DNA from: an uncultured bacterium
Lineage (GTDB): Bacteria > Oederibacteriota > Oederibacteriia > Oederibacteriales > Oederibacteriaceae
Direction: 5' to 3'
Assembly: GCA_965112635.1 (NCBI GenBank)
Contig: OZ218778.1
Location: 1,056,001 to 1,120,000, forward strand
DNA length: 64,000 nucleotides
The stretch's first letter is position 1, and each line of letters opens with the position of its first letter. This document shows, one piece after another, positions 1 to 64,000 of this stretch. The notes under the pieces are model-generated. The model saw only the letters and a list, made by a program, of their open reading frames with translations, was not told the origin of the DNA and searched no databases. Both the position numbers and the translations under genes were made by a program.

Positions 1-1
1 G

Positions 2-97
2 GAGTACGTGAAACTAGACCTGTGCCTGAACGAGGAAAATGTTTTTGAGGAACAGCAGATGGGCTTCCTCAGGCGGATGGTCAAGGATTTTAACTAG
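2..97 (+). CDS. 3' end of an unidentified CDS entering the window (EYVKLDLCLNEENVFEEQQMGFLRRMVKDFN*)
   Basis: Open frame from the window edge to TAG at 95-97; too short to identify. Confidence 0.4.
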   Translation, partial: EYVKLDLCLNEENVFEEQQMGFLRRMVKDFN

Positions 98-185
98 CCT
101 GCCCGATGGGTTGTGAGAGTCCTGGGCAGACTAGTTGCCCCCAAAATCCAGTGTGATTTTGGGGTTTATCATTTAGGAGGGTGAT

Positions 186-581
186 ATGCCGAAAAGTTCT
201 TACGAGGGTCTGCAGAAAAAAGTCAGAAACCTCAAAACCCCAGCCATCGCGACCTGGGCCAACCAGTATCCGGACCGGGAATACACCATCAATATGACTA
301 TCCCCGAGTTTACCTGCGTGTGCCCCAAGACCGGCCAGCCAGATTTCGCCACCCTGCACCTTTCCTATGTGCCGGACCGGCGTTGCGTGGAACTAAAATC
401 CTTTAAGCTGTATATCAATTTCTTCCGTTCCGTGGGAATATTCCACGAGCACGCGGTGAACAGAATTTTGGACGATTTTGTGAAGGCCTGTGAACCCAGA
501 AAAGCCAGTTTGACCGGTGATTTTAACACCAGGGGTGGTATCCATACCGCTGTTTCAGCCCAATATCTGGGGCCCCAGTGA
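186..581 (+). CDS. queF: NADPH-dependent 7-cyano-7-deazaguanine (preQ0) reductase, short type I
   Basis: PEFTCVCPKTGQPDFA, VELKSFKLY, FHE and RGGI motifs; RBS AGGAGG upstream. Confidence 0.95.
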   Translation: MPKSSYEGLQKKVRNLKTPAIATWANQYPDREYTINMTIPEFTCVCPKTGQPDFATLHLSYVPDRRCVELKSFKLYINFFRSVGIFHEHAVNRILDDFVKACEPRKASLTGDFNTRGGIHTAVSAQYLGPQ

Positions 582-624
582 TCTCTCCAGCCGGTTGCTT
601 TCTATATATACAGGCGGTCACCTA

Positions 625-1281
625 TCATTGAGGCCAGCCAATAGTCTGGCTAAGGATTATTTTTTGGGTATCTTTTAATCCCATTTTCTTGGCCAGTTCC
701 TTGCTGTCCATCATGCCCCGGACCACAGTGCCCAATCCGCTGGAAGCGCAAAACAGGTAAACATTTTGGCTGATAAATCCCGTATCCGTGGCAGAGTAAA
801 AACTGCTTGTTTCCGGCGATAATTTACTCATTTTGGACAGGTCAGCCACAAAGATGAGGTTGAGGGGCGCGTCTTTAACGAACGGCTGTTTGCCGGTCAA
901 AGCCCGAATGTCCTCGGCCAGGATAGGCAACAGCTTGTTGTCCTGGGCGTCATAAAGGTAAAGGCCGCCAGCCATGGCCGCGTAAATGTCTATCTCCTGC
1001 ATGTTCATGGCCGAAGGCGCGGTGCGGCCGCCTTTATCGGTCCGGTTGATGCCAAAAGCGGCCCAAAGCAGGTTGGACAGGGTCTGCAAGGGAATTTTTT
1101 TATCCGAAAAAGAGCGAATGGATTTGCGCTCCTTGAGGACGCGCATCAAGGGTTTGCCGCCGTCCATCTGCGGCTCCAGCAGGTTGATGGGTTTGAGCTC
1201 CTGGGCCCGCAAAGGCCAGGCGCTGGCCAGGAACAGGATAGAAAATAACACTCCGCCGATTTTATTTCTCGTGACAGACAT
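625..1281 (-). CDS. SagB/ThcOx-type nitroreductase family protein with N-terminal signal peptide
   Basis: RKSIRSFS, RTAPSA and DTGFISQNVYL motifs; AAGGAGG RBS places the start at MSVTRNK (1281). Confidence 0.85.
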   Translation of the reverse strand: MSVTRNKIGGVLFSILFLASAWPLRAQELKPINLLEPQMDGGKPLMRVLKERKSIRSFSDKKIPLQTLSNLLWAAFGINRTDKGGRTAPSAMNMQEIDIYAAMAGGLYLYDAQDNKLLPILAEDIRALTGKQPFVKDAPLNLIFVADLSKMSKLSPETSSFYSATDTGFISQNVYLFCASSGLGTVVRGMMDSKELAKKMGLKDTQKIILSQTIGWPQ

Positions 1282-1404
1282 CGTAACCTCCTTAGATGAA
1301 TGGGATTGGCTTAATTGTGCCATAAAATTGCATGATTTTCTGCCTAATCTTTGCGTCCTCAAAATTACCCTCTGGACAAAAATTTAAGGTAAAATTCTTA
1401 GGTA

Positions 1405-1621
1405 GTGGGTCTCCTGCGGGCACAGCCCGTGGCTCCCACAAAACATTCAGTCCGCTCGCCTAGACGGCGAAGCCGGTCTGGCCTCCGGCGGACTGACCAA
1501 AGGAGTATCTTCCTTTGGAATCCTCTCGGAGAGGAATAGTTTATAAAACTAGCGTTTTTTCATCCACGGGCAGAGCTCGCCTAGTCGGCGAAGCGACTGG
1601 CCCGTGGTCTTCAAAACGCTA
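1405..1621. repeat. Cluster of palindromes (IS200/IS605-end-like or REP-like) with two nested 25-27 bp insertions
   Basis: Hairpins at 1414-1432, 1447-1496 and 1564-1607; TTCATCC at 1559; related inserts at 1456-1482 and 1577-1601. Confidence 0.65.
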
Positions 1622-1648
1622 TTCCGATAAAGAACCCGGGGAGATGCA

Positions 1649-2503
1649 ATGAAAGTAAAAGTTTCGGTCTTGTTTCTATCCGTTACCTTTGTGCTGTCTC
1701 TATGGCTGGTGGTTCCCAAGGGTTTTGGGGATAACCTGGCTAGGTATTATCTAAAAAACGGAAATGACAAAGCCAAACTAGGGGATCCTAAAGGGGCGTT
1801 AGAAGAGCTCAATAAAGCGGTCGACGCGGACCCGTCCCTTTTTGCCGCATATTATTCGCGGAGCGAGGCGGAATTTTCTTTAAAGGATTACGCGGGAGCG
1901 ATCCGCGACCTGGATAGATTCATCGAGTTCCAGCCCCAGTTCGCCAAGGCCTATTTTTTACGGGGATGCATCAAGCAGATCAAAAAAGACCTCAAGGGAG
2001 CCATGACGGACTTTAACCAGGCCCTGGGTTTGGATCATGAGAATGGGGATGCCTATTTTAGCCGGGGTTCTTTGGAAGAGAGTTTGGGGAATTACGAGGA
2101 CGCCATACGCGATTATGACAGGACAGTGACCCTGAACCCTAAAAATTGGCTAGCATTCTTCAAGAGGGGCAGCATTTATTGGGCCGAAAGGAACTACAAA
2201 GCGACTGTCAAAGATTATAACCAGGTCATCAAATTGAAGCCCGATTTTTCAGATGCCTATAATGGCCGGGCCAGCGCGGAATATCAGTTGCAGCATTACG
2301 AGGATGCCATAAAGGACTGCGACAAGGCCTTAAAACTTGACCTCAAACTTGCCCAGGCCATGAATACCAGGGGTTGCGCGAAATATATGATGGGGGACCA
2401 GCAAGGCGCCCTTAAAGATTTGGATACCGCCTATAGGATGGGATACAAAAAAGCCGCAGAGACCATAAACAAGATACAAAAATCCGGCGGCCCCTTGCGG
2501 TAA
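1649..2503 (+). CDS. Exported tetratricopeptide repeat protein
   Basis: Signal-like N-terminus followed by about seven 34-aa AYxxRG...AIxDY repeats. Confidence 0.9.
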   Translation: MKVKVSVLFLSVTFVLSLWLVVPKGFGDNLARYYLKNGNDKAKLGDPKGALEELNKAVDADPSLFAAYYSRSEAEFSLKDYAGAIRDLDRFIEFQPQFAKAYFLRGCIKQIKKDLKGAMTDFNQALGLDHENGDAYFSRGSLEESLGNYEDAIRDYDRTVTLNPKNWLAFFKRGSIYWAERNYKATVKDYNQVIKLKPDFSDAYNGRASAEYQLQHYEDAIKDCDKALKLDLKLAQAMNTRGCAKYMMGDQQGALKDLDTAYRMGYKKAAETINKIQKSGGPLR

Positions 2504-2602
2504 GTTTTTTGATTTAACTTGGGAAGCGGACCATGAAAAAGGCTTTGCCTGTTTTGTCCCCAGTCCTTTTCCTGATGCTCGGTTCTTTTAATCCTTATCC
2601 AA

Positions 2603-2611
2603 TGTTATAAT
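2603..2611 (+). promoter_or_regulatory. Extended -10 promoter element upstream of mfd
   Basis: TGTTATAAT (TGn-TATAAT). Confidence 0.45.
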
Positions 2612-2716
2612 ACCCCTACAATTTATTGATCCTTTACAGGGCTGTGCCGGGAGGCAGAGCCCTTTTGGCGTTTCCGAACAGCCGGAAGATAATTAAATTT
2701 ACCCAGGAAAAGGAAG

Positions 2717-5700
2717 ATGTTTTTAGACGAAGTTCTGCCCAAAATTGAAAAACTGGCCAGTTTCCAGAAGCTCAACAACTGCCTGGCCAAAGCCAACCCC
2801 AGAATCGTGGTGGCTGGACAGGGGTTGTGGGGCACGAGCCGGGCTTTTTTCCTCGGCCTGCTGCGCAAAACACGGCAAAAGCCCTTTTTAGTCATCACCC
2901 GGCAGGAGGAACAGGCGTGGGAAATGGCTGAAGACCTCGAGGCCTTGATCGAAGAAGAGGGGGTCGTAAGCTGGTTCCCTTCATGGCAGATCCTGGCTTA
3001 TGACCCCTTGCCGGTGACCCCGGAAATATCGGAAAAACGGGTGATGGCCATGTATGAGGCTCTGAGCCAGAGTTTGTCGGGCAGAGGGAAAAATTTGCCC
3101 ATCCTGGTGGCCTCTTTAGAGGCTTTGCTCGTGAGGACCCTGCCTCCCGAGGAATTTTTAGACAGCCTGCTGGTCTTTAAAAAAGGCGAGGAGATCCCGT
3201 TCGGCGATTTGCCAGCCAGGCTGAGCGAGACTGGGTACGAGCGGGTGTCCCAGGTGGAAAAAAGGAGGGAGTTCGCCCTAAGGGGCGGCATCCTGGATAT
3301 TTACGGGCCCTTGGCAGAGATTAAGTTCCTTTCCCAATCCCCTGAGGCCGCGATGCAGGCCAACCACAACGAAAGCCTGTGCCTGCGGGTGGAGTTCGAA
3401 GGGGATGAAGTCGTGTCCTTGAGACTCTTTGATGTTTTGAGCCAGCAGTCTTACGCCAGGCTGGAATCCTGCGTGGTTTTGCCCGGTTCAGAATTGCGGC
3501 TCAAGGGCGGAATTGGAGCGGGGCGTCAGGAAGGGTCTGCTGGAGCGGAAGCCGGGGTCCGTTTCCCCGGAGTGGAAAATTATTTACCGAGATATTACGA
3601 CAAAACCTGCTCCCTGCTGGATTACCTGAGCCCTGAAACCATCCTTTGGCTGGAAGAACCCGGGGAAATGGAGGTCGAGGAACAAAAACATAATGAACGG
3701 GCGCAGAGATTGTATGAGAGCGCCAAAGGACGGGGGGAAGCCTGTTTGGCCCCGCACGAACGGTATTTTAACCTCGGCCATTTGATGGAACAGGCCGGCA
3801 GGCATACCCTGGTCCTGGCCTCCCTGCTCCAGCAGGCCCATGAACTGGCCCAACCGGAGGCAATGGTCCAATTCAGCGTCAGATCCAACGAGCCCTTTCA
3901 GGGCAAGTTCCCCTTGCTGATGGAAGAGCTGGCCTCCTGGAAACAAAGAGGCACCGAAGTGCATTTCCTGTGCCACAACGAGGGCGAAAAACAGCGGTTG
4001 CAGGAGCTTTTAAAAGAAAACGACCAGCTGAGCCCGCATTTTTATTTCCGCGAAAACCTGCTGAGGGCCGGGTTTTTTATGCCAGAAATATCTCTGGGGC
4101 TGGTGTCCAACCAGGAAATATTCGGCAGGATGTACCAGAAGGTCAAGCGCAAGTCCAGCCCCTACTCGGCCAAAGGCCGGGGACTTTCCAGCCTGGCCGA
4201 GATCGGCAAGGGAGACTACCTGGTCCACAAGGAACACGGCATCGCCATTTACCGGGGCCTGACCAGGTTAAAAGTGGAAGGGAACGAAAGCGATTACATC
4301 ACCCTGCAGTACGCCGACAACGACAAGCTCTACGTGCCCGTGGACCAGCTGGACAAGATACGCCGCTACACGGGAAGCAGCGCGCCGCCCAAGATCTACA
4401 GACTGGGAGGGGCGTCCTGGGACCAGGTCAAGGAAAAGGTCAAAGGCTCGATCCAGGAGATGGCCCGGGAATTGCTGGAGCTTTACGCCGAACGCAGCAG
4501 CGCCCAGGGGCACGCTTTTGCGGGGGACACGCCCTGGCAGAGCGAGTTCGAGTCCTCGTTCGTTTACCAGGAGACCGCGGACCAGGCCACGGCCACAAGC
4601 GAGATCAAGCGGACTTTAGAACAGCCCCAGCCCATGGACTACCTGCTCTGCGGGGATGTGGGCTACGGCAAGACCGAGGTGGCCATGCGGGCCGCTTTTA
4701 AGGTGATGATGGACAAAAAACAGGTGGCGGTCCTGGTGCCCACCACTTTGCTGGCCGAGCAGCACTTTTTCACTTTCAGCCAGCGCTTCGCGGACTATCC
4801 GGTCCGGGTGGCCATGCTGTCCAGGTTCAAAACAAGGGCCGAGCAGGCCAAGATCGTGCAGGAACTGGGGGAGGGCAAAGTGGACCTGGTCATCGGCACC
4901 CACAGGCTCCTGCAAAAGGATATTGTGTTCCGCGACCTGGGACTGCTCATCATCGACGAGGAGCACCGGTTCGGGGTGGGCCACAAGGAAAAGCTGAAAC
5001 AGCTGAAGACCACCGTGGACGTTCTGTCCCTGACGGCCACGCCCATCCCCCGCACCCTGCACATGGCTTTCAGCGGTCTGCGGCCCATGAGCCTCATCGC
5101 CACCCCGCCCTTGAACCGCCTGCCCATCCAGACCTTTGTCCAGCCCTACCGGGAAGAGACCGTGCGCGAAGCCATCTGGCGGGAGATCAACCGGGGCGGG
5201 CAGGTCTTTTACGTGCACAACCGGGTGCGGGACATCCAGAGGGCCAAGGAACAGCTGCAGGCCATTGTGCCTGACGCCCGGGTGTGCGTGGCCCACGGCC
5301 AGATGGACGAAAAAGAGCTGGAGCAGGTGATGAAGGCGTTCCTGGGGCGGGCCTACGACGTGCTGATGTCCACTTCCATCATCGAGTCCGGCCTGGACAT
5401 CCCCACGGTCAACACGCTCGTCATCGAGGACGCGGAAAATTTCGGGCTGGCCCAGCTCTACCAGCTGCGCGGCCGGGTGGGCCGGAGCGAGGAAAAAGCC
5501 TACGCCTACCTATTGTATTCACCGGACCAGGTCATCGACGAGAACGCCAAAAAAAGGTTGAGGTCCATCCAGGAGTTCACGGAGCTGGGGTCGGGGTTCA
5601 GGCTGGCCATGCGGGATTTGGAGATACGGGGAGCCGGGAACCTTTTAGGCAAGGCCCAGCACGGCAATATGCAGGCCGTGGGGTTTGACCTGTATTGCGA

Positions 5701-6208
5701 GCTCCTACAGGAGGCCGTGGCCAACCTGAAACAGGGGGCCGTTCCGGTCATTGAAGAACGGCCGGAGATCGTGGTCCCGGTGGATGCCTATTTCCCGGAC
5801 GATTATATTCCGGATTCCAGCACCAAGATACAACTCTACGAAAGGCTGCTGCAGCTCAAGACCTTGACTGAGGTGGACGATTTCAGCCTGGAGATGCTGG
5901 ACCGTTTCGGGGCCGTTCCGGCGGAAGCACGGGCCGTGCTCTTAGCCGCCAAGGTGAGGATCCTGTGCCCTTCCTGCGGCATCAAAAAGGTCAGGATGGA
6001 CGAGGAGATGTTTTCCCTGGTCTTTTCCGACCTCAAAACCGTTTCTTTAAAGACCTTGGAAAAAGCTTTTGGCCAGGGAATGATGAAACCTTCCTGCTGC
6101 AGCGTCCAACCGGACGGATCGCTTTTGTTCAAAAAAAACATGGGGTTGGAGGAGTTGATTACCTTGTTGCAAAGACTGGCGGACTATGTTAGTTTCAAAA
6201 AACCTTAA
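2717..6208 (+). CDS. mfd: Transcription-repair coupling factor
   Basis: UvrB-homology N-terminus, CarD-like RID (HKEHGIAIY), GDVGYGKT, DEEH, TATPIPRT, QLRGRVGR and TRG motif. Confidence 0.98.
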   Translation: MFLDEVLPKIEKLASFQKLNNCLAKANPRIVVAGQGLWGTSRAFFLGLLRKTRQKPFLVITRQEEQAWEMAEDLEALIEEEGVVSWFPSWQILAYDPLPVTPEISEKRVMAMYEALSQSLSGRGKNLPILVASLEALLVRTLPPEEFLDSLLVFKKGEEIPFGDLPARLSETGYERVSQVEKRREFALRGGILDIYGPLAEIKFLSQSPEAAMQANHNESLCLRVEFEGDEVVSLRLFDVLSQQSYARLESCVVLPGSELRLKGGIGAGRQEGSAGAEAGVRFPGVENYLPRYYDKTCSLLDYLSPETILWLEEPGEMEVEEQKHNERAQRLYESAKGRGEACLAPHERYFNLGHLMEQAGRHTLVLASLLQQAHELAQPEAMVQFSVRSNEPFQGKFPLLMEELASWKQRGTEVHFLCHNEGEKQRLQELLKENDQLSPHFYFRENLLRAGFFMPEISLGLVSNQEIFGRMYQKVKRKSSPYSAKGRGLSSLAEIGKGDYLVHKEHGIAIYRGLTRLKVEGNESDYITLQYADNDKLYVPVDQLDKIRRYTGSSAPPKIYRLGGASWDQVKEKVKGSIQEMARELLELYAERSSAQGHAFAGDTPWQSEFESSFVYQETADQATATSEIKRTLEQPQPMDYLLCGDVGYGKTEVAMRAAFKVMMDKKQVAVLVPTTLLAEQHFFTFSQRFADYPVRVAMLSRFKTRAEQAKIVQELGEGKVDLVIGTHRLLQKDIVFRDLGLLIIDEEHRFGVGHKEKLKQLKTTVDVLSLTATPIPRTLHMAFSGLRPMSLIATPPLNRLPIQTFVQPYREETVREAIWREINRGGQVFYVHNRVRDIQRAKEQLQAIVPDARVCVAHGQMDEKELEQVMKAFLGRAYDVLMSTSIIESGLDIPTVNTLVIEDAENFGLAQLYQLRGRVGRSEEKAYAYLLYSPDQVIDENAKKRLRSIQEFTELGSGFRLAMRDLEIRGAGNLLGKAQHGNMQAVGFDLYCELLQEAVANLKQGAVPVIEERPEIVVPVDAYFPDDYIPDSSTKIQLYERLLQLKTLTEVDDFSLEMLDRFGAVPAEARAVLLAAKVRILCPSCGIKKVRMDEEMFSLVFSDLKTVSLKTLEKAFGQGMMKPSCCSVQPDGSLLFKKNMGLEELITLLQRLADYVSFKKP

Positions 6209-6226
6209 GCGGTCCGGAGACCATTT

Positions 6227-7177
6227 ATGCCCGTGAAAAAAATTTTACGAACGTCCTGCCTCTTGTTCCTGACCATAGTCCTCTTGGCCGGATGCCAGAA
6301 AAACCGCGGCTTGGATTCACAGGGTCCGGACAAGGAAGACATTTTGGCCATGGTCAACGGTGAACCCATCACCATGGAAGACCTTGATAACGAGAGGGAT
6401 TTGAGCCCTCTGCCCAAGCACTCCAGCGCGGCCAGGGCGGTCCAGGACATCAACCAAGCCCTTTTTGAGCAGCTCGTGGAAAGGAAGCTCCTCCTGCAGG
6501 AGGCCAGGCGCCGGCATATCCAGGTCAGCCCAGAAGAGGTCCAGGACGAGATCAGGGGCAGCGCGGGCAATCTTTCCCTGAACCAACTGCACCGGTTCCT
6601 GAGCGACCAGGGCGAGGATGTGCAGGAATGGCAAAAGCGGCTTTCGGAAGAATTGCTCATCAACAAGCTGCTGCAGGAGCTGACCAAGAAGATCACGGCG
6701 GTCTCTGCAGCGGAGGAAAAGGACTACTACGCCAAGCATGTTTCCACGGAGTTCAGGGAGCCGGCCAAGGTTAAAGTCAGGCAGATCCTGGTCCGGTCGG
6801 AGCGGAAGGCCGAAGCCGTCCTCAAGGAGCTCAAGAAAAAAGCGGATTTTGGCGATCTGGCAAGGGAAAAATCCCTTGCGCCTGATGCCAAAAAAGGCGG
6901 GGACTGGGGGTACTGCTCCTATGACGACCTTCCCGCGCCGCTGGCCCAGGTCATCTTTGACCTGGATCCCGGAGAGGTCAGCAAGCCGGTCAAAAGCGCC
7001 TACGGCTACCATATTTTCCTGGCCGAAGCGAGACGGAATGCCAGGGTCTTAACTTTCGAGGAAGCACAGGACACCATCAAGCAAAAGCTTTTGAATGAGA
7101 AAAAGAACGCCCTGATAGAAAAATTCCTTACCGAGCTTCCAAAAAATGCTAAAATCGAAATGTTAAAACCGCTTTAA
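6227..7177 (+). CDS. SurA/PrsA-like parvulin peptidyl-prolyl isomerase, lipoprotein
   Basis: Lipobox LAGC; VNGEPIT; parvulin motifs FGDLAREKS, GGDWG and SAYGYHI. Confidence 0.9.
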   Translation: MPVKKILRTSCLLFLTIVLLAGCQKNRGLDSQGPDKEDILAMVNGEPITMEDLDNERDLSPLPKHSSAARAVQDINQALFEQLVERKLLLQEARRRHIQVSPEEVQDEIRGSAGNLSLNQLHRFLSDQGEDVQEWQKRLSEELLINKLLQELTKKITAVSAAEEKDYYAKHVSTEFREPAKVKVRQILVRSERKAEAVLKELKKKADFGDLAREKSLAPDAKKGGDWGYCSYDDLPAPLAQVIFDLDPGEVSKPVKSAYGYHIFLAEARRNARVLTFEEAQDTIKQKLLNEKKNALIEKFLTELPKNAKIEMLKPL

Positions 7178-7205
7178 ATCTTTATAAAAAGAAGGCAGTG
7201 ACGAG

Positions 7206-8177
7206 ATGAAAAAACTGGTCCTCACTTTGGTTTTGGCCGTGGCCGTCGCCGGGTTCTGCCTGGCCGGAGCCGAGATCATCGACCGCATCGTGGCCAAGGT
7301 CAACGACAAGATCATCACACAGGGCGAGGTGGACGAGGCCTTGGCCAGCGTCCAGGTGGAAAAGGAAAAAAGCGGGGTCACCAATACGGCCAGGGAGCTG
7401 GACCGCAAGGAGGTCCTGGAAAAACTCATCGAAGAAAGGCTTTTGCTCCAGCAAGCCGGCCCTCTGGGCGTCCAGGTCAGGGACAAGGAGGTCGACGAGG
7501 CCGTCCGCGAGATCAAGCAGCGCTTCCCTAACCAGGACCTTTTTGAGCAAGCTCTGGCCAGGGAGGGGCTGAGCCCGGACGAGTTCAAAAACCGCATCCG
7601 CAACCAGATCATCGTCAAAAAAGTGGTGGACAAGCAGATCCGCTCCGCCGTCGAGATTACGGACGACGAGGCCGCGAAGTATTACGAGAAACATAAGGAC
7701 GAACTTAAAGAGCCGCAAAAGGTCCATATCCGGCATATCCTTATCAAGTCCGGGAAGGACAAGGCCAAGGCCCTGGCCAAGGCCCGCGAGGTCCAAGGGC
7801 TTTTGAAAAAAGGGAGTTCGTTCGAAAGCCTCGCCAAGGAATATTCGGACGACGAAGAGACCAGGGACAAGGGCGGGGACCTAGGGTTCATCAGCAAAGG
7901 GATGATCTTCCCGGAGATCGAAAAGGCGGCCTTTAAAGGCAAGGCCGGCAGCATGGCGGGGCCCGTGGAGAGCAAGCTGGGATTCCACCTGGTCCAGATC
8001 GTCGAGTTCGAGTCGGAAAAGACAAAGAGCCTTGACGATAGCATCGACGTGGAAGGGACCTCGGTGCCCATCCGCCAGTATGTCAAAAACATCATCCTGA
8101 CAGAAAAGGTCAAAGGCAAGCTGGACGACTGGGTCAAGGCCCTCAAAGAAAAAGCCATTATCGAAATGAAGAACTAG
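7206..8177 (+). CDS. SurA-like parvulin peptidyl-prolyl isomerase
   Basis: IDRIVAKVNDKIIT N-terminus; HIRHILI, FESLAKEYS, GGDLG and GFHLV. Confidence 0.9.
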   Translation: MKKLVLTLVLAVAVAGFCLAGAEIIDRIVAKVNDKIITQGEVDEALASVQVEKEKSGVTNTARELDRKEVLEKLIEERLLLQQAGPLGVQVRDKEVDEAVREIKQRFPNQDLFEQALAREGLSPDEFKNRIRNQIIVKKVVDKQIRSAVEITDDEAAKYYEKHKDELKEPQKVHIRHILIKSGKDKAKALAKAREVQGLLKKGSSFESLAKEYSDDEETRDKGGDLGFISKGMIFPEIEKAAFKGKAGSMAGPVESKLGFHLVQIVEFESEKTKSLDDSIDVEGTSVPIRQYVKNIILTEKVKGKLDDWVKALKEKAIIEMKN

Positions 8178-8192
8178 AACGGGAGAGAACCG

Positions 8193-8597
8193 ATGAGCCT
8201 TAAAAAATTGACAGCGCTGGTTCTGGCGGCCGCCCTGGCCCTGGCCGGGTGCGCTTCCACCCCCAAGAAAAAATCCAATATTATCGCCTACGAGGACATG
8301 GAAGGGACCATCTACCAGATCCCCCAGGCGGACAAGTTCCTGATCAAGACCGGACTGGGCAACGTGGTGGTCGTGGAAGTGACCGACGATACCGAATTTA
8401 AAAAGGACGGCGATGACAGCAAGTTTAAGGAGTTCAAGGAAAACGACTCCGTCAAGATCCACGGCAACACCGACCCGGAAAACCACGTTTTTGTCGCCGT
8501 CAGCGTAGAGACCGGCGAGGCCAAGGGCAAATCGGATTCCTTCACCTCACCGACAGACACCGGGCCTAACGGAATGCTGCCCGGACAGCATCATTGA
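8193..8597 (+). CDS. Small lipoprotein (OB-fold/DUF5666-like)
   Basis: Lipobox LAGC; beta-rich VxVTDDTEF...VKIHG pattern. Confidence 0.6.
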   Translation: MSLKKLTALVLAAALALAGCASTPKKKSNIIAYEDMEGTIYQIPQADKFLIKTGLGNVVVVEVTDDTEFKKDGDDSKFKEFKENDSVKIHGNTDPENHVFVAVSVETGEAKGKSDSFTSPTDTGPNGMLPGQHH

Positions 8598-9454
8598 GAC
8601 GGTTCGCCCTTTATTACGTCCTGTTGTTCCTGACCCTTTCCCTGGGAGGCGTTTACCTTATCATCCGCGGAACGCTTTTGGACCAGAAGGTCCATCCCCT
8701 CAGGACCTGGGTCGAGGTCAAAGAGCTGCCCGTAGCCTGCAACTGGGAGGTCAGGCAGACCAGCGCCATGGCCAAGGGCTTTCGCCTCATCCTGCAGGAA
8801 GGGTACCGGGGGAAGAAAAGGACCATTTTCCTGCGCTGGCAAAACCCGGGCGAGCCGGCGGGAGCCAGGATTCTTAAGGAAAAATTGTTGAAAAGACCGG
8901 GCCGGGGCAAGATGCTGGTGGGGCGCAGTCATTTTCCCAACCCCATCATCGTGCCTAAGACGGCGAGAGTGCTCAAAATCTACAAGTGCAGGGCTACGGC
9001 CTACACGCCGGGAGCCACGGATAACAGCGGGCTGTATGCGGGCGTGACGGCTTTGGGCTGGCCGGCGGGTTACGGGGTGGTTGCCGTGGACCCCAGGGTG
9101 ATCCCGCTGCGCAGCCTGCTCTACGTGGAGGGTTATGGGTTCGCCTGGGCCGCGGACACCGGAGGGGCGATCAAAGGAGACCGGGTTGACCTGTGTTTCC
9201 CTTCCAAAAAGAAAACGGACGCTTACGGGATTCGTAAGACATACGTGTACCTGGTCGGGCGCAGAGGGGCCAAGGAACCCATCATGGCTTCGGCAAATCT
9301 TTTTGACCAGATCCGGACCGACCCCGGATCGCTCCCTTTGAAAAAGATAAAAGAGGGTCTGAAAAAAGAGGCCCTGAAAAAAGCCAAGCATAAAAAGAGC
9401 CGGACCAAGGCCGTTCCGACGCCGGGCCTGACTCCGGCAGGAGAAAAATCCTGA
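8594..9454 (+). CDS. Membrane-anchored 3D-domain (MltA/Sps-like) cell-wall protein
   Basis: [15 protein letters not shown] and [15 protein letters not shown] motifs; N-terminal TM. Confidence 0.85.
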
Positions 9455-9873
9455 TGTGGAAAAAGAAAAAGTGCTGGCATCCCATGCCGACCGTGGATAT
9501 GATCATTGAGAAGAACAAGGGCGTTGTCCTGGTCAAGCGGCGTTTCCCGCCGCTCGGCTGGGCGATCCCCGGAGGGTTCGTGGAGTACGGGGAGACCGTG
9601 GAGACCGCGGCCCGGCGCGAGGCCAAGGAAGAGACGGGTCTTACGCTTGTCGGCATGAAACAGTTCCATGTGTATTCGGACCCCAAGCGGGACCCCAGGC
9701 AGCATACCATCGCCACGGTGTTCACGTCCCGGGGCAAAGGAACGGTCAAGGGCGGTGACGACGCGGCAGAGGCCAAAGTCTTTTACGAGGGCAGGCTGCC
9801 CAGGCCGCTGGTGTTCGACCATCCCAGGATCTTGAGGGATTATTTCAAACAGAAAAAGAAGAAGCGCAGTTAA
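9454..9873 (+). CDS. NUDIX hydrolase (ADP-ribose pyrophosphatase-like)
   Basis: Nudix box [23 protein letters not shown]; RDPR motif. Confidence 0.92.
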
Positions 9874-9894
9874 GAGTTAAGGCAGTGAGGTTTT

Positions 9895-10166
9895 GGCCAT
9901 ACTAGACGGGGAAGTAGCGGTGCCTTTAAAGCCGGCAATCCGCTTTAGCCGGGTCGAATCCCCGTTAGAGGCTCTGCCTGTTTTGCCCAGGACCTTTATC
10001 CCAGGCGTTGAAGGGGAGGCCCCAGGCAGCAAAAACTTACCAACCCCGCTAGGTCCGGAAGGAAGCAACGGTACGTAAGCCCTTTTGTCGTGTACTGGGG
10101 GCGCCGAACCTGAGCCCGGGATACGGGCACCGGCAGGACGGAATTGTCAAAGACGGGTGTATGGCC
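9895..10166 (+). ncRNA. ffs: Signal recognition particle RNA, large (Bacillus scRNA-type, with Alu domain)
   Basis: Terminal helix GGCCATAC/GTATGGCC; Alu-like GGGGAAGTAGCGGTGCC...GCAATCCGCT; S-domain AGGTCCGGAAGGAAGCA; directly upstream of dnaX. Confidence 0.93.
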
Positions 10167-10206
10167 AATTTTTTCCCTGGATCAGGGTATCCAGGAACGA
10201 GGGGTC

Positions 10207-11934
10207 ATGAGCTACAAGGCGTTTGCGATACATTATAGACCGCAAAAATTAGAAGAGGTCGTGGGCCAGGATCATGTCAGCCAGACTTTAAGGAACGCGC
10301 TGGCAGCGGGACGAGTGCACCACGCTTACCTTTTCGCGGGGCCACGGGGAGTGGGCAAGACCTCCATGGCCAGGATCCTGAGCAAGGCGCTCAACTGTGA
10401 AAAGGGCCTAGGGCCGCAGCCCTGCAACGAGTGCCCCACCTGCCAGGAGATCACGCGGGGAGCCAGCATTGACGTGCTGGAGATCGACGCAGCCTCCAAC
10501 CGCGGGATTGACGACATCCGCGACATCAGCGACAGGGTCAAGTACGCGCCGGCCAAGAACCGCTACAAGGTCTACATCCTGGACGAAGCGCACATGCTCA
10601 CGGAGCAGGCCTTCAACGCTTTTTTAAAGACTTTGGAGGAGCCGCCGGCCCACCTCGTGTTCATCCTGGCCACCACCCAGCCGCACCAGTTCCCGGCCAC
10701 CATCCTGTCGCGCTGCCAGAGGTTCGATTTCCACCGCATCCCCCTGGAATTACTGGTCAAACAGCTCTCGGCCATCTGCGAAAAGGAAAAGATCGAGGCC
10801 GAGCCGGATGCCCTGGCCCTTTTGGGCCGCAGCGCCGAGGGGGGGATGAGGGACGCGGAGAGCCTTTTGGACCAGATGGTGGCGTATTGCGGGCAGAAGA
10901 TAACCCTGGCCGACACCATGCGGGTCCTCGGGCTCACGGGTCCGGAATTTCTGGTCCGGTTCACGGACACGCTGGTCAAAAAAGACGCCCCGGGAATGCT
11001 TAACCTCATCCACCAGATGATGGGAGAGGGCAAGGACCTGCACCATTTCATCCGGCAGTGGGTTGAGCACCTGCGGCAGCTTTTGATGCTGAATCTTGTG
11101 CCGGATATGGGCCGGGTCTGGGGCCTGCCCCAGAGCCATCTTGCTATTCTCAAGACCCAAGGTAAACAGTTTACGGAAGCCCAGCTGACCCGCATCATCG
11201 AAGAAGTCTACCGTTTGGAAGAGCATTTGGGCCGTTCGCCCTATCCGCAGATCCTGGTGGAAAATCTGGCCGTGAGGCTGACGCAGGGACACTGGGTGTC
11301 CCTGGGAGAAGTGATGGAAAAGCTGGAATCCTTAGGTCCGGGGATTGATCCGGGTGCCGCGGTCCAGCCTAGCCCTAGGCCGGCTTTAAAGAAGGATAAT
11401 CTACCGGCCAAACCGGAGGTTCCCGAAGAAGCCACCAGTGAAAATAACCAGGCTGACCTGACCATATCGGCGATCGAGGACGCACCTGACTCGGCGCAGC
11501 CTTTGACCTTGGACCGCATCCAGAACATCTGGCTCCAGGCCCTGGACGAGGTCCGGAAAGAGAACCTGGCTCTGCACGGGGTCCTGCGGGACGCCCAGCC
11601 CATCAAGCTTTTGGGCCAGCAGGTGGTGCTGGCGGTTAAGACCGTTTTCCACCGCACCCAGGTGGAAGAACGGCAGAACAAGAATGTCCTGGAAAAGGTT
11701 TTGACCGAAATCGTGAAGCAGCCGGTGACCGTGGCCTCGGAACTGCAAAGCCAGGCCCCAGACCGGCCCAGCGTGAAAAAACCGCCCGTCGATAACGCTC
11801 CGGAAAGGGCGCGGGTGGACCTGCAGGAGATCCTGAGTAAAGAGGCCAGTGTTAAAAAAGCGTTGGAGGTCTTTTCCGGGAGGGTGATCAAGGTGGAGAA
11901 ACAGACGCCGGATAAGCCGGCGAGGGAGGGCTGA
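10207..11934 (+). CDS. dnaX: DNA polymerase III subunit gamma/tau
   Basis: YRP, GPRGVGKT, Zn-binding Cys cluster, EIDAAS, DEAH and SRC motifs; ATG start at 10207. Confidence 0.97.
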   Translation: MSYKAFAIHYRPQKLEEVVGQDHVSQTLRNALAAGRVHHAYLFAGPRGVGKTSMARILSKALNCEKGLGPQPCNECPTCQEITRGASIDVLEIDAASNRGIDDIRDISDRVKYAPAKNRYKVYILDEAHMLTEQAFNAFLKTLEEPPAHLVFILATTQPHQFPATILSRCQRFDFHRIPLELLVKQLSAICEKEKIEAEPDALALLGRSAEGGMRDAESLLDQMVAYCGQKITLADTMRVLGLTGPEFLVRFTDTLVKKDAPGMLNLIHQMMGEGKDLHHFIRQWVEHLRQLLMLNLVPDMGRVWGLPQSHLAILKTQGKQFTEAQLTRIIEEVYRLEEHLGRSPYPQILVENLAVRLTQGHWVSLGEVMEKLESLGPGIDPGAAVQPSPRPALKKDNLPAKPEVPEEATSENNQADLTISAIEDAPDSAQPLTLDRIQNIWLQALDEVRKENLALHGVLRDAQPIKLLGQQVVLAVKTVFHRTQVEERQNKNVLEKVLTEIVKQPVTVASELQSQAPDRPSVKKPPVDNAPERARVDLQEILSKEASVKKALEVFSGRVIKVEKQTPDKPAREG

Positions 11935-11935
11935 C

Positions 11936-12244
11936 ATGGACATGATGGGCATGATGAAACAGGCCAGGGAGCTGCAGGCCAAGATGGCCAAACTCAAGGA
12001 CGAGTTGGGGGCCAAGACCGTGGAAGCCACCAGCGGAGGAGGGGCCGTCAAGGTCGTGGCCAACGGGCAGAACCAGGTGGTCAAGGTGACCATTGATCCG
12101 GCCCTTTTAAAGGACGCCGACGCAGGGATGCTAGAGGACCTTGTGCTGACCGCCGTCAACCAGGCCCTCAACCAGGCCCAGGAGCTGGCCGCCAAAGAGA
12201 TGACCAGGCTGACCGGCGGCATGCTTCCGCCGGGGCTTTTTTAG
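11936..12244 (+). CDS. ybaB: YbaB/EbfC nucleoid-associated protein
   Basis: MMKQARELQ, SGGGAVKV and LEDLVLTAVN; dnaX-ybaB-recR synteny. Confidence 0.95.
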   Translation: MDMMGMMKQARELQAKMAKLKDELGAKTVEATSGGGAVKVVANGQNQVVKVTIDPALLKDADAGMLEDLVLTAVNQALNQAQELAAKEMTRLTGGMLPPGLF

Positions 12245-12246
12245 CC

Positions 12247-12846
12247 ATGTTCGAGTTTCCGCCGTCCTTACAAAAGCTTTTGGGCGAACTGCAAAAGCTG
12301 CCGGGGGTGGGACCCAAAAGCGCCCAGCGCCTGGCTTTTTATCTTTTAAAAAAACCCAGGCAGGAGCCCCTGAGCCTGGCCTCGTCCATTCAGGAGGCCG
12401 TGGCCAAGATCCGGAGATGCTCCCGGTGCTTCAACCTCACGGACAGCGACACCTGCAGTTTGTGCAACGACAGCGCCAGGGACGGCTCTCTTATATGCGT
12501 GGTGGAACAGGTGAGCGACCTGATGGCCATGGAACGCACCGGTCAGTACCACGGGCTTTATCACGTGCTGGAGGGCGCACTTTCACCCATGGAAGGCAAA
12601 GGCCCGGACGAGATCAGGATCTCGGAACTGCTCAAGCGGCTCCAAAAAAGCAAGTTCAAGGAAGTGATCCTGGCCATGAACCCGGATGTGGAGGGAGAGG
12701 CCACGGCGCTCTACCTGATGAAACAGCTCAAGCCGCTGGGTGTCAAGGTGACCCGGCTGGCTTACGGCCTGCCGGCCGGAGGCAACCTGGAATACGCAGA
12801 CGAAGTCACCTTAATGAGGTCGCTGGAAGGCAGACGCGAAGTCTAG
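12247..12846 (+). CDS. recR: Recombination mediator RecR
   Basis: LPGVGPKSAQRLA HhH, C4 zinc finger, Toprim domain (EGEATA). Confidence 0.97.
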   Translation: MFEFPPSLQKLLGELQKLPGVGPKSAQRLAFYLLKKPRQEPLSLASSIQEAVAKIRRCSRCFNLTDSDTCSLCNDSARDGSLICVVEQVSDLMAMERTGQYHGLYHVLEGALSPMEGKGPDEIRISELLKRLQKSKFKEVILAMNPDVEGEATALYLMKQLKPLGVKVTRLAYGLPAGGNLEYADEVTLMRSLEGRREV

Positions 12847-12865
12847 AATTAATTCGGGAGGAAGA

Positions 12866-13570
12866 ATGAGCAAAAAAGGAAAAGGATCGACGATCAAGAC
12901 CGTTTCGGAGACCAGCATCATGGACGAGGTTTTTGAACTTTTGGAAAAGATTGTTCCGGAGGCCAGGCCGCGGGTCATCAGCTGGGTCTGCGCCAAGTTC
13001 AACATCCGCTCTTTGCCGCAAACCCACCTGGCCGGAACCCCGGGCAGGACCAGCGAGGGTTTTGCGCTGGCCCCCTCGGCCCTGGCTCCAAAGCCCCAAC
13101 CAGCCGCCAAGTCGAAACCCAGGCCGGCCCCGCTCATCAAGCAGTATCCGGTGGCTGAAAAGGCCGAAGAGTCTGTGGTGGACAAAAAAGAACTAGCCAA
13201 AGCCGCCAAAGATTTCAAGGACATCGCCAAGGCGGACAAAAAACAGGTCAGGCTCAAAGTTTCGGACCTCAAGGCGCACGACCCCAAGGATATGGTGTTC
13301 AGGGTCGCCTACCTTTTTTGCACTATGAGGAAAAATCTGCTGGGCTTGGAGCTGACCCCCAAGGAAACCCTCTACGAACAGATCAAAAAGCTCAAGGCCT
13401 TTGACGAGAACACCGAGGTTTTTATCCTGAACAATAATTTCCTGGTCAAGGAGAACGACAATATCCGCCTCACTCCGGCCGTGGAAGGCATGGCCCGCCT
13501 CATCATCAACGAGATACGGGACAAAAAGGTCAAGGGTGAGTGGAAGCCAAAGAAGGGAAAGAAGAAATAA
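12866..13570 (+). CDS. Hypothetical basic protein
   Basis: 234-aa ORF with RBS GGAGG, host-like codon usage, followed by a terminator. Confidence 0.75.
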   Translation: MSKKGKGSTIKTVSETSIMDEVFELLEKIVPEARPRVISWVCAKFNIRSLPQTHLAGTPGRTSEGFALAPSALAPKPQPAAKSKPRPAPLIKQYPVAEKAEESVVDKKELAKAAKDFKDIAKADKKQVRLKVSDLKAHDPKDMVFRVAYLFCTMRKNLLGLELTPKETLYEQIKKLKAFDENTEVFILNNNFLVKENDNIRLTPAVEGMARLIINEIRDKKVKGEWKPKKGKKK

Positions 13571-13579
13571 GATATCCTG

Positions 13580-13626
13580 AAAACGAAAAAGCCCTTGGTG
13601 ATTTTCCGCCAGGGGCTTTTTGTTTT
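13580..13626. terminator. Bidirectional intrinsic terminator
   Basis: AAAAAGCCCTTGG...CCAGGGGCTTTTT between convergent genes. Confidence 0.85.
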
Positions 13627-13645
13627 AATAAACTAACGGGAAAGG

Positions 13646-14557
13646 TCAGCGGGTCACGTATTTTTTGAATTTCTCGAACTTGTCAAAAGGGCGCTTGTCC
13701 ATGGACACGCGGCCGTATTTTTTGAGGACCATTTTTTCCTGGCCGGTCGGTTCCAACAGGTAACTGGAGGGAGTGAACTGGTCCAGGCGGATGCCCTGTT
13801 TCTGCAGCTTATGGAACCTGCTGCGGATGGCCGGGAGCGAAAGCTTGTGATGGCTGGCCAGGCGGTAAGTCCAGCCCATGCCAAAGCAGGGCATATCCAC
13901 CCGGGCCGTGAGCGTGTGAGCGTAGACCGAAGTCAGGGTTTTCAAAATGGTGGCAAAGGACTCCGGGAAAAGGTTGTAGTTGTCCGTGTGGATGCTGAGG
14001 ATGCCCCGGGGCGTCAGCCGACGGGAGGTCAGCTGGTAGAACTCCCTGGTGTAGAGCATTTTCGAGGGGCCGTGGGGCTCGGTCAGGTCCACGATAAGGC
14101 AGTCGAAACGCTCGGGGTGCCGTTCCAGATAGGCCCGGGCGTCCTCGTAAACGATAGCGATCCTGCGGTCGGCCAGGGCACGGCGCACGGCCGGGTAATG
14201 CTTGCGGCAAAAATCCACCACTCCCTTGTCGATCTCAACCATGAGGATGCGGCGGAGAGACCTGTGCTTGGCCGCCTCTTCTAGGCCGAAACAGTCCCCG
14301 CCGCCGATGATGCAGACGCTCTTGGGGTCGGGGTGGGCCAGTAGGGGAGCGTCCACCAAGTATTGGTGGTAGCGGTCCTCATCCATCTCGGAAATTTGGA
14401 TCTTGCCATCCAGGAAAAGAAGAGTGCCCAAGGTCTTGTTCTTCCAGATTTCCATTTTTTGATAATGTGTTTTCCCGGCATAAAGCCTGTCGCCGGAATA
14501 GGTGTGCCCAAAGTCATCGGTCACCCATTCAGTATGCGGATGTCTGGCTGCGGCCAC
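13646..14557 (-). CDS. speE: Polyamine aminopropyltransferase (spermidine synthase family)
   Basis: LFLDGKIQ, YHQ, IIGGGD, VEID, DLTEP and LYTREFY motifs. Confidence 0.88.
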   Translation of the reverse strand: MAAARHPHTEWVTDDFGHTYSGDRLYAGKTHYQKMEIWKNKTLGTLLFLDGKIQISEMDEDRYHQYLVDAPLLAHPDPKSVCIIGGGDCFGLEEAAKHRSLRRILMVEIDKGVVDFCRKHYPAVRRALADRRIAIVYEDARAYLERHPERFDCLIVDLTEPHGPSKMLYTREFYQLTSRRLTPRGILSIHTDNYNLFPESFATILKTLTSVYAHTLTARVDMPCFGMGWTYRLASHHKLSLPAIRSRFHKLQKQGIRLDQFTPSSYLLEPTGQEKMVLKKYGRVSMDKRPFDKFEKFKKYVTR

Positions 14558-14677
14558 GAGGTCGCTCTCCTTTTTTCAAAAAATCGATTCGATTTAGTGG
14601 TGCATTTTAGCACTCCGGAACTCGAGCGCAAGGGGTATTTTAGCCCTTTTGGGTCCGGAAGACGGAGCCCCGATATA

Positions 14678-14708
14678 TTGACATATTTAGATATCGTGAT
14701 ATGATAAT
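14678..14708 (+). promoter_or_regulatory. Promoter with overlapping imperfect palindrome, a likely ArsR/SmtB operator
   Basis: TTGACA at 14678; CATATTTAGATATCGTGATATG (14682-14703) matches its reverse complement at 16/22 positions. Confidence 0.55.
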
Positions 14709-14713
14709 ATATC

Positions 14714-15049
14714 ATGAAGAAGAAAACCGGAGCCATGAACAGGGCAGAACTCGGAGCCATGTTTTTCAAGGGTTTTTCAGACCCGACGAGGCTGTCCATC
14801 CTCGAATACCTGAGCGAGGGGGAGCGGTCCGTGAACGACATCGCCAGCCACCTGGGGATGCGCCAGTCCTGCGTGTCCAACCACCTGGCCTGCATGAGGC
14901 ACTGTCATTTTGTCACGGCCCGGCAGGAAGGCCGGAAGGTCTATTATAGCGTACAGCATCCGGACATCCGGAGCATCCTCAAGCTAGGCGAAAGAATCGT
15001 CAAGCAACACGCCCTGGAACTGGCGCGCTGCACCAATCAGATCAAATGA
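14714..15049 (+). CDS. ArsR/SmtB metalloregulator, CmtR-like
   Basis: FKGFSDPTRLSIL, VSNHLACMRHC, EGRKVYY and a C-terminal Cys; start could also be 14735. Confidence 0.92.
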   Translation: MKKKTGAMNRAELGAMFFKGFSDPTRLSILEYLSEGERSVNDIASHLGMRQSCVSNHLACMRHCHFVTARQEGRKVYYSVQHPDIRSILKLGERIVKQHALELARCTNQIK

Positions 15050-15074
15050 AACAATAAGCGGGAGGTGATAACGA

Positions 15075-15104
15075 ATGGGTCCGAAGAAACCTTGTGGTTG
15101 CTAA
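15075..15104 (+). CDS. Putative 9-aa Cys-rich micropeptide MGPKKPCGC
   Basis: Near-perfect SD GGAGGTGA at 15061-15068, ATG at 15075, TAA at 15102-15104; only ORF between arsR and the terminator. Confidence 0.5.
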   Translation: MGPKKPCGC

Positions 15105-15160
15105 GTGTTAAAGAATTCTAGCCATAGGCTCAAAACGTTATGGCTGGAGGGAATATAAAC

Positions 15161-15218
15161 CTACCCCGGGTCAGCCACCTTTCCGTCCCTTCCAGGATGA
15201 CCCGGGGTAGCTGTTTTT
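15161..15218 (+). terminator. Intrinsic terminator-like stem ending the arsR unit
   Basis: 13-bp inverted repeat CTACCCCGGGTCA/TGACCCGGGGTAG followed by CTGTTTTT. Confidence 0.7.
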
Positions 15219-15241
15219 ATGCTCTTGCTTGTTTTATACCG

Positions 15242-16333
15242 TTAGCGGAAGTTAAAGATGAAACCGCCTCCTAGACGGACCACTTTTTGAGCAGTGACAG
15301 GGGAAACGCAGCCCAGGGAAAAGTAACGGTCGTTCAATGATTTGGCTATAGGATGCAAACCCTGGAGGCAATAGAGTTTTTCCAAAGGTAGCTTCAGGCG
15401 AACAGCCCTGGATAGGCCTTTCCTGAAAAAGACAGGAGCCTGGTCCAGGCGGTTCTGGGCCAGGGACAAATTAGCCAGCCCCAAGTCCACATAGACCAGT
15501 CCCCTATTGTCCTGAACAGATGAAAACAAGCGTTTCATACGGGCGATCGCCGTCCGGCTGGAAGAAAATTGGGCGCTACCCATATAAAGCATCGCCAAAG
15601 TAAAGTAGGTATAGCCCACGTTGACCCGGTCTCCCTGGGCAAGATAGCGCCGGATGGAAAGTTTGGTCCAGGCCAAAGCGTTTTTGGTCCGACCCAGAAT
15701 CCTGAAAGCGTTGCCGATACCGCAGCTGGAATAAGCCAGCCCGAAGGGGTTTTTGAGTTTGTTGAATAAACGGCAGGCCTGCTGGTAGCAAAGAAGGGAA
15801 GAGCGGGCATCACCCCGGACGCGGTTTATTCCTCCCAAGCCGCACAGGCCGTAAGCCACCCCTTCCTCGTATCCCAGCCGTTTGGCCAAACCCAGGGCAT
15901 GCCTGAAAAATTTAGCAGAGTGATCCAGCCGGCCGCACAGGCGCAGGGTGCCGGCCAAAAACCAGAGGCTGTGGAACAACCCAAAGCGGTCGTGCTGACG
16001 GCCATACTGGACCACGGACCTTTCCAAAAGGCGGCAGGCCTCCTCATATTTTTCCTGGCCGCGCAGGCTCATGGCCAGACCCACCTGAGCGTCCAGGACC
16101 GACGCCTTGTCTTTGTGGACGCGGCTGAGTTGGAGGGCTTGACGGTAATATCGGCCGGCTTCCTTAAACCGGGCCAGCATGCGCAAGCCATGGCCAAGAC
16201 CCAGCAGGGCCCGCAGACGCTGGGCAGGACTAGCCGGCCGGGCCAGTACCTTTTTATAAACACGGCAGGCAGCCGCATAGTGGACTTGGTCCAAGTTTTC
16301 GCCTGCCTGCTCCAGCAATTTTACGGGTTTCAC
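15242..16333 (-). CDS. Tetratricopeptide repeat protein (MalT/Rap-like long TPRs)
   Basis: Repeated ~40-aa helical units (AYGLCGLG, AYSSCGIG, YxQAL). Confidence 0.8.
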   Translation of the reverse strand: MKPVKLLEQAGENLDQVHYAAACRVYKKVLARPASPAQRLRALLGLGHGLRMLARFKEAGRYYRQALQLSRVHKDKASVLDAQVGLAMSLRGQEKYEEACRLLERSVVQYGRQHDRFGLFHSLWFLAGTLRLCGRLDHSAKFFRHALGLAKRLGYEEGVAYGLCGLGGINRVRGDARSSLLCYQQACRLFNKLKNPFGLAYSSCGIGNAFRILGRTKNALAWTKLSIRRYLAQGDRVNVGYTYFTLAMLYMGSAQFSSSRTAIARMKRLFSSVQDNRGLVYVDLGLANLSLAQNRLDQAPVFFRKGLSRAVRLKLPLEKLYCLQGLHPIAKSLNDRYFSLGCVSPVTAQKVVRLGGGFIFNFR

Positions 16334-16449
16334 ACTTTAACCTTTCCACCCAAATTTAGAGTCCAGCATAGCATACTATCCGTTATAGCTTTCATGGGTT
16401 TGGCACAAAAAGGGCTGTGGTATAAAGGAAACTAGCCAGCCCCCCTTGA

Positions 16450-16478
16450 TTGCTTGACACCTGGAAATGTTCTATAAT
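16450..16478 (+). promoter_or_regulatory. Sigma70-type promoter for the DUF5107 gene
   Basis: TTGCTT-N17-TATAAT. Confidence 0.55.
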
Positions 16479-16510
16479 ACCGCCTTAATTATCTTAGGAA
16501 AGGCAATCCC

Positions 16511-16582
16511 ATGCTTGTAAATTCCTACTATTTTTCCAACAACGGCTACCACAGGGAACCCCCGCCCGGTTATTTTCTGTGA
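16511..16582 (+). CDS. Possible leader peptide MLVNSYYFSNNGYHREPPPGYFL
   Basis: AGGAAAGG SD just after the predicted TSS; stop 66 nt before the next gene. Confidence 0.35.
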   Translation: MLVNSYYFSNNGYHREPPPGYFL

Positions 16583-16648
16583 GCCTTACCAGACCCAGTT
16601 TTTCCTCGGTAACAGTTTAAATCGGCAATAAAAAAAGGGAGTCAGTAA

Positions 16649-19600
16649 ATGAATACATCCAAAGTCAAGGAAACAGGTGTCAAGCTCTATAACAAAAAAA
16701 TAGTCCTGCCTACTTACCGCATCGGCAAGCCGGACCGCAACCCGGTCTTTTCCATGGGCATGATGTATAACCTTATATATCCTTTCACGCTCCAGGATAA
16801 GCTGACGGACCATAAGCACAACAAAGCCTACAACTTTGTCATCCTGGAGAACGAATACATCAAAGTGTTCATTTTGCCGGAGCTAGGAGGACGCATCCAT
16901 GGCGCCCGGGACAAAACCAACGGGTATGACTTCCTCTACTACCAGCATCAGGTCAAACCAGGCTTGGTCTCTTTTACCGGCGCCTGGTTGTCCGGGGGCA
17001 TTGAATGGAATTTTCCCATCGGCCATAGGGCCAGCGGTTTCAGGCCCATCGACAGCTGGACCCAGGAAAACCCGGACGGGAGCAAGACCGTGTGGGTCGG
17101 CGAGACCGACTTGGTAAGCCGCATGCGCTGGATCGTGGGGACCACGGTGTTCCCAGGCAAGACCACCATTGAAACCACCGGCAGGCTGATCAACACGACA
17201 AGCCACCTGGGTTCCTTCTGGTGGTGGGCTACGGCAGCGGTCCACGCCACTCCGGAATACCAGATCGTCATGCCGGGCGAGATCGTCAGCGGGCATGACA
17301 AGCAGAATTTCCAGTATTTCCCCGTACACAAAGGGGTAGATTGCAGCTATTGGAAGAACCTGCCCTACGCCAACTCCTTTTTCGCGTGGGATGGCCGCCA
17401 TAAGGATTTTTACGGCGGTTACAGCCATGATAAAAAAGGCGGGTTCATGCACTGGGCGGACCACCATTATGTCCCAGGCAAGAAGCTGTGGACCTGGGGC
17501 ACCGCGCCCAGCGGCAGGCTGTGGGACAGGATCTTGACGGACATCGACGGGCCTTATTTTGAACCGCAAGCCGGAGGGTTTTCCGACAACCAGCCTGATT
17601 TCCATTGGCTGGAACCCGGCGAGGTCAAGACCCTCACCCATTACTGGTTCCCCATCCGGGATATCCAGGGAGCCAAGAACGCCAACCTGGACGCCGTACT
17701 CAACCTGGAAGTCAAGGAAAGCGGGGACGTTCTGGTGGGATTGAACACGACCAAGCTGTGCCGGAGCCACCGGGTCGTTCTCAAGCAAAAAGGAGTGATC
17801 CTGCTGGACGAAGAAGTGGAGATCAGCCCGGCCAAGCCTTATGTGCGGGAACTCAAGGTCCAAAAAGGTAGCAAAGCCTGGGATTTCAGGCTGGCCCTGC
17901 TGGACCAAAAGAAACGGGAGGTCATTGCCTACCAACCCGAGGCGCCGCATCCCCAGCCAGCCTTGCCCACCGGCACCCCGGCGCTCCAGCCGCCCGAAAA
18001 GGTGGCCTCCGTGGACGAGCTGGTGACCGTGGGCCTCAATCTGGAAAAATTCAAAGAGATGCAGCGCGCCATGCCCTATTACCAAGAGGTGTTAAAACGC
18101 GACCCCAAGGACGTGCGGACCAACGTCGCCCTGGGACGCAGGAAGTACTGGGAGCTCTGCTACAAGGAAATGGAGCAGTATATGCGCACGGCCCTGGAAA
18201 GGGACCGCGCCTGCGGGGACGCCTATTTCGGGCTGGGGTTGGCTTTGGAAGCCCAGGGCAAAACCTTAGAAGCCCTGGACCAGTTCTACCGCGCCACCTA
18301 TGAACTCAAAGTGTCAGGGGCTTCTTTCCAAAAGGTCGCCGAACTGGAGACCAAACTGGGCAATTTTTCCAAGGCCCTTATGATGGCCAAGGAGGCTGTG
18401 CTCCGCAACGGCCGCAACACCCGGGCCTATATCCTGCAGGCGGCCCTGCTGCGGCGCCAGGGCAAGATGCGGGAAGCGCTCGAGGCGGGCCAGGCCAGTG
18501 CCAAGGTCGACCCCCTGGATATGCTGGCACCGTTCATGATGGATTACACTTATACCACCATGGGAGACATCCCCAATGCCAAGATCATGTGGCAGCGGCT
18601 GCAGGACGTTTCCCGCAACGACCCCTTCAACTTTTTGGAGGCGGCCGTATTTTTCATTGAGGCCGGTCTGTATGAAGAAGCCGAGATCCTCTTGAAAGAC
18701 CATCTGACCCTGCTCAAAAAATCAGAGGCCTACGCGCTTATCCACTATTACATGGCCTATGTCCAGCATCGTCTGGGCCGCGAAGAAGAGGCCAAGCAGT
18801 GGCTCAGCCGGGGTAAAAAGGCCAGCCCGGAATACGTTTTTCCCAACCGTCTGATGGACGGCGAAGTGCTGCAGTATGCCCTGAGCGTGGACGCCCAGGA
18901 CGGGTCAGCCAACTATTATTTGGGCAACCTGTTCTTTGCCCACACCCAACAGGCACGGGCCATTAAATGCTGGGAAAAAGCCGCCAAAAAGCTGCGCACT
19001 TTCCCGGTGGTCCACCGCAATCTGGGCGCTGCCTACCGCTCAGCCAAAAAGTACCAAAAAGCCAAACAATGCTACGAGCAGGCCATCCGCTGTGACAGCC
19101 AGGACCCCCGTTTCCACCAGGAATTGGACATGGTCATGGAAGAGAGCAAGGCGCCGCGGCTAGCCAGGCTCAAACATCTGGCCAAATACAAAAAGGTCCT
19201 CAATACCTGGGACCCGGCCCTGAGCCGTTACGTGAAACTGTGCTTTGAATGCGGGGAGATGGACGAAGCGATCTATTACCTGAAATCGCACCATTTCCAC
19301 AGCTGGGAAGGCCAGTACTGGATCTACGATATTTATTATGAGTCCCTGCGCGAACGCGCCGTGGTCTACCAGAAAAAGAACAAATTGTCGCTGGCCCTGG
19401 CGGACCTGGAGGCCGCTGTCCTCTATCCGGAAAACCTGGAAGTGGCGCCGGCGTTAAAAGACACCCATGCCCACATCACCTTCCAGATGGGAGAGGTCTA
19501 TCAGGCCATGGCTAACCAGGCCAAAGCCAAGGAGTGCTTCGAAAAGATAGTCAAGGAAGACCACCCGGACGAATCAGCCGGGGTGTATTTCCAGGCCAAA

Positions 19601-19909
19601 GCCTTGGATGCCCTGGGCAAGCCTAAGCAAGCCAGGATCAAATACCTGTCCCTTATCCGTTGGGGCACAGCCAGGGCGAAAAAAGAAGAGAAACTTTTGC
19701 GGTATTTGGGACAACGCAATCCCTTTTTGATCAATTTTCCCAGCCACCCGGCCATGGGGTTGTACCAGCAGTATCTGGGATGGAGCGGGTTGGGCCAGAA
19801 CGGGAAGGCCCAACAGGCGCTCAAAAAGGCCCTGAAGAGGGAGCCCGAAGTAGCCCGGGCCGCGGTCTGGGAAATGCGTTTTCTGTATGTCCGCAGGAAA
19901 TGGTTTTAA
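16649..19909 (+). CDS. DUF5107-domain protein with C-terminal TPR repeats
   Basis: LENEYIKVFILPELGGRI, WLSGGIEWNFP and GKKLWTWG motifs; TPR-rich C-terminal half. Confidence 0.88.
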   Translation: MNTSKVKETGVKLYNKKIVLPTYRIGKPDRNPVFSMGMMYNLIYPFTLQDKLTDHKHNKAYNFVILENEYIKVFILPELGGRIHGARDKTNGYDFLYYQHQVKPGLVSFTGAWLSGGIEWNFPIGHRASGFRPIDSWTQENPDGSKTVWVGETDLVSRMRWIVGTTVFPGKTTIETTGRLINTTSHLGSFWWWATAAVHATPEYQIVMPGEIVSGHDKQNFQYFPVHKGVDCSYWKNLPYANSFFAWDGRHKDFYGGYSHDKKGGFMHWADHHYVPGKKLWTWGTAPSGRLWDRILTDIDGPYFEPQAGGFSDNQPDFHWLEPGEVKTLTHYWFPIRDIQGAKNANLDAVLNLEVKESGDVLVGLNTTKLCRSHRVVLKQKGVILLDEEVEISPAKPYVRELKVQKGSKAWDFRLALLDQKKREVIAYQPEAPHPQPALPTGTPALQPPEKVASVDELVTVGLNLEKFKEMQRAMPYYQEVLKRDPKDVRTNVALGRRKYWELCYKEMEQYMRTALERDRACGDAYFGLGLALEAQGKTLEALDQFYRATYELKVSGASFQKVAELETKLGNFSKALMMAKEAVLRNGRNTRAYILQAALLRRQGKMREALEAGQASAKVDPLDMLAPFMMDYTYTTMGDIPNAKIMWQRLQDVSRNDPFNFLEAAVFFIEAGLYEEAEILLKDHLTLLKKSEAYALIHYYMAYVQHRLGREEEAKQWLSRGKKASPEYVFPNRLMDGEVLQYALSVDAQDGSANYYLGNLFFAHTQQARAIKCWEKAAKKLRTFPVVHRNLGAAYRSAKKYQKAKQCYEQAIRCDSQDPRFHQELDMVMEESKAPRLARLKHLAKYKKVLNTWDPALSRYVKLCFECGEMDEAIYYLKSHHFHSWEGQYWIYDIYYESLRERAVVYQKKNKLSLALADLEAAVLYPENLEVAPALKDTHAHITFQMGEVYQAMANQAKAKECFEKIVKEDHPDESAGVYFQAKALDALGKPKQARIKYLSLIRWGTARAKKEEKLLRYLGQRNPFLINFPSHPAMGLYQQYLGWSGLGQNGKAQQALKKALKREPEVARAAVWEMRFLYVRRKWF

Positions 19910-20046
19910 ACTTCCCTGCGCCGAGAGCGCAGGGTATTAAAGAGGAAGTTTTTATTTTGTTTGATACTCCCTCCGCTCGCCTTTAGCTCGCTACGGGCTG
20001 CCATTCATCCTTGCGGCGAGACCGAAGGGAATTTTGGCAGGAGTAT
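19908..20046. repeat. Palindromic intergenic element (IS200/IS605-end-like)
   Basis: CCCTGCGC-N5-GCGCAGGG hairpin; TTCATCC plus a degenerate hairpin enclosed by CTGCCA/TGGCAG and ATACTCC/GGAGTAT. Confidence 0.5.
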
Positions 20047-20064
20047 TAAGAAGACGGGGAAAAA

Positions 20065-21021
20065 TTGAAAAGAGCCAAAGAAGCCCCACATCTATTGACC
20101 GTACTGGACCCCACGGGACACCGGCTGTCCGTGTCTTCACACGGAGGGCAGATGGTGAGCTGGGCCGTGCCCCATAAGGGACGGCTTTTAGAGTTGCTGC
20201 ATCACCAGCCCCAGTTCACGGAAGAGGATATCCAGCTGGACGAGCGCGGAGGGAGCCTGGTGCTTTTCCCTTTTGCCGGCAGCCAGATAGTCGGGTCAGA
20301 GCAGGATCGCTTCAAGGTCCAGGGCAAGGTCTATAAGATAGAAAAACACGGGTTTGCCCTAACCAGCGAATGGAAGCTTTCCCTAGGGCCCAAGTCCTCC
20401 CCGCCCAGGGTCACCGCGGAACTCCAGACCACCTCGGAAACTTTGCGCAAGTATCCTTTCCGGTTCAAAGTCCGGCTGACCTATATCTTGGGAAAAAAGC
20501 AGGTCAAGGTCCTGCAGGAATTTGAAAACCATTCCAGCGACCCCATGCCCGTGTCCTTTGGGTTGCACCCGTATTTTAAAGTGCCCTTCGGCGAAAAGAG
20601 CAGGAGGGAGGACATGGTCTTAAAAGGCAAGCTCTTGTCCACCTCCACGGCCGGCGAACAAAAAGACTGGACGGGAAAGACCAGCGCGCCCAAACTGCCC
20701 AAACCCATCGTGAGCCAGGGGATGGAGGAAAATGATTTTTACACGCCCGGCCCCTGGGACTTTACCCTGTGGGACCGCAAAGAGCATGCGGGCGTAAGAC
20801 AGTTCCAGCCGAGAGCCGGCGGAGGCCTGCCGCACACGGTGCTGGTCTTGTGGTCCGGCATGACCAGGCCGAGCTCGTTCTATTGCGTGGAGCCGTGGTT
20901 CGGGCCGACCAACGCGGCCAACAACGGACAGGGACTGCAGTGGATACCGGGACGAAAAAAAAACAAGCCAGGATACGGGTTTTCGGTTATATTAATGGAG
21001 TTTTTGGAAGGCAGAGCGTAG
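20065..21021 (+). CDS. Aldose 1-epimerase (galactose mutarotase-like) family protein
   Basis: RGGSLVLFPF, HGFA, YPFRF, GLHPYF and YCVEPW motifs. Confidence 0.88.
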   Translation: MKRAKEAPHLLTVLDPTGHRLSVSSHGGQMVSWAVPHKGRLLELLHHQPQFTEEDIQLDERGGSLVLFPFAGSQIVGSEQDRFKVQGKVYKIEKHGFALTSEWKLSLGPKSSPPRVTAELQTTSETLRKYPFRFKVRLTYILGKKQVKVLQEFENHSSDPMPVSFGLHPYFKVPFGEKSRREDMVLKGKLLSTSTAGEQKDWTGKTSAPKLPKPIVSQGMEENDFYTPGPWDFTLWDRKEHAGVRQFQPRAGGGLPHTVLVLWSGMTRPSSFYCVEPWFGPTNAANNGQGLQWIPGRKKNKPGYGFSVILMEFLEGRA

Positions 21022-21038
21022 TAAGCAAGAACTTATAA

Positions 21039-22340
<1,302 letters not shown>

Positions 22341-22373
22341 TCGGGAAAAACCTAGATATTTGGGGAGGCCAAT

Positions 22374-22994
22374 ATGGCGGCAAAAACAGGACAATTAGTG
22401 CTCATCAGACACGGGGAATCCCAGTGGAACCTGGAGAACCGTTTCACGGGCTGGGTCGATATTGACCTGAGCGAAAAGGGCGTTGCAGAGGCCCAGAGCG
22501 CCGGGGAAAAGCTCAAAGGCTACAAGTTCGACAAGGCCTACACCTCGGCCCTCAAAAGGGCCCAGCGCACCCTGGACATCATCCTCAAGATCACCGGGCA
22601 GGCCAACATCCCGGTGGTCAAGGACCAGGCCCTCAACGAGCGCCACTACGGCGACCTGCAGGGGCTCAACAAGGCCGAGACCGCGCAAAAATACGGCGAT
22701 GCCCAGGTGAAACTGTGGAGGCGCAGCTACGACGTGCAGCCGCCCAACGGTGAAAGCCTTAAAGACACGGCGGCCCGCACCCTGCCGTATTATGAAAAAT
22801 ACATCGTGCCGGACCTCCAGAAAGGTCTCAATCTCATTGTGTCCGCGCACGGCAACAGCCTGCGCTCGATCGTCATGTTCCTGGACAAGCTCACCAAAGA
22901 ACAGGTCGTGGAACTCAACCTGGCGACCGGACTGCCGATCGTTTACGATTTCAACGATAAAATGGAAGTGGTCTCCAAGAAAGAATTGAAGTGA
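22374..22994 (+). CDS. gpmA: 2,3-bisphosphoglycerate-dependent phosphoglycerate mutase
   Basis: RHGESQWN, LNERHYG, WRRSY and AHGNSLR. Confidence 0.96.
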   Translation: MAAKTGQLVLIRHGESQWNLENRFTGWVDIDLSEKGVAEAQSAGEKLKGYKFDKAYTSALKRAQRTLDIILKITGQANIPVVKDQALNERHYGDLQGLNKAETAQKYGDAQVKLWRRSYDVQPPNGESLKDTAARTLPYYEKYIVPDLQKGLNLIVSAHGNSLRSIVMFLDKLTKEQVVELNLATGLPIVYDFNDKMEVVSKKELK

Positions 22995-24067
22995 CCCCTG
23001 CCCGGCAAGAAGCCCTGATCACCGGCCCCCGGGAGCCGCTCTTTGACCGCATCCTAGGCCAGAACGAAGCCAAGGACCTTTTGACCAGGGCGCTTCTCAA
23101 CCAGCGCTTGGCCAACACCTACATCTTTTACGGGCCCCAGGGCGTGGGCCGGCGGTTCACGGCCAGGCTGTTCGCCTGCGCCCTCAACTGCGAGGTAGAG
23201 CCCAACCGGGGCTGCGGAGTATGCCCCAGCTGCCACAAGGTCCTGACCGACCAGCACCCGGACGTGACCTTTTTTTACCCGGAAGTCCAGGACATCAAGA
23301 TCGAGACCGTCCGTGAGATCCAGCGGCTGATGAGCATGAAACTTTACGAGGGTCGCTGGAGGGTTTTCGTCCTGGACCAGGCCGAACACCTCAACCCGGC
23401 CTCGGCCAACTGCCTGCTCAAGACCCTGGAAGAACCGCCGGAGCGGTCGTCCCTGATCCTCATCTGCGAAAATCCCCACGGGCTTTTGCCAACCATCCTT
23501 TCCCGTTCCCAGATGGTGGCTTTTCACCATATCCCGGCGCTCCTCATGCAAAAATACCTGGAAGGCCAGGGCAAGACAAAAGAAGAGGCGATTGAGCTGA
23601 GCCAGCTCTGCCTGGGCAGGATGGACAGGCTGGAGACCCTGATGGACCCCAAGAAACAGAAAAAGATCGATGATATGATAAAGCTGGCCCAGGAACTTCC
23701 AGGATTGAACCTGGCAAAGATCGTGGAAACCGGCGAAAAATACGCCCAGGCGGCCAAGCGTTCCGACAATGCCAAGGAGTTCGTGATCGGGATATTGGAA
23801 GAGCTCATGCTGTGGTATAGGGACCTTATCTGGCAAAAAACCGGCTCAGACAAACAGGGCCTGTTTTTCCCCAGGCATGAAAGGGAGCTGGCCAACCAGG
23901 CCAAAACCATTTCGCTCCCTGACCTCCAGGCGAGGCTGGAATGGCTGCTGGAGGCCTGTTTCCTGGTGAGGCGCAACTTGTACCAGGAGCTGGTCCTGGT
24001 CTCCACCTTTATCAAGCTGGCGGGCCTGGCCCCGGCCCAGCAGGGCAGCACAGAAAGGATGGATTGA
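22991..24067 (+). CDS. holB: DNA polymerase III subunit delta'
   Basis: Degenerate Walker A GPQGVGR, CGVCPSC, HPD and ANCLLKTLEEP. Confidence 0.93.
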   Translation: MTPARQEALITGPREPLFDRILGQNEAKDLLTRALLNQRLANTYIFYGPQGVGRRFTARLFACALNCEVEPNRGCGVCPSCHKVLTDQHPDVTFFYPEVQDIKIETVREIQRLMSMKLYEGRWRVFVLDQAEHLNPASANCLLKTLEEPPERSSLILICENPHGLLPTILSRSQMVAFHHIPALLMQKYLEGQGKTKEEAIELSQLCLGRMDRLETLMDPKKQKKIDDMIKLAQELPGLNLAKIVETGEKYAQAAKRSDNAKEFVIGILEELMLWYRDLIWQKTGSDKQGLFFPRHERELANQAKTISLPDLQARLEWLLEACFLVRRNLYQELVLVSTFIKLAGLAPAQQGSTERMD

Positions 24068-25608
24068 GCTTGGACAAAGTTTTTTACATCACCACCCCCA
24101 TCTATTACGTCAACGACAACCTGCACCTGGGGCACGCTTACACCACCCTGGGCTGTGACGCCATCAGCCGGTGGGAGCGTCTCTTAGGCCGGGAGGTCTT
24201 TTTCCTGACCGGCACGGACGAACACGGCCAAAAGATCGAGGATGTGGCCAAGGCCAAAGGCACTACCGCCAAGGCCTGGGCGGATGGTATCGTGGAGAAC
24301 AGTAAGGCCCTTTGGAAAGAGCTGGGGGTCACCTATGACCGCTTTATCCGTACCACCGATATAGACCACGAAAAAGTCGTGCAGGAGTTCTTTAAAAAAC
24401 TGTATGAAAAAGGCGATATTTACAAAGGCGAATACGAAGGCTGGTATTGCGTTTCCGACGAGAGCTTTTTCACCGAGACCCAGCTCAACGAGGGCAAATG
24501 CCCGGACTGCGGCAGGGAAGTGAGCAAGCTCAAAGAGGAGAGCTACTTTTTCAAACTGTCCAAATACGCGCCGGCTCTCCTCAAGTATTATGATGAAAAT
24601 CCGGATTTTATCCAACCTGTTTCCCGACGAAGCGAGATGGTCAACATCGTCAAGGACGACCTTAAAGACCTCTCGGTTAGCAGGGTGGGGGTCAAGTGGG
24701 GCATACCGGTCCCTTTTGACGACAAGCACACCATTTATGTCTGGTTCGACGCCCTGCTCAACTACCTGACCGCCGCGGGGTACTATTTTGACCAGAAAAA
24801 ATTCGAGCGGGTCTGGCCTGCGGATATCCACATGGTGGGCAAGGAGATCCTCAAGTTCCACAGCGTCATCTGGCCGGCCATGCTCATGGCCCTCGAGGTC
24901 AGGCTGCCCAAAAAAGTTTTCGCCCACGGCTGGTGGACCGTGGAAGGCGACAAAATGTCCAAGTCCAAAGGCAATATCATCGACCCCAGGGTTTTTGCCC
25001 AGCAATTCGGGGTGGAACCTCTGAGGTATTTTGTATTGCGCGAAGTTCCCTTTGGGCTGGACGGGGATTTTTCCCAAAGATCCTTTACCCTGCGCTACAA
25101 CGGCGACCTGGCCAATGACCTGGGCAATCTGCTGAACCGCACCCTGACCATGGTGGAAAAGAGTTATGAGGGTGTGGTGCCGACGGAGTTCCAGTCCGAT
25201 ATGAGCAATCCTATGAAAGAGATCAATGCTGACCTGTTCTCAAGGGTCCAAAAAGCCATGGACCGGGTGGCCTTAGACCAGGCTCTGGAAGAAATTTTCA
25301 AGTTGGTCGGCCGGGCCAATAAATACATCGAGGAATCAGCGCCTTGGACCTTGCTCAAGCAGTCAAAGAACGAGGATCATAAAGCCGTGATGTATAATCT
25401 CTGTGAAACTCTGCGCTTGACCGCGGTTTACCTCAAACCCTTTATCCCGGCTACGGCCCTGTCCATCTGGAAGCAGCTGGGGCTTACCCAGGATTTTGAC
25501 CAGGTCAGGCTGCCTGAGTCCGGCCAATGGGGTCTGTTCCCCAAGGGGATAAAAGTGCAAAAAGGCCAGCCGCTTTTTCCCAGGATGGAATCGCCCCGTA
25601 AAACCTGA
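24064..25608 (+). CDS. metG: Methionine--tRNA ligase (short form without C-terminal tRNA-binding domain)
   Basis: FYITTPIYY, HLGH, GTDEHG, YVWFDAL and KMSKS; TTG start at 24064 (or 24070). Confidence 0.97.
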   Translation: MSLDKVFYITTPIYYVNDNLHLGHAYTTLGCDAISRWERLLGREVFFLTGTDEHGQKIEDVAKAKGTTAKAWADGIVENSKALWKELGVTYDRFIRTTDIDHEKVVQEFFKKLYEKGDIYKGEYEGWYCVSDESFFTETQLNEGKCPDCGREVSKLKEESYFFKLSKYAPALLKYYDENPDFIQPVSRRSEMVNIVKDDLKDLSVSRVGVKWGIPVPFDDKHTIYVWFDALLNYLTAAGYYFDQKKFERVWPADIHMVGKEILKFHSVIWPAMLMALEVRLPKKVFAHGWWTVEGDKMSKSKGNIIDPRVFAQQFGVEPLRYFVLREVPFGLDGDFSQRSFTLRYNGDLANDLGNLLNRTLTMVEKSYEGVVPTEFQSDMSNPMKEINADLFSRVQKAMDRVALDQALEEIFKLVGRANKYIEESAPWTLLKQSKNEDHKAVMYNLCETLRLTAVYLKPFIPATALSIWKQLGLTQDFDQVRLPESGQWGLFPKGIKVQKGQPLFPRMESPRKT

Positions 25609-25648
25609 CTCCGTCTTATCGGAACAGCGTTTTGAAGACCACTTCGAT

Positions 25649-25677
25649 TTGACAGGCATACAAACCTTGTATATACT
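25649..25677 (+). promoter_or_regulatory. Sigma70 promoter of the TA operon with an internal inverted-repeat operator
   Basis: TTGACA-N17-TATACT; ATACAA-N3-TTGTAT at 25658-25672. Confidence 0.75.
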
Positions 25678-25716
25678 AGAAATGAGACAATATCCCATCC
25701 TTAAAAGGAGAGCGAG

Positions 25717-25953
25717 ATGAAATCATCCATTATCAATTTATCCCTGCCCAGTGAACTTTTGACCAAAGTTGACAGGCAGGCCGAGCAGGAGGATCGCAAC
25801 AGGTCCGAATTGCTCCGGGAGGCCGTCCGGATCTATCTGGAAAGGAAGTCAAGATGGGAAAGTATCTTTTCCTACGGCGACAAGCAGTCCAGGAAGAAAG
25901 GTCTGCGGCTGGAAGATGTCCCCAAGGCGGTGAGCGAGGCGCGGCGCTCTTGA
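25717..25953 (+). CDS. CopG/ribbon-helix-helix antitoxin
   Basis: INLSLPSELLTKVD...NRSELLREAVR; overlaps the PIN gene start. Confidence 0.88.
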   Translation: MKSSIINLSLPSELLTKVDRQAEQEDRNRSELLREAVRIYLERKSRWESIFSYGDKQSRKKGLRLEDVPKAVSEARRS

Positions 25954-26360
25954 GACGGGTAGTTTTTGACACCAACGTCTGGATTTCCGGCATATCCTTC
26001 GAGGGAGAAGTGAGGCGGCTCCTGCGTTTTGCCCTGGAAGGCAGGGTAACCGTGGTGGTTTCACTTCCCCTTCTTCAGGAGCTGGACAGGGTCCTAACCG
26101 GAAAGAAATTCGGCTATGTTCCGTCGTCCGCGGCAACCATTCTTTACGAGATACAATCCTTCGCCATTCTGGTCTATCCCGAAAAGAAAATAGACGTAAT
26201 CAAGGAAGACCCGGCCGATAACCGGGTGCTGGAATGCGCCAGAGAGGGCAGGGCGGACTTGATCGTTTCCGGGGACAATCACCTCCTCAAACTGAAAGAA
26301 TGGCAGGGTATCAGCATCCTTTCACCCAAACAATTCTTGGAAAAATTGCGAAAGGATTAG
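25950..26360 (+). CDS. PIN-domain toxin (VapC-like)
   Basis: VVFDTNV, DPADNRVLECA and IVSGDNHLL; TTG start overlapping the antitoxin stop. Confidence 0.9.
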   Translation: MRRVVFDTNVWISGISFEGEVRRLLRFALEGRVTVVVSLPLLQELDRVLTGKKFGYVPSSAATILYEIQSFAILVYPEKKIDVIKEDPADNRVLECAREGRADLIVSGDNHLLKLKEWQGISILSPKQFLEKLRKD

Positions 26361-26380
26361 AAATGGTATCCGCGGCCTGT

Positions 26381-26484
26381 TTTGACCTTGAACTTTAAAC
26401 TTCAATCGCCTTGGTAATCATGCGGTTCCTTTCCAAGGCGATTGTGTCAAAAAGCGTTTTGACGTGAACTTGGAACTTTGAACT
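26381..26484 (+). repeat. Heptamer (TTGAACT-like) tandem arrays flanking a 12-bp inverted repeat
   Basis: TTGAACT TTAAACT (26388-26401); GTGAACT TGGAACT TTGAACT (26464-26484); CAATCGCCTTGG/CCAAGGCGATTG at 26403-26444. Confidence 0.7.
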
Positions 26485-26503
26485 GTCTTTTGAGGAGGTT
26501 CCT

Positions 26504-27927
26504 TTGCCTCAGGAACAACAAATTATTTCCATCCCGCTATCCAAAATCCGGCCAACCCTATACATTCCAAAGAAGAGGTAGCCATCCTGGCAGCCTCCCT
26601 GACTGCCCTAGGCCTGCTGACCCCCATTAAGCTAAGGAAGTTGACCCCAGAGGAAAAGGCCCTTTACCCCGGATGTGAATATATGGTAGTAGGGGGCCAT
26701 AAACGGCTCCAGGCTGCCCTGAGCTTAGGGTGGACCGAGATCAGCGCCCAAATCCTGGACATACCGGCCCAGGAGGCGGTTTTGGCCGGCCTAGCCGATA
26801 ACCAGGGTCGCCAGATGTCCTGGCTGGAGCTCTACAGTGGCATAGAGGCGGCCATGAAAGCCGACCCTAGCCTGACCCAGGCCAAGGTGGGGGCCAGTTT
26901 GGGGGTGGACCGAACCAGTGTCAGCCGGGCTTTGAAGATCATGGGGTGCCTGGGGCCCGAGGCTAGGCATTCAATATGTGACAATGTCACAAAACCGGGT
27001 GGGTACGAGGTGTCTGAAAGGACGGTTTACCGCTTAACCGGGCTGGTGGACGAGCAAAATGCAGTAAATACAGGGGTTTTTGAAAAATGCCTGCAAATTG
27101 TGCTGGAAAAGCGTTTTACCGAGGCCAAAACCAAAGCTTTGGTCAAATGGGTCAAGGATGGCAATGAACCGCAGTCTTATGTCCAAAGTCCAATGTCCAA
27201 AGCCAAACCAGCCCCTAGTCCAAAGTCAGCCCTTGGACATTCGGCTCTGGACCCTGGACCTAACCAGGGTTCAATACCCTCAGCTATACATATCCCTAAT
27301 CCGGCTCCCTCCAATGTAGCCGATCTAAGGATGCTCTTAGACAGCCAAATGGTCAAAGAGGCTCTAACCGCACTTTCTCCTTATATTTCAAGGGTGAAAC
27401 AATGGCCATATGCAGAAACCCTTGTAAAATATATGATTTCCAGACTAACCGCTTTGTTATGGCTAACTGGCGGCCTCAATGCAGTCGGGATATTCATCTA
27501 TATATGGCTCCCGGCTTTAATGGGCCTCTTTGTCCCGCAAACCAATGGTCTTTACGGGAATTTAAACCCGTGGAACGAAGGTCTTTACGGGTGGCTCCGA
27601 ACCCTGGCCAATGTTTACCTCTGGGTGCTTTTCGCCTGCCTTATCCGGGATGAAATAGAGCGTTTGAATAAACCAGATACTTCTGTCCCAAAATCATTAG
27701 GTTTTAAAGCCCTAATTTTCTGGGCTGGGTTTTGGGTAGTTTTAAAGGTGATCTATTGGCTGGGGATTTCAGGGATGTTATCCCGTGGACCGGAGGTCTC
27801 TACGGGATGGGCTTTTCCGGTTGTCTTGAACCACACCCTGGCTGTTTGTATTTGGTTCTTTGTCTTACAATGGCTGTTTAGAAAGTTAGTATCAAAGTAT
27901 GGTCTAACTTCAAACTTTAAACTTTGA
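26504..27927 (+). pseudogene. ParB/Srx N-terminal domain + HTH + multi-TM fusion, frameshifted near 26550
   Basis: SD GAGGAGG, then TTG...IISIPLSKIRP in one frame, continuing as NPIHSKEEVAILAASL..GLLTPIKLR..YMVVGGHKR in the 26641 ORF frame; HTH LTQAKVGASLGVDRTSVSRAL; hydrophobic C-terminus. Confidence 0.75.
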
Positions 27928-27937
27928 ACTTGAAACT
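27903..27937 (+). repeat. Heptamer tandem array (5 units)
   Basis: TCTAACT TCAAACT TTAAACT TTGAACT TGAAACT. Confidence 0.8.
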
Positions 27938-28088
27938 GCTCTTTACACCATACCCTGGCCATTTGTTTTTGGCTGTTTATTTTGCAATTTCTCTTCCGGC
28001 GAGGGGCGGAGAAGCTAAAGGCTGCTGGGGACAAAGGGTCGGTTTAGGGGTAGACTAAATTATAGGATTTTAGAGGAGTAACTAAAAA

Positions 28089-28736
28089 GTGACCAAAGAA
28101 GAGTTGATTGGAATACTAGTTGAATTAGCAAATGGACTCAAAGCAGATGCAAATACTTTTCTTTGGGCAAAATCACAAACAAACTTTGCTTCTGAATTAG
28201 TTCAGAATGATAAAAGTATTTATAGGATGGGGGGCGGCAACTTTCCTATAGCTCTAAGCTCATTGGCATTTGTTAGTCTATTAGCAAAAATATATAAAAT
28301 ATTAATTACAGATGACTGCAAAGAACTTTTTAAAGAAAATGATGTTTTTAAAGATGAGACTGGGGCAGTAAAAGATTTTATTAAAAAAATAAATAATCAA
28401 ATTAGGATAATAGAGAACATAGAAAACAATAATAGATTCTGGAAGCTACTGAGGCATGGTCTTGCCCATGTCTTTTTGCCCAAGGGTAACTCGCGTGTGT
28501 CTGCAATAGATCATTTGGATTTTAAAGGTGTGTTTAATTTTTATAGCTATGTGAAAAGCCTAAATAGCTCGCCAAATGTGGCAGCTAATACTTCAAATCA
28601 AAACGGTGGTTATGACTGTTACGCCGATTTATTGGCGGTTCGAGCTTTCGAGGCCGGCGAATGGATGAAAGAGTGTCTAATCGGTACGGCTGATTTTTCT
28701 AGTAAAGAAAATTACATAGCAAAACTATTTGATTAG
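28089..28736 (+). CDS. AT-rich hypothetical protein with an RxxxxH (HEPN-like) motif
   Basis: SD GAGGAG; helical protein containing LRHGLAH; composition differs from host genes. Confidence 0.7.
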   Translation: MTKEELIGILVELANGLKADANTFLWAKSQTNFASELVQNDKSIYRMGGGNFPIALSSLAFVSLLAKIYKILITDDCKELFKENDVFKDETGAVKDFIKKINNQIRIIENIENNNRFWKLLRHGLAHVFLPKGNSRVSAIDHLDFKGVFNFYSYVKSLNSSPNVAANTSNQNGGYDCYADLLAVRAFEAGEWMKECLIGTADFSSKENYIAKLFD

Positions 28737-28748
28737 GACATTAAAAGC

Positions 28749-29411
28749 ATGGATTTTGTAAAACAAGAAAAACAAATTGTCTCGAAAAAGCGTGTAGCTG
28801 ACCACGGGGAGGTTTTTACCCCGGCGTGGGTGGTTGAGTCCATGCTAGACCTTGTGAAAGACGAGACTGAACGCATCGACTCGCGCTTCCTGGAGCCGGC
28901 ATGTGGGAACGGGAACTTCCTTGTACAAATACTGCGGCGTAAACTTGCTGCCGTGGAACTCAAATATGGCAAGTCAGATTTTGAGCGGCAGCACTACGCG
29001 CTGCTCGCGATGATGTGCCTCTACGGCATTGAGCTGTTACCGGATAATATTAACGAATGCCGCGCGAACCTGCTCCAGATATTTTACGAGTATCTGAACC
29101 TTGTTCAGTCGGATGACTTGTATGGTGCCGCGTTCTATGTGCTATCACAAAACCTCGTACACGGCGATGCCCGGAAGATGCGTACCCACGATGACATGCC
29201 GATCACCTTCGCCGAATGGGGCTATCTGGGAAGGGGGAAGTTCCAACGGCGTGACTTCCGCCTTGATATCCTTACCCAGTCATCTGCTTTTAGTGCCGAG
29301 GGCACGCTTTTCGCCAACCTTGGTATGCACGAGATCTTTACTCCATCTAAAACATACCCGCAGATGACGGTGAGTGATCTGGCCGCTATTGTACAGGAGG
29401 CCAGAGTATGA
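28749..29411 (+). CDS. Short N6-adenine DNA methylase-like protein (SAM-binding part only)
   Basis: GEVFTP, motif I FLEPACGNGNF and YGIEL; no NPPY/DPPY seen. Confidence 0.8.
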   Translation: MDFVKQEKQIVSKKRVADHGEVFTPAWVVESMLDLVKDETERIDSRFLEPACGNGNFLVQILRRKLAAVELKYGKSDFERQHYALLAMMCLYGIELLPDNINECRANLLQIFYEYLNLVQSDDLYGAAFYVLSQNLVHGDARKMRTHDDMPITFAEWGYLGRGKFQRRDFRLDILTQSSAFSAEGTLFANLGMHEIFTPSKTYPQMTVSDLAAIVQEARV

Positions 29412-30983
29412 GCGACCAAGCCAGCTTTTCATTGCGCGGCCGTAACCCGGATGTGCTGACATGCATCGCGAACCTCTCTAATGACGAGGTGTTCACGCCC
29501 CCCTGGCTCGCAAACAGGATGCTGGACATGCTTGCCGAGGCATGGGCCGCTACAAACGGCGGCGCGGACATCTGGGCGGACAAGACAGTGAGGTTCCTGG
29601 ATCCCTTCACGAAATCTGGTGTATTTCTAAGGGAGATCACCCGTCGCCTCACCAAGGGGCTGGAAAAGGAGATTCCAGACCTGGAGAAGAGGGTTAATCA
29701 CATCCTGGCGAATCAGGTGTTCGGCATCAGTATCACGCATCTCACAGGCCTACTGGCGCGCCGGAGCGTCTATTGCTCAAAGCACGTCACCGGAAAGCAC
29801 TCGATCGCCAAGGGATTCTCTAGCGATGACGGCAACATCTGGTTTAAACGCATGAAACACGAATGGGATGGCACAAAATGTAGGTTCTGTGAAGCGACGA
29901 AAGCCAGCTTGGATCGTGAGGAAGAACTTGAGAATTACGCCTATCCTTTCATTCACACCAATAATATTAAAACTCGGATATCCGAGTGGTTTGGAGGAAC
30001 TATGCAATTCGACGTTGTTATAGGCAATCCACCCTATCAGATGAAGGGGGGGGCAGGTGGAACAAGCGATTCGTCCATCTACCATCTCTTCGTTGAGCAG
30101 GCGAAGAATCTTGAACCAAAATTCCTGTCGATGGTAGTTCCATCCCGTTGGCTCGCAGGCGGCCGCGGACTCGACGAGTTCCGCAAGGAAATGCTCAGTT
30201 CAGGCAATCTCCACAAATTGGTCGATTTCCCAGTCTCAAAAGAAGTCTTTCCAAACGTTGAGGTAATGGGTGGCATTTGCTACTTCCTCTGGTCGGCCGC
30301 CCATAGCGGCCCATGCGACGTTACATTAGTCCGCGGTGACGAGGAGTCGACTTCTTCGCGGCAACTCGACGAGTTTGATGTGTTTGTGCGAGATTCGAAG
30401 GCCGTGGGCATCTTGCGCAAGGTATTGAATGCTGGCGAGCAACCCATTACCAACATTTTGACCGCTGACACCCCCTTCGGTATCGCAACTAACTTTGACG
30501 ACTTCCATGACAAGAAAAAGTCGGGGGATGTAGCACTTTATTATGTCCGAAGTGGCAAGCGCGACATTGGATTTGTCCCACGAAGCACGATCACCAAGAA
30601 TGCGACGCTCATCGACAAGTGGAAAGTGCTTGTTCCAAAAGCGCACGGCGGACAGAAAATTCCTGATGCAGTGCTCGGCAAGCCTTGGCTGAGTCCTCCG
30701 CCATCTGTCGCTACTCAGACATTCCTCGCTTTCTGTGTGGTGAATGAGGACGAAGCGCAAAGTCTTGAGTCCTATTACCGCACCAAGTTTTTCAGGCATT
30801 TGGTCTCGTTACGTAAACTCACACAAGACGCACTGCGACCGATGTATTCATGGGTTCCCGTTCAAACGTGGAATCGACAGTGGACCGATAAAGCACTTTA
30901 CAAGAAATATGGGCTTACAAAAGAAGAGATTGACTACATCGAGGCCGTTGTTCGCCCTATGAACCACGGTACGGAGGATGGTG

Positions 30984-30991
<8 letters not shown>
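29408..30991 (+). CDS. Eco57I-type N6-adenine DNA methyltransferase with C-terminal target-recognition region
   Basis: DEVFTP, FLDPFTKSGVF, catalytic motif IV GNPPY and VPSRW. Confidence 0.88.
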
Positions 30992-33524
<2,533 letters not shown>

Positions 33525-33593
33525 ACGGTGCCTGGTCTTGAATCTTTGTATAAATAAATGGAATCCGGGGTCACCTATGAAAAAAGAAGTCAA

Positions 33594-33752
33594 GCCAAAA
33601 GCACACCCCAAATCCGTTCAGAACCTACAAAGGGTCTCTAGTTCCATTTAAGGACTAGGAAGCCAGTCACCTATAGATGCTCAAAGGCATATGATGAAGT
33701 AGGAACCGGTGGCACAATCACATCTTTCGGATTTAGCTGAAATAATCCTCAG
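33594..33752 (-). ncRNA. Candidate bridge/seek RNA of the IS1111-type element
   Basis: Closing stem AAATCCG/CGGATTT (33610-33616/33728-33734); internal copies of both element junctions. Confidence 0.6.
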
Positions 33753-34799
33753 CTATTCCATGACCCCGGGGTGCTCGCCGGCCTTTTCCTGCCCTAAAGC
33801 AACAAGCCTAAAAGTTTCCTTGCGTTTGAGCATATACCAAATGACTTCTAGGAGTTTTCGAGCCACAGCAACTCTTCCTGTATTGGCGCCATGTTTACTT
33901 TTAACCCGTTCAAACAAATCCTTGAACCGCCGGTCTTTCTTGATTATATGATGACTGTTTTCCACTAGGATCCATCTGAGCCATTTAGAACCTTGCTTTG
34001 TTAACCCCCCGTGTCTTTCTTTATCTGCGGATTGATAGGTTGATGGTGCCAGTCCAGCGTACGAGCATAACTTTTTTGGATTTGGAAACCTGTCTATCTC
34101 TCCAATCTCGCTCAAAATCAGCAGGGCAGAATAGATTCCAATTCCAGGAATGCTCTGCAACATTTGGCCTTCTTCGCTTAGCTGAATCTGTTTATTTAGT
34201 TTTTTTTTGTTCTCCAACAGTTCCTTGTTTACCGCGTCAATCAACCTCAAAAATCCATTTACTTCTTCACGATAGCTCTCTCTTAATTCAAGACCGGCTA
34301 GCCACTTACGGCCTTTCTTGCCGAAAACATCGCTCATTTCATCTTCGTGGCCATCCTTCATTAAAACCGCGTGAATCTTGCACTTTAACATTGTCCTTTG
34401 TGAGACCAGGGAGGCGCGATATCGGAGCACCTCCCTCAGGTCCCTAATTTCTCTTTTGGGAATGTAAGCGCTAGGCACCAGGTCGGCTCTGGATAAGTGG
34501 GCCAGGGTCGTACTGTCTATGGTATCCGTTTTTATTCGTGCTGAGGCGATGGCTTTCACTTTCAAGGGATGCGCTAAGGTAACTAGGGGCAGATGCTTCT
34601 CTATCGTCTCGTAAAAGAACATCCAGTTTCCGGTTGCCTCTACAACAACCTTGGTATCCCTAGGATATTTCCCGAAAAAACTCTCCATCTCCTCCCGGTT
34701 GTTATTTACTCTCCTTTTCTCTAATACCTTTCCTTTATCATCCATCGCTACGACTTGACTGAACTTCTTGTGAAGATCTACCCCCAGATGTATACTCAT
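33753..34799 (-). CDS. IS110-family DEDD recombinase/transposase
   Basis: GVDLHK, VEATG, KTDTID, SIPGIG, YAGLAP.TYQS and AVARKL. Confidence 0.95.
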   Translation of the reverse strand: MSIHLGVDLHKKFSQVVAMDDKGKVLEKRRVNNNREEMESFFGKYPRDTKVVVEATGNWMFFYETIEKHLPLVTLAHPLKVKAIASARIKTDTIDSTTLAHLSRADLVPSAYIPKREIRDLREVLRYRASLVSQRTMLKCKIHAVLMKDGHEDEMSDVFGKKGRKWLAGLELRESYREEVNGFLRLIDAVNKELLENKKKLNKQIQLSEEGQMLQSIPGIGIYSALLILSEIGEIDRFPNPKKLCSYAGLAPSTYQSADKERHGGLTKQGSKWLRWILVENSHHIIKKDRRFKDLFERVKSKHGANTGRVAVARKLLEVIWYMLKRKETFRLVALGQEKAGEHPGVME

Positions 34800-35053
34800 T
34801 TTTGCCGCACCTCCTTAAAAGATTTGTTCCAGCCTTACGGCTGAGAACCCAGGTTCCCCAAGAACTTTGGTCCTTGAGACCCAGTATATCTTTTAGGATG
34901 TGCGGTTTTCCTTTTTCATCACATCACATCTTGGCAATTGACACGTGATAATTTTCCGCCTCCCTCAGGCTTCCTTTTTCGCCGTTTCTTTCCAAAGAAA
35001 ACTGACTTTGCTACAATCATCCCATGAAATGTTTCTAGGCTTTAAAATACCTT

Positions 35054-35875
35054 ATGAAATTTATGAGAAAGGTCCAGCCTTTGACACCAGAGCTTATTGA
35101 TACCCACGCTCATCTGCACGGCCAGACCTATGCCAATGAGATCGAACAGGTGGTCGAGCGGGCTAAACAGACCGGCGTCCTCACTATGGTCACCATCGGC
35201 ACCAGCGTCCCGGACAGCAGGGAAGCGGTGCAGTTGGCGGACAAGTTCCCCGGGGTATATGCCAGCCTGGGAGTGCATCCAGACCATTATAGTCTGTGGG
35301 ATAAATCCAGTTTTAATTCCCTCAAGGAAATTGCACTTCAAAATCCCAAAGTCGTGGCTATTGGCGAGACCGGACTAGATTTTTTCCACCACAAGGATGA
35401 AGAGGCCCGGAAACAGCAGGCAGAGGTTTTTCGCCAACATATCCAGCTGGCCCGGAAACTGCACCTGCCTCTCATCATCCATTCCCGAGAGGCCCATCCC
35501 CAGACACTGCAGGTCCTTCGGGAGGAAAAGGCCGGGGAGCTTGGTGGAATAATTCATTGTTTTACCTCGGACTGGGAGGCTGCCAAGGATTATCTGGACC
35601 TGGGGTTTATGGTCGCTCTGGGCGGTATAATCACCTTTGGAAAAAAAGCAGCCCAGCTGGAAGATACGGCCAAAAAACTGCCCGAGGACCGCATTATTTT
35701 GGAAACGGACTGCCCATACCTGGCACCCGCGCCTTTCCGGGGTAAGCGCAATGAGCCGGCCTATGTGCGCCAGATCGCGGAAAAGCTGGCCGGACTCAGG
35801 ATGACCAGCCTGGAAAAGATCGCGGAATCCACGACAGCCAACGCAAAAAAGGTTTTCTCCTTTAATCGCGGGTAG
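35054..35875 (+). CDS. tatD: TatD family deoxyribonuclease
   Basis: IDTHAHL, GVHP, IGETGLD, IHSREA, HCF and ETDCPYL. Confidence 0.95.
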   Translation: MKFMRKVQPLTPELIDTHAHLHGQTYANEIEQVVERAKQTGVLTMVTIGTSVPDSREAVQLADKFPGVYASLGVHPDHYSLWDKSSFNSLKEIALQNPKVVAIGETGLDFFHHKDEEARKQQAEVFRQHIQLARKLHLPLIIHSREAHPQTLQVLREEKAGELGGIIHCFTSDWEAAKDYLDLGFMVALGGIITFGKKAAQLEDTAKKLPEDRIILETDCPYLAPAPFRGKRNEPAYVRQIAEKLAGLRMTSLEKIAESTTANAKKVFSFNRG

Positions 35876-35924
35876 GGTAGGATTGAAGGACAGTCGTTAA
35901 AGACATTGAACCGAACAGGGAAAG

Positions 35925-38147
35925 GTGTTTATGGGGAAATTTTGCTGGAAAATCCTTTTGGGGCTATGGCTGGCGGTCCTGTCCGGTAATGCTTTTGGGG
36001 GCAGCACCGGTATCACTGAATTTGTAGACCTGGGCCCTGTTTACAACTGCAGTGTTTTCGCCGACCCGCAGGCCTATCGCCAGGCCACAGGCGACGGCCT
36101 GGTCATGGGGTCCCTGGGGAACATCTATTTTCCCGACAACGGTTTCAACAACCAGGGCTGCTTCATCCCCCTGACCCTCACGGCCATCACCATACCGCTC
36201 ACTTTTTACGCGACCAGCCAGGAAATCAATTCCAAGGTTTCCAGCAACCCGCCGGCTTTGTTCCGGGACAGCCAGGGTTATCCCAACGTGGTCATGGTCC
36301 ATTTCCCAGCCCTTTATATGACACAGATGGTCGCGGTCCAGACCCCCACTCCCGTGCCCATGCCGACCCCGCCGCCGACCAGGACGCCCGTGGGAAATAT
36401 ACGCCTGCCCGGTTATTTGATGGAGTCAGATGAGACGCCTCCCAGTCCCGGCAACCTGACCCTTACGGCTCTCCAACCCAATATCTTACCCAACGCAGCC
36501 GGATTGACCCTGACCGCAGGAGGGCTCACTTTGACCGCCTCCACCCTAGCCGGGGGAGTTACGATAACCGCCGTTTCCACCGGGTCCAAATACAACGCGG
36601 TCAGGCTGACGGACAAGGATTTTAAGCTCAATTTTGAAACACCCGTGGATACCATCATCCTGTTGCTGGCCGCGGAGGGCCAACCCGGCCAGAAGCAGGG
36701 GACCAACCTCCCTCTCAAGATCACCTGTATCTATGACGACGATATAGACCAGACCGGGATCGGCCAGGTGCCTCTGGCCCTGGGGCCCGCGGCCGCCACC
36801 AGCCTCACCCTCACTTCTTCCATTTTCAGCGAAGGGCACGAATGCCTGGCGAGCTTCCCGGTCGTCCGGGACAGCGGGGATATTGTCCCAAGCACCATAT
36901 CCTGGTACGCCTATGCCATCCATCCGGACCGGCTTAAAAACCTTAAGCAATTGGTGCTCAACTGTCCGGGATCGGGAGGGACCGCGGGAAGCGTGCTATT
37001 GGGGGCTGTTTCCTATAAAAGGACGCCCAATCCGGAGCTGGTGCTCAATGCGCCGGCCTCGATCGAGTCGTATACCCCGTTTTTAGTGACGGTCACGGCC
37101 ATGGACGGCTATGGATTCGTGGACACCGGTTACCGGGGGATCGTGCATTTTGCGACCACGGACCCCTTCTTTATCACGGTGACCGCGGACACGGCCACAC
37201 CCATGCCCACCCCCTCCGAGGAGTTCATGGCGGCCGGGGTCACGCCAGCGGCCCTGCCGGCTGACTATACTTTCAAGCCGGAACAAAAAGGGCAGGCCGT
37301 CATACCGGTAAGCCTGGCCAGCACGGGTTCCTTCACCCTTTCCGCCCAGGACACCAAGAACGCCAAGCAGACGGCTACCGTCCCGGTCGCAACCGCCAAA
37401 AACAAACTGCTGGCGATTCTCGCGGACCGGAGGCTCTCCAGCATCAACCTGTGCCTTTTGCCCACGGCCTATCTGGGCCAGTACAAACATGATTCAGGGT
37501 GGGGGTTCACCAATTCTTACGCCTTTTCCTGGTATATCGGGAATATTTATTACGTGGAGGGCGGACAGACCAATTACACCCAGCCGCTGGGCACCTATCT
37601 TCTGACCGGGGACCTCAAAGCCGGAATGCTAGGGGAAACAGACTGGTCTCCGGCCCTGGCCGGCGGCGTCAGCGGAGGTTTCCTGTTCGTCTCGGGATCC
37701 AATCCAGGCCAGGCCCAATCCCTGAGCCAGTTCAGCACAAATAGTCTCCTCAACTTTTTTACCGTGGGGAGCAAAAAAGTCTGGAACGGGGCCGTTCACG
37801 CCGGGTTTGTCTGGGGCAATTTCCCTGGCTTCATGGCCACCCTGAGCCCCTATGTCCTGTCCACCCCGGACCAGCTGACCGCAGACACCCAGACCGGGCT
37901 CACCGGGAGCGCCAACCTGGACCAGGCGCCCAAACACGCGGTCTACGTGGGATTCAACTATCCCCTGTTCGGGGAACTGAGCTTGAAAACCGAGGTTGTG
38001 TATCCCTACGAGCTGGGGAACGTTTACCTCATCAACACGCAGATCTCCCATTTCACCAGTTTTGACCTGTCCTATTTGAGGCACAAGAACGGCTTTCAGC
38101 TGATGGGCTACGTGAACATCAGGGTACAGTTCTATCCCTCAGATTGA
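35925..38147 (+). CDS. Large secreted Thr/Pro-rich protein with a possible C-terminal beta-barrel
   Basis: Signal peptide; repeated LTLTA and TPxPTP motifs; alternating aromatic/hydrophobic C-terminal strands. Confidence 0.7.
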   Translation: MFMGKFCWKILLGLWLAVLSGNAFGGSTGITEFVDLGPVYNCSVFADPQAYRQATGDGLVMGSLGNIYFPDNGFNNQGCFIPLTLTAITIPLTFYATSQEINSKVSSNPPALFRDSQGYPNVVMVHFPALYMTQMVAVQTPTPVPMPTPPPTRTPVGNIRLPGYLMESDETPPSPGNLTLTALQPNILPNAAGLTLTAGGLTLTASTLAGGVTITAVSTGSKYNAVRLTDKDFKLNFETPVDTIILLLAAEGQPGQKQGTNLPLKITCIYDDDIDQTGIGQVPLALGPAAATSLTLTSSIFSEGHECLASFPVVRDSGDIVPSTISWYAYAIHPDRLKNLKQLVLNCPGSGGTAGSVLLGAVSYKRTPNPELVLNAPASIESYTPFLVTVTAMDGYGFVDTGYRGIVHFATTDPFFITVTADTATPMPTPSEEFMAAGVTPAALPADYTFKPEQKGQAVIPVSLASTGSFTLSAQDTKNAKQTATVPVATAKNKLLAILADRRLSSINLCLLPTAYLGQYKHDSGWGFTNSYAFSWYIGNIYYVEGGQTNYTQPLGTYLLTGDLKAGMLGETDWSPALAGGVSGGFLFVSGSNPGQAQSLSQFSTNSLLNFFTVGSKKVWNGAVHAGFVWGNFPGFMATLSPYVLSTPDQLTADTQTGLTGSANLDQAPKHAVYVGFNYPLFGELSLKTEVVYPYELGNVYLINTQISHFTSFDLSYLRHKNGFQLMGYVNIRVQFYPSD

Positions 38148-38777
38148 TCGTTTTCCCTTGTTGACCTGCCTTAGTTTCCGGGCGGGATTGCCGACCATGA
38201 CGCTGTGGGGAGGCACATCTTTGGTGACCACGCATCCCATGCCCAGAACGCTGTGCCGGCCGATGGTCAGTTTTTCCCTGCAGGAACAAGCCTGTCCCAG
38301 ATAGCATTCAGATTCCACCTTGGTGTAACCAGCCAGGGACACCCGGCTGGCCAGCATCACCCCGTCTTTGATGACGACATCGTGATTGATGACGGTGTGG
38401 CTGAGACAGAAAACGAAATTCCCCAGTTGGGCCCTGTCGCCGATGAAACAATGAGGATAGATGACGCAACCGAGGCCTATCTTGGCCGAGGGAAAGACAC
38501 AGGATGAAGGGTCTACCAGGGAAACAAGACGGTCCGAAGGCAAAGCGTAACGGTCAGGCCATTTTTGGTCCGGGACAATATACGCCTTGGGGAACTTGGC
38601 CAGCCTGTCCACGGTACCAAGGACTGGGTATCCCCCCCTGTCCTGGCCAATGAACCGCTTTTCCGTGGTCAGAAAACCCAGAAGGTTCCACGTTTTTTTG
38701 CTTTTGTTGACCCGCTCCGTGATATAGGCCAATTCTTCGCCGTGGCGTCCCCCGCTTAAAATGATAAGGTCCTTCAT
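38139..38777 (-). CDS. NeuD/PglD-family sugar acetyltransferase (left-handed beta-helix)
   Basis: Hexapeptide repeats, INHD, VVTKDVP and VGNPA. Confidence 0.88.
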   Translation of the reverse strand: MKDLIILSGGRHGEELAYITERVNKSKKTWNLLGFLTTEKRFIGQDRGGYPVLGTVDRLAKFPKAYIVPDQKWPDRYALPSDRLVSLVDPSSCVFPSAKIGLGCVIYPHCFIGDRAQLGNFVFCLSHTVINHDVVIKDGVMLASRVSLAGYTKVESECYLGQACSCREKLTIGRHSVLGMGCVVTKDVPPHSVMVGNPARKLRQVNKGKRSI

Positions 38778-39892
38778 ACAGTTCTTTTTAGGGTTTTGAC
38801 CACCGCGGCCGCTACTTCCCTGACCTGAGCCTCGGTCAATTCGGCGAACATGGGCAGGGAGAGGACCTGCCGGCTGTATTTTTCGGCGACCGGGAAAGAA
38901 CCGGCCTTGTAGTTGAGGTCCTGATAGGCCTTTTGCAAGTGGACCGGGATGGGGTAGTGGATGCCGGTCTGGATGCCCGCCGCTTTAAGTTCCTCGGCCA
39001 ACTGGTCCCTTTTTTCCACGAGGAGGGAGAACTGGTGGTAGACATGGCGGTATTCCTGGGGTTCGCGGGGCAGGGTCAACGAGGCGCCCTTTAAAAGTTC
39101 GCGGTAGAGTTTGGCATGGGCGCGCCGGGTCTGGGTCCAGGATTCCAGGTGCTTGAGCTTGACCTTGAGCACGGCGCCCTGAAAGCCTTCCATCCGGTAG
39201 TTGAAGGCTTTGAAGTCGTGGTGGTACTTGACCTCCGTGCCCCAGTCGCGCAGCAGTTTGACTTTGCGGGCGTAGTCGGGGTTGCTCGTCGTGACAGCCC
39301 CACCTTCGCCGTAGGCGCCCAGGTTTTTCCCGGGGTAGAAACTGAAACAGCCTAGTGCACCCAGGCTGCCCGCCCGGCGGCCTTTGTATTCCGCGCCGTG
39401 AGCCTGGGCCGCATCCTCGATCACGAGAAGACCGTGCTCCTTGGCCAAAGCCAAAAGGGGATCCATGTCAGCGCAGAGCCCGTAGAGATGCACCGGCATG
39501 ATGACTTTGGTCCTGGGGGTGATGGCGGCCTTGACCTTGCGCACATCCATGTTGAAGGTCTCGGGGTCGATATCGACCAGGACGGGTTTGGCGCCTGTAT
39601 AAACAATGGCCGCCACGGTGGCGATAAAGGTGAACGGCACGGTGATCACTTCGTCGCCCGGGCCCACCCCGGCGGCCAAGAGGGCCAGATGCAGGGCGCT
39701 GGTCCCGGAATTGACGCCCACCGCGAAAGAGGTCTGGCAGTAGGAGGCAAAGTCCTTCTCAAAATCGGCTACTTCCTTGCCCAGAATGAACTGGCTTGTT
39801 TCCAGGACGTTCTGCAACGCGGCGTCTATCTCCGGTTTGATGCTGTGGTACTGAGCTTTTAGATCACCTAAAGGGACCATTTTTTCTCCCAT
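38774..39892 (-). CDS. DegT/DnrJ/EryC1/StrS PLP-dependent sugar aminotransferase
   Basis: NSGTSAL, PVHLYG, EDAAQAHG and SFYPGKNLGAYGEGG. Confidence 0.95.
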   Translation of the reverse strand: MGEKMVPLGDLKAQYHSIKPEIDAALQNVLETSQFILGKEVADFEKDFASYCQTSFAVGVNSGTSALHLALLAAGVGPGDEVITVPFTFIATVAAIVYTGAKPVLVDIDPETFNMDVRKVKAAITPRTKVIMPVHLYGLCADMDPLLALAKEHGLLVIEDAAQAHGAEYKGRRAGSLGALGCFSFYPGKNLGAYGEGGAVTTSNPDYARKVKLLRDWGTEVKYHHDFKAFNYRMEGFQGAVLKVKLKHLESWTQTRRAHAKLYRELLKGASLTLPREPQEYRHVYHQFSLLVEKRDQLAEELKAAGIQTGIHYPIPVHLQKAYQDLNYKAGSFPVAEKYSRQVLSLPMFAELTEAQVREVAAAVVKTLKRTV

Positions 39893-40015
39893 CCAGGACG
39901 GTTTTTGAGGCTACGGTGTGATGCAAACTGAAGTTTTATCAATGATATTGATGTATTTTAACAGAAGGAGAGTGAATGATAAATATTTATTAGGTGTTTC
40001 CTGCGGCCTAACCGT

Positions 40016-40753
40016 TCATTTTTTAACTGCCACGCCGATCAAAGAGATCCCAAAAGGCAGGTCGAATCTCTTTAAAAAAGGAAGTTCCCAAAGCATGACC
40101 TTGTAAAACAGCCGATTGAGGATTGGGGGGATGGGTTTGAGGATATCAGAGACGGGCGGCTTGCCGAAGTTCAGGTAGTTGTCTTTCAGGCGGACTGCCA
40201 CGATGGGAAAAAACAGAAAAAAGTTATAGAAAGAAAGTTTTTTTATGACGAAGCCGTTCTTCAAGAGCTTGCTCAGCAGGTCTTTTTTGGTGTAGCGGCG
40301 GTAGTGGCGGCCCAGCTCGTCAAAGTCCGACCAAAGGGAAGGGAAGGCAGGGACCGTTAGGAACAAAAGGCCGTCCTTTTTTAGGACACGGTGAAATTCC
40401 CGGAGCCCTTTATCTTCCGCGGGCAGGTGTTCCAGGAGGTCCAGTGCCACGACGACGTCGAAACTCTCCTTTTTGAAAGGGAGTTTTTCAGCCGCTCCCT
40501 TCACGACCGGGCGCAACCCCCTTTTACGGCAAAAGTTGAGGGCATCCTCTGAGCTATCCACGCCTGTCACGGGGCCCAACGACCGCAACAGTTCCAGGTT
40601 GGCCCCTGTGCCGCAACCCACATCCAGGATCTTCGGCGCGTGCCGGCCAGACAACCATTGGCCCATTAGGCCGAGAAGGATAGCTCGCCTGGCCAGGAAC
40701 CAGAAATGAACCTTGTCGAATTCGTAATTTTGTCTATAGGCGTCCTTTTCCAA
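40016..40753 (-). CDS. Class I SAM-dependent methyltransferase
   Basis: LDVGCGTG, DLLEH and GRHYRRY. Confidence 0.88.
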   Translation of the reverse strand: MEKDAYRQNYEFDKVHFWFLARRAILLGLMGQWLSGRHAPKILDVGCGTGANLELLRSLGPVTGVDSSEDALNFCRKRGLRPVVKGAAEKLPFKKESFDVVVALDLLEHLPAEDKGLREFHRVLKKDGLLFLTVPAFPSLWSDFDELGRHYRRYTKKDLLSKLLKNGFVIKKLSFYNFFLFFPIVAVRLKDNYLNFGKPPVSDILKPIPPILNRLFYKVMLWELPFLKRFDLPFGISLIGVAVKK

Positions 40754-40756
40754 AGG

Positions 40757-41893
40757 TTATCCTCTAAAACTAAAAATGGCCGCTACTACCCGCTGCAGAT
40801 CTTCCTCGGCGATATTGTTATAAAAAGGAAGGCGGAGCAAACAATCGCTTATCCTCTCAGCGACAGGGCAGTCTCCCTGTTTGCCTCCGAATTTTCTGCC
40901 CATTTCGGAAAGGTGGAGCGGCTGATAGTGGAAAACTGCGAGAACGCCTTGGCTTTTTAAATGCGAGAGCAAAGCCTGCCGTTGTTCTAGGTTGGGAAGG
41001 ACGAGATAGAACATGTGGTAGGATTGCTCGCAGTGAGGAGGGACCCGGGGGAGTTGGACCCCATGGCTTGAGGCCCAATCTTTGAGGTTCTCGAAATAAA
41101 ACCCCCATATTCTTTTGCGCTTGGCCAGGATCTTTTCTTTTTCTTCAAACTGGGCGAATAAAAAGGCCGCCAAAATGTCAGAGGGCAAATAGCTGGAACC
41201 GACATCCACCCAGGTATACTTGTCCACCTGACCCCTGAAAAACCGGCTCCGGTCAGTGCCTTTTTCGCGGATGATCTCGGCTCTGGCGAGGAACTTCGCA
41301 TCGTTGATCAGGAGAGCTCCGCCCTCTCCGCAGGTGAAATTTTTGGTTTCGTGGAAACTTTGAGTGGCCAGGGAACCAAAAGTGCCCAAAAACCTGTTTT
41401 TGTACTTGCCGAACAAACCATGGGCGTTATCTTCAATGACCGTAACCCCTTTTTTCCCCGCCAGGGAGAGGATCGGGTCCATTTCGCAGCCCACGCCGGC
41501 ATAATGGACCACCACTACCGCCTTAGTCCTGGGAGTGAGGAGATCGGCTAGCTTGTTCTCGTCCAGGTTCATGGTTTTGGGGGATATGTCGATAAAAATA
41601 GGCTGGGCCCCATGAAGCACGAAAGCGTTGACCGTTGAAACAAAGGTGAAAGAAGGGATGATGACCTCCTCCCCTGGTTTAAAGTCCAGCAATAAAGCGG
41701 CCATTTCCAGGGCATGGGTGCAGGAAGTCGTTAACAAGGCGTGTTGGGTGCCCAGGTTTTTTTCGAGGAATTGCTGGCATTTTCTTGTGAATGGGCCGTC
41801 TCCAGATATGTGCCCGTCCTGGATAGATTGTTGGAGATAACGGATCTCGTTACCCTGCAGGTCAGCGCGGTTGAATGGTATTAAATAGTTCAC
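40757..41893 (-). CDS. rffA: dTDP-4-amino-4,6-dideoxygalactose transaminase-like protein
   Basis: HISGDGPFT, TSCTHALE, SFHETKN, EKGTDRS and GQVDKYTW. Confidence 0.85.
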   Translation of the reverse strand: MNYLIPFNRADLQGNEIRYLQQSIQDGHISGDGPFTRKCQQFLEKNLGTQHALLTTSCTHALEMAALLLDFKPGEEVIIPSFTFVSTVNAFVLHGAQPIFIDISPKTMNLDENKLADLLTPRTKAVVVVHYAGVGCEMDPILSLAGKKGVTVIEDNAHGLFGKYKNRFLGTFGSLATQSFHETKNFTCGEGGALLINDAKFLARAEIIREKGTDRSRFFRGQVDKYTWVDVGSSYLPSDILAAFLFAQFEEKEKILAKRKRIWGFYFENLKDWASSHGVQLPRVPPHCEQSYHMFYLVLPNLEQRQALLSHLKSQGVLAVFHYQPLHLSEMGRKFGGKQGDCPVAERISDCLLRLPFYNNIAEEDLQRVVAAIFSFRG

Positions 41894-41914
41894 AGAGAAC
41901 TCCCGGGAGACATA

Positions 41915-42850
41915 TCATATTTTTTCGCGGATCGTATAAGGGGGCCGGTCCATGGAGCGGAAGTGGATGCGGGCGAGATACTCGCCGATAATGCCGAGGG
42001 CGAACAATTGGACCCCCGAAAAAAGAGCTATGGAAGAAGCCAGAAAGGAGAACCCTGAAACAGGGCTGCCTTGGATGAGGTATCTCCCGACCACATAAAG
42101 AAGGAGAACGATGCCAAATAGAGTAAAAATAAAACCCATCATGCTGGCGATTTGCAGGGGGATGATGGTGAATCCCGTTACCATATTCAGGGAATGGACC
42201 ACCAGCTTTTTGAAGGTATAGTTGGTGGTCCCTCTTAGTCTTTTGTGATGGGCGACCGGAACTGCCGCGAAACGGGTCGTTCCCCAGGTCAAAAGAACAT
42301 CTATGGATACTAGGGGGCTCTGGTAATTGGCGAAAGCGTCCCTGATGGCCGTGCGGAAGGCCCTGAACGCGGACACCTGGCGGGCCACTTTCACACCCAT
42401 GGTGGTTTTTAAGGCCAGCTTGGTCACTTGAGAAGCCAAGTCACGCCATAAGCCGTGCTGCTCTTTCTCTGGGGTGCCATAGACAACATCATAACCTTCA
42501 TTGAGCTTTTGCAACAGGGTGGGGATTTCCTGAGGGGGATTCTGCAGGTCGTCATCCATCGTCACGATAATGTCATAACGGGCTGCCCTTATGCCACATA
42601 GAAGCGCATTATGCTGGCCGTAGTTCCGCATGAGACAACTGCCTCGGACGCCAGGGTATTGATCAGCCAGACTTTGGATAACTTTCCAGCTTTCATCGTG
42701 ACTGGCATCATTAACGAAGATCAGTTCGTACTTGCTTGATATTTTCGGCAGGATCTTAACAAGTTCAGCCGTCAGTTCAGCCAGGTTCAATGCAGCATTG
42801 TAAACGGGAATGACGACAGAAAGCGAGTTTTTGGTTTTAACTTTTCCCAT
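41915..42850 (-). CDS. GT2 polyprenol-phosphate glycosyltransferase (ArnC/GtrB-like)
   Basis: VIPVYN, RNYGQHNA, DDDLQNPP, two C-terminal TMs and GEYLARI. Confidence 0.9.
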   Translation of the reverse strand: MGKVKTKNSLSVVIPVYNAALNLAELTAELVKILPKISSKYELIFVNDASHDESWKVIQSLADQYPGVRGSCLMRNYGQHNALLCGIRAARYDIIVTMDDDLQNPPQEIPTLLQKLNEGYDVVYGTPEKEQHGLWRDLASQVTKLALKTTMGVKVARQVSAFRAFRTAIRDAFANYQSPLVSIDVLLTWGTTRFAAVPVAHHKRLRGTTNYTFKKLVVHSLNMVTGFTIIPLQIASMMGFIFTLFGIVLLLYVVGRYLIQGSPVSGFSFLASSIALFSGVQLFALGIIGEYLARIHFRSMDRPPYTIREKI

Positions 42851-42987
42851 CTTCTCCCCTTTTTCTCCCAAAACATTCTTATAATGATATAACTGTCCGT
42901 TGAATGCAAGCCATATAGTGTTATTGCTCTAGATTCTTGCATTTTTGACGGGTGGCATGAGAAGGTTCAAGTCGGCATTTCGTTTCC

Positions 42988-43016
42988 TTGACATAAGCAT
43001 TTTTCCAAACTATTCT
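42988..43016 (+). promoter_or_regulatory. Sigma70 promoter heading the plus-strand glycosylation operon
   Basis: TTGACA-N17-TATTCT. Confidence 0.65.
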
Positions 43017-43058
43017 CTAGGTTAATTGCCAATATTTAAAGACATCAGGAGGGTCACG

Positions 43059-44030
43059 ATGGAGTATACCAATCTGGGACGTACGGCTTTAAAGGTCAGC
43101 CGGTTTTGCCTGGGGACCATGAACTTCGGGCCTTTGGCCACCGAGGACGACAGCCATAAAATCATGGACCGGGCCTTGGAGCTGGGGATCAATTTTTTTG
43201 ACACGGCGGATGTTTACGGCTGGAAAAAGGGCGAGGGAGTGACAGAGCAGATCATCGGCAGGTGGTTCGGGCAGGGCGGGGGGAGAAGGGAAAAAGCCGT
43301 GCTGGCCACAAAGGTTTTCGGGGATATGGGCGACTGGCCCAACCAGTCCCGTTTGTCGGCCCTGCATATCATCAAGGCTTGCGAAGACAGCCTAAAACGC
43401 CTGCAAACAGACCATATCGACCTGTACCAAATGCACCATATCCATCCGGAGGCTCCCTGGGAAGAGATCTGGCAGGCCATGGAACAGTTGGTGAGGAGCG
43501 GCAAGGTCATTTATGTCGGGAGCAGCAATTTTGCCGCCTGGAACATCGCCCAGGCTAATGAAGCGGCCAAGAACAGGCATTTCTTGGGGCTGGTTTCCGA
43601 GCAAAGCCTGTATAACCTGAACGCCCGAACTATCGAATTGGAGGTAATCCCTGCCTGCCGTACTTATGGGCTGGGGTTGATATGCTGGAGCCCTTTGGCC
43701 GGCGGACTTTTGGGCGGGGTTCTGCGCAAAAACGCAAAGGGGAGAAGGACCCAGGAAAGGATGAAAGAAAATTTAAAAAAGAACCTGCCGAAAATAAAGG
43801 CCTATGAAAACCTTTGCGCCAAGCTGGGGGAAGAACCGGCCTTGGTAGGACTGGCCTGGCTTCTGGCCCAGCCGGCCGTGACCGCTCCGATCGTCGGCCC
43901 CCGCACCCAGGAACAACTGGAAGAAGCCGTACTGGCCTTAAAAGTAAAGCTGTCCAAAAAGACATTGGAGAAACTGGACCAGATCTTTCCTGGACCCGGG
44001 GGGGCAGCTCCCTGGGCCTATGCCTGGTGA
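43059..44030 (+). CDS. Aldo/keto reductase
   Basis: LGTMNFG, FDTADVY, SLKRLQTDHIDLYQMH and WSPLAGG. Confidence 0.93.
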   Translation: MEYTNLGRTALKVSRFCLGTMNFGPLATEDDSHKIMDRALELGINFFDTADVYGWKKGEGVTEQIIGRWFGQGGGRREKAVLATKVFGDMGDWPNQSRLSALHIIKACEDSLKRLQTDHIDLYQMHHIHPEAPWEEIWQAMEQLVRSGKVIYVGSSNFAAWNIAQANEAAKNRHFLGLVSEQSLYNLNARTIELEVIPACRTYGLGLICWSPLAGGLLGGVLRKNAKGRRTQERMKENLKKNLPKIKAYENLCAKLGEEPALVGLAWLLAQPAVTAPIVGPRTQEQLEEAVLALKVKLSKKTLEKLDQIFPGPGGAAPWAYAW

Positions 44031-44048
44031 ACATGAAAGGACGATCCC

Positions 44049-45437
44049 TTGCCCATTGAACCGCGGGAGCCGTTGTTCGAGCTGGCCAAGCCGCCGGTGA
44101 CCTTCACCAAAGGCGTGAAGTTCCCCAAGCCCGAAAAGATCATGATCTATGACGACACCCTCCGCGACGGGGAACAAATGCCCGGGGTGGCGTTCAGCCC
44201 GGAACAAAAGGTGGAGCTGGCCAAACTTTTGAGCGATATAGGCGTGGACGTGATGGACGTGGCTTTCCCCGCTTCCTCGGCCTCGGACTGCAAGGCCATC
44301 CAGCTCATCGTGAAGGCGCAGAAAAGGGGCGACATCCGGCCGGAGGTGGAGATCCTGGCCATGTGCCGGGGGGTCATGGAAGATATCGACAAGGTCGTGA
44401 ACACGGTCCAGGAGATCGGCGCCAAACCCGATGATGTCAGCGTGCTGATCCTGTCCACCTTCTCAGACCTGCATCTCAAGTACAAACTGGGCAAGGCACT
44501 CCTCAAAAGGGAAGGCCGTTCTCTGGACGAATGGCTGGACCTGCCGGTGGAGTTCTACCGCGACGCCAACATCAAGCTCATCACCGAAGCGATCGGTTAC
44601 GCCAGGCAAAAAGGGATCTCCAGGGTGGAATTCGCCTCGGAGGACGCTTCCCGGGGAGACGTGAACTACGCGGTAGCCTGGGCCAAAGCCTGCGTCAAAG
44701 CCGGGGGGACGCGGATGTGCTTTTCCGATACCTGCGGGGTCTTCACGCCGGAGGCCGTGGACCATTACATCCCGCCGCTCGTCAAGGCCCTGGGCGGGGT
44801 GCCGCTCACGGCCCACTTCCACAATGATTTCGGCATGGGCGCCTACAACACGGTCAGAGCCCTGAGCCGGGGAGCGACCTTTGCCAGCGTCACGGCCAAC
44901 GGCATCGGCGAGAGGGCCGGCAACGCGCCCCTGCATACGGTCGTGATGATACTCAAAAACCTCTACGGGGTTACTCTTCCCCGGTTCAAATACGAAAAAC
45001 TGACGGAGCTGCGCAAGGCCATAGAAAACGCCTCGGGTATACCCATGCAGCTCCACGAGCCCATCATCGGGGAGAACGTGTTTTCGCACGAGTCGGGCAT
45101 CCATACCGCGGCCATCGTCATCCATCCCTATATCTACCAGTTCATCCACGAGAAAGAGGTGGGAGGAAAGCAGAGGTTCGTGTTCGGGAAACACAGCGGC
45201 GCCGCCGCTGTCGAGGCGGTCATCAATAAATACAAGCAGGTCCTCGATAAAAACAACATAGCCGTAAGCCCGGAGCTCGTGGAGCAGGCCCTGGAGATGG
45301 TCAAGAAAAAAAGGGAAGAAATGATCCGGGACGGGAATACCGCGGAATTCATCAAAAAGTATTATGAAAACTGCAATAACTTGGGCATTTCCGAGGAAAA
45401 GCTCATCGAATATTTAATATCTAAAAAGAAGAAATGA
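44049..45437 (+). CDS. DRE-TIM metallolyase (LeuA/homocitrate/citramalate synthase family), no regulatory domain
   Basis: DTLRDGEQ, HFHNDFG, GIGERAGN, HESGIH and GKHSG. Confidence 0.85.
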   Translation: MPIEPREPLFELAKPPVTFTKGVKFPKPEKIMIYDDTLRDGEQMPGVAFSPEQKVELAKLLSDIGVDVMDVAFPASSASDCKAIQLIVKAQKRGDIRPEVEILAMCRGVMEDIDKVVNTVQEIGAKPDDVSVLILSTFSDLHLKYKLGKALLKREGRSLDEWLDLPVEFYRDANIKLITEAIGYARQKGISRVEFASEDASRGDVNYAVAWAKACVKAGGTRMCFSDTCGVFTPEAVDHYIPPLVKALGGVPLTAHFHNDFGMGAYNTVRALSRGATFASVTANGIGERAGNAPLHTVVMILKNLYGVTLPRFKYEKLTELRKAIENASGIPMQLHEPIIGENVFSHESGIHTAAIVIHPYIYQFIHEKEVGGKQRFVFGKHSGAAAVEAVINKYKQVLDKNNIAVSPELVEQALEMVKKKREEMIRDGNTAEFIKKYYENCNNLGISEEKLIEYLISKKKK

Positions 45438-45462
45438 TTTAAAATATTGGGCGGAGGAAAGC

Positions 45463-46455
45463 GTGAAAAAACAAGAAGGCCTGATCTCTGTGGTGGTGCC
45501 TGTTTATAATGAAGAGGGGAATATCGTTCCTTTTCTGGAACGGACCGAAAAGACCCTGGAAAAAACAGGCCACAACTATGAGATCATCTTTTGCCTGGAC
45601 CCTTCTCCTGACCACACCGAAGAAATTATCTGCCAGGCCATAGAAAAGGACCCCCAAGTGCGCCTGCTGGTGTTCAGCCGGAGATTTGGACAACCGGCCG
45701 CCACCTTGGCCGGCATTCATAACGCCAAGGGCGAAGCCGTGGTGGTAATCGATGTGGACCTGCAGGACCCTCCGGAGCTTATAGGGGAAATGGTCCAAAA
45801 ATGGGAAGAAGGCTATGATGTCGTTTATGCTAAGCGCAGGTCCAGAAAAGGCGAGACCTTCATCAAGGAAGCCGTGTCCCATGCCGGCTACAAATTGATC
45901 AGCGCCATCTCCGATGTCAATATCCCCAGAGATACCGGAGATTTTAGGCTGATCAACCGGCGGGTGGTAGACACTCTCAAGAGCCTCAAAGAAAGCCATG
46001 GTTTTTTGCGGGGCCTGGTGGCTTTCGTGGGTTTCAGGCAGACCGCCGTGGAGTATGACCGGGAGGAACGTGCTTCCGGCAGGGGTAAATATAACCGCTA
46101 TCTAGGTTCCCTCAAGATCGGCCTCAATGGGATCGTGAGTTTTTCCAGCCGTCCGTTACAGTGGGTATCCTTGCTGGGGGTCATGGTCGCCTGCTGCGGA
46201 TTTTTGCTGGCCTTGTGGTATATCATCCAAAAATGGATGATCCATTATGAGCTTACCCCGGGTTTGTCCACGACCGTGGTGGTGGTGACTTTTTTCTCCG
46301 GGGTTCAACTATTCTCGCTTGGGCTGATCGGTGAATATATCGGGCGCATATACGATGAGGTCAAACAGAGGCCACTCTATATCGTGGACCGGGAAATAGC
46401 ACATTCCAAAAAAAATGACGCGGTCAGTTCGATGAATAAGAGACCGGTGGCATGA
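45463..46455 (+). CDS. GT2 polyprenol-phosphate glycosyltransferase (GtrB-like)
   Basis: VVPVYNEE, DVDLQDPPE, DTGDFRL, two TMs and GEYIGRIY. Confidence 0.92.
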   Translation: MKKQEGLISVVVPVYNEEGNIVPFLERTEKTLEKTGHNYEIIFCLDPSPDHTEEIICQAIEKDPQVRLLVFSRRFGQPAATLAGIHNAKGEAVVVIDVDLQDPPELIGEMVQKWEEGYDVVYAKRRSRKGETFIKEAVSHAGYKLISAISDVNIPRDTGDFRLINRRVVDTLKSLKESHGFLRGLVAFVGFRQTAVEYDREERASGRGKYNRYLGSLKIGLNGIVSFSSRPLQWVSLLGVMVACCGFLLALWYIIQKWMIHYELTPGLSTTVVVVTFFSGVQLFSLGLIGEYIGRIYDEVKQRPLYIVDREIAHSKKNDAVSSMNKRPVA

Positions 46456-47171
46456 GCAAGTGGCCTAAAAAACTGCCGACCCTGAACAAAGTCCAAAAAT
46501 CCATTGAAAATGATTTTGTAAAGAACTGGCACATGGAATTGGCCGGCAATACCAGGTACCGCTATATTGAAAAATTCAACCATTCCTATATTTTGAAACA
46601 CTGTCGCCAAGGGGGCAGGGTCCTGGAGATCGGGGCGGGCCTGGGGGAACATCTTTATTACGAGGACCTGACCAAAATTACAGAATATACCGCCCTGGAG
46701 TTAAGGCCGGCCATGGCCAGGATCATTAAAAAAAGGTTCCCGTTGGTCAAAGTGATCCTGGGAGATTGTCAGAAGAGATTCAAGGTCAGGGATGGTTATT
46801 TTGACCGTGTCGTGGCCGTCCATGTGCTGGAACATCTGCCCAATCTGCCAGCTACCCTGAAAGAGGTGCACAGAGTCCTCAAGCCAGGCGGAGAATTTTG
46901 TGTGGTCATTCCCTGTGAGGGAGGTTGGGCTTACGACATGGCGAGACGGCTGAGCGCCAAGAAACTTTTTAAACAGAAGTACGGAATGGATTATGAGTGG
47001 TTCACCAAAAGGCAGCATGTCAATTTACCCTGGGAGATCGACGAAGAGCTGGAACAATATTTTACTGTCAACAAAAGAGAATTTTTCCCTTTGAAAATTC
47101 CGATCGTGAGCTGGAATTTGGTCATCAGCATGATCTTAAAACCATTGCCGCGCAATCTGGTTAAAATTTAA
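46452..47171 (+). CDS. Class I SAM-dependent methyltransferase
   Basis: LEIGAGLG, HVLEH and VLKPGG. Confidence 0.85.
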   Translation: MSKWPKKLPTLNKVQKSIENDFVKNWHMELAGNTRYRYIEKFNHSYILKHCRQGGRVLEIGAGLGEHLYYEDLTKITEYTALELRPAMARIIKKRFPLVKVILGDCQKRFKVRDGYFDRVVAVHVLEHLPNLPATLKEVHRVLKPGGEFCVVIPCEGGWAYDMARRLSAKKLFKQKYGMDYEWFTKRQHVNLPWEIDEELEQYFTVNKREFFPLKIPIVSWNLVISMILKPLPRNLVKI

Positions 47172-47186
47172 AGGAGCGAGGGCGGG

Positions 47187-48149
47187 ATGCAGATAAAAAA
47201 AGCTTTTGTGACCGGGGCAGCGGGATTTATCGGGAGCAATCTCGTCGATCGTCTGCTGGGAAAAGGGATCCAGGTGACGGGGTTCGATAACTTTTCCACG
47301 GGTTTCCACGAATTCATTGAAAACGCCAAAAAATCCCCCCATTTTAAAATGATCAAAGGCGATGTGCTGGACACCCCTGCCTTGACCAAAGCCATGGCCA
47401 GCTGTGATTTTGTCTTTCATTTTGCAGCCAATGCGGACGTGCGTTTTGGGACAGAGAAGCCCCGCAAGGACTTAGAGCAAAATACCGTGGCTACTTTCAA
47501 TGTCCTGGAGGCGATGAGTAGATGCGGGATCAAAAGGATAGCTTTTACTTCCACGGGTTCCATCTATGGCGAAGCCAACATCCATCCCACGCCTGAAAAC
47601 GCACCGTTCCCGGTGCAGACCTCCCTCTACGGGGCTTCTAAACTGGCCGGGGAAGGCCTGCTGGAAGCTTTTAGCGAAGGGTTCGGCATGCAGGTGTATA
47701 TATTCCGGTTCGTTTCCATTCTGGGAGAACGCTACACCCACGGCCATGTATTTGATTTTTATAAAAGTCTTCTGGCTAATCCCCACACTTTACGGGTTCT
47801 GGGCAACGGCAAACAGCGCAAATCCTATCTCTATGTCCAGGATTGCGTGGAAGCGGTGCTGCTGGCCATCGCCAAGACCAAACAGAAAGTGAATATTTTC
47901 AACCTGGGCACCAATGAATACATCGAAGTGGACCAGTCCGTGGGCTGGATCAGTGATTACCTGGGCGTGAAACCCAAGATCGTGCACGGCGGAGGGGACA
48001 GAGGCTGGGTGGGTGATAATCCTTTTATCTTTTTGGATACGGAGAAGATCCAATCCCTGGGTTGGAAGCCCAAGCTGACCATTAAGCAAGGGATATTGAA
48101 TACTTTGGATTATTTCAAACAAAATCCATGGTTGCTGGAGCGCCGATGA
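47187..48149 (+). CDS. NAD-dependent nucleotide-sugar epimerase/dehydratase
   Basis: TGAAGFIGS and YGASK. Confidence 0.92.
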   Translation: MQIKKAFVTGAAGFIGSNLVDRLLGKGIQVTGFDNFSTGFHEFIENAKKSPHFKMIKGDVLDTPALTKAMASCDFVFHFAANADVRFGTEKPRKDLEQNTVATFNVLEAMSRCGIKRIAFTSTGSIYGEANIHPTPENAPFPVQTSLYGASKLAGEGLLEAFSEGFGMQVYIFRFVSILGERYTHGHVFDFYKSLLANPHTLRVLGNGKQRKSYLYVQDCVEAVLLAIAKTKQKVNIFNLGTNEYIEVDQSVGWISDYLGVKPKIVHGGGDRGWVGDNPFIFLDTEKIQSLGWKPKLTIKQGILNTLDYFKQNPWLLERR

Positions 48150-49462
48150 AAGTCGCTGTCTTCGGGTTGTGGCATCTGGGATCGGTGACGGCCGCCTGCC
48201 TGGGTCAGGCAGGACACACGGTCACGGGTATAGAACCGGACAAAGACAAGGTGGCCGGTTTCAGACAGGGGAAGGCCCCCTTGTTTGAACCAGGCTTGGA
48301 TGAGCTGCTCAAAAAAGGAATAGATGGCGGCCGGCTGTCCTTTACTTCTAGCCTTGAAGAGGGACTGAAAGAGGCGCAAGTTCTATGGGTGACCTTTGAT
48401 ACGCCGGTGGACGACAAGGACCGCGCGGACACGGAGTTTGTATCCAAAAAGATCCAGGAGTGTTTTCCCTATCTCAGCTCTGGCATGACGGTTCTGATCT
48501 CATCCCAGATGCCGGTGGGTAGTACCGGGAAATTGCAGGACCTGTTCAATGCTCAATACACGGACAGAAAAGTGCGTTTCTGCTATTCGCCGGAAAATCT
48601 GAGGCTAGGTAAGGCCATTGAGGTCTTTACCCGGCCTGACCGGGTCGTGGTGGGGGCGCCTGACACGGAGTCAAGGAAGGCCATCCAGCAACTGCTTTCT
48701 CCGGTCACGGACCGGATCGAGTGGATGTCGGTAGCCTCCGCCGAGATGACGAAGCACGCTATTAACACATTTTTGGCGACCTCCGTAGTGTTCATCAATG
48801 AACTGGCCACCCTGTGCGAAAAGACGGGAGCTGATGCCAAGGAAGTGGAAAGGGGTCTTAAAACCGAGCAAAGGATCGGCCCTAAGGCCTATGTTTCGGC
48901 CGGCGGGGCTTTTGCTGGTGGGACCCTGGCCAGGGACGTGGTTTTTTTAAAGGAACTGAGCGAACAACAAGGCAGAAGCAATTCCCTTTTTGGGGCGGTG
49001 CTGCAGAGCAATGAATCCCATAAGCTGTGGTCCAGAAACAAACTGGCCGGAGTAATGGGAACACTCCAAGGAAAGAGCGTTGGGGTTCTGGGATTAGCCT
49101 ACAAGACCGGGACCAGTACCCTGCGGCGTTCCAGTGCCGTGGAGCTTTGCCGCTGGCTCAAGGAACAGGGAGCTAAAGTGAGCGCTTTTGACCCGGTCAT
49201 CAAGTCGCTACCCGCTGAACTCAGCCCGGTAATCCAGTTGAGTCCAGGGGTGGAAAAACTTTTTTTGGATAACGATGCCGTGGTGGTGGCCAATGAATGG
49301 CCGGAATTAAAGGCCCTGTCCCTGAAGGACCTTTTGGGTAAAGATAAGCGGTCCGTTATCATCGATCCCAATGGATTTTTTGCAGGTCAGCCGTTGCCCC
49401 AAGGAGTAAAGTATTGCAGGGTAGGGGCGTCGGAACAGCACCTGAAAGACCAGAAAGGATAA
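48146..49462 (+). CDS. UDP-glucose/GDP-mannose dehydrogenase family protein lacking the catalytic Cys
   Basis: GLWHLG, EPGL, SPENLR, AEMTKHAIN and GLAYK; AGGTLARD in place of GGSCxxKD. Confidence 0.88.
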   Translation: MKVAVFGLWHLGSVTAACLGQAGHTVTGIEPDKDKVAGFRQGKAPLFEPGLDELLKKGIDGGRLSFTSSLEEGLKEAQVLWVTFDTPVDDKDRADTEFVSKKIQECFPYLSSGMTVLISSQMPVGSTGKLQDLFNAQYTDRKVRFCYSPENLRLGKAIEVFTRPDRVVVGAPDTESRKAIQQLLSPVTDRIEWMSVASAEMTKHAINTFLATSVVFINELATLCEKTGADAKEVERGLKTEQRIGPKAYVSAGGAFAGGTLARDVVFLKELSEQQGRSNSLFGAVLQSNESHKLWSRNKLAGVMGTLQGKSVGVLGLAYKTGTSTLRRSSAVELCRWLKEQGAKVSAFDPVIKSLPAELSPVIQLSPGVEKLFLDNDAVVVANEWPELKALSLKDLLGKDKRSVIIDPNGFFAGQPLPQGVKYCRVGASEQHLKDQKG

Positions 49463-49466
49463 AACT

Positions 49467-50336
49467 TTGAAATTAAAAGGTAAAAAAGCGCTGATCACGG
49501 GTGCCAACCAGGGCCTGGGTCTGGCTATTGCCGAGGCTTTTGTGGACGAAGGGGCTGATATTTTTATCGGGGCCAGGAATCAGATCCTTCTGGAGCAGAA
49601 GGCCCTGCGGCTTAGGGAAAAAGCCGTTCCCGGCCAGCAGATCAATACTTTCAAGCTCGATGTGGCAGACCGGGTGTCTGTGGATGCTTTTATGAGCAGA
49701 GTCAACCAAGCTTGGGGGGCCTTGGATATTCTGGTCAATAACGCCGGTGTCTATGGTCCTAAAGGGTTTATTGAAGAGGTGAACTGGAAAGAATGGGTAG
49801 AGGCCATCCAGATTAATCTGATGGGGACCGTGTATATGTGCCGGGTATGTCTACCGCTTCTAAGGAAATCTCCCCGGGGTAAGATCATCAATCTGTCCGG
49901 CGGCGGCGCCACTTCTCCCCAGCCGGGGATTTCAGCCTACGGGGCCAGCAAGGCCGGGGTGGTACGTTTTACCGAGACCCTGGCCGAAGAATTGAGAGAG
50001 AGCGGGGTGGACGTCAATATCGTCGCACCGGGAGCTTTGAACACCAGGCTTTTGGACGAAGTGCTGGAGGCTGGTCCGGAGAAAGTCGACAAAAAATTTT
50101 ATGAAAAGGCTGTGGAACAGAAAAAAAGGGGAGGCACGCCTCTTTCTAAAGGAGCCGACCTCTGTGTATATCTGGCTAGCGAAAAGAGCGATGGGATCAC
50201 GGGCAAGCTCATCAGTGCGGTGTGGGACCCCTGGGAAACCCTGCAGGAGCACAAGGGCGATCTGGACAAAAAGGACGTTTACACCCTGCGGAGGATCGTT
50301 CCCAAGGACAGGGGCTTAAAGTGGGGACTGGACTAA
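49467..50336 (+). CDS. Short-chain dehydrogenase/reductase
   Basis: TGANQGLG, NNAG and YGASK. Confidence 0.92.
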   Translation: MKLKGKKALITGANQGLGLAIAEAFVDEGADIFIGARNQILLEQKALRLREKAVPGQQINTFKLDVADRVSVDAFMSRVNQAWGALDILVNNAGVYGPKGFIEEVNWKEWVEAIQINLMGTVYMCRVCLPLLRKSPRGKIINLSGGGATSPQPGISAYGASKAGVVRFTETLAEELRESGVDVNIVAPGALNTRLLDEVLEAGPEKVDKKFYEKAVEQKKRGGTPLSKGADLCVYLASEKSDGITGKLISAVWDPWETLQEHKGDLDKKDVYTLRRIVPKDRGLKWGLD

Positions 50337-50337
50337 A

Positions 50338-51336
50338 ATGAAAATAGGCATCATTGGATGCGGTTTGATCGGGAAAAAGCGGGCGGCCAATGCGGTAGGT
50401 CATCAGGTCGCAGCGGTGGCGGATATAGACCTGACCAGGGCCAAAGAGCTGGCGGGGGGATATCCCGGGTGTCTGGCTGTTGCCGATTGGAAAAAAGTCG
50501 TTGCTATCTCCGAGATCGAGGCGGTGGTCGTGGCCACGACCCATGACCTACTATCACCGATCGGGCTTGCCTGCCTCAAGGCGGGGAAGCATGTTCTGCT
50601 GGAAAAACCCGCGGCGCGTTCCAGGAAAGAGCTCCTGCCCCTGGCTAAACTAGCTAAACAAAAGAAAAGGGTGATCAAGGTCGGGTTTAATCACCGTTTT
50701 CACCCTGCCGTTCAAAAAGCCAAGGAGATACTGGAAACGGGAGGGTGCGGGCCGCTGCTTTTCATCCGGGCAAATTACGGGCACGGCGGAAGGATCGGGT
50801 ATGACCGCGAGTGGCGGGCTCAGAAAAAAGTTGCGGGCGGGGGCGAAATGATCGATCAGGGCATGCATCTCATTGACCTGGCCAGATATTTTATGGGCGA
50901 TTTTCACGAGGTCTACGGTTATGTGCCAACTTATTTTTGGGATATGAAGGTGGAAGATAACTCTTTCCTGCATTTAAAGACCAGGAAGGGGCAGACCGCG
51001 TGGCTGCATGCCAGCTGGACCGAGTGGAAGAATATGTTCTCCCTGGAGATCTATTCCCGCACCGCCAAATTGCACATGACCGGCCTGGGAGGGAGTTACG
51101 GCCAGGAACAGCTAGTCCACTACCAAATGCTTCCGGAAATGGGTCCGCCGCAAAAAACGGTCTATGATTTTCCAGGCCAGGACCTTTCCTGGGAGTTGGA
51201 GTTCAAGGATTTTGTGCTAGCCATTGAAACAGGCCGAAGAGCATGCGGAGACATCGAGGATGGTTTGGCCGCCCTGGCGGTGACAGATGCTGTATATAAA
51301 ATGGCTGGTAAAAAGGGCATTGCAGCCAAGCTCTGA
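50338..51336 (+). CDS. Gfo/Idh/MocA family oxidoreductase
   Basis: IGCGLIG, EKP, GFNHRF and DQGMH. Confidence 0.9.
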   Translation: MKIGIIGCGLIGKKRAANAVGHQVAAVADIDLTRAKELAGGYPGCLAVADWKKVVAISEIEAVVVATTHDLLSPIGLACLKAGKHVLLEKPAARSRKELLPLAKLAKQKKRVIKVGFNHRFHPAVQKAKEILETGGCGPLLFIRANYGHGGRIGYDREWRAQKKVAGGGEMIDQGMHLIDLARYFMGDFHEVYGYVPTYFWDMKVEDNSFLHLKTRKGQTAWLHASWTEWKNMFSLEIYSRTAKLHMTGLGGSYGQEQLVHYQMLPEMGPPQKTVYDFPGQDLSWELEFKDFVLAIETGRRACGDIEDGLAALAVTDAVYKMAGKKGIAAKL

Positions 51337-51443
51337 ACGAACGTTTTTACCTGAAAGATTTTTCTCAAGCCTGAAACCCCCTGACCTTACCTTATTTTTA
51401 GTGGTAGGATAGTGGATTAAAGACAGGAGGAGAGCGAAAAACA

Positions 51444-52427
51444 ATGATTATTACCCGCAGTCCTTTAAGGATCACTTTGGGAGGGGGAGGCACGGACCTT
51501 CCTTCCTATTACCGCAAATTCGGCGGTTTTTTGATCGCTGCGGCCATTGATAAATACGTTTACATCACCCTGCACCAAACCTTTGTAGATGATTTTATCT
51601 TGAAGTATTCCCTGATGGAACGAGTCCAGAAGGTCGAACAGATCAAGCATCCTATCGTGAGAGAAGCCCTCAAGCTGGCAGAAGTGGATATTGCCAGCCT
51701 GGAAATCTCTTCCATGGCCGATATTCCGGCCGGGACAGGGCTTGGTTCCTCAGGCAGTTTTACCACGGCTTTATTGAAAGCCCTGCATACCCACAAGAAA
51801 AACCTGATCCAACCCCAGGAGCTGGCCGAGCAGGCCTGCCTCATCGAATTGGAAAAGCTCAAAGAACCTATCGGTAAACAGGACCAGTATATTGCCGCCT
51901 ATGGCGGGGTGACCTGTTTTAATTTCAATGCTGATGATACGGTTACAGCCAGACCCTTAAAAGTTTCCAGAGAAACGCTTTATAACCTGGAAGACAACCT
52001 GCACCTTTTTTTCACAGGTTATTCCCGGTCGGCCTCGGGGATTTTGCGGGACCAGGACGAGAAAAGCAAAAAGGATGACCAGTCGGTCATAGAAAATCTG
52101 CACCATATCAAGGAGCTGGGTCTTAAAAGCCAAAAGGCCTTTGAAGAGGGCGACCTGGATGAGTTTGGCAAGATTCTTGACGAGCACTGGAAATACAAAA
52201 GGAAAAGGTCGCAGGGAATATCCAATCCCAAGATAGACGAATGGTACGAGTTGGGGCTGAAAAATGGTGCTTTGGGAGGCAAATTGATCGGCGCAGGAGG
52301 AGGCGGATTTTTGTGTTTTTATGCCAAGGACAAATCCCGGCTGAGGCGTGCGATGATCCAGGCTGGTCTTCAGGAAGTGCGTTTTCGTTTTGACTATAAT
52401 GGGACCGAGGTCGTGATCCAGTCATGA
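51444..52427 (+). CDS. hddA: D-glycero-D-manno-heptose 7-phosphate kinase (GHMP family)
   Basis: PLRITLGGGGTD, PAGTGLGSSG, GKQDQY and GAGGGG. Confidence 0.85.
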   Translation: MIITRSPLRITLGGGGTDLPSYYRKFGGFLIAAAIDKYVYITLHQTFVDDFILKYSLMERVQKVEQIKHPIVREALKLAEVDIASLEISSMADIPAGTGLGSSGSFTTALLKALHTHKKNLIQPQELAEQACLIELEKLKEPIGKQDQYIAAYGGVTCFNFNADDTVTARPLKVSRETLYNLEDNLHLFFTGYSRSASGILRDQDEKSKKDDQSVIENLHHIKELGLKSQKAFEEGDLDEFGKILDEHWKYKRKRSQGISNPKIDEWYELGLKNGALGGKLIGAGGGGFLCFYAKDKSRLRRAMIQAGLQEVRFRFDYNGTEVVIQS

Positions 52428-53128
52428 CACCGGCAGTGGCCATCCTGGCCGGGGGTCTGGCCACACGTCTGCGCCCCCTTACCGAAAAGATCCCCAAAGC
52501 CATGGTTGCTTTGAATGGCCTGCCTTTTATCCACCACCAAATGACCCTTCTCAAGGACAAGGGGATCAACGAGGTCGTCCTCTGCGTCAGTTATCTGGGA
52601 GAACAGATAAAAGATTACGTGGGGGACGGGTCGCGTTTTGGAGTGAAGGTCAGTTATTCCTGGGACGGAAAAGAACTGCTAGGTTCGGGCGGGGCGCTAG
52701 TCAAAGCCAGGACCCTTTTAGGCGACTCCTTTTGCATTTTGTACGGGGATTCTTACCTGGACGCTGATTATGCGGAAATTTTCAGGTTTTTCAAAAGCTC
52801 CGACAGGCTGGGCCTGATGACCGTTTTTAAAAATAATGGGAAGTTCGACCGGAGTAATGTAATATTTGAGAATGGCAGTATCGTCCGCTATGATAAAAAG
52901 TCAAAAGACCCGGCAATGGTTTACATTGATTATGGCTTGAACCTTTTGACCCAGCGGGCTTTGGACCTGGCTCCAGCGGGAAACTTTGACCTGGCCCAGC
53001 TTTTGGGCAGACTGGTGGCAGAGGGCCAACTGGCGGGGTTTGAGGTCAAAAACAGGTTTTATGAGATTGGCACACCCGCAGGAATAAAGGACACCGAAGA
53101 ATACATCAGGACCAGGGAGAAAAAATGA
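52424..53128 (+). CDS. hddC: Heptose 1-phosphate nucleotidyltransferase (HddC-like)
   Basis: LAGGLATRL, PKAM, YGD and EIGTP; located in the heptose cluster. Confidence 0.75.
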   Translation: MTPAVAILAGGLATRLRPLTEKIPKAMVALNGLPFIHHQMTLLKDKGINEVVLCVSYLGEQIKDYVGDGSRFGVKVSYSWDGKELLGSGGALVKARTLLGDSFCILYGDSYLDADYAEIFRFFKSSDRLGLMTVFKNNGKFDRSNVIFENGSIVRYDKKSKDPAMVYIDYGLNLLTQRALDLAPAGNFDLAQLLGRLVAEGQLAGFEVKNRFYEIGTPAGIKDTEEYIRTREKK

Positions 53129-53703
53129 ACCTTAAGCAGTATGTGGACAATTTCCTTAAAGAAACAGAAGAAATCGTCAAAACCATCGACCGGGACGCTA
53201 TCGTCCGCGCGGTGGAAATCCTTAGAAAGATCCGTGACCAGCAGGGCAGGCTTTTTATCCTTGGGGTAGGCGGCAGCGGAGCCAATGCCTCTCATGCGGT
53301 CAATGATTTCAGGAAAATAGCCGGGATGGAAGCTTACGCCCCGACCGACAATGTTTCTGAGCTCACGGCATGGACCAACGACAGCGGATGGGAAACGGTG
53401 TTCGAGGAATGGCTCAAGGAATCCAAACTAAAAGCCGGCGACGGATTGTTAGTGTTCTCGGTGGGCGGCGGTACGGCGACCACTTCTCTCAATCTAGTCA
53501 GAGCCATGGATCTGGCCAAGAAGGTAAAGGCCAACATCGTGGCCGTGGTCTCCCGCGACGGAGGCCATGCCGCCAAGGTCGCGGATGCCTGCGTCCTGAT
53601 CCCCGTGGTCTCAGCCGAACGCATCACTCCCCATTGCGAAGGGTGGCAGGGCGTAGTCTGGCATATGCTGGTCAACGCTCTCGTCTCTGCCCAAGGGAAG
53701 TAA
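53125..53703 (+). CDS. gmhA: SIS-domain phosphoheptose isomerase (GmhA-like)
   Basis: GVGGSGANASH, ND and E.WQ...WH SIS motifs. Confidence 0.75.
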   Translation: MNLKQYVDNFLKETEEIVKTIDRDAIVRAVEILRKIRDQQGRLFILGVGGSGANASHAVNDFRKIAGMEAYAPTDNVSELTAWTNDSGWETVFEEWLKESKLKAGDGLLVFSVGGGTATTSLNLVRAMDLAKKVKANIVAVVSRDGGHAAKVADACVLIPVVSAERITPHCEGWQGVVWHMLVNALVSAQGK

Positions 53704-53705
53704 GC

Positions 53706-54290
53706 TTGACCAAAGCCGTGTTCCTGGACCGGGACGGGGTTCTCAACCGACTGGTCTACAATTCCGCCACCACAGAATACGAGTCCCCGCATTTTTTAAA
53801 AGACCTGGAAATGTTGCCTAACCTCAGGGAACCCCTCCTGGCCCTGCAGAAAGAAGGATACCCGCTCTTTGTGGTCTCCAACCAGCCGAGTTATGCCAAG
53901 GGAAAAACAAGCCTGGAAAACATCAAGGCCATCGCTGAAAAGGTCAGGGAGCACATGGTTCAGCAAGGTGTTGCCATCACCGAGTATTATTACTGCTACC
54001 ACCACCCGGACGGCATCGTAGCCGGATTCAGCGGACCCTGCGAGTGCCGCAAGCCCAGCCCGTTTTTCCTTCGTCAGGCGGAGAAGAAATACGGTCTAGA
54101 TTTGGGGCAAAGCTGGATGGTCGGGGACGAGGACAGGGATATTTTGTGCGGGCAGGCCGCCGGGGTCAAAACCATCGTCCTCAATAATGCAAATTCAGCC
54201 AAAAAACGAGGCCAGGCAAAGCCCGATTTCAGGGCTAAGGACCTGGCAGATGCCGTCCAAAGGATTATGAAAGAAAGCAAGAAAACCTAA
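53706..54290 (+). CDS. gmhB: HAD IIIA heptose bisphosphate phosphatase (GmhB-like)
   Basis: FLDRDGVLN, SNQ, CYHHP...CECRKP and VGD; TTG start. Confidence 0.85.
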   Translation: MTKAVFLDRDGVLNRLVYNSATTEYESPHFLKDLEMLPNLREPLLALQKEGYPLFVVSNQPSYAKGKTSLENIKAIAEKVREHMVQQGVAITEYYYCYHHPDGIVAGFSGPCECRKPSPFFLRQAEKKYGLDLGQSWMVGDEDRDILCGQAAGVKTIVLNNANSAKKRGQAKPDFRAKDLADAVQRIMKESKKT

Positions 54291-54330
54291 AAAAAGGTAT
54301 AATGTTCAGCGAATTTAAGGAGGTTTCCTT

Positions 54331-55047
54331 TTGTCTTTAAAAGAGTTAAAAATAAAGATCTTTGCCGACGGCGCTGACTTGAACGGCATGGTGCAGTTGT
54401 CCAAAGTAGGATGGGTCAAGGGATTTACCACCAATCCCACCCTGATGCGCAAGGCAGGCATCGTGGATTACGAGAAGTTCGCCAAAGAAGTCCTGCTGGC
54501 CATCCCACAGCTACCCATTTCTTTTGAGGTTTTTTCAGATGATTTTGCGGACATGGAGCGGCAGGCCAGGAAGATCGCGAGTTGGGGTAAGAGTGTATAT
54601 GTGAAGATCCCGGTGACCAATACCAAGGGGGAATCCTCGGCACCCCTTATCCGCAAGCTGGCCCAGGACGGCCTGCAGCTCAACGTCACGGCTATCACCA
54701 CCATCAACCAGGTCAGAGAGGTCTCGGGAGCTTTAAAGGCCGGCGTGCCGGGCATTATCTCCGTTTTCGCAGGCAGGATCGCTGATACCGGGGTGGACCC
54801 GGTCCCCCTGATGCAAGAATGTCTCAGGATCGCGCATGCCAAACCCGCGTTAGAACTTCTCTGGGCCAGCAGCCGGGAAGTGCTCAACCTCCTGCAGGCG
54901 GAAGCCATTGGTTGCGATATCATTACCGTCACCAACGATATACTCAAAAAAGCTTCCCAGCAGCTGGGAATGGATCTGGGGGCCATGTCCCTGGAAACCG
55001 TAAAAATGTTCGACAAGGACGCTACTTCTGCCGGATTTAAGTTGTAA
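54331..55047 (+). CDS. tal: Transaldolase (short, FSA/TalC-type)
   Basis: IFAD, GFTTNPTL, YVKIP, NVT and FAGRIAD. Confidence 0.88.
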   Translation: MSLKELKIKIFADGADLNGMVQLSKVGWVKGFTTNPTLMRKAGIVDYEKFAKEVLLAIPQLPISFEVFSDDFADMERQARKIASWGKSVYVKIPVTNTKGESSAPLIRKLAQDGLQLNVTAITTINQVREVSGALKAGVPGIISVFAGRIADTGVDPVPLMQECLRIAHAKPALELLWASSREVLNLLQAEAIGCDIITVTNDILKKASQQLGMDLGAMSLETVKMFDKDATSAGFKL

Positions 55048-55081
55048 GCAAAATCAACCTTATTTAAGGATGAGGTGAGCT

Positions 55082-56140
55082 ATGAAAGATTTGTGCGGAG
55101 GCCACAAGCGGAGGTTCCATTTTCTAGGAGAGGCTGTCTTGGGACTACTTTTGGCAGTGATTGTCTGGCAGGGGGCAGGATGCCATAAGAAAAAACCACA
55201 GGTGGTTGCTCCGGAGGAGCCGCAGATTCCTGGGATTTTTGCCACTGAGGAAAACAACCCGGCAGCAGCGAACAAACCCGTTGTACGGACAGAGACTTCC
55301 CCTGAAGTGTTCGACCGGATCATCACCCTGCAATTAGGACACCCCTTTGGGTTGGCTTTTTCTCGGGAAGGGCTTTTATACATAGCGGATACTTACAATT
55401 GTAGGATCGTGGTCGTTGATAGCAAAGGAATCATCAAAAAAACATGGGGGAAACAAGGTTCTGGTCCCGGTGATTTTTTATTTCCTTTCAGCATTGCTGT
55501 GAATGGGGACGGAGAAGTTTATGTGGCTGATTCCAAAAACCATCGGATACAGAAGTTCAATAAGAACGGAAACTATCTACTGAGTTGGGGCAGGTTGGGA
55601 ACTGGGCACGGAGAGTTCCAGTTCCCCTATGGCGTGGCTGTGGATACCAAAGGACTCGTTTATGTGGTGGATACTTTGAATTACCGTATCCAAAAATTTA
55701 CTGGATCTGGAAAATATATTGGACAGTTCGGAGAAAAAGGCAAACAGCCCGGAGCTTTTAATTATCCGTTCGCCTTGGCTATCAGCAGGAAGGGGCATGT
55801 CTATGTGGCTGACCAAGCCAATCACCGCATAGAGAAATTTACCCTTTCCGGAGATTACATTCTGAGCTGGGGGGCCTATGGCAATAAGAACCCCGAAGAT
55901 TTTGATAACCCTCTAGGAGTTTATGTGGATGACCATGAGCGGGTCTATGTTTCTGACACAGGAAACAAAGCTGTAAAGCTCTTTGACAGCGAGGGGCGTT
56001 TCATCGATATTTTTTCAGGATCTCAACAGCCGCTGGACCCTCTGGCCGACCCTGCCGGTTTAACTATGGACTCCGCAGGAAAGGTCTATGTGGCTGATCC
56101 GGAGAATAGCCGCATCTGCGTATTCCGGTTCCATATGTAG
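55082..56140 (+). CDS. NHL-repeat beta-propeller protein, probable lipoprotein
   Basis: Six FxxPxGVAV...YVADxxNHRIQKF repeats; GAGC lipobox-like motif. Confidence 0.9.
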   Translation: MKDLCGGHKRRFHFLGEAVLGLLLAVIVWQGAGCHKKKPQVVAPEEPQIPGIFATEENNPAAANKPVVRTETSPEVFDRIITLQLGHPFGLAFSREGLLYIADTYNCRIVVVDSKGIIKKTWGKQGSGPGDFLFPFSIAVNGDGEVYVADSKNHRIQKFNKNGNYLLSWGRLGTGHGEFQFPYGVAVDTKGLVYVVDTLNYRIQKFTGSGKYIGQFGEKGKQPGAFNYPFALAISRKGHVYVADQANHRIEKFTLSGDYILSWGAYGNKNPEDFDNPLGVYVDDHERVYVSDTGNKAVKLFDSEGRFIDIFSGSQQPLDPLADPAGLTMDSAGKVYVADPENSRICVFRFHM

Positions 56141-56190
56141 TGAAAGGGAGAAACACAAAAAACCGCTCCACCCCATGAGAGAAATGCAAA

Positions 56191-59043
56191 ATGGCTAAAG
56201 CTCTAAAGAGTTCAAAAAAAACAAAAGTGTCCGGTACCACGGCCCCCAGGCCCACCCTTAGGTGGATGGAACGAATATCAGGCCTGATCTATGGCGTATC
56301 CCAGCCGGCCCCAGGAGAGGGGGGGGATCCTCGGGCAAATTCGAGACAGATAAAAAAACAGGATAAACTTCAAAAGACCCAAACAGCCACATTTTTTCTC
56401 TCTCCAGAAGCTTATCAAAATGATGCCAAGAACTTTATTAAGGATCTATTCGTCGTTGGCTTGTTTGTATTCCTTTTATTATTGCTTTTGATATCCTTGT
56501 TGTCTGGACATTTTTTACTGGCTCTCCTAGCTATTTTTTTTGAAAGCCAATTGCTCGATCATATGCCTTGGGAACATATTTTCCCGGGTCAAAATAGAAC
56601 AAAAATATCCCTGCTTATCCTGCATTATTTTTTTGCCCCCCCCTTGCTTTTAAGTCTTGCCGCTGTGTTAGCCATCATTGGGCAAGTCAATTTTATCCTG
56701 CATCAGTTTAGGCCGGGTGCTTTATATTACCTGATGGCCATTATCTGTACTTTCGGATATGAAACCAAAGCCGCTCCAATGTCCGTTGAGCCAGGGCCTC
56801 CAGCGCCCATCAAAGGCAAAGAGATTAAAGCTCGTACGGTCCAGGGAGAGCCTCGCTTGAACCCATTCTATATTTTTGTCCCTATTCTGATGTTTGCCTG
56901 GGCTTTTTCGTATTTTATTATGGATATTTATCCCTATATGGGATTAGTGCTGTGGCTCCTGGGCGTCGGTCTTTTTATGTTCGGATTATGGAGAGCAGAG
57001 AATATCAAATATCCCCAGAATCTTGAACCCTTTACCAATAACCAAAAGATAGGCCTGGCGGCCATCCTCGTTACAGCCTTTATAGTCAGAGTCTTTAAAT
57101 TACAAGATATTCCACATGGCCTGGTCCATGACGAATGCTCCCGGTTGCTTGTATCTTTTTCGCTGCCTCTTCCTTTTTCGGTCAATGAATGGAACTATCC
57201 CAATATGCCGTTATTGCTCAATGGTCTTTACAGGTTTTTATTCTCGGACAACACCATCGCGTTCAGGATGGCGAGCGTGGTGCCGGGAACCCTCACCGTT
57301 TATCTGGTCTTTCAGTTTACCCGGTTTTGTTTCGGCAACCGGGCCGGGTTGTTCGCCGCATTCTTAAGCGCCTTCACTTTTCTGCCTATCGCCATCAGTC
57401 GCATGACCTACGACCAAGTGCATATTCCCTTCGCGACCGTCGGGGTGACCTACTTTTTTTACAAGGGGTTGAAGCTGCGAAGGAAGCTGGACTTTGCCTG
57501 GGCAGCCTGTTTCTTGTGTTTCGGCCTGCATTCCTACGCTGCCCTCAGGATACTCCCCTTTATTATCGCTGCTTTTTTGATCTATCTCTGTTTCAGGGAT
57601 AGAAAACTTTTAACGGAAAATAAGTGGGGGTTTTTGGTCTTTGCAGCGGTGACCCTGGTGCTGATGGGCCCCCTCATTTATGAAATGTTCGGCAAGGGAT
57701 CAGACCTGTGGCGCCGTCCCGTGGGCCTGTTCATTATCAGAGACACTCCCCTGTGGCAATGGCCCGCTTTTGTCACTAACGCGGTCATCATGATCTTGAA
57801 AGATTATTTTTACAGCGCCACGATCTATCTAGCCTACTGCATACGGTGGTTGGGTTTGCCGGAAAAGCCGGTTTTTGATCTCATTACTGCCGCCTGTTGC
57901 ATCGCTTCTCTGGGGATCGTTTTCCGGAGGATCAAAGAGCCTATCTATATTTTGATCTTAATGACCGCTTTTCTCAGCCTGTTGCCCCAAGCGGGTTCCA
58001 TGTTCCACTATCCAGTAGCCCGGACGCTTGGGCTGCTTCCTCCGGTATTTATGCTGGCAGGGCTTTTCCTGGGGAGAGGCTATGAATTGACCCTAAAAAC
58101 ATCTTCGCGTTTTATGAAAATCATTTTGCAGGGTCTATTTGCGGTTATTTTGGGCTATGTTTTCATTGCCAATGTCAGGATGTATTTTGTGACCAATGCG
58201 GAATATGTGGATTACTTCCCTTATGAGTCCGGTTTGCTTGGAAACGAAGGCATTTATGAGTGTGCCAGGCAGGAGATGGCCTTTGACAAGTTGGGCTATG
58301 CGGTCACCAGTGAATTGGCCAGTCATCCGACTTCTATTGTGGTCACCGCTGGAAGGGTTGAAAATCTTCAGGGGTACGCCTCTTACCTAGATATGCCTTA
58401 CACAAGGGTGTTAAAAAAAGGTTCTCCCGGCGTTGTTTATTTCTTTTGGCCTGACAAGACCAATGAAAGATTGAATCTATTAAAGGCCTTTTATCCCGCG
58501 GGCAAATACGGGAATTTTCAGAACCCCAAAACAAAAGATGTGCTGTATTGGTCCTATATCGTCAGCCAGGACGAACTGAAGGCCAATCAGGGGCTCAACG
58601 TCCAATACTACAACAATTTGGATTTTGCGGGTAAGCCGGTCACCCAGACCGCAGGGGAAGAGGTCGCTTATTATTGGAGAGAAAACCATCAACCGGTCAA
58701 AGCGCCCTTCAGCGCCCGTTTTTCGGGAGGTTTCTATTTTTCAACCGACCAAACCATCACTTATACTTTAGAAGCCATGGATCAAACTAGGTTTTTTATT
58801 GACGATAAGCTTGTCCTGTTTATTAAATCTTCCAACCGCATCACCAGCGTGGCTAAAGCCATTTTCCTGAAAGCCGGACCTCACCGTTTAAGAGTAGAAA
58901 CCATAGAAAGGTCAGGTCTGGGTGGGCTAGGCCTGTTCTGGAACGGGCCCTATTCCGGGCCCAAAGCGATCATTCCCAGAGAATCAATGTTGCCGACCTC
59001 AACTATGGAACGACTGTTCACCCTTAAAAAGATCAAACAATAA
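56191..59043 (+). CDS. GT-C (ArnT/PMT-like) membrane glycosyltransferase with C-terminal PA14 domain, paralogue 1
   Basis: Multiple TMs, PHGLVHDE catalytic loop; PA14 YYNNLDFAG...FSARFSG...GPHRLRVE. Confidence 0.85.
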   Translation: MAKALKSSKKTKVSGTTAPRPTLRWMERISGLIYGVSQPAPGEGGDPRANSRQIKKQDKLQKTQTATFFLSPEAYQNDAKNFIKDLFVVGLFVFLLLLLLISLLSGHFLLALLAIFFESQLLDHMPWEHIFPGQNRTKISLLILHYFFAPPLLLSLAAVLAIIGQVNFILHQFRPGALYYLMAIICTFGYETKAAPMSVEPGPPAPIKGKEIKARTVQGEPRLNPFYIFVPILMFAWAFSYFIMDIYPYMGLVLWLLGVGLFMFGLWRAENIKYPQNLEPFTNNQKIGLAAILVTAFIVRVFKLQDIPHGLVHDECSRLLVSFSLPLPFSVNEWNYPNMPLLLNGLYRFLFSDNTIAFRMASVVPGTLTVYLVFQFTRFCFGNRAGLFAAFLSAFTFLPIAISRMTYDQVHIPFATVGVTYFFYKGLKLRRKLDFAWAACFLCFGLHSYAALRILPFIIAAFLIYLCFRDRKLLTENKWGFLVFAAVTLVLMGPLIYEMFGKGSDLWRRPVGLFIIRDTPLWQWPAFVTNAVIMILKDYFYSATIYLAYCIRWLGLPEKPVFDLITAACCIASLGIVFRRIKEPIYILILMTAFLSLLPQAGSMFHYPVARTLGLLPPVFMLAGLFLGRGYELTLKTSSRFMKIILQGLFAVILGYVFIANVRMYFVTNAEYVDYFPYESGLLGNEGIYECARQEMAFDKLGYAVTSELASHPTSIVVTAGRVENLQGYASYLDMPYTRVLKKGSPGVVYFFWPDKTNERLNLLKAFYPAGKYGNFQNPKTKDVLYWSYIVSQDELKANQGLNVQYYNNLDFAGKPVTQTAGEEVAYYWRENHQPVKAPFSARFSGGFYFSTDQTITYTLEAMDQTRFFIDDKLVLFIKSSNRITSVAKAIFLKAGPHRLRVETIERSGLGGLGLFWNGPYSGPKAIIPRESMLPTSTMERLFTLKKIKQ

Positions 59044-59151
59044 ACTCCCTCGCCTGAACACTTCAGGAGAGGATGTAATGCCCAATGGGGTTCTGCGGTT
59101 CCATGGTCCTAAAAAATCTGACCCAAAAATATCAATCTAAATGGAATTTTT

Positions 59152-62064
59152 ATGAAAAACCTTTTAAAAAAGTCCAACGATGAAGAGGGGATAAAAAATC
59201 CCGTTCTTCCCAGCTCCTGGCAGAAGTGGGCAAAATGGCTGTCCAGGTTCATTTACGGAAGCTCTGAGCAGGAAGACAGTCTAAAAGTATCCCTGAGGGT
59301 TCCGGGAGCCCCAGAAAAAGAGGGAACCGTTGGGCAGGGCCCAGCAGCGCCCTTCTATCTTTCCAATAAAGCATTTCGAAAAAACAATAAATTATTCTTC
59401 AAAAACGCTTTATTGACCTGCTTGTTTATTTTAGTTTTGTGCTGGATCATCCTTGCTTTGTTTTATTGGGAAATAGTTCTGTCAGTTGTTTTAATTTTTA
59501 TAGAGTCTCAATTATTGAAATTAATACCCTGGCAAACTATTTTTCCGGAACAGGACAGGCAGAAAACATTTTTTCAGGCTGTTGAGTGCATTTGTCCGCC
59601 CTTTTTCCTTTTCGGTCTTGCCTTTGCGCTGGCCATTGTAGGCCAGATATTCCTTATCCGGCTTCAATTCAAACCAGGCTCCATATTTTACCTGGCTGCC
59701 ATTGCCCTGGCTTATTTCTATGAGAAAAGGACCGGTAGCGGGGTTCCTCTTGATGCCCAACCCGTTCCCAACAGTACTCCAGGAAATCCTAGCCGAACCG
59801 TATCCCGTCCCGTGTCTTTGAACCCTTTTTATATTTTTGTTCCCCTTATGCTTTATTCAACCGCTCTTACCTATTTAACGACGGATATTTATAAATATAA
59901 GATATCTGATATCCAGCAATACGGCAGTTTGTCGCTATGGGCGGGAAGTATCGGGCTTTTTATGTTCGGGCTATGGTGGGCTGACCCGGTCAAGTTTCCC
60001 AGGAATTCAGACCCTTTGACCCGTTATCAAAAGATAGGCCTGGCCGCCATCCTCATCATGGCCGCGGCAGCCCGGCTCTATAGGTTAAACGACATCCCGC
60101 ACGGGATGATCCACGACGAAGTGGCCCAATTATTGCTGTCTTTTTCCATTCCGATGCCGTTCCAGATCAATGAATGGTTCACGGAAAATTTTACGGAATT
60201 CCTTTCCGGCATTTCCTGGTACCTATCCTTCAAATTCCTTCCCGTGGATAATTGCGTAGGGTTCAGGCTGGGCAACGCGATCCCGGGTATATTCACCGTT
60301 TACTTGATCTTTCAATTCACCAGATTCTGCTTTGGGAACCGAGCCGCGCTTATCACCGCGTTTATTTGGGCTTTTTCGTTGATGCCCGTATCCATCAGCC
60401 GTTCGACCTATTGCGAAGTGCATGTACCCATGGTGACCGTCGGGGTGACCTACTTTTTATACAAGGGCTTAAAACTAAGAAGGAGCATCGACTTTGCCTG
60501 GGCGGGATTTTTCCTTAGTTTTGGCTTTTACTCCTATCCCAGTCTCAGGATCGTTCCTTTTATAGTCCTGTTCTTTTTGATCTTTCTTTTCTTTAAAGAT
60601 AGAAAAATGATCGAGGAGAACAGGCAGGGGTTGATTGTTTTTGTGGCGGTCATTCTGGCCTGGATGTATCCCTTGTTTAATGAGACCTATTTTAAGAACC
60701 AGGACATATGGTCCCGGGCCAAAGCCATTTTCACTCTGAAGGGTGCCCCTGTTCTTTTGTGGCCCTATTATATCGTCCAAAATTATTTCAGGATACTTTA
60801 CGAATATTATTGCAGCGCCACCATGTACAGTGAGTATTGCATCCGGTGGATGGGACTGCCCGGAAAACCTATTTTTGACCTGATCACCGCGGCCAGCAGT
60901 ATCGCCTGCCTAGGCATCGCCTTGCGGAGGCTTAAAGATGCCGCTTTCCTTTTAGTCTTGATGACCGCGTTGCTCAGCATCACGCCCCAGGCCATCACTC
61001 CGTTCGGCTATCCGACGGCCCGGACGTGCGGGTTCCTTCCACCGATCATCATGCTAGCTGGAATTTTCCTGTCCCGGGGTTATGAACTGACCTTGCTGAC
61101 CACGTTGCGACCCTGTAAATCATGGCTACTGGGTCTTTTGGCGGTCATCCTAGGCTTTGTTTGTATTTACAATCTCCATTTTTACTTCGTATCCAACGCT
61201 CAATATGCGGATTTTTTTCCCCAGAATGAAGGTCTGCTGGGTAATGAGGGGGTTTTTGAGGGTTCTAAAAAAGAGATGGAATTTGACAAACTAGGGTATG
61301 CGGTATCCAGCGAATTTGCCGCGCATCCAACAGCCATTGTGGAGACCGGATACAGGGTCCATAATGTCCTGGGATTCTATGCCCCTTATGATACGCCTTA
61401 CCTCAGGAAGTTAAATAAAGATTTCCAGGGGATTGTCTATTTTTTCTATCCCAACAAGAACGACGAGAGAAAGAATATATTGAAAGCCCTTTATCCAGGC
61501 GGTCATTACTGCGCCTTGCTGAACCCAAAGACAAACAACGAGGTATATTGGTCCTATATCGCCGGACGGAATGAAGTGCTGGCCGACCAGGGATTGCATG
61601 GCCTATATTACGACAATCTAAACTTTGAGGGAAGGCCGGTCACGCGGACTGCCTGGGAAAAGGTCTCTTATCTTTGGAAGGCAAAACGCCGGCCGGTGAA
61701 ACCTCCGTTCAGCGCGCGTTATTCAGGAGGGGTTTATTTTGCGGTGGATCAAAGCCATACCTTTACTTTAGAAGCCATGGATCAAACCAGGCTGTTCATT
61801 GACGATAAGCTTGTCCTGTCCCTGGAACAGTCCGACCGGGTTACCAGCGTGTCCACACCCATACTGCCGATGAAAGCCGGACCCCATCGTTTAAGAGTGG
61901 AAGCAAAAGTAAGATCAGTTAAGGGCAGTTTGAATCTGTACTGGAATTCAATCATCAACGGGCAGGAGATCATGCCCAGAGAGGCGCTGCTGCCCCCAGC
62001 TATAGTCGAGCGCCTGTTTGTTCTTAATAATAAAAAAATGCTTTTGCCTATAAGTAAGAAGTAA
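59152..62064 (+). CDS. GT-C membrane glycosyltransferase with C-terminal PA14 domain, paralogue 2
   Basis: PHGMIHDE; colinear with paralogue 1, including PA14. Confidence 0.85.
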   Translation: MKNLLKKSNDEEGIKNPVLPSSWQKWAKWLSRFIYGSSEQEDSLKVSLRVPGAPEKEGTVGQGPAAPFYLSNKAFRKNNKLFFKNALLTCLFILVLCWIILALFYWEIVLSVVLIFIESQLLKLIPWQTIFPEQDRQKTFFQAVECICPPFFLFGLAFALAIVGQIFLIRLQFKPGSIFYLAAIALAYFYEKRTGSGVPLDAQPVPNSTPGNPSRTVSRPVSLNPFYIFVPLMLYSTALTYLTTDIYKYKISDIQQYGSLSLWAGSIGLFMFGLWWADPVKFPRNSDPLTRYQKIGLAAILIMAAAARLYRLNDIPHGMIHDEVAQLLLSFSIPMPFQINEWFTENFTEFLSGISWYLSFKFLPVDNCVGFRLGNAIPGIFTVYLIFQFTRFCFGNRAALITAFIWAFSLMPVSISRSTYCEVHVPMVTVGVTYFLYKGLKLRRSIDFAWAGFFLSFGFYSYPSLRIVPFIVLFFLIFLFFKDRKMIEENRQGLIVFVAVILAWMYPLFNETYFKNQDIWSRAKAIFTLKGAPVLLWPYYIVQNYFRILYEYYCSATMYSEYCIRWMGLPGKPIFDLITAASSIACLGIALRRLKDAAFLLVLMTALLSITPQAITPFGYPTARTCGFLPPIIMLAGIFLSRGYELTLLTTLRPCKSWLLGLLAVILGFVCIYNLHFYFVSNAQYADFFPQNEGLLGNEGVFEGSKKEMEFDKLGYAVSSEFAAHPTAIVETGYRVHNVLGFYAPYDTPYLRKLNKDFQGIVYFFYPNKNDERKNILKALYPGGHYCALLNPKTNNEVYWSYIAGRNEVLADQGLHGLYYDNLNFEGRPVTRTAWEKVSYLWKAKRRPVKPPFSARYSGGVYFAVDQSHTFTLEAMDQTRLFIDDKLVLSLEQSDRVTSVSTPILPMKAGPHRLRVEAKVRSVKGSLNLYWNSIINGQEIMPREALLPPAIVERLFVLNNKKMLLPISKK

Positions 62065-62166
62065 ATTAAAGATTGCAGGTTTGAGCGCTTCGCCCGAGGA
62101 ATAGTGCTAAAATAATTATCTTAAACTCAGGGGTTAAGTCGACGAATCGGAGGAGAGAGGGTCTTT

Positions 62167-64000
62167 ATGGCTGGAGCTTTTAAAAAAACCGACAGAAAAA
62201 AAACGGTCCGGCAGAGAAACCCTCAAGATCATTTGCGGGTTTGGGCGGAGAGGCTGTCGCGGCTTATTTATGGAAGCGATGACCAAAAGGAAAAAAAGCC
62301 GGAAGGTAACATTTTTTTCTCGGATTCGGGGAAGATGAAAAGGCCGAAGGCCGAAAAACAAGCCGTAGCCAATAAGTTCTATTTTTCTCAAGAAGCCTAT
62401 AAAAATGACAGAAAGATGTTCTTGAAGAATATTTTATTGGTTGGTTTGTTTGTTCTCCTTTTACTATGGGCCGTTATTGAATTGTATAAGTGGAACCTTT
62501 TCATGGTCCTGGTGCTGCTTTTTGTGGCCAGCCAATTACTCCAATTTATTCCCTGGGGAGATGTTTTCCCGGGTCAGGAAAGGCCCAAATCATTTTTAAA
62601 GGCAGTAAAAGACTTTTTCCCTCCTTACGGGCTTTTCCTTTTTTCCTCCCTTTTAGCCGTCGCGGGCCAGATTTTTTTTATTTTGCATGAGTTCAAGCCC
62701 GGGGCTTTGTGTTATTTAAGTGCTATTCTTTTGGCTTTTGGCTATGAAGCGAGGAACTGCTCGACGACCCCTGACCATTGGACCGCAACTCCCATACAAG
62801 ACAAGGAAAATCCAACTTTGGCCGGTAAAAGACCCGCTCGCTTCAGATTTATTTATATCGTTGTGCCGATCGGGATCTTTTTATGGGCCTTTTCTTATTT
62901 TATTGCCGGGGTCGAACAATTTTTGGGAGTGTGGTTATGGGTAGCCAGCATCAGTATTTTTATGTTCGGATTGTGGAGAGCCGAGCCCGTCAAATTTCCC
63001 CAGGCAGAACCCCTGACCCGTTATCAGAGGATCGGTTTGGCCGTTATCTTTATCATGGCCGTATTGGTCAGGTTCTATAAACTCCAGGACCTTCCTCACG
63101 GGTTTGTTCATGATGAAATAGCCCAGTTATTGCTAGGTATCGGATTTCCCCTGCCATTTTTTATCAATGAATGGAACTGCGCGAGTTTACCCTTTTTGCT
63201 CAATGGTGTTTCCTGTTATTTATCAACCACTTTCCTCCATTTGGATAATTGTATAGGTTACAAACTGGTCTGTGTGGCGGCCGACTTAACGACCATCTAT
63301 CTCCTCTTTCAATTTACCCGGTTTTGTTTCGGAAACCGGGCTGGACTGTTCGCCGCCTTTCTATGGACCTTTTCGTTCCTGCCCATTGCTATGAGTCATA
63401 TGACCTATGAGCACGTAGAGGTGCCCATGGCGACCGTGGGCTTATTCTTTTTTCTGTACAGAGGCCTAAAACTCCGCAGGAAAATAGATTTTGCGTGGGC
63501 CGGATTTTTCTTCAGCTTTGGCCTTTATGCCTATGCTTCCTTCAGGATCGTTCCCATTATTGCCGTGCTATTTTTAGCCTATGTTTTTTTCCGGGAAAAG
63601 AAATGGATCTACGGGAACATCCAAGGACTAACTATTTTTGGGGTGACCATTCTGGCGTGGCTGGCACCCATCTTGTATCAGGTGTTTTTCCAGCATATTG
63701 ATGTTATGACCCGGGCTTTGTGGACCATCCACGTGCGCAACTATCCGTTGAGGATGGCGATCCCTATGGTACTCCAGGATTATTATTACAGCGCGGTGAT
63801 GTATTCTGAGCTGTGCGCCCGATGGATCGGTCTGCCCGGAAAACCCGTATTTGACCTGGCCACCGCTGCCTGCAGTATCGCTTGCCTCGGTATCGTCGGC
63901 CGCAGGATCAAAGAGCCGATTTTTGTTCTGATCTTATTGATGGCTTTTTTGGGTATGATGCCCGGCGCCCTGACCGAGATGGCTTATCCCACAGCCCGTA
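62167..64000 (+). CDS. GT-C membrane glycosyltransferase, paralogue 3 (runs off the window end; absent from the ORF track)
   Basis: ATG at 62167 after GGAGGAGAG; frame MAGAFKK...RLIYGS...PHGFVHDE...GLPGKPVFDL is colinear with paralogues 1 and 2. Confidence 0.85.
   Translation, partial: MAGAFKKTDRKKTVRQRNPQDHLRVWAERLSRLIYGSDDQKEKKPEGNIFFSDSGKMKRPKAEKQAVANKFYFSQEAYKNDRKMFLKNILLVGLFVLLLLWAVIELYKWNLFMVLVLLFVASQLLQFIPWGDVFPGQERPKSFLKAVKDFFPPYGLFLFSSLLAVAGQIFFILHEFKPGALCYLSAILLAFGYEARNCSTTPDHWTATPIQDKENPTLAGKRPARFRFIYIVVPIGIFLWAFSYFIAGVEQFLGVWLWVASISIFMFGLWRAEPVKFPQAEPLTRYQRIGLAVIFIMAVLVRFYKLQDLPHGFVHDEIAQLLLGIGFPLPFFINEWNCASLPFLLNGVSCYLSTTFLHLDNCIGYKLVCVAADLTTIYLLFQFTRFCFGNRAGLFAAFLWTFSFLPIAMSHMTYEHVEVPMATVGLFFFLYRGLKLRRKIDFAWAGFFFSFGLYAYASFRIVPIIAVLFLAYVFFREKKWIYGNIQGLTIFGVTILAWLAPILYQVFFQHIDVMTRALWTIHVRNYPLRMAIPMVLQDYYYSAVMYSELCARWIGLPGKPVFDLATAACSIACLGIVGRRIKEPIFVLILLMAFLGMMPGALTEMAYPTAR

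What the first reader, a model, noticed from the sequence alone, without database searches (positions are those of the whole stretch)
33571..34932. IS1111-type IS110 element whose downstream non-coding end carries copies of both junctions: candidate bridge/seek RNA with readable guides
Seen: the element has 12-bp subterminal IRs and the same core (GTGA on the minus strand) at both junctions. The reconstructed empty target is ...CCAAGAT-GTGA-CCCCGG... and the circle junction is ...TTCATAG-GTGA-TGTGATG.... In the ~160 nt after the transposase stop, the minus strand contains AAGATGTGAT (33726-33717), identical to the upstream junction at 34932-34923 (target-left + core). It also contains ATAGGTGAC (33674-33666), identical to the downstream junction at 33578-33570 (donor-left + core). 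A third segment (33689-33698) is a 9/10 inverted match to the element's upstream end. All of these lie inside a closing stem AAATCCG/CGGATTT. Established: IS110 recombinases use an element-encoded RNA that base-pairs with target and donor DNA, and in the IS1111 group it lies downstream of the gene. Inference: this is a programmable RNA-guided recombinase with a GTGA core. I could not identify a convincing right-target guide.
Basis: partly seen in the sequence, partly recalled or inferred. Interest (0 to 1): 0.85.

Follow-up and report, generated by a model that had tools for sequence, protein, structure and literature searches.

The report
IS1111-type element with readable bridge RNA
This is an intact insertion sequence of the known IS110/IS1111 kind. 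Its own small RNA carries short copies of the target site and of the element's ends, so it is a well-behaved new member of a family described in 2024 and not a new kind of system.

Summary
On the minus strand AAGATGTGAT lies at 34932-34923 and 33726-33717. ATAGGTGAC lies at 33578-33570 and 33674-33666. A 9/10 inverted match to the left end lies at 33698-33689.

The element is a 1353-bp IS1111-group member of the IS110 family (33574-34926). It has a 348-aa DEDD/Tnp recombinase, 12-bp subterminal inverted repeats and the family's 7-bp/3-bp terminal extensions. The genome holds four full copies and one remnant.

- The core is the dinucleotide TG, not GTGA.
- The missing right-target guide is CCGGGGUCA (33769-33761), inside the last codons of the recombinase gene and 5' of the left-target guide, as published for IS1111 seekRNAs.
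- The target loop is closed by a covarying helix, 33781-33771 with 33715-33706, not by AAAUCCG/CGGAUUU.

All four guides change together with their DNA partners across homologues. The right-donor guide does so only weakly. The target is a REP-like inverted repeat that flanks REP-associated tyrosine transposase genes.

No RNA data exist. Verdict: real, correctly interpreted in the main, an ordinary new member of a known kind.

The parts
33574..34926 (-). The insertion sequence, 1353 bp in the IS1111 convention. The left extension is TGATGTG, which includes the core TG. The right extension is AGG.
   Evidence: Junctions of four copies. The 7-bp and 3-bp terminal extensions beyond the subterminal repeats are as stated for IS1111 members in PMC11187229 (Introduction passage).
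33753..34799 (-). Recombinase gene, 348 aa, with a DEDD RuvC-like domain and a Tnp domain.
   Evidence: ORF. Pfam PF01548 and PF02371. NCBIfam NF033542, 244 bits. D8, E54, D92, D95 and S257 align to the catalytic residues of IS621.
34925..34926 (-). Core dinucleotide TG at the left junction.
   Evidence: Family comparison of left and right junctions. In L081 the core is CG throughout.
33572..33573 (-). Core dinucleotide TG at the right junction (the target's copy).
34908..34919 (-). Left subterminal inverted repeat, ATGAAAAAGGAA.
   Evidence: Found in homologues by the reverse complement of the right repeat.
33577..33588 (-). Right subterminal inverted repeat, TTCTTTTTTCAT.
33599..33798 (-). 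Bridge/seek RNA region: the match to covariance model R1. True RNA ends are unknown.
   Evidence: cmsearch, 99.8 bits, E 1e-29, the only hit in the window. Five hits in the genome, all in copies of this element.
33771..33781 (-). 5' strand of helix P1/P2 (CCGGCG.GCAC), inside the reading frame.
   Evidence: Pairs with 33706-33715. On A3, 84.9% of cells pair against 27-47% for slid controls, and 12 of 15 pairs change on both sides. On A5, P1 and P2 are each 81% paired.
33761..33769 (-). Right-target guide CCGGGGUCA, complementary to the top strand of core plus right flank (TGACCCCGG, 33573-33565).
   Evidence: The same alignment columns hold the reverse complement of the right flank in homologues with other flanks: L036, L026, L024, L027, L080, L071, L015.
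33729..33759 (-). Hairpin between the two target guides (GGA..AGCUGA / UCAGCU..UCC).
   Evidence: The inner 8-bp stem appears in the single-sequence fold. A hairpin stands at this place in homologues by eye. Its base pairs are only 49% kept in fixed columns, so this part is inconclusive.
33719..33726 (-). Left-target guide AAGAUG plus core UG, identical to the top strand of the left flank plus core.
   Evidence: Cognate matches next to the core in homologues.
33717..33718 (-). AU after the left-target guide. It equals the first two bases of the element's left end (candidate handshake positions).
   Evidence: TGATTG is invariant in A2 and nearly invariant in A3. Left ends begin AT wherever they were mapped.
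33706..33715 (-). 3' strand of helix P1/P2 (GUGC.CACCGG).
33689..33698 (-). Right-donor guide UUCAUCAUAU, complementary to the left end ATGTGATGAA (34924-34915) with one G:U pair.
   Evidence: Homologues have 4-7 complementary bases here in a slightly variable register.
33677..33690 (-). Hairpin between the two donor guides (AUGC..GCAU).
   Evidence: The only helix found by RNAalifold. 94-96% of cells paired.
33668..33674 (-). Left-donor guide AUAGG plus core UG, identical to the right end plus core.
   Evidence: This is among the longest direct repeats downstream of the gene in most homologous loci and changes with the right end.
33666..33667 (-). AC after the left-donor guide. It equals the first two bases of the right target flank (candidate handshake positions).
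   Evidence: Both bases equal the right flank in 26 of 43 distinct elements, including 14 rows where they are not AC (read by eye).
33588..33593 (-). TTGACT, a -35-like box near the right end. With 17 bases of spacer across a circle junction it would face TGTGAT (34923-34918).
   Evidence: CTTGACA is conserved at this place in most homologues. The promoter itself is inferred.
34927..34943 (-). Left half of the interrupted REP-like target (TGTCAATTGCCAAGATG).
   Evidence: Compared with the inverted repeats that flank the RAYT-like gene in L105.
33565..33571 (-). Right half of the target (ACCCCGG).

Best explanation
This is an active or recently active IS1111-group insertion sequence of the IS110 family. 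Its DEDD/Tnp recombinase is guided by an RNA of roughly 130-200 nt. That RNA starts inside the last ~30 nt of the recombinase gene and runs into the downstream non-coding end.

The RNA has two guide loops, each built as right guide, hairpin, left guide.

**Target loop**, closed by helix 33781-33771 / 33715-33706:
[quoted passage not shown] **Donor loop:**
[quoted passage not shown] Recombination between the circular donor junction and the target crosses over at TG. It places the element, without duplication, into a REP-like repeat (..GTCAAGATG TG ACCCC..).

**What is shown:** the sequence anatomy, the copies, family-wide conservation and covariation, and homology to IS621.

**What is inferred:** that the RNA is made and bound, the circle intermediate and its junction promoter, and the order of strand exchange.
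For: 1. **Protein.** PF01548 and PF02371. NF033542 'IS110 family RNA-guided transposase', 244 bits against a cut-off of 140. IS621 transposase 8wt6 at E 2e-13, with D8, E54, D92, D95 and S257 aligned.

2. **Copies.** Four full copies plus one 3' remnant in the 2.88-Mb genome. The body of L002 is identical to this copy. All sit at ..CAAGA-NN-TG / ACCC.. sites.

3. **IS1111 hallmarks.** 12-bp subterminal repeats with 7-bp and 3-bp extensions. The long non-coding end lies downstream. The recombinase is 348 aa.

4. **RNA conservation.** Model R1 finds one hit in the window. It also hits 45 of 80 homologous loci, 20 of them not used to build it, on the gene's strand and at the gene's 3' end, except L051.

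5. **Structure.** Helix P1/P2: 84.9% of cells paired against 27-47% for slid controls, 12 of 15 pairs changed on both sides, 0 of 500 shuffles as high. On A5: 79.4% against 26-45%.

6. **Left-donor guide changes with the right end**: ATAGATGA in L026, ATAAGTGA in L027, AGGGATGA in L031, AGAAATGG in L058, ATAGAAGG in L070, ATAGACGT in L081.

7. **Right-target guide changes with the right flank**: GUUUUUCA / TGAAAAAC in L036, GUUCGCGAUC / GATCGCGAAC in L026, AUGGUCUC / GAGACCAT in L024, UUCCGGGGAC / GTCCCCGGAA in L080, AACGGGGACA / TGTCCCCGTT in L071. By my reading, 21 of 25 distinct elements have at least 7 contiguous complementary bases, counting wobble pairs.

8. **Left-target guide matches the left flank** next to the core by at least 4 contiguous bases at the best site in 19 of 20 distinct elements with a mapped left junction. 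L012 has 3 (read by eye).

9. **Guide order.** The top-strand complement lies 5' of the bottom-strand complement, as published for IS1111 seekRNAs (PMC11187229 section 9).

10. **Target enrichment.** AAGANNTGACCCC occurs 22 times unoccupied in the genome. The reversed control pattern occurs 0 times.
Against: - There is no RNA evidence. No run listed as RNA holds the stretch. Only contigs could be laid, and they show no circle junction and no empty site.
- The single-sequence fold is no more stable than shuffles (z = -0.28). RNAalifold recovered only one hairpin.
- The right-donor guide does not pair with the core. GC stands where CA would be needed. Its register varies among homologues, and L009 and L080 show no clear match.
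- The Ser-Gly motif reads Ser-Ala here.
- Two of the four copies sit at imperfect sites: L002 has one mismatch and L004 two mismatches next to the core.
- The -10 element that a circle junction would create (TGTGAT) is weak.
- No minus-strand promoter or terminator was found inside the element.
- The guide counts were read by eye after the script machine failed. Alignment A5 is fitted to the model's own structure.
Confidence: 0.9

Rival explanations
1. The internal copies of the junction sequences are DNA sites read by the recombinase protein, as subterminal binding repeats are in many transposons. No guide RNA is involved.
For: The repeats are also present as DNA. No RNA data exist for this organism. 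The single-sequence fold is not unusually stable.
Against: - A helix that would only matter in RNA is kept through changes on both sides and G-U pairs.
- Some guide-to-DNA matches hold only if G:U or G:T pairs are allowed: L013, L008, L014.
- The layout equals that of experimentally shown seekRNAs.
- The protein family is the RNA-guided one.
Confidence: 0.03
2. One reading: a 4-base GTGA core, and all guides enclosed by the stem AAAUCCG (33733-33727) / CGGAUUU (33615-33609), with no right-target guide in the RNA.
For: The 7-bp complementarity and GTGA at both junctions are real in this sequence. The diverged remnant L005 could keep 5 of the 7 pairs (by eye).
Against: - The stem is 40.4% paired in homologues against 18-40% for slid controls. 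That part of alignment A3 is poorly aligned.
- UCC pairs with an upstream GGA in the family hairpin.
- The core is limited to 2 bases by L080 and L081, by the L005 variant and by the L004 junction.
- A right-target guide sits at 33769-33761, outside that stem.
Confidence: 0.04
3. The element and its RNA are intact in sequence but no longer move in this host. The copies would then reflect old activity plus gene conversion between copies.
For: - The copies are mosaics. The first ~430 bp and the RNA region are identical in all four, while the middle of L003 and L004 differs by about 10%.
- The Ser-Ala variant.
- The weak junction -10.
- No circle or empty-site contigs.
Against: - L001 and L002 are identical in body but lie at different sites.
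- A peat metagenome contig shows a further right flank not present in this genome (loose end at 33566).
- The reading frame is open and the catalytic residues are kept.
Confidence: 0.12

Closest known systems
ISEc11, ISPa11, ISKpn4 and ISPst6: IS1111-family elements with an experimentally shown seekRNA (Siddiquee et al. 2024, PMC11187229)
   Same: The non-coding end lies downstream. There are subterminal inverted repeats with 7-bp and 3-bp extensions. The recombinase is 330-350 aa. The top-strand complement lies 5' of the bottom-strand complement. Insertion is site-specific without duplication. ISPa11 also targets a REP.
   Different: The protein is distant: only 23-25% identity to IS4321 and IS5075, the named IS1111 members I could compare. 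The best public relatives are 36-54% identical, with 71-75% in unnamed metagenome proteins. The core is TG. Ser-Ala replaces Ser/Thr-Gly. The 5' strand of the closing helix and the right-target guide lie inside the coding sequence. I could not check whether that also holds for the published elements, because their figures and supplements are not held.
IS621 bridge RNA system, IS110 group (Durrant et al. 2024, PMC11208160; Hiraizumi et al. 2024, PMC11208158; PDB 8wt6)
   Same: A homologous recombinase with the same catalytic residues. One RNA with a target loop and a donor loop. Left guides read like the top strand, and right guides are its reverse complement. There is a 2-base core, and the target is a REP.
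   Different: - Here the RNA lies downstream of the gene, not upstream.
- The guide order within each loop is reversed: right guide first.
- The right-donor guide does not cover the core.
- The two extra bases that read the non-cognate partner follow the left guides here. In IS621 they adjoin the right guides.
[quoted passage not shown]
   Same: The element targets the inverted repeats that bracket another mobile gene. Here these are the 31-nt repeats around a RAYT-like gene.
   Different: The target family differs: REP/RAYT instead of Tn3-family ends. Protein identity is 23-25%.
ISPpu9 and ISPpu10 of Pseudomonas putida: IS110-family occupants of REP sequences (PMC12288879 abstract; title of the 2006 paper)
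   Same: Multi-copy residence in REP elements of one genome.
   Different: Different host phylum and a different REP. I did not compare the sequences.

Membership tests
IS110 family (DEDD recombinases) | N-terminal DEDD RuvC-like domain plus a C-terminal Tnp domain with the catalytic Ser. | tested here: met
   PF01548 (E 6e-24) and PF02371 (E 2e-24). NF033542, 244 bits against a cut-off of 140. D8, E54, D92, D95 and S257 align to IS621.
IS1111 group | Subterminal inverted repeats of 11-13 bp. | tested here: met
   34919-34908 and 33588-33577: 12 bp, 11 of 12 complementary. Criterion from PMC11187229.
IS1111 group | Asymmetric terminal extensions beyond the repeats: 7 (or 6) bp on the left and 3 bp on the right. 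| tested here: met
   TGATGTG (34926-34920) and AGG (33576-33574), once the TG core is assigned to the left end.
IS1111 group | The long non-coding region lies downstream of the recombinase gene. | tested here: met
   179 nt lie between the stop codon and the right end. 127 nt lie between the left end and the start codon.
IS1111 group | Recombinase of 330-350 aa related over its full length to IS1111-group recombinases, with the motif GL-P----S(T)G. | tested here: inconclusive
   348 aa. It aligns over residues 5-330 with IS4321 and IS5075, but at only 23-25% identity. The motif reads GLAPSTYQSA, that is SA and not SG or TG. The paper notes occasional TA.
IS1111 group | Site-specific insertion without target duplication. 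| tested here: met
   The four copies lie at related sites and share only the 2-base core. There are 22 free sites with the motif. No empty allele of an occupied site was found.
seekRNA / bridge RNA | RNA segments complementary to both strands of the target. In IS1111 types the top-strand complement lies 5' of the bottom-strand one. | tested here: met
   33769-33761 and 33726-33719, with covariation in homologues.
seekRNA / bridge RNA | A donor loop with guides for both ends of the element. | tested here: met
   Left-donor guide 33674-33668, with strong covariation. Right-donor guide 33698-33689, weaker and in a variable register.
seekRNA / bridge RNA (IS621 rule) | [quoted passage not shown] | tested here: not met
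   The core is covered by the right-target, left-target and left-donor guides. The right-donor guide is followed by GC where CA would be needed, and the same holds in homologues.
seekRNA / bridge RNA | The RNA is transcribed and bound by the recombinase, and is needed for transposition. | not testable with these tools
   No RNA run holds the stretch.
IS110 / IS1111 | A circular intermediate whose junction forms a promoter. | tested here: inconclusive
   -35 TTGACT at 33593-33588 is conserved in homologues. The -10 that a junction would supply is TGTGAT, 4 of 6. No junction contig was found.

The most novel reading that the evidence does not exclude
In this clade the 'handshake' logic of IS621 is present but mirrored.

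- The two bases after the left-target guide (AU) read the first two bases of the element's own left end.
- The two bases after the left-donor guide (AC) read the first two bases of the target's right flank. They change with that flank in homologues: AG, AA, AT, TC, GT, GG, GA.

It would mean that IS1111-type complexes are the IS621 machine turned round relative to its gene, exchanging first the strand that the left guides pair with.

In addition, about a third of the RNA, including one guide, is written inside the recombinase's last codons. Retargeting would therefore change the protein's tail.
Probability: 0.4. Interest if true: 0.5.

Novelty: new member of a known kind. Interest (0 to 1): 0.3.

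Why it matters
It adds a fully decoded natural example to the IS1111 branch of RNA-guided recombinases, which is less studied than the IS110 branch. All four guides, the core, the ends, the target repeat and a second natural guide variant are found in the same genome. It comes from a peat bacterium that is the only member of its family among the genomes searched.

The family alignment gives a usable covariance model. It also gives a testable rule for where each guide sits. This could help annotate such elements and choose orthologues for engineering. It does not change what is known about how these systems work.

Tried and rejected
- **Rfam.** An E-value scan of 33300-35200 gave only a chance microRNA match outside the element. 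No bridge-RNA family matched.
- **Single-sequence fold.** z = -0.28. RNAalifold on A3 gave only one hairpin.
- **First scan of genome contigs.** With the single protein it found no relative. The allowed second scan, with an alignment, gave 80 loci.
- **Empty allele.** None of the 20 nearest genomes, all only 'same phylum', matched the flank, so no empty allele of this site could be read.
- **Sequencing runs.** No RNA holder is listed. The best DNA holder has 0.25 of the sampled words, and all runs are peat metagenomes kept as contigs. Laying X1, X2, X3 and X9 gave no joints. It gave two loose ends at the element's borders, 34933 and 33566. It says nothing about expression.
- **Hairpin between the target guides and a stem closing the donor loop.** In fixed columns of A3 these were 46-57% paired. 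One slid control reached 54%. This is inconclusive. After realignment to the model the hairpin base was 49% paired.
Not supported.
- **Promoter and terminator scan.** No minus-strand site in the linear element.
- **Plasmid tblastn.** It gave no close named relative.
- **A statistical script for guide/flank covariation** could not be run. The counts in this report were therefore made by eye.
- **Not used:** Structure prediction, fold search, complex prediction, the protein atlas and the representative search. The family was clear without them.
- **Supplements of papers are closed, and I did not ask for them.** Durrant's Extended Data Fig. 10c and Supplementary Table 5, and Siddiquee's Supplementary Figs 6-8, may already show guide positions, overlap with the gene or handshake positions for IS1111 members. 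I therefore do not claim these points are unpublished. My only search on this was 'IS1111' + 'handshake' (4 papers). In the three I opened by passages, IS1111 and handshake are not discussed together.
Full report
**What is there.** On the minus strand of 33574-34926 lies a 1353-bp insertion sequence. It carries one gene (33753-34799, 348 aa).
- The protein matches the two Pfam domains of IS110-family recombinases, PF01548 and PF02371.
- It matches NCBI's model 'IS110 family RNA-guided transposase' at 244 bits against a cut-off of 140.
- It matches the solved IS621 and ISCro4 transposases. D8, E54, D92, D95 and S257 align to the catalytic residues of IS621.

**The observation.** AAGATGTGAT occurs 2 times against 0.06 expected. 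ATAGGTGAC occurs 4 times against 0.14 expected.

**Copies and ends.** The 2.88-Mb single-contig genome holds four full copies and one diverged 3' remnant.
- L002 is identical in body to the window's copy.
- L003 and L004 are about 92-93% identical over the aligned stretch. They are identical to the window's copy in the first ~430 bp and in the whole downstream non-coding end.
- In all copies similarity to the window stops a few bases outside the junctions. The flanks share a short motif..CAAGA-NN-TG on the left and ACCC(C) on the right.
- The element has 12-bp subterminal inverted repeats, 11 of 12 complementary. Once the shared TG is assigned to the left end, the terminal extensions are 7 bp and 3 bp. 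These are the values given for IS1111-family members in the Introduction of PMC11187229.

**Relatives.** A search of 5.8 billion proteins gave thousands of relatives. The nearest outside this genome are 75% and 71% identical, both unnamed metagenome proteins. The rest are at most about 56% identical. A scan of one genome per species, using an alignment of 34 of these proteins, gave 80 loci. They are 36-54% identical and come from metagenome-assembled genomes of many bacterial and archaeal phyla.

Printing the DNA after each stop codon showed a common plan, in this order:
1. a variable stretch ending in TGATTG;
2. a GC-rich stem;
3. a second variable stretch;
4. a hairpin (UGUGCC..GCACG);
5. 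a copy of the element's right end (commonly ATAGGTGACTGA);
6. after 60-200 nt, CTTGACA, the right inverted repeat and the true right end.

**Guides.** I use the published rule from PMC11208160 (passages). Left guides read like the top strand of left flank plus core. Right guides are the reverse complement of core plus right side.

*Left-donor guide.* The internal copy of the right end is among the longest direct repeats downstream of the gene in most loci. It changes with the right end: ATAGATGA, ATAAGTGA, AGGGATGA, AGAAATGG, ATAGAAGG, ATAGACGT, ATCGATAA, ATACACGG.

*Left-target guide.* I located left ends through the inverted repeat. The bases before TGATTG repeat the left flank next to the core. 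Examples are TGACTC in L025, ATGAAG in L081, CAGACC in L018, GATGC in L027 and TCTAA in L057. By my reading, 19 of 20 distinct elements have at least 4 contiguous matches at their best site, with wobble pairs allowed in 5 of them. L012 has 3.

*Core.* In L080 and L081 the two junctions share only 2 bases. In L081 these are CG instead of TG in both guides and at both junctions. Within this genome, the diverged remnant L005 has CTTGA in its left-target guide but GGTGA in its left-donor guide. L004's left junction reads TTGA. The core is therefore TG.

*Right-target guide.* The alignments show a block GGGGTCA just 5' of a hairpin and of the left-target guide. In the window it is CCGGGGUCA at 33769-33761, the exact reverse complement of TGACCCCGG at the right junction. 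Where homologues have another right flank, this block follows it:
- L036: GUUUUUCA / TGAAAAAC
- L026: GUUCGCGAUC / GATCGCGAAC
- L024: AUGGUCUC / GAGACCAT
- L027: ACUUGUUUC / GAAATAAGT, with one G:T pair
- L080: UUCCGGGGAC / GTCCCCGGAA
- L071: AACGGGGACA / TGTCCCCGTT
- L015: GGGGGUCA / TGACCCCC

L081 and L076 match by only 5-6 bases, and L037 and L025 are unclear.

This guide lies inside the last codons of the gene. It lies 5' of the left-target guide, which is the order Siddiquee et al. report for IS1111 seekRNAs (section 9).

Homologues have 4-7 complementary bases at about the same place, but the register shifts by one to three bases. L009 and L080 show no clear match. The core is not covered. 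This is the weakest of the four guides.

**Structure.**
- The segment CCGGCG.GCAC (33781-33771, inside the reading frame) pairs with GUGC.CACCGG (33715-33706) and closes the target loop.
- On alignment A3 (27 sequences) this helix plus the donor-loop hairpin are 84.9% paired, against 27-47% when the partner is slid by 1-3 columns. 12 of 15 pairs change on both sides, and 0 of 500 shuffles reach the observed values.
- A covariance model with five helices finds one hit in the window (33599-33798, 99.8 bits). It also hits all other copies in the genome and 45 of the 80 homologous loci, 20 of which were not used to build it.
- On the resulting alignment of 46 distinct sequences, P1 and P2 are each 81% paired and the donor hairpin is 96% paired. 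The hairpin between the target guides is only 49% paired at its base. That alignment is fitted to the model, so it leans towards the model's structure.
The 3' part of A3 is poorly aligned, so this is weak negative evidence. However, the UCC of that stem belongs to the family's hairpin.

**Target.** AAGANNTGACCCC occurs 22 times unoccupied in the genome, and the reversed control pattern occurs 0 times.
- Many of these sites flank a 278-aa gene in inverted orientation. In L105 the arms are 31 nt long and 94% complementary.
- The protein matches Pfam Y1_Tnp and NCBI's 'REP-associated tyrosine transposase' model at 80.5 bits against a cut-off of 80, so only just.
- Five full genes of this kind and two fragments are present.
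- The element therefore inserts into a REP-like repeat. REP targeting is published for other IS110-family members such as IS621, ISPa11 and ISPpu10 (titles and passages seen).
- Two sub-families of the repeat exist: ..GATG TG ACCCC (3 free sites) and ..GACT TG ACCCC (8 free sites). They correspond to the left-target guides of the window's type (AAGAUG) and of the L005 remnant (GAGACU). This is a natural retargeting within one genome. It cannot be checked directly, because L005 has lost its left end.

- The T that ends AAGATGTGAT equals the second base of the element's left end. The C that ends ATAGGTGAC equals the second base of the right flank.
- Across 43 distinct elements (by eye), both bases after the core in the left-donor guide equal the right flank in 26. 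One of the two does so in 11. Only the first base could be read, and it matched, in 2. Neither matched in 4.
- In 14 rows the pair is not the default AC (AG, AA, AT, TC, GT, GG, GA) and still matches the flank. Left ends begin AT wherever they were mapped.
- In IS621, two 'handshake' bases beside the right guides pair with the non-cognate DNA after strand exchange (PMC11208158 passages). Here the same logic appears beside the left guides.
- This fits the view that the IS1111 layout is the IS621 layout turned round. That is inference. The way right ends were located favours long matches slightly. Recognition of the integrated junction during excision would give the same pattern.

**What is not shown.**
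- No RNA run holds the region, and only metagenome contigs could be laid. They show two borders of similarity at the element's edges. One is the L003 site. The other is a right flank not present in this genome. There is no circle junction and no empty site.
- The linear element has no promoter-like or terminator-like site on its coding strand.
- The junction promoter is inferred from the -35 TTGACT and its conservation. The -10 it would gain is weak.

**Comparison and verdict.** Every tested hallmark of the IS1111 group is met, with two reservations. The Ser-Gly motif reads Ser-Ala, and identity to named members is low. The RNA meets the seekRNA/bridge-RNA definition by sequence and covariation. 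One IS621 rule is not met: the core is not paired in all four guides. Bridge RNAs were already predicted in 93% of IS1111 elements (PMC11208160 passage). This is therefore a new member of a known kind. I give 0.3, mainly for the clean family-wide decoding and the mirrored-handshake lead.

Guide tallies are hand counts from printed tool outputs.

Noticed in passing
G000:C1:1775599-1776523 (locus L105 1099-2023); also C1:1522713-1523540, 2734133-2734948, 1395-2210, 2873621-2874436: There are five full genes for 278-aa Y1 (IS200-like) transposases with a C-terminal helix-turn-helix. They just reach NCBI's REP-associated tyrosine transposase cut-off. They are bracketed by 24-31-nt inverted repeats, and these repeats are the insertion target of the IS1111-type element.
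   Followed up: partly
G000:C1:1-1372 (L004) and C1:2875643-2875996 (L005), the two ends of the single contig: A full copy ends exactly at the first base of the contig. Its left flank fits the guide of the diverged L005 type better than its own guide: two mismatches next to the core for its own. A 5'-truncated L005-type remnant lies 10 nt from the contig's other end. If the contig is circular, the two lie head to tail. This may be a nested event, a half-matched recombination or an assembly artefact at a repeat.
   Followed up: partly
L001-L004 (alignment): The copies are mosaics. The first ~430 bp and the whole RNA region are identical in all four, while the middle of the gene in L003 and L004 differs by about 10%. 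This suggests recombination or gene conversion between two element types.
   Followed up: no
window 24324-24336, minus strand: CATAGGTGACCCC, the 13-base signature of the element's right junction, occurs once more in the window without any adjacent element sequence. It may be chance, or the scar of a lost copy.
   Followed up: partly
L009, L013, L020, L014, L023 (left flanks): Relatives of the element in genomes labelled as different phyla (Nitrospirae, Gemmatimonadota, unclassified bacteria) sit in nearly the same target motif, GTCAAGA-YN-TG ACCCC. The REP-like target, or its RAYT partner, seems to travel as widely as the element does.
   Followed up: no
G000:C1:2864000-2876006 and 1-7000 (L104, L103): This region is rich in mobile genes. 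It holds Mutator-family and DDE_Tnp_1 transposases, RAYT-like genes and 9 of the 22 free target motifs within about 14 kb across the contig ends.
   Followed up: partly
L035 2120-2215 and L051 about 2255-2300: Two homologous loci carry tandem duplications of their right-end region, with units of 46 nt and 42 nt. The result is two or more candidate right ends.
   Followed up: no
window 30978-33524 and 35054-35875: The neighbours of the element are an 848-aa open reading frame that I did not search against any family, and a 273-aa open reading frame that I also did not search against families. The element sits in the 1.5-kb gap between them and interrupts neither.
   Followed up: no
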